Source: Mobula hypostoma | Lineage: Eukaryota | Direction: 5' to 3' | Assembly: GCF_963921235.1 (NCBI RefSeq) | Contig: NC_086108.1 | Span: forward strand, 51,090,001 to 51,154,000 | DNA: 64,000 nucleotides | In this document: piece by piece, positions 1-64,000 of the stretch | How the letters are laid out: every line of letters starts with the position of its first letter | Position numbering within the stretch: the first letter of the stretch is position 1 | Notes under the pieces: generated by a model | What the model was told of the DNA's origin: nothing | The model's input: only the letters and a program-made list of their open reading frames with translations | Database searches by the model: none | Made by a program: the position numbers and the translations under genes

Positions 1-306
1 TGTAGGGGCATGAAACCATGGTATTAAAAATAATCTATCTGAACAATTTAATGCTTTAAAGAGATCATTATTTGGCAGTAGCCACAGGTAGCTATCTCAG
101 TTAACCTGATCATACCAGCAGACAGATTAACAACAAGGGTTTAGCAATTTTTTCTATTTAGTTTAATTGAGAATGAAGTGATTTTCTGACTGAAGAAAAA
201 TGTGAAATCGGCCACAGATGTATCTTGGGGGGAAATCAGAAAACGTCTTTCGTTTGCAAAAAATGTTCCTTACACGATAAATTTCACACATAACATCCAA
301 TCATAC

Positions 307-403
307 CTGCCATAAGGATGCTGTCCAACAAGGTCACCATTTTGAAACTGGTATTCACCCAAGAAATCTGGACTAATGGTTCCATCAGGTGGTAGAAGTC
401 CAT
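307..403 (-). CDS. KIFAP3: KIFAP3 coding exon (probably penultimate), 97 nt, phase 1 to 2
   Basis: tttacag|AT...GGCAG|gtatga; (D)GLLPPDGTISPDFLGEYQFQNGDLVGQHPYG(S), resembling recalled KAP3 tail [20 protein letters not shown]; no stop, so the terminal exon lies beyond position 1. Confidence 0.9.
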
Positions 404-864
404 CTGTAAATAGAGTTAACAACAACATAGCACCATTCAGTTGATTTTATTTTATACTTTCACCAGTTGATAATCACGCAGAGATAGCTAGCTACCGAAT
501 TATCTTTGCTGATATGATAAATACTAGCTCAGCAGATAATTGAAGTGGCACAGTTTCTTGCAGATAATAACAAATAGAGAAGAAAGCTGGCAATAGACAT
601 GGCTGCCTTACTTTGTGCTCAGAGTTGTTGTTTTGTTGTCTTTTTTATGGGGTTTTTGGTAGCCCCTCATATGTTCCTCATTCTTATGAATCAGTACAGA
701 CTTTTGCAGACTATTAACTGGGAATGGCAATGGAATTGTGTGCAACACACCATCAGGAAGCAAACAAACTGCTTTGTACTTGCCCAGTTTTACAGAGATA
801 AACCATTGTCAGAGAGATACCCTGCTGTCTGACAGTCATTTACCTCTGTGATATTGGCTTTTAC

Positions 865-1050
865 ATGGGTGACTGGAGGAAAGTTTAGGGGAAATGTCAA
901 AAGTAGTTTTTTTTTTTAACTCATGGAGAGTGGTGGGTGCCTGGAACAAAGTACTGGGGATGGTGACAATAGACATATTTACAAGGCTCTTACATAGGCA
1001 CGTGGATGTAGGAAAATGGATGGTGATAGCCTGTGTAGGGTTAGATTTAG
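865..1050 (+). mobile_element. Degraded CR1 LINE 3' fragment
   Basis: ggaaagtttagggg...gagagtggtgggtgcctggaac resembles the ORF2 end (GKFRG..FFTQRVV.AWN) of other CR1 copies in the window. Confidence 0.6.
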
Positions 1051-1099
1051 GATTTTAATCTGTGGACCAGTCCGATCATTTTCCACAACTATTTTAAAA

Positions 1100-2110
1100 T
1101 TAATAGTATTATCTTCACTAGTCCTACAATCAAGTGCTTCCCCCTCACTAATAGGAGCATCTTGATATAGTTGGAGAAAACTTTACTGGAACCATTTAGC
1201 AAATTCCATCTCATCCAAGCCCTTGCACAATGACAGTTCCAGTCAATATCAGGGAAGTTGAAACTACCTACTATTATAACCCTATAATCACTGGCATCTG
1301 CAACGTCTCTACATATTTATTCCTCGAATTTCCATTGACGATCGGGTAAAGTATAATAAAATCCGATCAAAGTGATCATCTCCTTCTTATTTTTAAGTTC
1401 CATCCCTATAGTCTCACAGGTAATCCCCCAAGAATATCTCTTCTAAGGATCATCATGATCATCACCCTAATAAAAATGCAAGTACCCACCCCCTTACCTC
1501 CACCTTTATGATGTTTAAGGCGTCTAAATCCAGGAACACTGAGCTGCCAGTCTTGCCCCTTCCTCAACCATGTTTCTCTTGTGGCTGTAATATCCCAGTC
1601 CCAAGTACCAATCCATCACTTGAGTTCCTCTGCCTTACCTGTCACTTAATATATTAATTCCCAGTCTTCTCCTTGTCTATTGAACTCGATTGATTTAACA
1701 TTTAAATTTGTCTCTGTGTGCCCAACTGCCACATCCCTGCTTTGGATTAGAAATCACTGCTAGGCTGGTTTCTAATGAGTTCTCCTGCAGATTCCTCTTA
1801 TAAAGCCTTCAATTCAGAAGAGGCCCCAATAGTCCAAGAACCCAAACCTTCCCTCCTGCAGCAGCTCCACAGCCATGCATTCATCTGCCCTACCCACGCA
1901 TTCCTACCCTTACTAACATGTGACACAAGAGTCATCCAGAGATTACAGACCTTGAGGTCATGCTTTATTTTTCTGTATAACTTCCTATATTCAGCCTGCA
2001 AGGCTTCATCCTTTGCTGCTGGTACCAATGTGTACAATGACCTGGGGACCCAAAAGGGCAACATACTATCCTGGAGACTCATTTGTGGCCATGTGGATTC
2101 CTGTCTATGC
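1100..2110 (-). mobile_element. Old degraded CR1 (ORF1 esterase and ORF2 endonuclease remnants)
   Basis: Nucleotide similarity to 21100-22200 and 48300-48800; ORF 1798..2082 has QAEYRKL...QMNAWLWSCCRREG (CR1 ORF1). Confidence 0.65.
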
Positions 2111-2139
2111 TCTTACTTATCAAGTCTCCTATTATTACA

Positions 2140-2545
2140 GCCAGAATCAGGTTTAATATCACAAGTATTGTCATGAAATTTGTTGTTTTGCAGCAGCGGC
2201 ACAGTACAATACATAATAAAAAAACTATTATAAGAAAAAATATATGTAACAATTAAATAGGGAGCACAAAAAGAGAGCAAATAAAGAAAAAGGAATAGTG
2301 ACGTGATGTACATGGGTTCACTTTGCATCCAGAAATTTAATGAGGGGAAGAAACTGTTCCCAAAATATTGAGTGTGTATCTTTGGGTTCCTGTGCCTTTT
2401 CGATGAGAGGAGGACATGTCCTGGATGATGGGGATCCTCAATGATGGATGCAGTCTTTTTGAGGCATCAACTTTTGAAGATGTCCTCAATGCTGGGAAAT
2501 TAGTGCCCATGATGGAGCCGGCTGAGTTTGAAACTTTTTGGCCGC
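2140..2545 (-). mobile_element. Rex1/Babar-like LINE 3' fragment
   Basis: cagaatcaggtttaatatca tail and body similar to 24932-25035 plus 29438-29750. Confidence 0.55.
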
Positions 2546-2724
2546 TTTTTCTGACCCATCAGGCATGACACCTTGTAACGATATCACCCTCTTGAAAGAT
2601 ATTCTGATGTCGGCCTTCAAGACAGAAATCACAGGGTCACCAAATTTCTAACTACACTTAGAATTGTTCTTCTTCATTCCTAAAATAGCCTTATGTAGGT
2701 TATACCTGGACATCTTGTATAGCT

Positions 2725-2880
2725 TAGATAGATAGATAGATATACTTTATTAATCCCGAGGGAAATTTGGTTTCGTTACAGCCGCACCAACCAAGAATAG
2801 AGCGTAAATATAGCAATACAAAAACCACAAACAATCAAACAACAAGATGCAAACTATGCCAGATGGAAAATAAGTCCAGG
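2725..2880 (-). mobile_element. LINE 3' end with (GATA)n tail
   Basis: (gata)n followed by tactttattaatcc (AATAAA on minus strand), same architecture as the tail at 52760-52797. Confidence 0.45.
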
Positions 2881-2894
2881 ATTAATTTAGAGGA

Positions 2895-3482
2895 CTAGAT
2901 TATAAAAGTAAGAATGTAATGTTGACACTTTAAGGCACTGGTCAGACTACACTTGGAGCTTCGTGAGCAGTTTTGGGCCCATAATCTAAAAAAAACATGC
3001 TGGCATTGGAGAGGGTCCAGAGGAGGTTCACGAGAATGATTTTGGAAATGAAAGAGGAATGTTTGATGGCTCCGGGTGTGGACTCGCTGGAGTTTCAAAG
3101 AATAATAGAGGATCTCAATGAAACCTATTGAATATTGAAATGCCTAGATGAAGAGAATGTTTCCAAGAATGAGGCTTCTGTGATCAATGGGTACAGCCTC
3201 AAAATAGAGGGACATCCATTTAGAACAGAAATGAGAAGGAATTTCTTTAGCCAGAGGGTAGTGAATGTGTGGAATTCATTGCCACAGACGGCCATGGAAG
3301 CAAAGTCACCCGGTATATTTAAAGCGGAGGTTGATACATTCGTGATTAGTCAGGGCATCAAAGGTTACGGGGAGGAGGCAAGAGAATGGGTTGAGAGGAA
3401 TAATAAATCAGCCATGATTGAATGGCATAGCTGACTCGATGGACCAAATGCCTAATTCCGCTCTTAGGTCTTATGATCTTAT
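2895..3482 (+). mobile_element. 5'-truncated CR1 LINE (ORF2 C-terminus plus 3'UTR)
   Basis: ORF 3135..3434 GYSLKIEGHPFRTEMRRNFFSQRVVNVWNSLP; 3' tail tcttatgatctt. Confidence 0.85.
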
Positions 3483-3707
3483 GAAAATATGGCACCAAAA
3501 ATCAGAAATTTTATCACCAGCTTTAAACATATTGGAAAATACAAATACAAAGCAATGTATTGTGAGCCAGATAATGCAAACAGAACATAATTTCACACAT
3601 ACATAAACAGTCAAGACAAGTTATTCTTTGGATTGGTTACTAGAAGTTTGAACAGGAACCTCACATTTTTTTGTTGTGTAGAGTTAAGCGTTCATTTCCA
3701 ACTGTTA

Positions 3708-3950
<243 letters not shown>

Positions 3951-5136
3951 TCATACTGTTTGAGTGATGAGGTGTGACTACTCAATTGTAAGCAAAGACA
4001 TAGACCCTAGAAAAATTCAGATGGGGCAGTGAAAGAGGAAAAGGAGAGTGGGAATTCCTCCGAACAGCCTAAGTAAATATAAACACCACTTAACCCCTTG
4101 AACCTTTCAGGAATGCAAGAAGCTCATACACCTCCCGGTATTCAAAAACTTTATCCCATTTGGTAGAGTGATGGTTTTGGTTTCCTTTACTCAACATATT
4201 TAAAAAGATTTTAAAATACCATTGTTTCTTCTTGCTTTTATTTCAACAGACGTTCGGGGTTTGAAATTCAGCAATAAGCAGAATTCACTCATCACCTTTC
4301 TCCTCTCTGCTTCCATAAATGAAAATTACCTTCATCATAATCTTTTCTTTGCAGTTCTAGTGGCCATACACTACCATACAGAAGTATATTTTTTATACAA
4401 ATACTTTGCAATATCCAATAGCAACATTTATTAAAGGCACTCCAAAACAGTTTATTGTTTATTCTGTGTTTAAGGAAACAGCAAACACTTCATAGAAAAT
4501 GGATTTTCTACATTCTCAACTTCCATCAAGGAACCGATAATACAAAACTTACTGAGCTGTACAGATGTAAAATTAATTAATATTTTCAAAACCAAGAAAT
4601 AATGAAGATATGGGAAATTATGATTTGGATAATAACAGCTATCAACATATAGCAAATCAGTAATCTAAAACAGATCTTAAAAATCAGAAACAGCAACAAA
4701 AAATGCAGGAGATACTCAAATCAAGTAGGGCATTGACTTTTCATCAAAATGTAGTATCACCAGCATTTTCTTTTTAATTTACTGCAGATTAGTTTTGGTA
4801 GGGCAAATTCCACCTTTTGTTCCAAGAAAGGAACAAATTGTCTTTCATTGCCATAAACAGTTAAAGGTCAATAGACCGAACTGTAAATTATTTGAAGATA
4901 AATGAAATACTTTTGACTATTTTAAATCTACACAAAGTAACAGGGCTTCCTCTATGACCATTTATTTGTGCAGCATATTAATTGTAAATATTTAGTATTA
5001 ATATTACTGCAATTGATTGGATTTCCAGAATTAAACAGACAGAAGTGAACCTGATTACTTAAGCTGTAGGACCTGCCTTCTTCCATTTCATTTTCTTAAA
5101 TTCTCTACTTTCCACAGGGAGTAACTCTTGCACCTT

Positions 5137-5986
5137 ATAGACAATAAGTGCAGGAGTAGGCCATTTAGCCCTTCAAGTCAGCACCACCATTCACTGTGAT
5201 CATGGCTGATCATCCACAATCAGTATCCAGTTCCTGCCTTATCCCCATAACCTTTGATTCCGCTATATTTAAAAGCTCTATCCATCTCTTTCTTGAAAGC
5301 ATCCAGAGACTTGGCCTCCACAGCCTTCTGGGGCAGAGCATTTCATATATCCACCACCCTCTGGGTGAAAAAGTTTTTCCTCAACTCCGTTCTAAATGGC
5401 CTACCCCTTATTCTTAAACTGTGGCCTCTGCTTCTAGACTCACCCATCAGCGGGAACATGCTTCCTGCCTGCACCGTGTCCAATCCCTTAATAATCTTAC
5501 ATGTTTCAATAAGATCCCCTCTCAGCCTTCTAAATTCCAGAGTATACAAGCCCAGTTGCTCCAATCTTTCGACATATGACAGTCCTGCCATCCCGGGAAT
5601 TAACCTTGTGAACCTACGCTGCACTCCCTCAATAGCAAGAATGTCCTTCCTCAAATTTGGAGACCAAAACTGCACACAGTACTCCAGGTGTGGTCTCACC
5701 AGGGCCCTGTACAGCTGCAGAAAGACCTCTTTGCTCTTATACTCAATTCCCCTTGTTATGAAAGCCAGCATGCCTTAGCTTTCTTCACTGCCTGCTGTAC
5801 TTACATGCTTGCTTTCAGTGACTGATGTATAAGAACACCTAGATCTTGTTGTACTTCCCCTTTTCCTAACTTGACTCCATTTAGATAATAATCTGCCTTC
5901 CTGTTCTTACCACCAAAGTGGATAACCTCACATTTATCCACATTAAACTGCATCTGCCACGCATCTGCCCACTCACCCAGCCTGTC
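5137..5986 (-). mobile_element. 5'-truncated CR1 LINE, family with ATAGACA-type tail
   Basis: ORFs 5343..5771 and 5801..6031 (WQMQFNVDKCEV, LVRPHLEYCVQFWSP); highly similar to copies at 33974 and 58721. Confidence 0.92.
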
Positions 5987-7599
5987 TTCGGTTTGTGATG
6001 GCAACTTCCCTGTTGAAATACTGATATGCAAGCAACTGTTTTACTAAATTACTTCAGAAATATCCTGAAAATGCAAGTAGATTGCCAGCAGCCACAATCC
6101 ATCACTGGAGGAAGGGAGTACCATGACCATTTGCAACATTAAAATAGTCACAAATCTTTTTAAGAAAGTAGAATAAAAAAAGATGCATTGCACATTTGGT
6201 GCTTTCAGGTCGTAGACCTGATGAAGGCTTTAATAATGGAGATAGGATTTGCCGAAAAAGAGAGTGAAGAGAAGTTGATGTAGTAAAATAAAGTTTACTT
6301 ACGGGGAGAACTATCCAGTAGCAAAAAAGGCAGCACATTTAAAGCTGAAGTAACATTTTAAATAGATGCTGCTGACACTCTCTTCCACATAATCAGATAA
6401 TTTACATTAAGGAATCTGTTTGCAGTTACAGAAAAATCATCACTCATCAGTATAATTAGAGTAAACCATAAATGAAACACAAGACATGCACAAAAACTTT
6501 GTTACATCTGTTATGATAATTGCAAATGTTCTTTTTTTGACTATTTCCTCTCAACACCTCAGTGTTCATGTCACTCACTTGAACCATAACTATCTGATTA
6601 ACAAACTTGTCAGACAAACAAACTGCTCCCTTCTGCATCTTCTCCATGTTAACTGATGAAAAACAGGTCTTCTTTCACTTACATCAGGAGTTTGATATGC
6701 TAGAGGTAAGAGAAATTACATTCCCACGGCAATAAAAACATGTACACTTAACCCAAATTCATTTTTTGTGACTGATAAAGTTCTACATAATCATAATTCA
6801 AACATATAACCTCACTAAAGTTTGGCACACATACATATCAAAAGAGCAAATGTTACATGTAAAGTATGTATGGTCACAAAGATTTCTGGATAAACAAGCA
6901 GCAGCAATGAAAGATCCCAGACAATGAGCTGAGTCAAGAACTTAGTTGAGCCCACTGAACCAAACATGAAATAAGATCCTTTCTATATAGTAAATACATG
7001 AAACTGAATACTACCAGGTACAAAATTTGATTAAAATGGAACAACTAAAATATTAGTTAATGTACTCTCTATTTTTATATTAATTACTGCTAAATCATTT
7101 ACTTGGTTTATAAAAATATTAATTTAGTTGACAACATGGATATTTTAAAGTCGGTCCCCTGTTTCAGCAAAGGTAAAACTTGCACCCATATATATCTTGG
7201 AACAGCTCCATGGACAACAGCAAGAGTCATGACTCCAAGAGGCCTAAGGGCTATGGATTCCTGGGAAACAATGCTGTTGGCTGGGAATGCACATATTCTA
7301 GCCAGAAGTGTGGTTTCTTTGGAGTCAAGCAACCATAGATTCTTTCTCAGGCTAGACTTGCACTTCCCACTTCCAAAAAGCACACCCAAGTATCCAGGAC
7401 CCTTGCTCAGAGGGAATTGATTTCATAGAGTCTATTCTGCAAAGAAAGTCGATCTGTCCCCAAAATATCTAATTAGCAAACCTGCAAGACAAACAAACCA
7501 TTAATATACATACAGTACATATATTTTTCCTTTTATTTGTTCCTAACCTTTCCAGCTCTGCTATATCATTGTTATGGCATGTTGAATCTGCATAGACAA

Positions 7600-8360
7600 A
7601 TCCCACCTATCCCATTTGCCATAGCTTTTCAAGTCCTTTAAAAAGCCTTGGTTAACTTTATTACCATCACCTTTACAGTGTTTCAAGTTTCAACTTCTAT
7701 GTGGATCCTCAGATCTCCCATGTAAATTTTGTCCAATATTCAACATCTTGTCTTTAAATTAACTAATAGGAATAGCTTCCCATTATTTGCCATATTCAAT
7801 CTAGTTATTATCTTGTTCACTCCTTTCAATTATCTTATCAACAGTTTTCACTCCAAGGAAACCAACCCAGTTTTCTCTATTCTAATTTTGTTGCTGAAAT
7901 CTTGAGGAGCAGTGACTAGAATGGCCTACATTTTGTTTAGAATTTATTGTCATTTAGCCTTGATCACCACTGATTACTCATTCTACCACAATGTATCACC
8001 TCACATTTCTCTGCATTAAATTTTATTGGTCACTTGTCTGCTATTCTGCCAGCCTATGTCCTCTTGCAGTCTTTTCTTTCCAAACTTTGCTTTCATCCAT
8101 AAAGAGATAAATCTTACTATATGCATCCATAGCATCAAAACATCAAAAATAAAAGTCCAAGCATGAACACTTTAGGAATACCATTTGTCTACCGATCCTT
8201 CAATGTTTTTAAAAATCCATTCATCAGTTCTCTGCTTTGTGCCTTTCAGTCAGTTAATTATTCTTTTAGTCAGTTAATTATTCATGCCCCTTTAATTCCA
8301 TGGGACTCAATTCACTAACAAGTCTTTTTTTGTGTGGGAACTTCCTCAAGCATACATTAT
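7600..8360 (-). mobile_element. Very old CR1-like remnant containing a 20-bp tandem duplication (8244-8283)
   Basis: Patches such as ctccaaggaaaccaacccag and aattccatggg...actaacaagtct align by eye to minus-strand CR1 RT; (ttt[c/t]agtcagttaattattc)x2. Confidence 0.4.
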
Positions 8361-9569
8361 AATTTAATGAGAAATTAACGGACAGCCAGGGAAGCACTAT
8401 ACACAAAAATAAGAGAAATCATTTCAATAGTCATAACACTTTCTGACATTGTCCTACTGTTTTAACCTGTATTAAAATTCGTAAGACATAACTCTCTCAT
8501 TTTTAATTAATTGAATACTTAAGCAATCAAGATAGCTGTGTTATCCAGTATTCACTGTTGATGTTGTTCCGGATAGCTAGTGATGTGCTCCAGGATCTCA
8601 ATATGCAAGAAGTAAACATGATTATTGGAAACCCTGGTAACTTCACTAAACACATAACTCAATCACAATCTCTATTTGTTAACATCATGGTTTTCTTAAG
8701 CCTTCAACAAAAAAAGTGAATATAATCATATTTGACAAAACTAAATTATCTATTGGTAATCATGTGAAGTGAGACCAAAGCTGGAATTTTCAGCTGGTTG
8801 TCCTGATGGATAAATACTTCCAGCTAAAGTTTACATTCCAAGAAGAAAACAAAGGAGAACTAAAAATGAAATATATTTATGCCATATATTTAAGTAAACA
8901 AAATTTGTCAGCCAGACAATGAAATAAACCCTGATGTCTAGTTATAAATTGTGTGGATTACTTTAAATTTAAAAATAATGAGGATGTCTGTACTCATAGA
9001 CCATCCTTGGATGTTGCCTGACCTGCAAGCTCCTCCATGTGTTGTCTGTTTTCATGTTCGCAATATGGGAATTTCCATTGAATACATTCCTCGTGGCATG
9101 TTTGTTCATTCAAATTTATTATTACAAACAAGGTTATAATGTACTGAACAATCCGATTCACCAATCCAATAATTGTACTGTCAATGGAAATATTGATATC
9201 TTCTATTTAGTTTCAGGACACCAATGAACTAAAAATCAGCTACTGGACAAAATGATTAGTGCCATTATGTGCAGAAACAAACAAAAAAAATTTCTTCATA
9301 TATTTGTTTTTATGCACCAGGAATAACAGTGGTAATGTAAAAATCAAAATATTGCAAGTAAACCCCAAGTTCTTTAAAGAAAGACAACCCTTTCAGATTC
9401 AGTGGTTTGGGCATAATTTACTTCACAGTTGCAAACTGTTTATCCAGATACATAATTCCTATTAGAGTCTGAAAGTTCTGCTTCTCTAAATTGTTCATTC
9501 TTTTAACAGAGTAGTTAATTGTAACTTTAAAATTTATTATTAAATAACAGCTAAATTCAGTGAGGGGGT

Positions 9570-10300
9570 ATCAACTTGATGATGTGAAAAATTGCCCTGT
9601 TGTATCTTGTTTTCAAAACCTTCGTCAAATCCAATCCAGATACTCATTGTCCAATCAGTCTCATCTCAACTATGAAAGTGATAGAGGTATTTTCAACATT
9701 ACTACCAGGCAGTAAGTACTACATCTCAACCTCACTGCAGCATTGATACAAACACAGACCGAAAAGCTGAATCCCTGAGGCAATGAAAGTGACTATGATA
9801 AAGTGCTTACTTTATCAACAATAACAAAGTCATTGATTTTGAAGTACTTGACTAAGAATGGCATCAAGGAACCTTAATAAACTCAAAGTCAATGGATGTC
9901 AGAGGAAACATCCCAATAGTTGGAATCATACCCAACACAAAGGAGGTTGGTTACGGTTGACAGATCAATAATCACAACCCTAGGATTCTCCAGGTAGTAC
10001 CTATGCCTAACTATCTTAAACTGCTTAATTAATGACCTTCCCTCATCTTAAGGTCAGAACCCCCTACTGAACATGCCAATCCTCTATCACCACTGCCCAG
10101 AATCTCAACTAGACTGGCCACTAAATACGGTGGTTACAAGAGCAGATCAAAGGATGCCAATTTCTTTTAACAATCTTCAAGACAATACGTGATGGAATAT
10201 TCTCCACTTGTTTTCTAAATTCAAGCCAGAGGCTTGATAGAGTACTTTCTACTTGCCTGAATGAGTATAGCTCCAATACTACTCAAGAAGCTTTACACTA
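9570..10300 (+). mobile_element. Highly degraded LINE RT remnant
   Basis: gtgaaaaattgccc...aaatccaatcca...ccaatcagtctcatctcaac corresponds to the WKIA.V.P..K...SNP.NYRPISL motif. Confidence 0.5.
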
Positions 10301-10309
10301 TGTGAGAAA

Positions 10310-11287
10310 AAGAATAGATTGAAATGTGTTAACTTTAATGCAAGGAGTACAAGGAACAAGGGTGATGACCTTGAGCATGGATAGTATATGGAATTACAAC
10401 ACTGTGACCATTACAGAGACTTAGCTCTCACAGGACAGGAATGACTGCTACGTGTTTCAGGGTGGGAAGGTAAAAAGTGGAGGAGTGGCATTGCTAATCA
10501 GGGACAGTATCACAGCTGCAGAAAAGGGGGGCATTGGGAAAGGATTGTCTACTGAATCAGTATGGGTGGAAGTCAGGAGCAGTAAGGGAGCAATCACTGC
10601 TGGAAGCTTTCTATGGAATCCCTTCCAAGGGGGTAGATGCTGAGGAGCAGATCATAAGGCAGATTTTGCAATGGTGCAAAAATAACAGGATTATAGTCTT
10701 CAACTTCTCTAATATTGACTTACACCTCCTTAAGTGCTAAAGCCACAGATGAGGCAGAATTTGATAGGGATATCAAGAATTCTGACAAAACGTGTGGACA
10801 GGCTGACCAAAGATGAGGCCCTACTGGATCTAGCACTAGGCAATGAATCTAGTCAGGTCACAGATATCTCAGTGGGTGAGCATTTCAGAGACAGTGACCA
10901 TAACTCCCTGGCCTTTAGCATAGTCTTAGAAAAGGACAAGAGCAGACAGTATGAAAAAGTATTGATTTGGGGGAAGGACAAATTATGATACTATTTGGCA
11001 GGAACTTGTTAGCATAAGTTGGAAACAGATGTATTCACAGAAATGTACAATGGAAATATGGAGGTTGCTTAGGGAGCACTTGCATGGGGTTCTGGATAGG
11101 TTTCTCCCATTGAGACGAGAAGAGGATGGTAGGGTGAAGGAACTATGGTTGACAAGAGAGATGGAACTAGAGGAAGAAGGAAGCATACTTAAAGTTTAGG
11201 AAACAAGGATCAGACTTGAGAATTATAAGGTAGCCAGGAAGGAACTTAAGAAGAGACATAGGAGACTTAAAACAGGTCATGAGAAGG
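10310..11287 (+). mobile_element. CR1 ORF2 endonuclease region (degraded), left part of a copy interrupted by hAT
   Basis: KSGGVALLIRDSIT, ESVWVEVR, LLDLALGNE, SDHNSLAF motifs. Confidence 0.85.
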
Positions 11288-14070
11288 TTTATTCGTGGCT
11301 GGTTTGACTGGCTGGAATATTCGATCACGAAAGATATTACATTCTGCTTCGCATGCAGGCATTTCCTGTGTGGAGGACATGGGTTCCATTCTGAGTCTAC
11401 CTTCACTGTCACTGGTTACCGCAACTGGCGGAAAGCTACAACAGCTTTCATAATCCACCATGTAAGTGTAGCTTATAAGTTTGCTATGGAGGCATGGGCC
11501 AAATTCAGATAGAGAAAACAAGACGGTTCAAGATTGGGAAATATGCTTGACAAAGGACATGCAAAGATTGTCCAAGAAAATCGTGAGTATATGAGAGCAG
11601 TGGTTGAGTCTCTACGCTATACTGCGTGCCAAGGCATTGCTCAGCGAGGACAGCGGGGGGATGATGAATATGGCAATAGGGGAAACTTTTTTGAGTTGCT
11701 CAGTGTAATTGGGCAGTTTGATAAGACTGTAGCTAAAAAATAGAGGACAATCCTGGAAATGCAAAAAAATACCCATCACGATATCCAAAATGAAGTTATG
11801 GGTATTATGTCAGATATGGTCAGACTTCAAATAAGTGCAGAAATCAAGGAGGCTGGAGATTTTGCCATCATGGTGGATGACAGTAAAGACTTGAGTAAAA
11901 AGGAGCAAATATCAGTGGTGGTGCGGTATTTGAATTATGAAACAGCGCTTGAAGAATTTTTACACTTCACTCTAACAGAAGGGTTGGACACAAAGAGTCG
12001 CTTCTCAAAAGCATTGAACAGACACTCGCCCAGTGTGTTATTGATAAGAACACGTGTATAGGTCAGTGTTATGACAGGGCGGCAGTGATGTCCGGGTGCA
12101 ATAACGGGGTACAAGAGAGGTTAAGGAAAGAGATCCCGCAGGCATCATATATGCACTGCCATGTTCACAGACTTAACCTTGTTTTAGTGGATGTTGTGAG
12201 CAATGTACAACAAGTGGGCGGGTGAGTTTTTTGAAACTGTGCAGCTGCTTTACAACTTCTTTTCAAACTCTGTTGCCCACGATCTTTTCATGAAGAAACC
12301 AAGAGAACTGGAATCAACTGCACAGCCCATGGAGTTGAAGAAATTGTCAGATACACGCTGGGCATGGCAGTATGCAGCTTTGTGGGCTATAAGCAAATTA
12401 CTCCCTGCCATTCTAGCTACACTGCAGGATATTATGGGTCAACCAAATGCACGGAGGAAAATGGAGGCCAGAGCTGTAAATGGACTGATTGACGAGCAGT
12501 TTGCTTTACTTCTTACTGTGTTTGAGGATTTATTCCGAGTCACCAAGTTCATGTCAGACCAGCTACAATTTCCCAGTTTGGGGCTTTCATCCGCGGTGGA
12601 CTAGGCTCAGTCTATTATCAATGCACTCTCAGCAAAACAGGGAGAGAAATCATGGTGTGAAATTCAGGCAAGAGCTAGGGACCTGTGCGTTAAGGCCGGT
12701 ATACAGAGCAGACCACATGAAAGGAGATAGGCCCAGCCACGCCTACATGATTTTGTTTTTGAAGCCCAAACTGAACGCACACCTGTCATATCCTCTGATG
12801 ACCTTCGCAAGCACTGTTTCTATCCAGTTATAGACAGACTTCTGACTGAAATGAAAAGACGGTTCTTAATTGAGACTGAGGGTTTTCTGACTGCAGTCTC
12901 AGCATTGAGTCCCAAACACAAGTTCTTCCTAGACAAGAATTGTCTTTGGCCAATGACCCAATACTATGGAGTGACTGAAGTGAACCTGACTGCAGAGCTA
13001 CATCAGGTTCGGCATCTGCTGGAAACAAAACAAAAGCAAGGGCAGACAGTGAATGACACAGTGGAATTTCTAGCTCTAATGAGACCTGACCGTGATGCAT
13101 TTATAGATTTATACAAACTAATCTGCATTATCACTGACTCTACCTGTGACATCTGCCTCATGTAAACCGAGTTTCTCTTGCCTCAGACGTCTCAAAAACT
13201 ACCTAAGGAATAGCAGCGTCGATGCTCGGAACAGCAACTTGACCCTGTTGGCCATAAACAGCCGGAGGACCAAGGCACTTGACATCCAGAAAATCATTGA
13301 TGCTTTCACCACCAATCACAACAACAGATGGATTGTGCCTCTCTGAAAACATGAATGGTGAGTGCAGTTGATGTTTTTTTCTTAAATTTAGGCCCAGAAT
13401 AATGCTGATTATTATCATTATTTTGTGGTAGATACCCCATAGTCCTTAAGTTTCCTGCAAATCCTAAACTATTACATTTACTGCTATTAAGCCTAGTGGT
13501 TTTGCTTAGACTTCCAAGCGGTGATTCTATTGATTTTTGTTTCAAATTCAGTAGCCGAATTAATTGAGGTATTGCATGGTCAGAGTACAATTTGTCCTGG
13601 TAAAGCCTTGCATCTGTTGTTTGCCTTATTTGACTTTAATAACAGTGTATCTTTTGGCATTGTCTGTCCATGTAGTGCGAATAGCAGTGGACATTGTGGG
13701 TTAGTGTTGTGTTTTTCAGTTGAAAAGCACAAATTTGACGCTGATTGCGGGATTGGTGCGTGATTCACATTGTGCGCTGTGGGTCGGATGCCCTTTTGGT
13801 TTGTTTGTTTATGCTCTGTGTAGCCCCGGCTGTCTCCGATGCTGTTGACACTGTCACAGTTCACTTCTATATCATATTTATCAATTGCTGTTGCTTGTGA
13901 ATCAACAGAGGCATTTATAGGAGGCACATAATGCTTGAAACTGACTTCTGAACACCACGCGTCTGGCCTTGCGAATACATATTACCATAGGGTACATCCT
14001 TCAGCACCATCACTGAATAATTCAGCCCCACTGTAGCACCAGCAAGAAAAAATCTCTGGCGCCGCCACTG
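11288..14070 (+). mobile_element. Degraded hAT DNA transposon (ZMYM1-like/Tip100-type transposase pseudogene ~11288-13346), right TIR only
   Basis: Fragments WLEYS..D..FCFACRHF (TTF-type zinc finger), GIAQRG..D..GNRGNF, IMVDDSKDLSKKEQISVVVRY, QCYD.AAVMSG, HCHVHRLNL, SDTRW, SASC..SFS.LRRLKNYLR (hAT dimerisation domain); terminus ctggcgccgccactg ending at 14070. Confidence 0.9.
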
Positions 14071-14350
14071 TGGGACACCCACACTCTTTGATTCTTATAA
14101 ACGATTTAGATGAGAAAGTGGAAAGGTGGGTTAGTAAATCTGTAGATGACACAAAGATTGGTGGTGTTGTGGATAACACAGATTATTCTACACTGTAGAA
14201 GATTGTTGTAGGTTAAAACAGGACATGGGTTGGATGCAGAGCAGGGCTGAGAAATGCCAGGTGGCCTTCAATTCGGAAAAGTGTGAAGTGATACACTTTG
14301 GAAGGTTGAACTTGAAAGCAGAGTACAGGGTTAATTGCAGAATATTAACC
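14071..14350 (+). mobile_element. CR1 RT fragment, resuming after the hAT
   Basis: INDLDEKVERWVSKSVDDTKIGGVVD and FNSEKCEVIHFGR motifs. Confidence 0.8.
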
Positions 14351-15089
14351 AAATAGAATTAGAAAGGCATGTAGGTCGGTATGAATGAGTTGGGCTTGTT
14401 TCTGTGCTGCTTTAATTTTCAATCTATTAATGTTAATGTACAATTTGTAGTACATTTATCCTTGAACCAGTTAATTTGACATTGAACTTTATAATTAGAT
14501 GTGGTTCATAAATTCTGTTCATGTCATGTAGTGGGCTGGTCCACAGAAAATTCAGGGTGAAGGCATCGTTAACCTGAAATAATAGGGGATTTGTTTTGTG
14601 TGAACATGTCATTTACCAAAACACTTCCGATTTTATTTGTTTTGCTGTAATGTGGATATGGATGTCAAATGTCAAGCTTATGGTTTAATAATAGATTTTA
14701 CAGTATCAAAGAATGCTGCTGTTTACATCACCAAAAGAAATCAAAATTTTCAATTCCTTTTTTTCCCCCTCACAGAACTATTGAGTAGAATAAGGGTATA
14801 AAAAAAATCACCTCAACACTATAATGCTTGTAAATAAATGCATCATAGGTTGAAGCACCAAGTCTTTTCTAAAAGGTTTGGAGCTTCATTTCCTGTCCAA
14901 TTTTGATTAACCATTATGCAACGATAGGACAATAGATGCAAAGAAAAAAACTGCCCTTAGCAACCTGAATAAAAAAGAGGAGAGAAATGCATTGTGCTAC
15001 CATTCCTGACAAACTCCAAAGATCAGCATGCAAGAGCAATGATGTAAATGAAAAACAAGCTCCTGCAAAAAGAATGCGAAGTTTGTGTG

Positions 15090-15410
15090 GGACAACCTTT
15101 GTTGTATTCGTCCGGCACGGAAACCACTGATAGTATACATTGATCACAACCCATTAGTGTTTTTGGCCACTATGAAGGATAAAAACAAAAGGTTGCTAAG
15201 TTGGAGCCTGGTCTTAGAGGAATTTGATATCAAAATAAAACATATAAAAGGAACGAAAAATGTGATTGTTGACTGTCTGTCAAGGTGTTGAAAACTTAAA
15301 AGTTCTCTGTATTAGCCGAATAGCTGATGACCATGTATATTAGTGTGTATCTAATAATGTATTCATGCCCATAATTTTTACTCCGGTAAAAATCCTTTGA
15401 CAGATAGGGG
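15090..15410 (+). mobile_element. Ty3/Gypsy pol C-terminus (RNase H) plus polypurine tract
   Basis: PLIVYIDHNPLVFL...RLLSWSLVLEEFDIKIKHIKGTKNVIVDCLSRC* (Gypsy RNase H DH.PL / N..AD.LSR motif); PPT-like agatagggg at 15402-15410. Confidence 0.85.
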
Positions 15411-16221
15411 TGTGACGAAAAACCAGGTTATCAGAAGATTGATGCTAATGAGAGAGAGATAAGTGAGACAATGGAGATACATTCAAAATGCTAATAAGAG
15501 AGAAGAGAGAGATTAACGAGAAAGAAACACATTTCAGAATATTGACAGACCGGTTGCTTTGAACCTGAACTGTTTGAAGTTTGATGGACAGGCGATACCC
15601 CAGCAGGAGGATAAAAAGAACAGGTTCGCTAAGGCACGACACACACCACGAGATAACGAGACCCTGGAAGAACGGTGTGCCCCCACAAGTTGGTAGAGTT
15701 TGGAGGTCTGGTCGCGGGAACCGACCATAGACGCACAGGGTGAAAGGGTACGATTGGCGGGAACCTGGTCTGTGTGTCCGCCCTTGCCTGGGTGCCGGGT
15801 TCACCGCGGAAGAACGGTCGTATCCGGAGCGGAGGGGTCACAGTAGGTGACCACAGAAGACATAAAAAAGGGTCCACCCGAAAGCCAACTGCAAAGAACA
15901 TCGAAGGTCTGCTGAATAAGATTTGCATATCTCTCTCTCTCTCTCCAACAGCGATTACTGCGAACTGTACTAAGCTGAACTGAACTCTGCGTCACTTGAG
16001 ACTGACCATTTTACCCCTAGACTGCGATAGAGCTTGGTTGATTCCTATTACCCTGGTTCTGTGTACATGTCTGTTTTATCATTGCTAACCTGCTGCATTT
16101 ATATCCTTACGATTAGAGTACTGTGTTACTTATTTCTTTAATAAAACTTTATTAGCTTCTGTTAAACCAGACTCCAACTAAGTGGTCCATTTCTGCTGGT
16201 TTGGCAACCCAGTTACGGACA
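15411..16221 (+). mobile_element. Gypsy 3' LTR
   Basis: Starts TGTGACG directly after the PPT; TATA-like gataaaa near 15610, CpG-rich middle, AATAAA at 16140; right end (CA at 16220-16221) tentative. Confidence 0.7.
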
Positions 16222-17079
16222 GGAATATTAATTGTTCAGCTTTAACCAAAACAATCAGTGAAGTAGAAAGCACAGTTTCATGTAAATAGTAAACGATTTG
16301 GAGACATTTTTTGACTGACTACATTATTCAATTGCTTGCAATCAACTTTCAATTCCAAGTCTACAACAATGACCTATATTTATAAATGGCTATTAATAAA
16401 GTGTTATATGGCATTTTGTAGGAAAGTCAAAATAATACACAATCACGAGCTAGATAAAGAGCTATTAGGGCTGAAGCATGCCTCCAATTGGCAGAGCAAT
16501 AAGTATATACAAGAAGCCAGGTGAGGAGGAACATTGAGATTTTGAAGTGTATAGGACCGCATGAGATTACAGATACATAATGGTGAGGATCCAGAAGCAT
16601 CAGAAGGTAACAATGAAGATTTTTACAACTGGTGCATTGTTAGGTCAAAACACAATGTAGGAGGACAGCACATGGTTATGTATGAAAGAAACATGGTTTG
16701 AATTAGAATAGGAACACAGAGCTTTAAATTTATGGGCAACAATAAAAGCATTAATCCACTTGTAAAGGCAAATACAGAAAGTGGAAAGAGGCAACCTTGG
16801 TGATGGGTGCAATTATCCGGTCAGAATCTCAGAGAAACTAGGATAAATGCCTTCACCCTCACTGTGGTAAATCTATGGAATTACTACCTATGATAGCACT
16901 AGAGAGTCAGCCACTGAATAGACTTAAGACAGAAAAAGATAAAATAATGAGACATTAAAGGAACGAAGGGATATGAAGTTAATGGATAAAAATGAATCTG
17001 AGATAAAAAGACATTTTTTGTATCAGAACATACAAAAAACATTTGTATGTTTCTGTCAGAATAAAAGGAGAGAAATAAT

Positions 17080-18275
17080 ATGTTTCGGGAACCTTGGTTT
17101 TCAAGAGATATTGAAGTCCCGGTTAAGAAGATGGTGCATATCAGATATAGGTAGCAAGGAACAAATGAGGCAATTTACTCAAGAAATGTAAAAGAACACT
17201 TAAGAAGGAAATCAGAAGGGCTAAAAGAAGGCATGTGGTTGCTCTAGCAGACAAGGTGAAGGAGTATCCTGAGGGCTTCTCCAGATATACAGTATTAAGA
17301 GCAAAAGGATAGCAAAGGACAAAATTGGTCCTTTTGAAGATCAGCGTGGTTATCTATGTATGGAGTCAAAACAAATGGGGGAGATCTTAAATAGATTTAT
17401 TGCATCTGTATTACAGGAGAGATGGACACAAAGTCTATAGAAGTGAGGCAAAACAGTAGTGAGGTCAGCTGCTATGTAAGAATTACAGTGGAGGATGTGT
17501 CTTGAGGCAAATTAGGGTGGATAAACACCAGGGCCTAATACAGTGTTCCCTTGGACCTTGTGGGAAGCTAGTAAAGAAAGTGCAGGGGCCCTTACAGAGG
17601 TATTTAAAACATCCTTAGCCACAAGTGAGATCCCAGAGAATTGGACAATAGCTATTGTTGCTCCATTGCTTAAGAAAGGCTCTAAGAATAAAGCTGGGAA
17701 ATTATAGACCGGTAAGCATGCTATCAGTAGTGGGTGAGTTACTGGAAGGCATTATTTGAAATATATTTAAAATTTGAAATTATTTATAATTTGAATATAC
17801 AGGAACTGATTAGGGATAGTCAACAAAGCTTCATGCATTGTATGTCCCGTCTAGACAATTTTAGGGTTTTTTGAAGAAGTTACCGAGAATGTTGATGACT
17901 GGAAAGGCAGTGGATGTTGCCTACATGGACTTTAGCAAGGTCTTTGACAAGGTCACGCATGGGAGTTGGTCAAGGAGGTTCAGTCACTTGACATTTAAAA
18001 TGAGGTAGTAAGTTTGATTAGACATTGACTTTGCAGGGGAAGACAGAGTGGTAATAAATGGATTCCTCGCCGACTGGAGACCTGTGACCAGTGGTGTAAC
18101 ATATGGATCCGTACTGGGTCCGTTGTTGTTTGCCGTTTATAGCAACAATCTGGATGATAATGTGGTAAGCTGGATCAGCAACTATGCAAATGTCACCAAG
18201 AATGGGGTGTAGTGGACAACGAGGAAGGCTATCAAAGCTTGTTGTGGGATCTGGACTGGGCTGCAAAATGATAGA
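17080..18275 (+). mobile_element. Degraded CR1 ORF2 middle/RT fragment
   Basis: Similar to 45550-46540 and 47820-47980; ggaaattatagacc, gactttagcaaggtctttgacaagg (DFSK.FDK) motifs. Confidence 0.8.
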
Positions 18276-18454
18276 CAGCAAGAGCAAGCAAGAGAGAGAG
18301 AGTAGTTCAGTAGTTAGATTGTGCAGAGACTAAAAGCAACATTTTATTCTTCCCAGTGTTTGCGTGAAAGAAATTTTAATTCTTCTGCTTGGACATATCC
18401 TTTACATTGTACTGTAGCAATCCTCCATTTATACATTTCAATCTCTACTTTGGG

Positions 18455-18811
18455 TGGCGGTGTGGAGACACTGAACGTCTCAGACAAAGGAAGAGTAAGA
18501 CACCCCTTCCCTCTACTAGCCTGCAGGTCACCCTTGGGCATGGTGTGGTACCTGCTTAAGAACCCTCCCCGCAAACTGGGTCACATGAAGCCAATGGAGG
18601 TGACAGATGGTCGTATGAGCAGCTGGTGCATATCACAAGTCCTGGTTAAGCGACCACAGATTCCAGGCAATCTCTGAAGAGTACTGATAATGGCTGGGGT
18701 CCTCTATTTTGTAAAGACACTGCCCAGAAAGCAGCAGCAGCAAACCATTTCTGTGAAAAAATCTGCCAAGAACAATCATGGAAAGACCATGATCCCCACA
18801 TCATACAACAT
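18455..18811 (+). mobile_element. SINE-like element body and tail (RTE-type 3' end), interrupted at its tail by CR1; tail resumes ~22811-22826
   Basis: gcaaaccatttctgtg...gccaagaacaatcatgga resembles RTE/Bov-A type tails as I recall them; gacaccccttcc resembles the end of the SINE at 49150. Confidence 0.45.
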
Positions 18812-21800
18812 AGAACATAGAATAGTATAGCACATTACAGGCCCTTCGGCCCACAATGATGTGCCAACCCTCAAAACCTGCCTCCCATATAACCCCCACC
18901 TTAAATTCCTCCATATACCTGTCTAGTAGTCTCTTAAACCACGAGTGTATCTGCCTCCACCATTGACTCAGGCAGTGCATTCCATGCACCAACCACTCTC
19001 TGAGTAAAAAACCTTCCTCTAATATCCCCTTGAACTTCCCACCCCTTACCTTAAAGCCATGTCCTCTTGTATTGAGCAGTGGTGCCCTGGGGAAGAGGCG
19101 CTGGCTATCCACTCTATCTATACCTCCTAATATCTTGTATACCTCTATCATGTCTCCTCTCATCCTCCTTCTCTCCAAAGAGTAAAGCCCTAGCTCCCTT
19201 AATCTCTGATCATAATCCATACTCTCTAAACCAGGCAGCATCCTGGTGAATCTCTTTACCCTTTCCAATGCTTCCACATCCTTCCTATAGTGAGGTGACC
19301 AGAACTGGACACAGTACTCCAAGTGTGGCCTAACGAGAGTTTTATAGAGCTGTATCATTACATCACAACTCTTAAACTCTATCCCTCGACTTATGAAAGC
19401 TAACACCCCATAAGCTTTCATAACTACCCTATCTACCTGTGAGACAACTTTCAGGGATCTGTGGACATGTACCCCCAGATCCCTCTGCTCCTCCTCACTA
19501 CCAAGTATCCTGCCATTTACTTTGTACTCTGCCTTGGAGTTTGTCCTTCCAAAGTGTACCACCTCACACTTCTCCGGGTTGAACTCCATCTGCAACTTCT
19601 CAGCCCACTTCTGCATCCTATCAATGTCTCTCTGCAATCTTTGACAATCCTCTACACTATCTACGACACCACCAACCTTTGTGTCGTCTGCAAACTTGCC
19701 AACCCACCCTTCTATCCCCACATCCAGGTCGTCAATAAAAATCACGAAAAGTAGAGGTCCCAGAACAGATCCTTGTGGGACACGACTACTCACAATCCTC
19801 CAATCTGAATGTACTCCCTCCACCACAGCCCTCTCATCTTCTGCAGGCAAGCCAATTCTGAATCCACCTGGCCAAACATCCCTGGATCCCATGCCTTCTG
19901 ACTTTCTGAATAAGCCTACCATGTGGAACCTTGTCAAATGCCTTACTAAAATCCATGTAGATCACATCCACTGCACTACCCTCAGCTATATGCCTGGTCA
20001 CCTCCTCAAAGAACTCTATCAGGCTTGTTAGACACGATCTGCCCTTCACAAAGCCATGCTGACTGTTCCTGATCAGACCATGATTCTCTAAATGCCCACA
20101 GATCCTATCCTAAGAATCTTTTCCAACAGCTTTCCCACCACAGACGTAAGGCTCACTGGCCTATAATTACCTGGACTATCCCTACTACCTTTTTTGAACA
20201 AGGGGACAACATTTGCCTCCCTCCAGTCCTCCGGTACCATTCCCGTGGACAATGAGGACATAAAGATCCTAGCCAGAGGCTCACCAATCTCTTCCCTCGC
20301 CTCATGGAGCAGCCTGGGGTATATTCCGTCAGGGCCCGGGGACTTACCCGTCCTAATGTATTTTAACAACTCCAATACCTCCTCTCCCTTAATATCAACA
20401 AGCTCCAGAACATCAACCTCACTCATATTGTCCTCACCATCATCAAATTCCCTCTCATTGGTGAATACCGAAGAGAAGTATTCATTGAGGACCTCACTGA
20501 CTTCCACAGCCTCCAGGCACATCTTCCGACCTTTATCTCTAATCTGTCCTACCTTCACTCCTGTCATCCTTTTGTTCTTCACATAATTGAAGAATGCCTT
20601 GGGGTTTTCCTTTACCCTACTTGCCAAGGCCTTCTCATGCCCCCTTCTTGCTCTTCTCAGCCCCTTCTTAAGCTCCTTTCGTGCTTCCCTATATTCCTCA
20701 ATAGACCCATCTGATCCTTGCTTTCTAAACCTCATGTATGCTGCCACCTGACTAGATTTTCCACCTCACTTGTCACCCATGGTTCTTTCACCCTACCATT
20801 CTTTATCTTCCTCACCGGGGCAAATTTATCCGTAACATCCAGCAAGAGGTCCCTAAACATCGACCACGTGTCCATAGTACATTTCCCTGCAAAATCATCA
20901 TCCCAATTCACACCTGCAAGGTCTAGCCCTATAGCCTCATAATTTGCCCGTCCCCAATTAAAAATTTTCCTGTCCTCTCTGATTCTATCCTTTTCCATGA
21001 TAATGCTAAAGGCCAGGGAGCGGTGGTCACCGTCCCCCAGATGCTCACCCGCTGAGAGATCTGTGACCTGACCCGGTTCATTACCTAGTACCAGATCTAG
21101 TATGGTATTCCCCCTAGTCGGCCTGTCCTCATATTGTGACAGGAATCCATCCTGGACACACTTAACAAACTCTGCCCCATCTAAACCATTTGAACTAATC
21201 AGGTGCCAATCAATATTAGGGAAGTTAAAGTCACCCATGATAACAACCCTGTTATTTTTGCACCTTTCCAAAATCTGTCTCCCAATCTGCTCCTCTGTAT
21301 CTCTGCTGCTACCAGGGGGCCTATAGAATACCCCCAATAGAGTAACTGCTCCCTTCCTGTTCCTGACTTCCACCCATACTGACTCAAAAGAGGATCCTGC
21401 TACATTATCCACCCTTTCTGTAGCTGTAATAGTATCCTTGACCAGTAATGCCACCCCTCCTCCCCTTTATCCCCCCCCCCCCATCCCTTTTAAAGCACTG
21501 AAATCCAGGAATATTGAGAATCCATTCCTGTCCTGGTGCCAGCCAAGTCTCTGTAGTGGCCACTACATCATAATTCCATGTATGTATCCAAGCTCTCAAT
21601 TCATCACCTTTGTTCCTGATGCTTCTTGCATTGAGGTACACACACTTCAACCCTTCTGCCTTACTACCTTTACACCGTTTATTCTGCTTCTCTCTCCTCA
21701 AAGCCTCTCTATATGTTAGATCTGGCTTTACTCCATGCACTTCTTTCACTGCCCTATCGCTCCAGGTCCCATCCCCTTTGCAAATTAATTTAAACCCTCC

Positions 21801-22810
21801 CGAACCATGCTAGCAAACCTACCTGCAAGGATATTGCTCCACCTTGGGTTCAGGTGCAACCCATCCAAATCTGTACAGGTCCCACCCTTCCCAGAAGAGA
21901 TCCCAATAATCCAAAAATTTAAAACCCTGCTCCCTGCACCAACTCCTCAGCCACGCATTCAACTGCCATCTCCTCCAATTCTTACCATCACTGTCACGTA
22001 GCACTGCAGCAATCCTGAGAACGCCACCCTTGAGGTCCTGTTCTTCAGCCTTCTGCCTATTTCCCGAAACTCACACTTCAGGACCTCATCCCTCTTCCCG
22101 CCTATGTCGTTTGTACCAACATGTATCACGACTTCTGGTTGCCTTCCCTCTCATACCAGGATGTCGTGTACCCAGTCAGGGACATCCCGGACCCTGGCAG
22201 CCGGGAGGCAACAAACTATGCGGGTGTCCTTTTCATGTCCACAAAATCTCCTGTCTGCTCCCCTGACTACAGAGACCCCAATGACGACAGCTCTCCTCTT
22301 CTCCATCCCAACCTTCCTCACCACGGGGTCAGACTCAGTGCCGGAGGCCCTGCCAACATTGCTCACACCTGGACGGTCGCCCCGCCAACAGTATGCAGGA
22401 CGGTAAACTTATTATTCAAGGAAATGCCTACAGGGGTGCTCTGCACTACCTGTCTGCTCACCTTCGCTTTTCCCCCCTCTGACTGTTACCCAACGACCTG
22501 CTTCCGACAGCCTCCCTGTAGCTCTCATCTATGACTGCCTCATTCTCCCTTATGAGTCGAAGGTCATCCAGCTGCTGCTCCAGATCTCCCAGCCATATGC
22601 ACTTCTGGCAGATGTGACTCTGCGGGAGAGGGGCATTCCCCCAAGACTGCCACATCTCACATGAGAGGCACATCACCGTCTCAGGAGGCATTGTAAAGAC
22701 TAACTGCGAGCAAGCTTGTCCTCCGCCTCTTCTCGTCGAAGCCTCTCGAGTCAAAGCCTCAAAGCTCCACTCTTTCACTGGCCCACTCACTGTCTGGCCG
22801 CTTTCCACAT
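18812..22810 (-). mobile_element. Essentially full-length CR1 LINE (~4 kb): ORF1 (Cys-rich, zipper, SGNH esterase) plus ORF2 (APE endonuclease, RT), frameshifted
   Basis: ORF1 pieces MCLSCEMW..HICQKC..LEQQLDDLRLIRE and RRAVVIG.SVVRG; ORF2 pieces CVYLNARSIRN, GDFNFP, NYRPVSLTS, DFSKAFDKVPH, PQGSVLGP, KFADD; agaacat-repeat tail; possible TSD aacat (18807-18811 and 22811-22815). Confidence 0.95.
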
Positions 22811-22882
22811 AACATGGCATATAAGAAACAAATCTCCATTTAAGTGCTTGAACGAAAGATAAAAATTGTTAAATGAGTGCTA

Positions 22883-23041
<159 letters not shown>

Positions 23042-23596
23042 CTATGAGTGAGGTCTGCACATTAATTGCAAATTTCTAATTGCCATTGTGAAAACTGAAC
23101 TGCTGCAGTCAAATTAAAAGAGGAGTTCTGCAATTTCTGTATCAGCAACAATCAAGGAATAGCTCGTCAAAGTCAGGATGGTGAAACTTTGTGGAAAATT
23201 CAAAGGCTTATGACTACTACTACTTTGGGAGTCAGGTCAGGGCCTTGCCTTGCTACTGGTACCACGTAGCCCAGTACTACCTGTCTTGGGTCGGGTTGTC
23301 GGCGACTCAACCGGCACACCTCCTGGTGCTCTTCGGTTAACCAGGGAGGAGGGTGTGTGGCACCCAGCAGGACTAAAAACAAAACCTGTCAAAGGGCGGA
23401 TGAACTCTTTGTGAGTCAACAGCCACCTACTGTCTGCGTGAGGAGTGGCGCACCACACAGTCTTTCGTTTCACGCCTTGAAAGGCAAGGCAAAGGCTTAA
23501 ATACTACTTTAATACAGCAATGAATCTTTGAAAGCAAATTGCATAGCTAGCTGAATATAAGTGCAATTGATCTTAAATGAAAAACTGAACTGAAGT

Positions 23597-24330
23597 ACAG
23601 GGGATTCCTGTTCATTGGGTCATCGTTTAATCGGAGCAGCCACTTAATTGGGACAACTCTTATAAAACAACATCAACACAATTGCCGGATTTCCCTTTGT
23701 TTATTTGGGACAATACGTACTTAATTGGAGTAGGATACTGTTGCCAACAGGTTCCAATTAGCATCAGCCACGTACACTCGTGTGACGGTTAAGATGTTTC
23801 ACAATGCTTAGAGTGAAAAGTTTTTAAATTGTGTCAGTTGTATGTGTTTCTGTTCAGAAACGCAATGATTTTTGTTACTGATAGCGAGAAATAAGCAGTA
23901 AGACAATTCAGAACTGTTCTGCTTACTGCAGTTTCATACATTTGGGCTTGGAGACGCCAGAGCAGGGAACGAAAATAAAAGATGACTTCATTACTTCAGC
24001 TGGTTAGGAACCATCAAGAATTTGGAGGTGTCGACAATTGTCTTAAATATTACAGTGGAAATGAAGATTTGGAGGATGTAATCGTTGAAAACATTGTTTG
24101 AAGACTGACCATTACCTGCACTAGGTGTTGTGATGAATTTGTTCACTTACAAGTCACTCAAAAAATATGGGAACATCAATAGATTAATCCCTCTGTCAAT
24201 AACTGTTATGAACTACTACACAGTTCTAAAATAGTTTTATAGTACTATAGTAGTATTGGTCATATGTTAATTTGTTCCATGTTTCATTCAAATACACAAT
24301 TTGTTCCTCAGTTTGTCTTTTTATACCTTA
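23597..24330. mobile_element. Probable degraded non-autonomous Tigger-like element
   Basis: Starts TA-CAG with repeated ttaattggga/ttatttggga subterminal motifs; matching right TIR not found. Confidence 0.35.
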
Positions 24331-25037
24331 ATTTTTAACAGGTAATGATGGAAACATGATTGAATTTCCAGACATTATATTGAGCCTGGGAGATCTCTGC
24401 TCAATTATTTGCAGAACATTTTGCTGTTTATAGCAATGAGACATAGTCAGCAAAATTGTAGCCTTCATTTTTGGCTGATTCCTTATTCTGGGCAACCACT
24501 GTAGCTGTTTCTGCACTGGATCATTACTAGACTCCTGGGCTGCCCATGGTCATAGAGTGAGTGGTGGATCAGGTCATTAAGTTATAAAACACCTCAATGG
24601 CAACCACATTTATTTGATACAGAAGAACACAATTCTACATCCAAATGGCGACCAGATCTGTTCTTAACGCTACCAGATTCCTTTTTAACTGCCTTACTGA
24701 ATCCTTGTACCTTTGTTTGTTCAGGTAGGGTAAAACTTATAATATTCTTCAAAAAAGAAATACATTCTTCAACTTTTTCAACAAGAGACTCAAAACTAAA
24801 ACATAATTCTCCACAGAGATAGCATTTCATCCTTATATTAATGATTATGAAAAAATACATTATATTAAACAGAACTATCAGTATTTAGTATCAAATAAAC
24901 AGTTCAATTTTAACAAGTTATCAAAGAATTTTCAGAATCAGGTGTAATATCAATGGCATATGTTGTGAAATATGTTGCTTTGCAGCAGCAGTACTCTGCA
25001 ATACATAATTATATACACAAAATGAATTAAATAAGTA

Positions 25038-28000
25038 CAGGCCTACAATCCCTTATCCAAAATCCTTGGGGCCAGTTGCATTTCGGAATTCAGAATTTTT
25101 CGGATTTCAGAATTCCTCCTTATTGGTTCTGGGACTGCCCCCCCAGACACCAAAAAACACGTATGCTCAAGTCCCTTATTTAACCTGTCTCAGTGCGGTG
25201 GACTTTAAGACCCAGCGGAGCTCAGAGTCTATGCACATCCTCCCGTATAGTTTAAATCACCTCTAGATTACTTATAAACCATAAGACAAAGGAGCAGAAG
25301 TTGGCCATTCGGCCCATCCAGTCTGCTTCGCCATTTTCTCATGAGCTGATCCATTCTCCCATTTAGTCCCACTCCCCCGTCTTCTCACCATAACCTTTGA
25401 TGCCCTGGCTACTCAGATACCTATCAATCTCTGCCTTAAATACACCCAATGACTTGGCCTCCACTGCTACCCGTGGCAACAAATTCCATAGATTCACCAC
25501 CCTCTGACTAAAAAAATTTCTTCGCATTTCTGTTCTGAATGGGCGCCCTTCAATCCTTAAGTCATGCCCTCTCGTACTAGACTCCCCCATCATAGGAAAC
25601 AACTTTGCCACATCCACTCTGTCCATGCCTTTCAACATTCGAAATGTTTCTATGAGGTCTCCCCTCATTCTTCTAAACTCCAACGAATACAGTCCAAGAG
25701 CGGACAAACGTTCCTCATCTGTTAACCCTCTCATTCTCGGAATCAATTCTCATGAATCTTCTCTGTACCCTCTCCAACATCAGCACATCCTTTCTTAAAT
25801 GAGGAGACCAAATCTGCCCACAGTTCTCCAAGTGAGGTCTCACCAGCACCTTATAGAGCCTCAACATCACATCCCTGCTCCTATACTCTATTCCTCTAGA
25901 AATGAATGCCAACATTACATTCGCCTTCTTCACACCGACTCAACTTGGAGGTTAACCTTAAGGGTGTCCTGTACGAGGACTCCCAAGTCCCATTGCATCT
26001 CAGAACTAGGAATTCATTCCCCATTTAAATAATAGTCTGCCCGTTTATTTCTTCTGCCAAAGTGCATAACCATACACTTTCCAACACTGTATTTCATTTG
26101 CCACTTCTTTGCCCATTCTTCCAATCAATCCAAGTCTCTCTGCAGACTCTCCATTTCCTCAGCACTACTGGCCCCTCCACCTATCTTCATATCATCAGCA
26201 AACTTAGCCACAAAGCCATCTATTCCATAATCCAAATCGTTGATGTACAATGTAAAAAGAAGCAGCCCCAACAAGGACCCCTGTGGAACACCACTGGTAA
26301 CCGGCAGCCAACCAGAATAGGATCCATTTATTCCCACTCTCTGTTTCCTGCCAATCAGCCACATATTCTCTATCCACATATGTAACTTTCCCATAATTAC
26401 ATGGGCTCTTATCTTGTTAAGCAGCCTCATGTGTGGCACCTTGTCAAAGGCCTTCTGAAAGTCCAAATCTACAACATCCACTGCATCTCCCGTCTAGCCT
26501 ACTTGTAATTTCCCCAAAAAATTGTAATAGGTTTGTCAGGCAGGATTTTCCTTGAAGGAATCCATGCTGAGTTCTGCCTATCTTGTCATATGCCTCCAGG
26601 TACTCTGTAACCTCATCCTTGACAATCGACTCCAACAACTTCCCAACAACTGATGTCAAGCTAACAGGTCTATAATTTCATTTTTGCTTCCTTGCCCCCT
26701 TCTTAAATAGCGGAGTGACATTTGCAATCTTCCAGTCCTCCGGAACCATGCCAGAATCTATCGACTTTTGAAAGATCATCGCTAATGCCTCCGCAATCTC
26801 CACAGCTACTTCCTTTAGAACACGCGGGTACATTCCATCTGGTCCAGGAGATTTATCTACCTTTAGACTATTCAGCTTCCTGAGTACTTTCTCTGTCGTA
26901 ATTGTGACTGCGCACACTTCTCTTCCCTGCCACCCTTGAGTGTCCGGTATACTGCTGATGTCTTCCTCAGTGAAGACTGATGCAAAATACATGTTCAGTT
27001 CCTTTGCCATCTCCTTATCTCCCATTACAATTTCTCCAGCATCATTTTCTATCGGTCCTATATCTACTCTCACCTGTCTTTTACTCTTTATATACTTGAA
27101 AAGGCTTTTAGTATCCTCTTTGATATTATTTGCTAGCTTCCTTTTATAGTTAATCTTTTCCCTCTTAATGACCTTCTTAGTTTTCTTTTGTAGGTTTTAA
27201 AAACTTCCCAATCCTCTGTCTTCCCACTAATTTTTGCTTCCTTGTATGCCCTCTCCTTTGCTTTAACTTTGGCTTTGACTTCTCTTGTCAACCACAGTTG
27301 CATCCTTTTTCCATTCGAAAATTTCTTTTCTGGAATATACCTGTCTTGCACCTTCCTCACTTCTCGCATAAACTCCAGCCACTGCTGCTCTGCCATCTTT
27401 CCCGCCAGTGTCCCTTTCCAGTCAACTTTGGCCAGTTCCTCTCTCATGCCACTGTAATTTCCTTTACTTCACTGAAATACAGACACATCAGATTTCGGCT
27501 TCACTTTTTCAAATGCCACAGTGAACTCAATCATGTTATGATCACTGCCTCCTAAGGGTTCCTTCACCTCAATCTCTCTAATCACCCCCAGTTCATTACA
27601 CAATACCCAATCCAGTACAGCCGATCCCCTAGTGGGCTCAACAGCAAGCTGTTCTAAAAAGCCATCTCGCAGACATTCTACAAATTCTCTCTCTTGAGAT
27701 TCAGTGCCAACCTGATTTTCCCAATCCACTCGCATGTTAAAATCCCCCACAATTATCATAACACTGCCCTTTTGACAAGCCTTTTCTATTTCCTGTTGTA
27801 ATTTGTAGTCCACATCACTGCAGCTGTTTGGAGGCCTATAAATAACTGCCATCAGGGTCCTTTACCCCTGCAATTTCTTAGCTCAACCCATAAAGATTCT
27901 GCACCTTCCGATCCTATATCACCTCTTTCTAATGATTTAATATCATTTCTTACCAATAAAGCCACGCCTCCCCTCTGCCTACCTTCCTATCCTTCCAACA

Positions 28001-29435
28001 CACCGTGTATCTTTGGACATTCAGTTCCCAGAGACATGCATCCTTTAGCCACATCTCACTGATGGCCACAATATCATACCTGCCAATCTGTAGCTGTACG
28101 ACAAGATCATCCACCTTATTCCTTATGCTGCGTGCATTTAAGTATAACACCTTAAGACCAGTATTTGGTACTTTTCGCTTTGATTTCACTGCAACTTTAT
28201 TGCACTGCAACTCATCCCAATGGCTACAAATTTGCCCCATCACCGGCCTGTCTTTCCTGATATCTTTACTGCTCACCATCTTAGATTTATTTCTGTTCTC
28301 CCCTTCCTCCGCTCTGTCATTCCGGTTCCCGTCCCCCTGCCAAATTAGTTTAAACCCTCCCTAACAGCTCTATTAAACTTTCCCACCAAGGTATTGGTCC
28401 CCTTCGGGTTCAGGTGTAACCTGTCCTTTTTGAACAGGTCATACTTCCCCCAGAAGAGATCCCAATTATCCAAGAATCTGAAGCTCTGCCCCCTACACCA
28501 GTCTCTCAGCCACGCATTCATCTGCCTGATCCTACTATTCTTGCCCTCGCTAGCACGTGGCAGAGGTACCAATCCCGAGATTACTACCCTGGAGGTCCTG
28601 CTTCTCAGCTTCCTTCCTAACTCCTGGAAATCTCTCTTCAGGACCTCCTCCTTTGTCCTATCTATGTCATTGGTACCAACATGTACCAAGACAACTGGCT
28701 GCTCACCCTCCCCCTTCAGAATATTCTGGACCCGATCCGAGACATCCCGTACCCTGGCACCTGGGAGGCAACACACCATGCAGGTATCTCTATCAGGCTC
28801 ACAGAATCTCCTGTCCGTTCCCCTGACTATGGATTATAATACCTAATACAATGTAAATGCTATGTAAATAGTTATATTGTATTGTTTAGGGAATAAAGAC
28901 AAGAAAAAAACTTCCAATAAAACATAAAAATATACAGCTTCAAACGAACCAAATCAAACACATGGTAAATGACTTATTGGAATAAATGTAGAATATCACT
29001 GTCACTATAAAACATTATTAACCTGTCTTTCTGTTTCTTTAAATCATATACAATGGTAGTTCCGACACCATATTCTTCAGTAAGACACCGCACAGACACA
29101 CCACATTAAGCTTTGGCAATAACTCCACTTTCTGTGTTATTGATAATGATAGATGCTTTCTTCTCTTTTTCTCATTGTTACCCATAGGGATATCTGCAGC
29201 TCTTTTTGACATTTTCACAGTGAAATTAAACACAAAGTCAACAGTGAACACAAAATATCAGCGAACAGCAAATGCACGTGTAACTAGTACGAGCGCTGAG
29301 CCACAACTGACATCTGGCAGCCTCTGCTAGTGCTGCCACGTCACACTTGAGTGACGTCAGCTGTTGGCGAAAAAAAAACTTCGGTTTTTGGAGCTTTTTT
29401 GATTTTAGAATTTCGGATAAGGGATTGTGGACCTG
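25038..29435 (-). mobile_element. Non-autonomous Tigger4/Jerky-like DNA transposon, interrupted by CR1
   Basis: TIRs caggcctacaatcccttatccaaaat and atttcggataagggattgtggacctg; TA at 25036-25037 (right copy TG); transposase N-terminus MSKRAADIPMGNNEKKRRKHLSLSITQKVELL...EEYGVGTTIVYDLKKQK at ~29000-29212. Confidence 0.85.
25278..28833 (-). mobile_element. CR1 LINE (ORF1 esterase part plus ORF2, frameshifted) with 6-bp TSD TTATAA
   Basis: VCCLPGARVRDV, VHVGTND, LNARSIRN, DFQKAFDKVPH, KFADD; TSD at 25272-25277 and 28834-28839. Confidence 0.93.
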
Positions 29436-32400
29436 TGGTGCAAAAAGTGAAGGGTAAAATACTGAGGTGTTGCTCATGGGATCATTGTTCATTCAGAATC
29501 TGATGGTTCAGGGTTCAGGGGATGGTTCAGTGCATGTCTTCAGGCTTCTGTACCACCTCCTAGACGGTAGCAATGAGAATTGGCAAGGCCCCTCTATTCT
29601 GCAGAGTGATGCAGCAAGTTAGAATGGAGAAATTTGAGAGTATGTTTGGTGACATACCAATTAAACTCCCATAGGCATGCCATCTTTGTAACTGCATCAA
29701 TATGTTGGACTAAGAATATTGACAGAGATATTGACACCCTGGAATTTGAGACTGCTAACCCTTTCCACTTCTGATCCTTCAATGAGTACTGGGATGTGCT
29801 TCCTTGACTACCCCTTCCTTAAGTCCACAATCAATCCCTTGGTCTTACTGATGTTGAGTGCAAGGTTGTTGCTGTGACACCAATCAACCAGTGATCTATC
29901 CTGCTCCTGTACACATCCTCATTACTATCTGAAATTCTGCCAACAATTGTTTGTCATCCACAAATTTATAAATGCTGTTTGATCTGTGCCTAGCTACACA
30001 ATTGTGGGTGTAGAGAGCAGAGCACTGGGCTAAATACACATCCTTGAGGTGCGTCAGTGTTGACTGTCAGCGAGGAGATGTTATTTTCGATCGTCAGACA
30101 GTGGTCTCCCAGTGAGGAAGTCAAGGAAACAGCTACAGAGGGAGGTGCAGAGGCCCAGGTTTTGGACTTGCTGATTAGAATTGAGGGTATGATTGCATTA
30201 AACACTGAGCTGTAGTCAATAAACAGTAGCCTGTCAAAGAAATTACTATTGTCTGGGTGATCCAAGGCTGAGTGGAGAGCCAGTGAAATTGCATTTGTTG
30301 TAGACCTATTGTGGTGATGGGCAAATTGCAGCAGGTCCAGGTCCTTGCTTAGGCAGGAGTTGATTTTAGCCATGACAAACCCTTCAAAGCAATTCATCAT
30401 AGTAGATGTGAGTGTTATAGTAGATATGACAGTCGTAGTGGCAGCTCTCCCTGCTCTTCTTGGGCACTAGTATGATTGTTACCCTTTTGATGCAGGTAGA
30501 AACCTCCAAATGCAGCAGTGAGAGATTGAAGAGGTCCTTCAGCACGCCCAGCAGTTGGTCAGCACAGGTTTTCAGAGCCCTACCGTGTACATCATTGGGG
30601 CCTGGCACCTTGCGAGGGTTCACCCTCTTGAAAGTTGTTTTGACATCAGCCTCCGAGGCAGGGTCACCATATGCTGCAGGGATTCACACAAGGGTAGTTT
30701 TATCCTTCCTTTCAAAGTGTACATAAAAAACATTGAGCTCACATGGGAGTGAAGCATCACATCCATTCCTGTTAGGTTTCGCTTTGTAATGACCTGCAAA
30801 CTCTACCAGAGCTGATGAGCTTCCAATTCTGTCTCGAAACTTAATCACTATTACCTTTTTTCCCTCTCTTAAAATAACCTTCCATAGGTTGAATCTGGAC
30901 TTCTTGTATAGTTGTGGATCACCTGTCTTGAATGCCACAAACCTAACTCAGCAGACTACTTATCTCCTGGTTCATCCACAGCTTTTGGTTTGGGTAACTC
31001 CAGGTATGTTCTCAAAGGCACATACTCATCCACACACGTCCAGCGATTACTGTGGTGTATTCATCCTCAAAGATGAATCCTTGAACACTGTCCAGTCTAC
31101 AGACTCAAAAGCATTCCTGCACATGGTCCTCCACCCCCCATGACCTTAGTGGTCCTCAGCACTGGTTCTACAGTCTTTAGTCTCTGCCTATCTGCTGGGA
31201 GTAAAAGTACACTCCAGATGATCAAGCTTTGCAAAGTGTGGTGTCGGATGGCACAGTAAGCATTCTTCATGGTGGTGTAAGTGGTCAAATGTATTGGCTC
31301 CCCTGGTTCCACAAGTGATATGTTGGTGGGAGTTGTTCAGAGGCTTCTTCAAGCTGGCCTGGTTGAAATCTCTGCAATGACATGGAAGGCATCAGGGTGC
31401 ACCGTTTCATGTCTTACGATTATGGTGCTCAGCTTCTCCTGTGCCTGCCTTACAGTGGCCTGAAGTAGAATGTACACCGCTACCAGGATGATAGCAGAAA
31501 ATTAACTCAGCAGATAAATTTGATGACATTTGATTTCAGATGTTCCAGCTCGAGTGAGGACTTAGACAGAACCGCCACGTTTGTGCACCACAACGAGTTA
31601 ATCATAAAGCATACTCCACCTCCTACCTTTAAAAGATTGAGCTGTCCTGTCTTTGCAGAAAAATGATGAAGCCATTGAAATGATAATGCAGTGCTATGTC
31701 CGAAATGGCGGGAAGTATCCATGTTTCCATGAAGCAGAGTACATAGCAGGCCCTGATGTCCATCTGGTACAGCAATCTTGCTCTGAGGTCATCAACTGTA
31801 TTTTCCAGAGACTGCACATTCGCCAACAGGATAGTCAGGAGTGGAAATCTAAGTCCTCTGCATTTCAATCATATCTGTCAACTGGCGTCACATCCCCACT
31901 TACATTTTCTTAAAGGAATCTACATTCAAGACTAGTATGCCTTTGATAGATATTTTTAAACATCTTAACATGATACTGCTTACTGAAGTACCCATGGCTG
32001 TGACTGTGGATTTCAGCTGTTGATGGAAATATTTGAAGATTCCCTCCAGAGACGCATGGAAGCAATCTGATATTCATGTGGCACAAATTAAAATAATTAT
32101 AAAATTAATAAAATGTAACTACTTACCTTGCAACTACCCAGACTATGAAACTGCCGTACCGTTTTTTTAAATATAGTATTGACAATCAACAAAAATTTGT
32201 TCACTCATTTCTAAATCCAGTATTTGGTCTATTTTAACCAAGTTCACAGACAGCCTATCATTTTTGCTGTATTAATAATCAATTATTTCTAAAATATAAG
32301 CTGCTGCAGCACATTTTCATCTGTAAAAAAACTAGTTAAGTTTTGGTCCAAAGAGCCAGGCTTTGGAACAGTACCAATAATTAACCAAATTTAATGTTTT

Positions 32401-32468
32401 ATATTGTGTCCTTTTCTTCTGGATCAGATTATGACAAGTACTAAATAGAACTGTCAAAAGAAATCTTA

Positions 32469-32618
<150 letters not shown>

Positions 32619-32859
32619 TTACGATCATAACTTGCACTTATAAAAGTAAAATCTCCCAGAGATCAGTACCTATGGGATTGTTGAAAAGATGTCAACCAAA
32701 CTTAGATAACCAAAATCTTAGACAAAGAAGCAAAATAGAGAGTCACAAGGGCTTATCAACTAAATTTTAATTGTTAGAGCCAGCACCAGTGTCAATACTG
32801 CTGTTCTGTCGGAGTCCATGCTCTCTGTAAAACAATTAGTTCCCTCCCCTTCTTTACTC

Positions 32860-33960
32860 GATAGGCCTGAAAAATTATTTCCCTCGAGGTTTCCAATGTC
32901 CTTTTGAAATCATTGATGATCTCCATGCCCGCCATCTTCCAAATCGCAAGTTGTTAGCAATAAATGGTTATTTTTCGTATTTGTTCCCCCCCCCTTAAAC
33001 TGCACACAATTACTTACTCAAACTACAAATCAGTGTCCTTAGTCTTTGTAACATTAAACAATAGGAACAGCCATTCTTTGCCTCTCTTATTTTGTCATTA
33101 TCTTGAAGGAACTCAGCTAGTCAGTCCGAATTTTGTGAGGGAAATGGGCAGTTGAAGTTTTGGGTTTTGGGTCAAGACCCTTCAGAACTCCATCTTGGGA
33201 ATCAACCTAGTGAACCTTCTCCTCACTGCCATCAATGTAGCGACCAAGCAGTACTCAGTTACAAAGGTATCAATATTCTGCAAAGTTGTATTAAAATGTC
33301 TCTATTCTTATATTACATAGCCCTTGCAAAATAAAGTAACATTCCATATGCACTTCCAGCATTCTAGCAGTGTTTCATGCACTGGGACTCAAGATTCCTC
33401 CTTTACACTACAACATTTTTAGTCTCACTCGAGTCTGCTTTTGCATTTTTTTCTTGCAAGTTGTATGATCTCACATTTTTGAAAATAATATTCCATTTGC
33501 CAACTTCTTCCCAACTCGGTGAACATATCAAACATTGCCTTGCAAGTTATTTGCGTTCTCATTCTTGCCAAGCAATCTGTCTTTGTATCATCAGAAAATA
33601 TTGCTACATTACACTTGGTCACTTCATTCAAATTATCAATGTACCTTGTAAATACTTGAGGCCCCAACACAGATTTCTGTGGCATCCTGTTAGTTATTGG
33701 TTGCAATCAGAAATAACCCATTTATCTCTACTCATTGTTTATAAACATGGATATAAACAGAGAAAATGCAACAATGGGCCATACACACAAGAGATTCTGC
33801 ATACACTGGAAATCTTCCTTCAAGACTGTTCCACTATTCAAAATAATGTTGGCTGCCATTTTCCATCATATTCCTTGATATCTTTTCTATCTATAAATCA
33901 GTCTACAAACTTCTTAAATATATTCAAATGCCTTAGTCTCCACTGCCTTCTATAATGGTG
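32860..33960 (-). mobile_element. Old fragmented CR1 RT and 3' remnants
   Basis: ORF 33425..33706 MPQKSVLGPQVF..YIDNL..FSDDTK, WQMEY..KCEI. Confidence 0.6.
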
Positions 33961-33973
33961 AACTTTATATGGC

Positions 33974-35683
33974 CAATAGACAATAGGTGCAGGAGTAGGC
34001 CATTCGGCCCTTTGAGCCAGCACCGCCATTCACTGTGATCATGGCTGATCATCCACAATCAGTACCCTGTTCCTGCCTTCTCCCCATATCCCTTGACTCT
34101 GCTATCTTTAAGTGCTCTATCTAATTCTTTCTGCAAAGAATCCAGAGAATTGGCCTCCACTTCCTTCTGAGACAGAGCATTCCATGGATCCACAACCCTC
34201 TGTGTGAAAAAGTTTTTCCTCAACTCCATTTTAACCTCTTATTCCTCAACCCCTTATTCTTAAACTGTGGCCTCTGGTTCTGGACTCCCCCAACATCAGG
34301 AACATGTTTCCTGTCTTTAGCGTGGGCAATCCCTTAATAATCTTATATGTTTCAATCAGATCCCCTCTCATCTTTCTAAATTCCAGTGTATACAAACCCA
34401 GTCACTCCAATCTTTCAACATGTGACATTCCCGCCATCCCTGGAATTAACCCAGTGAACCTATGCTGCACTCCCCCCATAGCAAGAATGTCCTTCCTCAA
34501 ATTTGGAGACCAAAACTGCACACAGTACTCCAGGTGGGGTCTCACCATGGCCTTGTACAACAGCAGAAGACCTCTTTGCTCCTATACTCAACTCCCCTTG
34601 TTATGAAGGCCAACATGCCATTAGCTTTCTTCACTGCCTGCTGTACCTGTATGCTTACTTTCAGTGACTGTTGAACAAGGACACCTAGATCTCGTTGTAC
34701 TTCCCCTTTTCCTAACTTGACACCATTCAGATAGTAATCTGCCTTCCTGTTCTTGCCACCAAAGTGGATAACCTCACATTTATCCACATTAAACTGCATC
34801 TGCCCACTCACCCAATCTGTCCAAGTCATCCTGCATTCTCATAACATCCTCCTCACATTTCACACTGTCACCCAGCTTTGTGTCATCTGCAAATTTGCTA
34901 ATGTTACTTTTAATCCCTTCATCTAAATCATTAATGTATATTGTAAATAGCTGCGGTCCCAGCACCGAGCCTTGCGGTACCCCACTAGTCACTGCCTGCC
35001 ATTCTGAAAAGGACCCAATAATCCCTACTCTTTGTTTCCTGTCTGCTAACCAATTTTTTATCCATGTCAGTACCCTTCCCCAATACCATGTGCTCTAATT
35101 TTGCCCACTAACCTCCTATGTGGGACCTTATCAAAGGCTTTCTGAAAGTCCAGGTACACTACATCCACTGGCTTTCCCATGTCCATTTTCATAGGTACAT
35201 CCTCAAAAAATTCCAGAAGATTAGTCAAGCATGATTTCCTCTTCGTAAATCCATGCTAACTCGGACCTATCCTGCTACTGCTATCCAAATATGCAGCTAT
35301 TTCATCTCTTATAATTGACTCCAGCATCTTCCCCACCACTCACATCAGACTAATTGGTCTATAATTGCCTGTTTTCTCTCTCCCTCCTTTCTTAAAAAGT
35401 GGGATAACATTAGCCACCCTCCAATCCGCAGGAACTGATCCTGAATCTGTAAAACATTGGAAAATGATTACCAATGCATCCACGATTTCTAGAGCCACCT
35501 CCTTAAGTACCCTGGGATACAGACCATCAGGCCCTGGGGATTTATCAGCCTTCAGTCCCATCATTTTACCCAACACCATTTCCTACTTAAAGTGAATTTC
35601 CTTCAGTTCCTCCATTACCCTAGGTCCTCTGGCCACTATTACATCTGGGAGATTGTCTGTGTCTTCCCTAGTGAAGACAGATC
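33974..35683 (-). mobile_element. 5'-truncated CR1 (ATAGACA-tail family)
   Basis: KSPGPDG, NYRPISL, PQGSVLGP, KFADDTK; highly similar to 58721-60440. Confidence 0.92.
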
Positions 35684-35849
35684 ACCAACCTGAACAAAGA
35701 GATTTCTCCACATCGCAGACAATAGTATCTTCCTGTATCCTGAGACTTATGGGGTGCATGGCAGCAATCCAATGAAGCCTATTCCCATCTCCTTATTTCC
35801 CTCTAAAGATGCAACTTATAACTTTCTTATCCATGCTCATTGACTCCTC

Positions 35850-36072
35850 CTTTTTGCTATTAATTTACACCTAACTTAAATTTATAGTAATCACTGGACC
35901 AAGCTGTATACTTTTTTGAGTAGGGGGAGGAATTCAGACCACTAGAAGGAAATCTATATGTTCATACAGCAAATGTTCAAACTCCACACAAAACAGCAGT
36001 AGTGTCAGGATGAAACCTTGTTCTCTGGAGCTGTGAGGCAGCAGCTCAGAAACTGCTCCACCATCTTCCCAC
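35850..36072 (-). mobile_element. Degraded tRNA-derived SINE remnant (possibly HE1/V-SINE type)
   Basis: Minus strand reads ggtggagcag...gctgctgcctcacagctccagaga...tgtgtggagtttgaacatt, similar to recalled elasmobranch SINE heads. Confidence 0.4.
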
Positions 36073-39000
36073 CCATTATCAATATCTTCTGGAAGTCTAA
36101 ATACACTACATCTACAAAATTCCTAGCCTGCCATTTACCTTCCTAGTATTGTATGATTCTTTTTTTAATCCTCATATCAGCTTTAACGTCTATAATTAGC
36201 TGTGGATGGTGTATCCATTTAATCGAGCCTTTTCTCCTCTCACATTAATATACCTTTGCTGAAATTTATGAAATAAATAGATGGATAGGCGAGTCTGTGG
36301 ACATGAAAAAGAAACACGGATGGTAGTTTGCCTCCCAGGTGCCAAGGTCCGCGATGTTTCTGAAAAGGGAGAATGAGCAGCCAGAAGTCGTGGTAGATAT
36401 CGGGACCAATGACATAGGTAGAAAAAGGGAGGAAGCTCTGAAAACAGAATACAGGGAGTTAGGAAGGAAGTTGAGAAGCAGGACCTCAGGGGTAATAATC
36501 TCAGGATTGCTGCCCGTGCCACATGACAGTGAAGAAAGGAATAGAATAAGGTGGCGGATAAATGCCGAAGAATTGGGGCAGGAGGCAGGGATTCAGATTT
36601 CTGGATAATTGGGACCTCTTCTGGGACAGGTGCGACCTGTACAAAGGGGAACAGTTGCACTTGAATCCCAGGGAGACCAATTTATCTTGTGGGCAGGTTT
36701 ACTAGAGCTGTTGGGAGTGGTTTACACTAATATGGCAGGGGGATGGGAACCAGTACGATAGAATTGAGGATAAGCCAGCAGGTTTACAAGTAGATGATGG
36801 GTATAACATGAATGTAACAAAGGACAAGCCCTTGACTGGGTACAAATGCAGACAGAGCAAAGAGTTGAACTGTACCACAGAGGCAAAATTCAAAAGGGCG
36901 AAGAATGCAAGACTGAAGGTGCTGTATTTAAATACACATACCATTCAGAATAAGGTGGACAAATTTGTGGCGCAATTATAGATTGGTCGGTATGACGTTG
37001 TGGGCATCACTGAGTCGTGCTGAAAGTAGGCCATAGTTGGGAGCCTAACATCAAAGAATATACTTTATACTGAAAGGACAGGCAGGAAGGTAGAGGTGGT
37101 GGTGTGGCCTGTTGGTAAGAGATGGAATTACACCTTTAGAAATGAATTACATCTTTAGACATGGGTCAGTGAATGTTGAATCTTTGTGGGTGAAGTCAAG
37201 GAACTACAGGGGTGAAAAAAGCATTATGGGATTCATATATAGGCCTCCAAATAGTAGCAAAGATGTGGCGTTGAGATTGCAAAGGGAGCTGGAAAAGGCA
37301 TGTAATAAGGGTAATGTCATAATTGTAATGGGGGACTTCGACATGCAAAGGGATTGGAAAAATCAGGTTGGTGCTAGATCACAGCAGAGGGATTTTGCTG
37401 AATGCCTACAAGACTGCTTTTTAGAACAGCTTATGCTTGAGTCTACTTGGGGAAGGCTACCTTAGTTAGATTAGGTGTTGTGTAATAACCCACATCTTGC
37501 TTGGGAGTTTAACGTAAAGGAATCCTTAGGAGGCAGATTCATAATATGATTAAATTCATACTGCAACTTGAGAGGGAGAAGCATAAGTCACATTTATCAT
37601 TATCTCAATGGAATAAACGGGACTACAGAGGCATGAGCGAGGAGCTTGCCCAGGTGGACTGGAGGAGGACACTGGCAGGGATGATGGCAGAGCAGAGACA
37701 GCTGAAGTTTCTGGGAATAGTTCACAAGGAGCAGGATAGATATGTTCCACAGAAGTAGCTCTCAAATGGTAAGGGTAGGCAACCATGGGTGACAAGGAAA
37801 ATTAAGAATAGCATAAAAGACAAGGAAAAAGCATATAACGTAGCAAGAGTGAGTGGGATGACTGGGAAACTTTTAAAATCCAACAACAGGCAAAAAATCT
37901 ATAAGAATGGAAAAGATGAAATATGATGGCAGCTAGCCAATAATATAAAACAGGATACTAAAAGAGAGGTGAGAGTTGATATTGGACCACTGGAAAATGA
38001 TACCGGTAAGGTAGTAATGGGGGCCAAAGACATGGCAGATGAACTTAATAAGTAATTTGCATCAGTCTTCACTGTGGAAGATACTAGCAGCATGCCAGAG
38101 GTCCAAGAGTGTCAGATGCAGGAGTGAGCGCCATTGCTATTACAAAGGAAAAAGCACAAGGCAAATTCAAAGGTCTTAAGGTGGATAAGTCATCTGGACC
38201 ACATGAACTACACCCCAGAGTTCTGAGAGAGGTAACTGAAGAGATAACACATGCATTGGTCATGATCTTTCAAGAATCACTTGACTCTGGCATGGTCCCA
38301 GAGGAACGAAAGATTGCAAATGTCACTCCACTCTTTAACAAAGGAGGAAGGCAAAAGAAAGGAAATTATAGTCCAGTTAGTCTATAATTTCCTCAATAGT
38401 TGGGGAAGTATTGGAGTCTATTATTAAGAATGAGGTTTCCGGGTACTTGGAGACTAATGACAAAATAAGTCAAAGTCAGCACGGTTTCTGTAAAGAGAAA
38501 ATCTTGCATGACAAATCTGTTAGAGTTTGTCAAGGAAGTAACAAGGAGAGGCAGTAGATGTCACTTACTTGGATTTTCAGAAGGCATTTGATAAGGTGCC
38601 ACACGAGGCTGCTTAACGAGATAAAATCCTATGGCATTACAGGAAAGATACTGGCATGGACAGAGGAATGGCGGACAGACAGCAGTCAGTGAGTGGGAAT
38701 AAAGGGGGCCTTTTCTGGTTGGCTGCCAGTGACTAGAGGTGTTCCTCAGGGGTCAGTATTGGGACTGCTACTTATCACATTGTTTGCCAATGATTTAGAT
38801 AATGGAATTGATGGCTTTGTGGCAAAGTTAGCAGATGATACAAAGATAGGTGTGCAGGGGTAGGCAGTGCTGAAGAAGCAATGCAATTGTAGGTTGACTT
38901 AGACAAATTTGAAGAATGGGCAAAAATGTGGCAGATGGAATACAGGTGTCCCCTGCTTTTCGAACGTTCGCTTTACGAAACCTCACTGTTACGAAAGAGC

Positions 39001-39196
39001 TCCATTAGTACCCTGCTTGCGCTAACAGAAGGTTTTTTCACTGTTACGAAAAAAGCAGCGCGCGAAAAATGGTGGCATGCAAAAAAAAAGCAGTGCTTGC
39101 CCCAAGCAGCCAAGCTCCTCCCCCAGAACTGCATTCTAGCCGCCATTGCTTAAACACAAGCTTTATCTCGATTTATTTTGTGCATCCGTTAGCAAG

Positions 39197-40996
39197 ATGA
39201 GTTCAAAGGTATCGGAAAAGCCTAAAAGAGCTCGTAAGGGTGTTACACTTAGCGTAAAACTAGACATAATTAAGCATTTCGATCGTGGTGAACGAAGTAA
39301 GGACATTGTCCGCACGTTGAACTTGCCTGCATCCACCATTTGCACTATTTATATGCAGAGAGAAAAAATCTTGAAAGCTGCCGATGTTACTGTTGGTTCT
39401 GCTCGTAGCAAAGTGGTCTCTCTTAGTCGGCATCCAGTAATGGATAAAATGGAAAGTTTATTGCTTGAGTGGATTGATAGGTGTATAAAACGTGGTGTTC
39501 CTTTAAGTTATCTTATACTTAAGGAGAAATCAGTCAGTCTTTTTAATAAGCTGAAACAGAAAGCACTGGCCGATGGTGATGAAAGTATTGCGAAAGTGGA
39601 ATTTAAAGGTAGTCACGGGTGGATTGATCAGTTTCTGAGGCGAGGGCAGCTTCATAGTTTAACGCTTACTGGAGAGAGTGCTTCGGCTGATACTGAAGCT
39701 GCTGAAAGGTTCCCAGCAGAACTGAAGAAAATTATAGAAGGTGGTTATTCGTATAAGCAAGTGTTTAACTGTGACGAAACTGCAATTTATTGGAAAAAAT
39801 TGCCGAGTAAAACATTTATTTTGAAAGAAGAAAAGCAGGCTAAGGGACACAAGGCATCGAAGGACAGGTTTACCCTAATGCCTATTATTAACGCCACTAA
39901 GCCTCTACTAGTGTACCATTCAGAAAATCCGAGGGCACTTAAAGGCATTGATAAGAAAACACTTCCCGTTGTGTTCCGTTCACGTCCAAGCAGTTGGAAC
40001 ACCCAGGTGCTTTTTTCTGAGTACATGAGCAGATACGTTAGTCCTTCTGTTGAAAAATACTGTACAGAAAATAACCTCGATAATAGGTGTCTTGTGATTG
40101 TCGATAATTGTGCTGCTCATCCGCCTGACATTACCGAGTATGGCAGTAACATTCGTGTTGCGCTCTTACCGCCGAATACGACATCGTTGCTGCAGCCATG
40201 TGACCAAGGCCTAATAGCCACAATTAAGACTTACTATACGCAAAATGTGATCCGTTTTATTGTAAGTGCCATTGACAGAGAAGGCAACTCCGAAGCATCT
40301 TTGCGAGAGATCTGGAAAGACTACAATATAAAACTGGCAACCGCCAACATTGGAGATGCTCTCGACAGGCTAACAGTCTCGATGAGAAATGGCATTTGGA
40401 GGAAACTATGTCCCGAAGCAGTGAACGATTTTAAAGGCTTCGAACAATCAACAATAAATACGACAATAGTGAGCTTGGCTAAGGAGGCTGGGTTTGTGGA
40501 AGTTGATGAAGATGATGTTGAAGAGGTTTTGGCATCCCGTGACCAAGAATTGACGGATGAAGAGCTGATGCAATTGCAAGTGGAATGGATAACAATCGAA
40601 ACCGAATGCAGTAGCGAAAATGAAGTCGTCCAGGGACTGAACGTGAAGCAGTTGCGTGAGATTTTCGCTGTGAATGACAGCACTGCAATGATTGCAGAAA
40701 AGTATGACTTTAATTTTGAAAGGGCATGTAGGTTTAGGGCAGGTTTGCAGGATGTTTTGAGTGCTTACAAAGAACTGTATGATCTAAAAATGCGCGAGGC
40801 TCAGCAGTCAAGTATACTGTCATTTTTCAAGCCTTGCACATCAGCCACAGCAGACGACGAACCTCGACCTTCGACATCGAGGCAGGCAGACATGGAAGAT
40901 GATGACCTGGCTGCCCTATTGGAAATAGACTACGATGAGATGACACCCCAGTCTCCTCTACCTCCCACCACCCCAATTTCCGATGACTCAGCCTAA
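39197..40996 (+). CDS. Tigger transposase, 599 aa from ATG 39197 (CENP-B-type HTH domains plus DDE_1 catalytic domain, TIGD1-like)
   Basis: Uninterrupted ORF; RKGVTLSVKLDII, MESLLLEWI, FKGSHGWI..F, FNCDET, IVDN, LPPNTTSLLQPCDQG; 32 residues between 2nd and 3rd Asp. Confidence 0.85.
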   Translation: MSSKVSEKPKRARKGVTLSVKLDIIKHFDRGERSKDIVRTLNLPASTICTIYMQREKILKAADVTVGSARSKVVSLSRHPVMDKMESLLLEWIDRCIKRGVPLSYLILKEKSVSLFNKLKQKALADGDESIAKVEFKGSHGWIDQFLRRGQLHSLTLTGESASADTEAAERFPAELKKIIEGGYSYKQVFNCDETAIYWKKLPSKTFILKEEKQAKGHKASKDRFTLMPIINATKPLLVYHSENPRALKGIDKKTLPVVFRSRPSSWNTQVLFSEYMSRYVSPSVEKYCTENNLDNRCLVIVDNCAAHPPDITEYGSNIRVALLPPNTTSLLQPCDQGLIATIKTYYTQNVIRFIVSAIDREGNSEASLREIWKDYNIKLATANIGDALDRLTVSMRNGIWRKLCPEAVNDFKGFEQSTINTTIVSLAKEAGFVEVDEDDVEEVLASRDQELTDEELMQLQVEWITIETECSSENEVVQGLNVKQLREIFAVNDSTAMIAEKYDFNFERACRFRAGLQDVLSAYKELYDLKMREAQQSSILSFFKPCTSATADDEPRPSTSRQADMEDDDLAALLEIDYDEMTPQSPLPPTTPISDDSA

Positions 40997-41041
40997 CACA
41001 CCATCCCAATTCCCATAAGTGAAACTACACTGTACATACAT

Positions 41042-41435
41042 TATTTCTACTTCATATAGGTTGTGCATTTTTGTGTTATTTAGTATGATTTGTTATTTGG
41101 TATGATTTGGCAGCCTCATAGCTTAAAGGTTACTGGAGAGAGTGCTTCCGCCGACAGCGCCTGCGCCAACAGTGCTTCCGCCGAGAGCGCATGCGTGAGA
41201 TTTTCGCTGCGCTAGACTGTGCTTCAATGATTGCAAAAAGTATTTTTACTTTACATGGGCTGTGTATTTTTGTGTTATTTAGTATGATTTGTTATTTGGT
41301 ACGATTTGGCAGCCTCATAGCTTAAAGGTTACTGGAGAGAGTGCTTCTGCCGAGAGCGCATGCGTGAGATTTTTGCTGCGCTAGACAGTACTTCAACGAT
41401 TGCAAGAAGTATTTCTACTTTATAGGCTGTGTATT
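41042..41435 (+). repeat. Two ~170-200 bp direct repeats plus a partial third in the Tigger 3' region
   Basis: tgtgttatttagtatgatttgttatttggta.gatttggcagcctcatagcttaaaggttactggagagagtgcttc occurs at ~41072 and ~41271. Confidence 0.85.
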
Positions 41436-43035
41436 TATCATATCATTCCTGCTTTTACTATATGTTACTGTTATTTTAGGTTTTATGTGTTATTTGGCAT
41501 GATTTGGTAGGTTATATTTTGGGTCTGGAAACGCTCAAAAATTTTTCCCATATTAATAAATGGTAATTGCTTCTTCACTTTATGACATTTCAGCTTACGA
41601 ACCGTTTCAATGGAACGCTCTACCTTCCATCGGCGGGGGAAATCTGTACAGTGTTGGGAAATTAATAATGTATTTTGGTAAAAGGAACAATGATGCAAGC
41701 TATTATCTAAATGGGGGGAAAATTCAAACTGGAGGTGTGGAAGGACTTAAGAATCCTTGTGCAATACTCATAGAAGGTTAATTTACAGGCTGAGACTGTG
41801 GTAAAGATGGCAAATGCATTGTTAGAAGTTATTTCAAGGGGAACAGAATATAAAAGCAAGGAGGTAATGCTGAGGCTTTATAAGATACTAGTCAAGCCAC
41901 ACTTGGGAGTATTGTCAACAGCTTTGGGTCTTATATCTCAGAAAGGATGTGTTGTCATTGGAGAGAGTCCAGAGGAGATTCACAAGGATGATTCCGAGAA
42001 TGAAGGGGTTAACATACGAGGAGTGTTTGGCAGCTTTGGGCCTGTACACACTGAAATTTAGAAGAATGCGGGGGTATCTCATTGAAACTTACTGAATGTT
42101 GAAAAGTCTAGGTAAGGTGGATGTGGAGATGATCTTTCCTATGGTGGGGGCATGAGGAACTAGCTGACACAGCCTCAAAATTGAGGGGTGACCTTTTAGA
42201 ACAGAGGTAAGGAGGAATCTTTTTAGCCAGAGAGTAGTGAATCTGTGGAATGCGCTGCCAAAGACTGCGGTGGAGGCAAAGTCTGTGGGTGTACTGGAGC
42301 AGAAGTTGATAGTTTCCTGATTGGTTGGGGCATCAAATGATGTAGTAAGAAGGTAGACGTATGGGGTTGAATGGGATCAGGAATCAGCCATGATGGAATG
42401 GCAGAGCAGACTTGATGGGCTGAGTGGCCTAATTCTGCTCCTATGTCTTATGGTCTTAGGTCCACAAACATCTGCTTTAGCTGACCTCTCATTTTACCTC
42501 TTCATAAATTTTCTTAGTTCACTTTGACCAACACTGTTGTTATGCTACTGCAATTGCCTACATTTAAGTTGAGAACAGAAATTTCAGACCCAAATTTCTC
42601 TCCATCAAACTGCATTTGAAATTTCCTTTGGGAATTATTTACAACGAGGCCATCAGTTAACTTGGACTCATTACAAATTGCCTATACCCTAGTTTGTCAA
42701 TGTATTGCACTAAGAAATCATCATCCTTAAGGCTTCCATTGCCAATTTGTTAGTCCAATCAATAATTTAAAAAAACACAAGCAATACCAGAATATCCCTA
42801 AAATGTAGGAGTCCACTACGTTTGAAAACTTACATGGTACTCATGCAAGATTAAATGGCATTGCAACTCATGTTAGAATTAAACCAATGTACTGCATTAT
42901 ACTAATAAATACTGAGGTGAGACCATCATAGGAACTTCTAATGTATGTTTGTGTTTGATGTTTATTTGAATTAGGAAGAGGTCCATTTATCTCTATATTT
43001 ACCATCTTGATTAGGGCAAAACACATATTCTGTCA

Positions 43036-43194
<159 letters not shown>

Positions 43195-46100
43195 CTACTG
43201 TAATGGATTTACTCATATCTATGCACAGAAGCAGACTGTATTTAATTCATACGGTGAAGTTTTCACCTGTAGCCTCAAACTTCACTGTTACAACTTCCAC
43301 AACACTCAAAAGACCATATTCATGAATATTACAGAAGACATACCTTAACTGAAAAAGCTATGTTTTTGGTTTATTTGGTGAATTCAACCATTTCATCCAG
43401 TTCACAATAGGACCCTCATCCCTTTTAAAGATTTCAAGCACTCAGTTCATTGTAACAGTATTGAGTTTTCAAAATACTCCATTTTTATAAGATCACTGAA
43501 TTTTTACACAGGAAACAAAAAACAATGAAATTGAAGTACAGAATCATGATTTAAATAAACGAGGTGGCAAAGACTTGAGGGAATGAATACCCTCACTCTG
43601 TTATTATAATCCCATTTCTGGTTGTGCAACAATGGGCTGCACCACTTATCTGGAAACACTAAAATTTACAAATACAATGTCTATCTATAAATAACCTCCA
43701 TGGTGGAAGGTTCAAGCAATTTGTTTACTTTGTATTTTCAACATAGTCATACATCTCCTGCCATTAACAGGTGAAAAAGATTCATTTGTCATTGGCAATA
43801 AATTTTTAATTGCACATACTCCAGTCAGCTCTTTTCCTCTCCAAAAGAGAAGTTTAGAAGCTTAGACGTGTGAGTATTGGCCTCAAACATTTTCTGTGAT
43901 TAAGTTAGTCTGGAGGCATTCTATTTTAATGTATGGTATCATTTAAATGTTGGACCACAGTATGAAAAAGATCTAGAACATCTTGTAGCACAGCAGCAGG
44001 ACAGCATAAAGTGAAACAAAAATTTATTGTTTCTCTGAGCATGAACTACACATTTCAGTAAATTTTGAGATTAAGACTACTGCAAATTACACAATCACAG
44101 TGAATTATTTTTCAACAAAAAGATACTAAAGATTTTTCAAAAATCAAATTGAACTGAAAACTATTTAAAAGAAAGCTGCTTTAAGTTTAATGGCCTGAAT
44201 TCAGAATATAATGAAACAATTTATTTTCATTTGCTGAAGAAGTTATAATGTCCTTTAGTATCACAGTGATTAAAAGAATTACCTTTGTGCCTGGGTATAA
44301 AGTTTTGATTTTCAAATAGCTTTATTCCTACAGCCAGCCAGCACCGTCTTACACAGAGTGACAATGCCTTATTATCGGAGGACATAAAATTTAAGGTCAG
44401 TAGAAGAAAGTTTATGGGAGATATCAGAGATAGGTTTTTACCCTTTAACCTTTCCTACATCTCCTTTCAGAATGATTCTGTCTCAGCTGCAGGTCAACAA
44501 GCACAAGAATATGTGCTACTGTTTCTTGATGTGAGATTGAATATAGATAGCAAGATGATATACTGAAGATCACAGCAGGTGGAGAATTCGAGTAGAACAT
44601 TAATTACCGTATTTGAGGTAATTGATGACCAATGGACAAGGATTACAGGATTAGATGAACTGAGCCTAAGGCAGCAGATGAAATCATAGAAACCATAGAA
44701 ACTACAGCACAGAAACAGGCCCTTTGGCCCTTCTTGGCTGTGCCAAACCATTTTCTGCCTAGTCCCACTGAACTGCACACGGACCATATCCTTCCATACA
44801 CTTCCCACCCATGTATCTGTCCAATTTATTCTTAAATGTTAAAAAAGAACCCGCATTTACCACCTCGTCTGGCAGCTCATTCCATACTCCCACCACTCTC
44901 TGTGTGAAGAAGCCCCCCCCAATGTTCCCTTTAAACTTTTCCCCCCTCACCCTTAACCCATGTCCTCTGGTTTTTTCCTCCCATTGCCTCAGTGGAAAAA
45001 GCCTGCTTGCATTCACTCTATCTATACCCATCATAATTTCATATACCTCTATCAAATCTCCCCTCATTCTTCTACGCTCCAGGGAATAAAGTCCTAACCT
45101 ATTCAACCTTTCTCTGTAACTGAGTTTCTCAAGTCCCGGCAACATCCTTATAAACCTTCTCTGCACTCTTTCAACCTTATTTATATCCTTCCTGTAATTT
45201 GTTGACCAAACCTGAACACAATACTCCAGATTCGGCCTCACCAATGCCTTATACAACCTCATCATAACATTCCAGCTCTTATACTCAATACTTCGATTAA
45301 TAAAGGCCAATGTACCAAAAGCTCTCATTACGACCCTATCTACCTGTGACGACACTTTTAGGGAATTTTGTATCTGTATTCCCAGATCCCTCTGTTCCAC
45401 TGCACTCCTCAGTGCCTTACCATTAACCCTGTATGTTCTACCTTGGTTTGTCCTTCCAACGTGCAATACCTCACACTTGTCAGTATTAAACTCCATCTGC
45501 CATTTTTCAGCCCATTTTTCCAGCTGGTCCAAGTCCCTCTGCAGGCTCTGAAAACCTTCCTCACTATCTACTACACCTCCAATCTTTGTATCATCAGCAA
45601 ACTTGCTGATCCAATTTACCACATTATCATCCAGATCATTGATATAGATGACAAATAACAATGGACCCAGCACTGATCCCTGTGGCACACCACTAGTCAC
45701 AGGCCTCCACTCAGAGAAGCAATTCTCTACCACCACTCTCTGGCTTCTTCCATCGAGCCAATGTCTAATCCAATTTACCACCTCTCCATGTATACCTAGC
45801 GACTGAATTTTCCTAACTAACTTCCCATGCGGGACCTTGTCAAAGGCCTTACTGAAGTCCATGTAGACAATATCCACTGCCTTCCCTTCATCCACTTTCC
45901 TGGTAACCTTCTCGAAATACTCCAACAGATTGGTCAAACATGACCTACCACGCACAAAGCCATGTTGACTCTCCCTAATAAGCCCCTGTCTATCCAAATG
46001 CTTGTAGATTCTGTCTCTTAGTACTCCCTCCAATAACTTACCTACTACTGACGTTAAGCTCACCGGCCTATAATTTCCCGGATTACTGTTCGATCCTTTT

Positions 46101-46546
46101 TTAAACAACGGAACAACATGAGCCACTCTCCAATCCTCCGGCACTTCACCCGTAGACAGCGACATTTTAAATATTTCTGCCAGGGCCCCCACAATTTCAA
46201 CACTAGTCTCCTTCAAGGTCCGAGGGAACACTCTGTCAGGTCCCGGGGATTTATCCACTTTAATTTTCCTCAAGACAGCAAGCACCTCCTCCTTTTCAAT
46301 CTGTACAGTTTCCATGGTCTCACTACTTGATTCCCTCAATTCCATAGATTTCATGCCAGCTTCCTTAGTAAATACAGACGCAAAAAACCTATTTAAGATC
46401 TCCCCCATTTCCTTTGGTTCCGCACAAAGCCGACCACTCTGATCTTCAAGAGGACCAATTTTATCCCTTACAATCCTTTTGCTCTTAATATACTTGTAAA
46501 AGCTCTTTGGATTATCCTTCACTTTGACTGCCAAGGCAACCTCATG

Positions 46547-47808
46547 CAACACACATCAAAGTTGCTGGTGAACGCAGCAGGCCAGGCAGCATCTCTAGGA
46601 AGAGGTGCAGTCGACGTTTCAGGCTGAGACCCTTCGTCAGGACTAACTGAAGGAAGAGTGAGTAAGGGATTTGAAAGTTGGAGGGGGAGGGGGAGATCCA
46701 AAATGATAGGAGAAGACAGGAGGGGGAGGGATAGAGCCAAGAGCTGGACAGGTGATAGGCAAAAGGGGATACGAGAGGATCATGGGACAGGAGGTCCGGG
46801 AAGAAAGACAAGGGGGGGGGGACCCAGAGGATGGGCAAGAGGTATATTCAGAGGGACAGAGGGAGAAAAAGGAGAGTGAGAGAAAGAATGTGTGCATAAA
46901 AATGAGTAACAGATGGGGTACGAGGGGGAGGTGGGGCCTAGCAGAAGTTAGAGAAGTCGATGTTCATGCCATCAGGTTGGAGGTTACCCAGACGGAATAT
47001 AAGGTGTTGTTCCTCCAACCTGAGTGTGGCTTCATCTTTACAGTAGAGGAGGCCGTGGATAAACATGTCAGAATGGGAATGGGATGTGGAATTAAAATGT
47101 GTGGCCACTGGGAGATCCTGCTTTCTCTGCGGACAGAGCGTAGATGTTCAGCAAAGCGGTCTCCCAGTCTGCGTCGGGTCTCGCCAATATACAAAAGGCC
47201 ACATCGGGAGCACCGGACGCAGTATATCACCCCAGTCGACTCACAGGTGAAGTGTTGCCTCATCTGGAGGGACTGTTTGGGGCCCTGAATGGTGGTAAGG
47301 GAGGAAGTGTAAGGGCATGTGTAGCACTTGTTCCGCTTACACGGATAAGTGCCAGGAGGGAGATCATTGGGGAGGGATGGGGGCGACGAATGGACAAGGG
47401 AGTTGTGTAGGGAGCGATCCCTGCGGAATGCAGAGAGAGGCGGGGAGGGAAAGATGTGCTTAGTGGTGGGATCCCGCTGGAGGTGGCGGAAGTTACGGAG
47501 AATAATATGTTGGGCCCGGAGGCTGGTGGGGCGGTAGGTGAGGACCAGGGGAACCCTATTCCTAGTGGGGTGGTGGGAGGATGGAGTGAGAGCAGATGTA
47601 CGTGAAATGGGGGAGATGCGTTTAAGAGCAGAGTTGATAGTGGAGGAAGGGAAGCCCCTTTCTTTAAAAAAGGAAGACATCTCCCTCATCCTAGAATGAA
47701 AAGCCTCATCCTGACAGCAGATGCGGCGGAGACGGAGGAATTGCGAGAAGGGGATGGCGTTTTTGCAAGAGACAGGGTGAGAAGAGGAATAGTCCGGATA
47801 GCTGTGAG
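46547..47808 (-). mobile_element. 5'-truncated Penelope-like retroelement (RT thumb, GIY-YIG endonuclease, 3' terminal region) with 13-bp TSD
   Basis: SSSHPVSCKNAIPFSQFLRLRRIC, CKRNKCYTC, GVIYCVRCSRCGLLYIGETRRRLGDRFAEH; TSD aggcaacctcatg at 46534-46546 and 47809-47821. Confidence 0.93.
46609..46644 (-). ncRNA. Minimal type-I hammerhead ribozyme motif of the Penelope-like element
   Basis: Minus strand AGUC-CUGACGA-A-GGGUCUCAGCCU-GAAA-CG-UC^GACU: stem I AGUC/GACU, core CUGANGA and GAAA, palindromic ACGU at stem III, GUC cleavage triplet. Confidence 0.75.
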
Positions 47809-49149
47809 AGGCAACCTCATGTCTTCTTTTAGCCCTCCTGATTTCTTTCTTAAGTATTTTCTTGCACTTCTTATACTCCTCAAGCACCTGATTTACCCCC
47901 TGTTTCCTATACATTTCATACAACTCCCTCTTCTTCTTTATCAGAGTTGCAATATCCCTTGAGAACCAAGGTTCCTTATTCCTATTCAATTTGCCTTTAA
48001 TCCTGACAGGAACATACAAACTCTGCACTCTCAAAATTTCCCCTTTGAAGGCTTCCCACCTACCAATCACATCTTTGCCAGAGAACAACCTGTCCCAATC
48101 CACGCTTTTTAAATCCTTTCTCATTTCTTCAAATTTGGCCTTCTTCCAGTTCAGAACCTCAACCCTAGGACCAGATCTATCCTTGTCCATGATCAAATTG
48201 AAACTAATGGTGTTATGATCACTGGAACCAAAGTGCTCCCCTACACAGACTTCTGTCACTTGCCCTAATTCGTTTCCTAACAGGAGATCCAATATTGCAT
48301 CCCCTCTAGTTGGTCCCTCTATATACTGATTTAGAAAACTTTCCTGAACACATTTTACAAACTCTAAACCATCTAGACCCCTAACAGTATGGGAATCCCA
48401 ATCAATGTATGGAAAATTAAAATCCCCTACCACCACAACTTTATGTTTCCTGCAGTTGCCTGCTACCTCTCTGCAGATTTGCTCTTCCAAGTCTCGTTGA
48501 CTATTGGGTGGTCTGTAATACAATCCCACTAATGTGGCCATACCTTTCCTGTTTCTCAGCTCCACCCATAAGGACTCAGTAGACAAGCCCTCTAATCTGT
48601 CCTGCCTGAGCACTGCTGTAATATTTTCCCTAACAAGCAATGCTACTCCCCCACCTTCCATTCCTCTGCCTCGATCACATCTGAAACATCAGAACCCTGG
48701 AATATTAAGCTGCCAGTCCTGCCCCTCCTGTAGCCAAGTTTCACTAATTGCTACAACATCATAATTCCACGTGTCAATCCACGCCCTCAACTCATCCGCC
48801 TTCCCCGCAATACTCCTAGCATTGAAATATATACACCTCAGAAGATTTTTACCACCACTCACAACCTTTCTATCAGCAGATTTGCTTAAACTTTCAATAT
48901 AATTTATTTTCACCCCAATCACACTGTCAGCTCTGGCACTCTGGTTCCCATCCCCCTGCAAATCTAGTTTAAAGCCTCCCCAATAGCACTAACAAAGATG
49001 ATGACATAAGTATGCATTGTTTATTGAAGATATACGGTACACTACTGAATTAAATGTTCACCTCCAACTCAAGAGATTGCTGAGGTTTATAAATCTCCTG
49101 GTTCAGCTTAATGCAGCGGTATTATTAGCAGAAGCAGTACTTATTGCAG

Positions 49150-49400
49150 GGGGAGGGAGGGGAAGGGAGGAAGGGGAACGTCGAACGTCGACTCAGACCA
49201 TGAGAGTCCTGCGTCGGGCATTTTCATGCCTTACAAGGTGCAGATTGGAAGTCTGTGTGGGGCACCAGTCCTCGCACAGACTAGAGCAATGTGTGATTAA
49301 GTGCCTTGCTCAAGGACACAAACACACTGCCACAGCTGAGGTTCGAACTAGTGACCTTCAAATCACTAGACGAACGCCTTAACCACTTAGCCATGTGCCC
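49150..49400 (-). mobile_element. tRNA-derived SINE (5' part) with Pol III boxes and CORE-like domain
   Basis: Minus strand: A box TGGCTAAGTGG, B box GTTCGAACC, then gtgtccttgagcaaggcacttaa. Confidence 0.75.
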
Positions 49401-49923
49401 AGCACAATACTTATTGCAAGTATGTATGTAAGTAAGTAAGTAAGTATGGTAATATGTGTAACATTTAATTAGAGAAGTTGATCCTGTAAACCGAGAAGTG
49501 AACAAAGAAAAAAAATCAAGGAGAGGTAGAACAGTGTTTTGAATGTACACATGAAACCTGTCCCTATTTAGTGACATAAGCAAGGACAAGAAAATAATTA
49601 ACAGAGGAAGCAGAGTTAATTAAGACAAAGTAAATTTATTGTCAGCAGATTAATCTAAGAGATGAAGAGTGTAGCAGATGGAAAAAGCAATTAGAAAACA
49701 ATGTTGGGAAGTAAGTCAGGCTGTGGCAAATCCTGGAGATGACTTGGTCAAGTGGACAAGAGGTAATGTGGCTGTAATTATTTGTGTTATCAATGAAGTA
49801 AATAGTTAATAAGCCACTGTGCTGCTGTTTAAGGTTGATTTATAATTCACACAATACCAAAATTGGGTTTTGCATTTTTTAAACCACAACTAAACTTTAC
49901 AATCATATTTGGATTATCCTTCA

Positions 49924-50115
<192 letters not shown>

Positions 50116-51879
50116 CTAAAACACAAAGATACACATAATTATATATTATTTTTACCCAAAGATCCAAGGCCATTTTTAAAACAAAAATTTAATTAGGAAT
50201 CCTGCTTAATTTCAAAGCACATAGTTAAAACTTGTAGGAAATTTAATTATGATGAAAGCTGTATAAATACTGCCCAATGCAAAGTTATCGTTTGCCAGGA
50301 AACAACAGAACTTACTCCGGCAGAAACTTAAAGTGGAAGTATATTTACAGATATTTCAACTTTAACAAGCAATTAATAGGATGAGGCCCCATTACCGTTA
50401 CACCAATCTAAACGTGCACAAAAACATTGGAGCTCATTGCTGGATAGTTGGGTGCTTCACTTTAATTATGGCACGGAACCCACGTCCTGTGTAAAAGACA
50501 CAAGCCATAGTTCAAACTTCACTTGAAGACTATTACCAACGAACTGGCTAACTCACAAGTATTGGCACTTCTTCCTTGGAACCATTCATCTACACAAAGC
50601 ACTTGTTACAATGGAGTCTCTCCTTTGGGTGGGATTCTGCGAGCTTCTTCCCTTGTGCTCTGCTCCGCACCTCCTTCTTCCAACACCTGTCAACCAAAGC
50701 CCAAAACCAACCCACAGTCCCTAGAAATCTGATGCTGCCAAGCTCTCTCGAATGTCCCATGGCATCCCACTGGAGAGAATGTTATCAAGACAAACCCAAT
50801 TGGCTGACACAACATTCCTAAACTAAGCAAATGACTCCTCATCTGAGCAGAAACCAATATTGGACTGTGAAGCTTAATTAACAGGACACACTGCATTTTA
50901 CAGAAAAGCTGCTGAAACTAAAAGACTTAACAGTATAACAGTAGTAATACAATAAAACATGCTCTTAATCAGGGCATTACATATTTTGGTGACCCATGGA
51001 TGACCACATATTACACTCAAGTTCTTAAAGATAAACCACTATAATTTATAAATTAGATTTGTTAAAATCTTTTCATTATAACAACAACATTTATTCTTGT
51101 GATCTATCATAAATTCAAACTGATTCAGGCTTAAGGTTACCATTCATCATTTCTAGTAAAATTTATTTTTTGGATGTTTATTTTGTGGTTTTTATCTGTA
51201 TCTTTTGTCAATGACTTTAATTTCCAATTAATGAAAATAATACTTGATTTGAAGCTATTCGTGAAACAGGGCTTTGTGATTGCATCAAGAATAATTTATT
51301 TGAATAAGCTTTTGAACCTACCCAGGAAAAGGCAATTTTAGGTTTGGTCATGTATGATAAGTCAGAAATAAAAGGAGATCTTGAAGCTTGGACCTTCCAG
51401 AGATTTGAATTCTAGATACTATGTGAGGGTGAACAACTTTGATCCAAAACCAGTGTCCTTGGTTTAAATAAGGACAATTACAAAGGAGTGGAGGAAGAAC
51501 TAGACTGAGGCAAAAGGTTATGGCAAAGATCTGCAATAGTAGCTGATCAAAAGCATCATATCTCTCGGTTATGGGAGCTGTTTAGCGCTGCACTGACAAA
51601 TGACAAAATGTCGAAATGATCATTTTAAATACCAAAGTTAACTGTTTCACGTTCAATGGACAAACAATATACACATTCTTAAAAGTATTTCAGTGGCTGA
51701 GGGAGAGATACTGTTTGTGGATTTGTTTTAAAGAAAACCAATATTGCGCTGTTAACAAGTAAAAGGAGCTGGATAACATTCTATCAGCAATTGATTTCAT
51801 GATGAAGATCGGAGACGAAAATGCTGGAACATCTATTTTCAGTATGGGGTTTCCAACATCTCTACTAACATCAAAAAAA

Positions 51880-52797
51880 CCTATGACATGGCTATATGCA
51901 GCATTGGGGTCCCACAGGGGACTGCACTGGTTCCCTTCCTGTTTATCTTGTATATTTCAGACTTTAGATACTACACTGAATCATGTCATCTTCAGAAATT
52001 CTCTGATGACTCGCTAATAGTTGGGTGTTATAGGGAGGATGTGAGAAAAAATACAGGATTCCAATGATGGACTGTCTTACTGATGTTGAGCTGCAGAAGA
52101 CCAAGCTTGCACTGTTCCCTGTTACTACTGATGGTGAGGACCTTCAAGTACCTGGGGGTGCACCTGAATGACAGACTTAAGTGAAGTACTAACAAAGAGG
52201 CTGTACACAAAAAGGGCCAGAGTCACCTCTACTTTCTGAGAAGACCGACATCCTTTGGAGTATGTAGGCCTCTCCTTCACATATCCTACCAGTCTGTTGT
52301 CACCAGTACAATCTTCTATATGGCGGTGTGCTGGGGCAATGGCATCAACACATGTGATGCTAACAGGTTTAATAAACTGATTAGAAAGGCTGGCACTGTT
52401 ATAGGAGTCAAACTGAACATACTGGAGGACATGGTAAAACAAAAGACCCCATGGAAAATCCTGGGAAATCTGAACAATGTTTCTCACCCTCTGCATGCCA
52501 CCTTGGCTGAACAGAGGAGTACTTTTAGTAATAGACTAAGACAACTGTGCTGCTCCAAAGAGCGCTATATGAGGTCATTCTTACCTTCAGCCATTAGGCT
52601 CTATGAGTCAACCTATAACCAGGTTAAGTATGACCCTCTCCTGTTGGACTGTTTGAATAACTTTTTTTACATATACTTTCTTACTTCTCTTCTAACATTT
52701 GTATATTTGTATACATGTGCACTTGTAATGCTAATGTGACACTGCAATTTCCTTTGAGATCAATAAAGTATCTATCCATCTATTTATCTACCTATCT
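51880..52797 (+). mobile_element. Rex1/Babar-like LINE 3' part
   Basis: GVPQGT.L, QKFSDDS, FKYLGVHL, AVCWG..I...DANR.NKLIRKA, HPLH, SFLPSAIRLY; aataaa plus (TATC)n tail. Confidence 0.8.
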
Positions 52798-53781
52798 AAA
52801 CAAATCCCAACCCAAGAAAAGACATTAGAAAAGTAGTTATTAATTCCACCCCTCATCAAAATCAGCTAAAATCAAATTGGTACAAAGTATTTCACTGCTA
52901 AATTAGAGATTGTCTGGTCTAATTTTTTCCAGATTTTCACTGGAAGCATTTTTCAGCTATTTCTTTTAATAAGTATTGAATCATTTTGATTTTTAAAATC
53001 CAGAAAATTGGTGGATATTTATTAAAAAAAAACTCCATACATGTAATATCTTATTATACTGTATCCTGATCCAACAGTTGGCAAATATAAATAAACGTTT
53101 ATCTTTGCCACTTCTAAACAGCACCAAAACAGAGCATGCTAAATTTTTAAAATTAAAATAACAAAATAATAGTTCACCTTAATTATAAATCAATACAAGG
53201 TTCTTCAAAGTGTGCAGTAAAACAGTCTGCTGATACATTCAATGAGGAATGCAGTGGTATACCAATATCAAATATGCTGAATTCAATGTTAAATACATGG
53301 CCGAGCAGAGGTCATATCTGCTGGATTCAATGGTGAGTATAGTGAGGGATCAGGAAGTCAGGTATGCTGAACAATCGAGTCCAGCAATGGAACAAAAGGT
53401 CAGATGTGCTGGATTAAATAGTGGCTAAAGTAGAAGAGCAAGAGATTGGGTGCAATGGAAATAAGAATATGTTTAATTGTTGCACAAGAGACTGGACACA
53501 CCAGAATCTGACTTCCCACTTGTTTAAAATGTTCCCAGTTGAATGACAGATACAAATTATGAGAAGAGATGAGCCATAGGACTCAGTCACCTAGTTTCAT
53601 CTGGCTCAACAGAAATTAGCTGGCAATCAAAAATAAGAAGTCTCATGAACTTGCCTGTAAATGGATGTAAATCAACAGCATTATGGAAGCAAAAAAGACA
53701 ATTTAAAAATATAACTGGAAGGAGGCAACAGAACTTAATATAAAATCAATTATTCAATAGCTAATCTGAGTCATCCACTCA

Positions 53782-53982
<201 letters not shown>

Positions 53983-54778
53983 TCAATTTTCTCAGTAAAA
54001 GACTATGATTAAACATAATCAAACAACAGCTCAACAGACTTAACTGCATTCCACATCAATTATTTTGCTTTGTAAGTAAACAGGAATACCTGTGTCTCAA
54101 GTCAAGAGATTAAATACATTAATTCCACTGAATTAAAAATGAATGCTTGGAAAAAATATACTAAATTGGAAACTATTAAAATCTTAAAGCACTAGAAAAT
54201 CACGTTTGCTTGCAACTAAAATTTTATCAGATCAAATCATCAAATATTACAAACACAAGTAGTACATTGTTAAAAATACATGGGCCTACAGCTAAACTAA
54301 GGATATACTAACAAAGCAATTTTCAAATTACCCTCATATTTCTTGCATTAAGGAATTTATTTCTGAAGTATCTATACCAAAATTGTGCCATGATTTGAAG
54401 TGTTTCAGTGTAGCAAATTTAACCAATACAAGTGGCTCCAGCATATAAGAATGAAGAAGATCCTAACCTAAATGTGCTTTGTAAGATTTGCAGGAAGCAA
54501 ATATTTAAGCTTTGGGAGATGAATATACAAACTGAAAGCAGAACATAACCTTTCAGCTACTCGAGTCTACTCTGCCATTTATTATGATCAAGGTATAAAT
54601 CTGATTTTAACCTCGAAACTGCCAGTGCTGCTCCAGGTGGTTTAAACTAGTGGTAAGAAGTGCAAGTCAGCAAGTGGGATGGCTATAGGGAAAGAGGATG
54701 TTAAACCTACATGTAAAGACAAACACCTAAAGGCTAAGCATGGTGGAACTAACGTTCTGAATTGTGTATATTTTAATA

Positions 54779-56095
54779 CCGGTGTCCCTCGCTTTTTGAA
54801 CGTTCGCTTTACGAAACCTCACTGTTACGAAAGACCTACATTTGTACCCTGTTTTCGCTAACAGAAGGTGTTTTCACTGTTACGAAAAAAGCAGCGCGCG
54901 ATAAAAGGCAGCGTGCGCCCCGAGCAGCCGCTCTCCCCCGGATTCGGAACAGCATTCTCACCGACATTGCTTAAACACGTCTGTGAGCAGCCGTTTGCAA
55001 GCTGAGTTCTATGGTATCGGAAAAGCCTGAAAGAGCTCGTAAGGGTGTTACATTTAGCGTAAAACTAGATATAATTAAGCGTTTTGATCGTGGTGAACGA
55101 AGTAAGGTCTAAGGGAGTTTGGCTTGTGGAAGCTGATGTTGAAGAGGTTTTGGCATCCCATGACCAAGAGCTGATAGATGAAGAGCTGATGCAGTTGGAA
55201 GAGGAAAGGATAACAATCGAAACCCAACTGTATGATAGAAAAATGCGCGAGGCTCAGCAATCAAACAAGCCTTCCACATCAGCCACAGCACATGACGAAC
55301 CTCGACCTTCGACATCGAGGCGGGCAGTCATAGGAGAAGATGAGCTGCCTGCTCTAATGGAAACAGACGACAAGATGACACTCCAGTGTCCCACCACCCC
55401 AACACCCAGGCCGCGGACAGATACCAATTCGCGGAGAATGCATCTGGGCTGACAATTACGGGCCGGGCGGCACCTAATTAATTAGCATGTTTATTTTTGC
55501 TTTTTTCTTAAAGATGTGCTGGATGCGCCCCGGCTACCGCTGTACCACTGCATGCTTCGCGGCAATGTATCGCTCGGCGGCCTGGAGGGTGGGGGCCACT
55601 GCACCACCCAAACTCCGACAAGTCTAACACACCACCATCAGTGTGCTCCGCGCTTTCCCAATTCCGGTAAGTGATACTACACTGTACATACATTATTTCT
55701 ACTTTATATTGGCTGTGTATTTTTACGTGTTATTTGGTATGATTTGGCAGCTTCATAGCTTAAAGTTTACTGGAGAGCGCTTGCGCCGTGCTTTTGCCAA
55801 CGGCGCTTGCATGAGATTTTCACTACGGAGAACAGTTCAGGCAATGATTGTGGAAAAGTATTTCTACTTTATATAAACTGTGTATTTATCATATCATTCC
55901 TGCTTTTACTATATGTTACTGTTATTTTAGGTTTTATGTGTTATTTGGCATGATTTGGTAGGTTATTTTTGGGTCTGCAAACACTCACAAAATTTTCCCA
56001 TATAAATAAATGGTAATTGCTTCTTCGCTTTACGACATTCCGGCTTACAAACCGTTTCACAGGAACGCTCTACTTCGGATGGCGGGGGAAACCTG
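54779..56095 (+). mobile_element. Internally deleted non-autonomous derivative of the Tigger family at 38943
   Basis: TA at 54777-54778 and 56096-56097; same termini; retains transposase 5' start and C-terminal patches (VEEVLASHDQELIDEELMQL, YDRKMREAQQS, DEPRPSTSR) but lacks the DDE domain. Confidence 0.9.
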
Positions 56096-56751
56096 TACAA
56101 GGAGTATTGTAGGTAAGGTAGGTGAATGTTTGATGGTGCTGGACAATTAGAGCATGGATAAGGATGTGGAATTATGATGTTGCAACCATTAGTGATACTT
56201 GGTTGCGGGAGGGCAAGACTAGCAACTCAATGTTCTCAGTTTCTGTTGTTTCAGAGATGATAGGGGAGGTACTAATGGAGGGTTGGCATAACTCATCAGG
56301 ATTATATGTCATACAGTGACCAGAGAGGACATAGTGGCGCACCCATCTGCTGAGGCAATATGAGTGAAACGGAGGACGAAGAAAGGAATGACCACGTTTG
56401 TTGGGTGTATATTATAGACCTCCCAGTAGTCAATGGGATTTAGAGGAGCAAATTTGTAGAGACAGCAGACAGTTGCAAGAAAAATAAAACTGTGATGGTA
56501 GGTGATTTTAACTTTCCACATATCAACTGGGATTCCCATATTGTAAAAGGACTGGATAGGATAAGGTTTGTCAAATGTGTTCAGGAAAATTTCGTTAATT
56601 ATTACGTATATGTCCCATCTAGAGAGGGCATGATGCAGGATCTCCTCTTAGGGAATGAGACAGAGAAGTAAGAGAAGTGGGTGTAGTGGAAAACTTTAGA
56701 TCTAGTGATCATTATTCCATTAGTTTCAAGATAATTATAGAGAAGGATAGT

Positions 56752-57027
56752 TTTCAGCGATTCAGGAACAGCTTCTTCCCCTCTGACATCTGATTCCTAA
56801 ATGGACATTGAATCCTTCGACACTACCTTACTTTTTTTAATATACAGTATTTCTGCTTTTTTGCATGTTTTTAAAATCTATTTGATATATGCATACTGTA
56901 ATTGATTTACTTACTTTTCTTTTTTCTTTTTTTTCCCCTCTTCTATATTATGTATTGCATTGAACTGCTGCTGCTAAGTTAACAAATTTCACATCACATG
57001 CTGGTGATAATAAAACTGATTCTGATT
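56752..57027 (+). mobile_element. Short Rex1-like LINE 3' end inserted in CR1
   Basis: ttcaggaacagcttcttcccctctg (FRNSFFPS) ... aataaaactgattctgatt tail. Confidence 0.6.
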
Positions 57028-58720
57028 TTGGTCCTCCAATTGAGATTCTAAATTGGAGAAAGGACAATTTTGATGGCATCACAGAAGATCTGGCAGGTGT
57101 GGATTAGGATAGGTTGTTTTCCAGCAAAGGAATGCTTGATAAATAGGAGGCCTTCAAAAGTCAGATATTGAGAGTACAGATTCTGTATGTTCTTGTTAAA
57201 ATAAAAATCAAGGCTAACTGCTTTAGAGAACCTTGATTTGACGGATAGTGAGGCTCTGGTTAAAAAACAGGTGGTGCATATTAGTTATTGGCAGTTAGGG
57301 TCAAATGAGGTGCTTGAAGAGCATAAGAAATACAAAAGAACACTGAAGGGAGGGGTATAAGAGGATATGAGGTTGCTCTGGCAGACAAGGTGAAAAGAGA
57401 ACCGCAAGGGCTCCTATAGATAAACTGAATGAATTATTTTGCTTCTGTATTTACTCAGAAGACAGACACAGAGTTTAGAGAGATTAGTCAAAAGAACAGT
57501 GATATCATGGACCATATCCAGATTACATAAGAGGTACTTGCCATCTTGAAGCAAATTTGGGAGAATAAATTCCCAGGTTTATCCCAGGTTACTACACAAA
57601 ATGAGGGAACAGTGTGTGCCTTGGGTGATGACTGCATCCTCACCCACTGGTCACAGTGGTGGAGAAATAGGATTGAAGGATGAGAAATGTTCCTTTGTTC
57701 AAGAAAGGTAATAGCCTTGGGAATTATAGACCAGCAAATCTTGCATTAGTGGTGGGCAAATGATTGGAGTGGATTCTTAGAGACAATTTATGAGCATTAG
57801 GAGAAGCATCATCTGATTAGGGATAGTCAACATGGCTTTGTGAGGGGCAGGGAATGACTCACAAGCCTGATTGAATTCTTTGAGGAATTGACAGAACAAA
57901 TTAATAAAGGCAGAGCAATGGATGTTGTGTATACAGATTTTAGTAAGACATTTGACAAGGTACCCAATGGTAGGCTCAATCAGAAAATCAGGAGGCACAA
58001 GATCTAGGGAAATTTGGCTGCTTGGATTTAGAGTTGCTTGCCACAGAAAACAAAGGGTGGTAGTAGATGAGTGTATTCTGCCCAGAGGTCGGGGACTAGT
58101 AGTATCCTACAGAGATCTGTTCTGGGACCCCTGCTCCTCATGATACCTATAACTGACTTGGATGAGGAAGAGGAAGTGTAGGATAGTATGTTTGGAAATG
58201 ACACAAAAGTCGGTGGTTGGAGACAGTGCCGGAGGTTGTCATGGATTACAAAGAGATATTAATAAGATACAGAGCTAAGCTGAGACATGGCAGATGAAGT
58301 TAAATCAGGAAAAGTGTCAAGTGATTCACTCTGGAAATTTGAACTTAAAGACAGAATGCAGGGTTAATGGCAGGATTCTTAACAGTGTGGAGGAACAGAG
58401 GGATCTTGGGGTCCATGTCCATAGATCCTTCAAAGTTGCAATGCAAATTGCAAACTTTTTTTGGTACCAGTGTTTAAAGGTGCTCTAAGCTTAACAAGCC
58501 AATGACATGAAGTTTGATGTTGTTCTGGATAGTGTAGATTGTTGCAAGGGAACATTGATGGGATCCAGAACTAGGCTGAGAAGTGACAAGTGGAGTTCAA
58601 TTCAGAAATTTGTGAAGTGATACACTTTGAAAGGTTGAACTTGAAGGTAGAGTGCAAAGTTACTCGCAGATTCTTAGCATTATGAAGAAACAGTGGGATC
58701 TTGGGGTCCACATCCATAGA

Positions 58721-61700
58721 TAATAGACAATGGACAATAGGTGCAGGAGTAGGCCATTCAGCCCTTCAAGCCAGCACTGCCATTCACTGTGATCATGGCT
58801 GATCATCCACAATCAGTACCCTGTTCCTGCCTTCTCCCCATATCCCTTTACTCCATTATCATTAAGAGCTCTACCTAACTCTTTCTTGAAAGCATCAAGA
58901 GAATCGCCTCCACTGCCTTCTGAGACAGAGCATTCCACAGATCCACAGCCCTCTGTGTGAAAAAGTTTTCCCTCAACTCCGTTCTAAATGGTCTACCCCT
59001 TATTCTTAAACTGTGGCCTCTGGTTCTGGACTCCCCCAACATCGGGAACATGTTTCCTGCCTCTAGCATATCCAATCCCTTAATAATCTTATATGTTTCA
59101 ATCAGATCCCCTCGCATCCTTCTAAATTCTAGTGTATACAAGCCCAGTCTCTCCAATCTTTCAACATATGACATTCCCGCCATCCCTGGAATTAACCCAG
59201 TGAACCTACGCTGCACTCCCCCCATAGCAAGAATGTCCTTCCTCAAATTTGGAGACCAAAACTGCACACAATACTCCAGGTGGGGTCTCACCAGGGCCTT
59301 GTACAACTGCAAAAGGACCGCTTTGCTCCTATACCCAACTCCCTTTGTTATGAAGGCCAACATGCCATTAGCTTTCTTCACTGCCTACTGTACCTATATG
59401 CTTACTTTCAGTGACTGGTGAACAAGGACACCTAGATCTCGTTGTACTTCGTTTCCTAACTTGACACCATTCAGATAGCAATCTGCCTTCCTGTTCTTGC
59501 ACCCAAAGTGGATAACCTCACACTTATCCACATTAAACTGCATCTGCCATGCATCTGCCCACTCACCCAACCTATCCAAGTCATCCTGCATTATCATAAC
59601 ATCCTCCTCACATTTCACACTGCCACCCAGCTTCGTGTCATCTGCAAATTTGCTAATGTTACTTTTAATCCCTTCATCTAAATCATTAATGTATATTGTA
59701 AATAGCTGTGGTCCCAGCACTGAGCCTTGCGGTACCCCACTAGTCACTGCCTGCCATTCTGAAAGGGACCCGTTAATCCCTACTCTTTGTTTCCTGTCTG
59801 CCAACCAATTTTCTATCCATGTCAGTACCCTACCCCCAATACCATGTGCTCTAATTTTGCCACTAATCTCCTTTGTGGGACCTTATCAAAGGCTTTCTGA
59901 AAGTCCAGGTACACTACATCCACTGGCTCTCCCTTGTCTATTTTCAGAGTAACATCCTCAAAAAATTCCAGAAGATTAGTCAAACATGATTTCCCCTTCA
60001 TAAATCCATGCTGACTCAGACCGATCCTGTTACTGCTATCCAAATGTGCTGCTATTTCATCTTTTATAATTGACTCCAACATCTTCCCCACCACTGATGT
60101 CATGATAACTGGTCTATAATTCCCTGTTTTCTCTCTCTCGCTCTCCTTTCTTAAAATGTGGGATAACATTAGCAACCCTCCAGTCCTCAGGAACTGATTG
60201 TGAATCTACAGAACATTGGAAAATGATTACCAATGCATCCACGATTTCTGGTGCCACCTCCTTAAGTATCCTGGGGTGCAGACCATCAGGCCCTGGGGAT
60301 TTATCAGCCTTCAGTCCCATCAGTCTATCCAATACCATTTTCTGCCTAATGTGAATCTCCTTCAGTTCCTCCGTTACCCTAGGTCCTCCGGCCACTAATA
60401 CATCTGGGATATTGTTTGTGTCTTCCCTAGTGAAGACAGATCCAAAGTACCTGTTCAACTCGTCTGCCATTTCCTTATTACCTATAATAATTTCACCCGT
60501 TTCTGTCTTCAAGGGCCCAACTTCGGTCTTAACTAATTTTTTCTTCTTTACATACCTAAAGCTTATATATTCTTGGCTAGTTTACCTTCGTATCTCATCT
60601 TTTCTCTCCATATTGCCTTTTTAGTTATCTTCTGTTGCTCTTTACAAGTTTCCCAATCCTCTGGATTCCCGCTCATCTTTGCTATGTCATGCTTCTCTTT
60701 TATTTTTATACTGTCCTTGACTTCCCTTGTCAGCCACAGTCACCCCTTACTCCCCTTAGAATCTTTCTTCCTCTTTGGAATGAACTGATCCTGCACCTTC
60801 TGTATTATTCCCAGAAATACCTGCCACTGTTGTTCCACTGTCATCCCTGCTAGGGTATCTTTCCAGTCAACTTCGGCCAGCTCCTCCCTCATGGCTCCAT
60901 AGTCTCCTTTGTTCAACTGTAATAATGACACTTCCGATTTTCCCTTCTACCTCTCAAATTGTAGATTAAAACATCATATTATGGTCACTGCCTCCTAATG
61001 GCTCCTTTACCTTGTGTTGCCTTATCAAATCCGGTTCATTACACAACACTAAATCCAGAATTACCTTCTCCCTGGTAGGCTCCAGTACAAGCTGCTCTAA
61101 GAATCCATCTCGGAGGCACTCCACAAACTCCCTTTCTTGGGGTTGAGTACCAACCTGATTTTCCCAGTCTACCTGCATGTTGAAATCCCCCATAACAACG
61201 GTAGAATTACCTTTGCGACATGCCAATTTTAACTCTTGATTCAACTTGCACCCATATCCAGGCTACTGTTTGGGGGCCTGTAGATAACTCCCACTAGGGT
61301 CTTTTTGCCCTTACAATTTCTCAGTTCTATCCATACTGACTTTACATCTCCTGATTGTTTTTTTTTTGTAATTTATTTTTTATTGAGTTTCATCATTAAA
61401 CATTTCCATAGGATGTATTTTAGAAACTGTACATATATATCATATAATCATATTTGTCACAAATCTCCACATAATATTTATCTGAAGTACAAACTTATAG
61501 AAAGAAGAGGAAAGAAAGAACAATCGAAAGAAGAAAACTATGTACAGAGTAGGGAGCGATTGTGAGAATAAAATCAGGCCCATAAGATGTTATGTAGTTA
61601 AACCATTTTTTCCAGTATGAATAAAATTGTTCCAACTTATGATTAACAGATGTTATCTTCTCCATTTTGTAAATGTCCATTGTAATTTCCATCCATACAT

Positions 61701-63561
61701 TTAAAGTTGGGCTCTCCTGAGATAACCATTTCCTGGTAAGGATCGTTTTACCAGCCACCAGCACTACATTCATTAAATATTTATATTTATCTCTTTTCAA
61801 CCATTCTTGAGCTATATACCCAAAATATATGATCTTACTCTCTAAGTGTATTTATCTCTTAGTATATCATTGAAATTTGCAGAATATAACTTAATCGATC
61901 TACTGCCTGAACAAATAAGAACCAAGAAAAGTGAATAATAAAAAGGTAAGGAAGGTGTGGTTCCAAGGCTGCGGTCTCTACATGACTCTGAGTTGGGCTA
62001 GAAGAAAAGTCTAGCCATGGGGGATAGCCGCTCCTACCTGTGAGTTGAGGGCCCCCACTGCAGTACCTATAAAAGTAAGTTAAAAAAAACTACATCTATT
62101 ACACAGAAATGATTTCCCTGTTTATTCCTCCCATGTATATATTCTCATCTAGGTGGGGAAAAAGGAATGAATAAATGATTTTTTTTTTAAAAATTGAGTA
62201 ATATAAAATCCACATTATAACATGTATTTCTCGAGATAGGTATATCATCGTCTATTTTTGCTTCCGTTTAGTTTATCAGCACTATGAAAGTTAGCCAAAC
62301 CTTATGGCTCTTCTGGAGGAGGTGAGGGCTGCCCTCCGAGAACTGACTGTCTCTTCCTAAAATCTTTCTCTCGTCCTGTTCCCATCCCCTGCTTTCCAGG
62401 TTCTCTTACTATTTCCCAAGCAGTTCGGGATTACTGCTCAGCCAGAGTTTCCCTTGGTCTGACCATGCTAATGGGCAGTCCTCTGTTCTTCATGTCTGTA
62501 GTTGCCTCTTCCGCCGTCTGATATAGTCGTATCCCTTCTTGGTAAAAGACCCTCAAGTTTAGCAGGGTACGGGGTTTGGAATTTAATCTTTTCTTGCTTT
62601 AATATTCGTTTTGCTTTGGAATACTCCTTCCATTTCTGTAGGACCACCAGGGGGTAATCATGATCGAAGTATATTAACTTCCTGTTCCAAAACACCCTCT
62701 TCTTAACCCAGGCCCTTCGTAGAATCTCCGCCTTGCTCTTGAATTGAAGGAATCTAAGTACAATGGAGCACAGTTTACCTTCTCTGTCACCGGGAGACGC
62801 TGGACAAGCGAACCGTGCGCCCTTTCAATTTCAATCTCCATAGTCTGAGGAATCTCCAGCGCTTCCCGCAGCAGCTTGTCTGCAAAGTCCGTCATCGACA
62901 ATCCCTCCGCTCCTTCGGGAACATTATAAATCCTGATATTTTTCCATCGTGATCTTCCCTCCTGGTCAAGCAATTTACTTTCCTGTTGATTTAATATTTT
63001 TATCGTCTTACTTAGTATCTGTTCCACGTTTTGCACGAGATCTTCCATCTTCTCAATTCGAGTCTCTGCCACCGCTATTTTCTCATTGACATTGATGAGC
63101 TCTGACTTTATATCATTGAGTTGCTGCTTTATTTCTTTTTGGACTTCCCTTATCACTTCCAAAATCCTTATCATATTTGCTGCTTCGCCTGCACTAGGCC
63201 CAGCGTCAGCCTCGCCACCACACGCACGTGCAGGAGAGCCGCACGCTGTACCTCACTCTTCCATAGGCTCTTCAGTGGTGCTTTTTTTATCTCTATTCTT
63301 TCTCCCCATTCTTGCTCCCCTTATCAATTCAGGCATTTTCGAAAGATCTTATATTTGATGGATTAACTGAGTAAAATATGTGTTTTCCCAGCTATTGATT
63401 TAAGCTGCCATTCTGAACGATGACGTCACCGGAACCCCTACAATCCCTGATTCTATGTCGCCCCTCGCAAGGGACTGAATTTCATTCCTCACCAACAGAG
63501 CCACCCCACCCCCTCTACCCACCTGTCCATACTTTGGATAGGATGTATTTCCCAGCCCCGT
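58721..63561 (-). mobile_element. CR1 LINE (ATAGACA-tail family), ORF2 endonuclease to 3' end, interrupted by L1 at 61357-63438
   Basis: GGGVALLVR (63400-63582 ORF), GDFNM, KSPGPDG, DFQKAFDK, KFADDTK, LVRPHLEY. Confidence 0.92.
61357..63438 (-). mobile_element. L1-clade LINE with 5'UTR, frameshifted ORF1, only the C-terminal tip of ORF2, and poly(A)
   Basis: ORF1 coiled coil plus EGRSRWKNIRIYNVPEGAEG, IEIERAH, IYFDHDY, YPAKL; ORF2 tip ILTRKW...W...YKMEK...FYSYWKKW; poly(A) from ~61358; imperfect TSD tacatctcctgatt and tacaatccctgatt. Confidence 0.88.
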
Positions 63562-64000
63562 TCCCTCAAAGTTGCCATACAAGGTGACAGGGGGGTTAAG
63601 ATGTGTGGTGGATTGGTCTTAATCAGTTGGAGGATCAATTTCAAGAGCCGCAAGGCAGTATTGCAACTTTATAAAACTCTGGTTAGACCACACTTGGAAT
63701 ATGGTGTTCAGTTTGGGTCACCTCATTATAGGAATGATGTAGAAGCTTTAGAGGGGGTGCAGAGAAGATTTACCAGGATGCTGCATGAACTATAGAGAAT
63801 GTCTTATGAGGATAGGTTGAGCAAACTAGTGCTTTTCTCTTTGGAGTGAAAGAGGATGAGAAGTGACATAATAGAGCTGCATAAGACGATAAGAGGTGCA
63901 GATAGAGTTGGCAGCCGGACACACTTTCCCAGGGTAGAAATGGCTAACACAAGGGATCATAACTTTAAGGTACTTGGAAGGAAGCATGGGGGTGAATGTC

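Follow-up and report, generated by a model that had tools for sequence, protein, structure and literature searches.

A minimal type-I hammerhead motif in an intron of a KAP-family gene: very probably an inert passenger of a truncated Penelope-like element

Minimal hammerheads of Penelope-like elements and the motif in the window

According to the published view, the minimal hammerhead ribozymes (min-HHRs) of Penelope-like elements (PLEs) work in pairs, as double hammerheads, on PLE transcripts arranged in tandem; dimeric PLE hammerheads are the subject of a paper by Lunse, Weinberg and Breaker. In the accessible text of the study on metazoan PLEs, no cleavage was reported for the minimal monomer of Schistosoma and low cleavage for its dimers and trimers; the examples named there come from teleosts, coelacanth, frog and reptile, and none from a cartilaginous fish, though the supplements may list some (Cervera and De la Pena 2014, PMC4209133). 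The available portion of the report on the Anolis Poseidon element states that its hammerhead cuts only with the element's protein and that no Anolis RNA-seq reads end at the hammerhead site (Frangieh et al. 2024, PMC11167929). A 2026 preprint, as far as its accessible part goes, records PLE-related type-I hammerheads in one chondrichthyan genome sampled and finds 44% of the copies of non-LTR retrozymes overlapping introns in X. tropicalis (bioRxiv 10.64898/2026.07.22.740005). Our search, which was short on subscription papers and supplements, found no report specific to a shark or ray PLE hammerhead.

In the window, that is, the whole stretch of 64,000 nucleotides of Mobula hypostoma DNA analysed here, core and stem pairing outlined a minimal type-I hammerhead motif on the minus strand at 46608–46645, with a predicted cut between 46613 and 46612. 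Direct reading of the 36-nt core stretch (minus strand, 46644–46609) gave the same letters and cut site that an earlier, sequence-only reading had claimed for 46609–46644. The conserved core (CUGANGA, GAAA and UH) and the GUC site are all intact in this copy: C3–A9 occupy 46640–46634, an extra A after position 9 lies at 46633, stem II with its loop takes up the 12 nt of 46632–46621 (G.U, G-C, G-C and U.G around four bases), G12–A15.1 are at 46620–46617, the palindrome ACGU at 46617–46614 and C17 at 46613. The topology is that of type I, with a 5-bp stem I, in which four Watson–Crick pairs are joined by a possible U.G of 46645 with 46608, and a 4-bp stem II including two wobbles, while loop III is missing and the palindromic ACGU stands in its place. 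No second copy of the 36-mer was found at up to 14 mismatches on either strand of the window, which agrees with the earlier statement that no second monomer lies nearby.

The resemblance to a hammerhead might be a chance match inside a repeat, as the bare core pattern occurred at chance level in the window (nine matches vs. 6.2 ± 2.5 expected) and the folding z-score of the 36-mer was an unremarkable −0.97. Rfam, too, speaks for chance, with no match over the window at gathering thresholds and no hammerhead match in a search local to the motif at E ≤ 10. The descriptor requiring stems I and II found this site as its sole match in the window. In dinucleotide shuffles the relaxed form of the descriptor matched in 4 of 300 and the strict PLE-type form in none of 300, which speaks against coincidence, as does the distribution of the motif in related elements described below. 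The local Rfam search also gave a weak plus-strand match to PrrB/RsmZ (21 bits vs. a cut-off of 44), which was rejected as chance.

The parent element, its relatives and its family

The motif lies near the 3′-end of a 5′-truncated Penelope-like retroelement of 1262 bp (46547–47808, minus strand) and is sense to its ORF. The C-terminal ORF remnant (46938–47808, minus), which comprises the end of the RT region, a CX4CxxC linker and a GIY-YIG endonuclease, is cut off at its 5′-end and carries a frameshift near 47125. It is followed by a pyrimidine-rich 3′ non-coding stretch from the ORF stop to the hammerhead (46646–46937, minus), the core of which begins 298 nt past the stop, and by a tail of 66 nt (46547–46612, minus) between the predicted cut site and the point where the insertion ends. 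The direct repeat and the empty-site joint identified an unstranded target-site duplication of 13 bp, at 46534–46546 by the 3′-end of the element and at 47809–47821 by its 5′-end. The joint was seen in all three contig runs (7, 5 and 1 contigs), where contigs skip exactly 1275 bases, the length of the insert together with one copy of the repeat, and 13 letters can be assigned to either side. Most probably, these contigs stem from further copies of the host LINE, presumably of CR1 type, which bears APE endonuclease and RVT_1 domains, extends over approximately 44760–48990 on the minus strand and is split by the Penelope-like copy; its reading frame resumes beyond the insert. Apart from this, the insertion fuses the LINE endonuclease in frame to the Penelope remnant, which creates a predicted chimeric open frame of 574 codons (46964–48688, minus) in the order APE, then linker and GIY-YIG. 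The downstream part of the LINE is still uninterrupted, with a complete RVT_1 in a single open frame of 598 codons (44762–46555, minus), and this intact frame suggests that the LINE copy itself is fairly young.

Taken by itself, the GIY-YIG match in the insert is weak, with an E of 9e-4 that misses the Pfam cut-off, and the CxxC and His residues of this endonuclease are visible in the ORF remnant. Homologues of the remnant were found in 59 of 579 candidate proteins, many of them with RVT_1 upstream; the best match was a protein of Stegostoma tigrinum (zebra shark) with 63% identity, and the nearest named proteins belong to Stegostoma and Chiloscyllium, which points to a cartilaginous fish as the host. 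Close homologues have RVT_1 upstream; in this copy the RT core is missing owing to the 5′ truncation, and the second terminal repeat is absent for the same reason. The CX4CxxC linker precedes GIY-YIG in the element protein (P0001), and a CX2-5CxxC linker in this position marks the Neptune and Nematis clades according to the accessible text of Craig et al. (2021, PMC8557442). Judged by the linker, the parent is an endonuclease-bearing Penelope-like element probably of Neptune or Nematis type. The hammerhead motif thus belongs to its parent retroelement and is not a host element. The link to Penelope drawn in the sequence-only reading was right, but it had missed that the motif still sits in the parent element, nested in a LINE, and that the family is very abundant.

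Related elements were collected by a protein-based scan of metagenome contigs, in which 305 of 444 candidates were confirmed; among the best 80 of these 305 loci, 51 have at least 700 nt after the protein match. A sequence-only scan, in which no pairing was required, detected the exact core downstream of the ORF in 24 of the 51 in sense but in only one in antisense orientation, and allowing one change per box raised these numbers to 34 and 6, respectively. The 10.1–11.1 pair was G-C in all 24 exact and all 34 relaxed sense matches. For the alignment, the window copy was combined with 22 relatives, namely 21 downstream matches and locus L003, with one upstream duplicate and three minus-strand matches excluded. 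The extra base between 9 and 10.1 was A in all 21 downstream matches, and the palindromic 15.2–16.2 was CG in 19 of the 21 relatives. The stems of the 23 sequences co-vary, with a score of 0.606 vs. 0.190 after shuffling, the set having been chosen for pairing so that covariation is partly built in; the sequence-only scan serves as the test free of this bias. Since the same motif recurs on the same strand and at the same position after the ORF, a coincidental resemblance has a next-to-nil probability, and the claimed identity as a minimal type-I Penelope hammerhead gains support. In one locus (L014) the ORF is flanked by two identical motifs at a distance of 3066 nt, and three others (L005, L034, L038) possess an inverted upstream copy of the hammerhead; these four show the typical PLE architecture. 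Four further loci (L027, L046, L065 and L074) have C at core position 4 (CCGA for CUGA) and otherwise retain most of the motif; this could represent a recurrent variant or decay. The motif pattern with both stem I arms gave no matches in metagenome and viral contigs, and the protein-based scan of viral contigs confirmed none of 131 candidates.

Comparison with the relatives points to decay of the window copy. Position 11.1 (46621, minus) is U here and C in all 22 aligned relatives, making the window copy the sole sequence of the 23 with a G.U at 10.1–11.1; the context fits a CpG transition. This agrees with the weakened stem II described earlier, which has two wobble pairs, one of them this G.U where the relatives have G10.1-C11.1. 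A loop II base (46625, minus), likewise in a CpG-transition context, differs from most copies of the family, as in three runs another base accounts for 69–90% of the family depth. Where the window frame has Leu, a zebra-shark read-through protein shows Pro; this alignment, though weak (E 0.84), is consistent with C at 11.1. Besides this protein, no same-family read-through proteins covering 11.1 were found, the one other match being unrelated and repetitive. Based on distant relatives and this single weak zebra-shark alignment, U11.1 is likely private to this copy and would have arisen by CpG decay. The literature search found no published rate effect of G10.1.U11.1, so that its damaging effect is presumed from conservation.

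The Penelope-like family is clearly very large. At a likeness threshold of 82%, two DNA runs contributed 275,539 and 273,429 contigs that aligned to 46300–48000, none of which spanned the whole locus. In run X1, which may be the window's own source, the summed contig depth, a quantity that does not equal copy number, peaked at 10.1M in the bin that contains the motif, compared with approximately 2M at the 5′ part of the element and 0.4–1.0M in the flanking LINE. In a family of such abundance, an intronic sense copy is to be expected. The loose ends of contigs pile up at the motif edges 46608 and 46642–46644 (398 and 471 in X2, 68 and 16 in X9). One explanation would be subfamilies with nothing but the hammerhead block in common, another short copies that begin at the edge of stem I. 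Run X9, which may be an RNA run but whose contigs cannot display RNA ends, and run X21, with 4 reads, have no bearing on expression or cleavage.

Predicted folding and the fate of the intron transcript

On both sides of the motif there are minus-strand exons that match the Pfam KAP profile (PF05804), one upstream (49950–50115) and one downstream (43044–43169); altogether four of the five candidate exon frames searched matched this profile on the minus strand. The two flanking exons are consecutive in the profile (490–546, then 545–588). We take this vertebrate KAP gene to be KIFAP3, and the sense orientation of the motif within it, claimed in the sequence-only reading, is borne out by these exons. 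The motif is located in the middle of the 6780-nt intron 49949–43170 on the sense strand, with the donor 3337 nt and the acceptor 3443 nt away.

In the minimum free energy structure of the monomer, core G5–G8 pair with 15.2–17, the strand of the cleavage site. Stems I and II were predicted in short contexts with pair probabilities of 0.88–1.0 (44-nt context); across five contexts, the probability that both stems form while the core stays open came to about 0.001 or lower. Folded together as a double hammerhead, two copies reached −11.5 kcal/mol vs. −22.0 kcal/mol for two monomers. As nearest-neighbour energies ignore non-canonical pairs of the core, tertiary contacts, magnesium and proteins, these values only predict that the monomer folds its core into an inactive helix. 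The earlier suggestion that the intron could be self-cleaved is not supported, given the lack of stem III, the predicted misfolding of the monomer and the minimal monomer described without cleavage in the accessible text of PMC4209133. The same reading had supposed that activity may be low due to the weak stem II and the lack of a second monomer nearby; the weakness of the stem would indeed impair this copy as an enzyme, but it gives no protection as a substrate, since in a dimer the site would be cut by the core and stem II of the partner.

Considering these results, we regard it as very probable that a truncated and frameshifted Penelope-like copy in a LINE brought in the motif as its terminal-repeat hammerhead, and that the motif is an inert passenger removed uncut with the intron. 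In an active element, tandem transcripts would be processed by pairs of such motifs, two copies joining through ACGU into a double hammerhead, possibly aided by the protein of the element. The copy studied here has no partner in the window and its core is predicted to fold onto its own cleavage site. Taking the mammalian elongation rate of 3.5–4.1 kb/min given in the available text of PMC10274809, which may differ in this fish, the 3443 nt to the next exon would be transcribed within about 1 minute. Without a partner, with the predicted misfold and with so short an interval, cleavage would be negligible and the KIFAP3 intron would be spliced out uncut; on these models, cleavage of the KIFAP3 pre-mRNA at the motif is unlikely. 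On how exons might stay tethered when the intron between them is cleaved, the literature search found nothing.

The site might also be cut occasionally in trans by an intact family member, which would provide the core and stem II and pair via ACGU and stem I, perhaps with the aid of a protein, so that a small fraction of the introns would be cut and the mRNA would be affected hardly or not at all. The substrate half of the motif (ACGUC/GACUG) is intact and independent of its own stem II, the family is abundant enough to make partners conceivable, and protein-assisted cleavage was reported for the Anolis element in the accessible part of PMC11167929. The expected complex is poor, however, as just 4 + 5 intermolecular pairs would form per junction and the dimer fold is less stable than two monomers by approximately 10 kcal/mol; even in cis, dimers cut slowly according to the available text of PMC4209133, and the Anolis RNA-seq described in that of PMC11167929 shows no RNA ends at the site. 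Moreover, the same intron offers no better substrate strand: the search for trans substrate strands detected 19 weak minus-strand sites including the motif itself, none of the others being in this intron. Occasional cutting of this kind is accordingly improbable. A wider version, set in a cartilaginous-fish lineage with very many sense intronic copies sharing ACGU and stem I, would make decayed intronic sense copies the trans substrates of intact members, maybe together with Penelope protein, leading to low-level intron cutting genome-wide, KIFAP3 included, and to selection against intact sense copies; we consider this very improbable.

At 49184–49193, 2.6 kb upstream in the same intron and likewise on the sense strand, 10 nt are perfectly complementary to the cleavage-site segment. 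They are located in a stretch at about 49150–49410, which we take to be SINE-like and which has a weak second copy near 23450. Pairing with this segment would block rather than activate the motif, and the match is probably due to chance.

Alternatively, the motif could have been recruited by the host as a regulatory ribozyme of the intron, reducing KIFAP3 splicing or setting its timing, as has been proposed for CPEB3 or the amniote RECK hammerhead. Its sense orientation, mid-intron location and intact core would suit such a role, for which precedents are described in the accessible texts of PMC10274809 and PMC6155905. On the other hand, the motif resides in a repeat that has itself inserted into another repeat, with a broken parent ORF, it has neither stem III nor a partner, and it departs from its relatives at the conserved 10.1–11.1 pair (1 of 23 sequences), as decay predicts; the functional precedent has a half-life of 2–3 min in the available part of PMC10274809. 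Co-option is therefore extremely improbable. A domesticated intronic hammerhead of RECK type was also considered and was rejected because of the missing loop III, the predicted inactivity of the monomer and the lack of an Rfam hammerhead match.

Thus, the motif is an ordinary passenger and adds a further copy to a class of motifs known since 2014. The locus matters little alone, being intronic because its parent repeat is very abundant, and its use is that of a data point. A genome with so many copies allows one to ask whether intact sense-strand intronic motifs are depleted compared with antisense ones. Such a depletion, if true, would show that PLE hammerheads cut host pre-mRNA in vivo, a question that calls for the whole genome and goes beyond this locus.

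Comparison with described systems

The amniote hammerheads of RECK, CTCL and DTNB and the HDV-like ribozyme of CPEB3 resemble the motif studied here in being sense ribozyme motifs in an intron of a protein-coding gene. The accessible texts describe these host-gene ribozymes as conserved across species, with a half-life of minutes for CPEB3 (PMC6155905, PMC10274809), while the window motif is one copy of a high-copy repeat without stem III and shows signs of decay. The non-LTR retrozymes share the PLE-related type-I hammerheads; in the available part of the preprint they are tandem non-coding repeats, in contrast to the single copy attached to ORF sequence found here (bioRxiv 10.64898/2026.07.22.740005).

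Among the PLEs, the Anolis Poseidon element PAc is similar in its terminal-repeat hammerhead, followed by a short tail that ends the genomic copies (PMC11167929, accessible text). It belongs to another clade, as Penelope/Poseidon elements are without the linker in the consulted part of PMC8557442, and its ribozyme was assayed and found to be protein-dependent (PMC11167929, accessible text), whereas the window motif is a predicted ribozyme. The Neptune and Nematis PLEs, as described in the available text of Craig et al. (2021, PMC8557442), have in common with the window copy the CX2-5CxxC linker (CX4CxxC here) before a C-terminal GIY-YIG, the 5′ truncation and the hammerhead downstream of the ORF; the window copy differs in the missing RT core and in having neither a tandem nor an inverted partner.

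The closest likeness in the motif itself is to the min-HHRs of metazoan PLEs. As far as the accessible text of PMC4209133 describes them, these have the same type-I topology with short stem I, the extra base between 9 and 10.1, the palindromic 15.2–16.2 without loop III, and the terminal-repeat location, with a lone motif in a truncated copy. The window copy differs in its 4-bp stem II and in G10.1.U11.1, which replaces the highly conserved G-C, a min-HHR trait that lies outside the search descriptor. With five of the six testable sequence features of min-HHRs present and G10.1-C11.1 as the one lost, the motif is best filed as a degenerate copy of this class.
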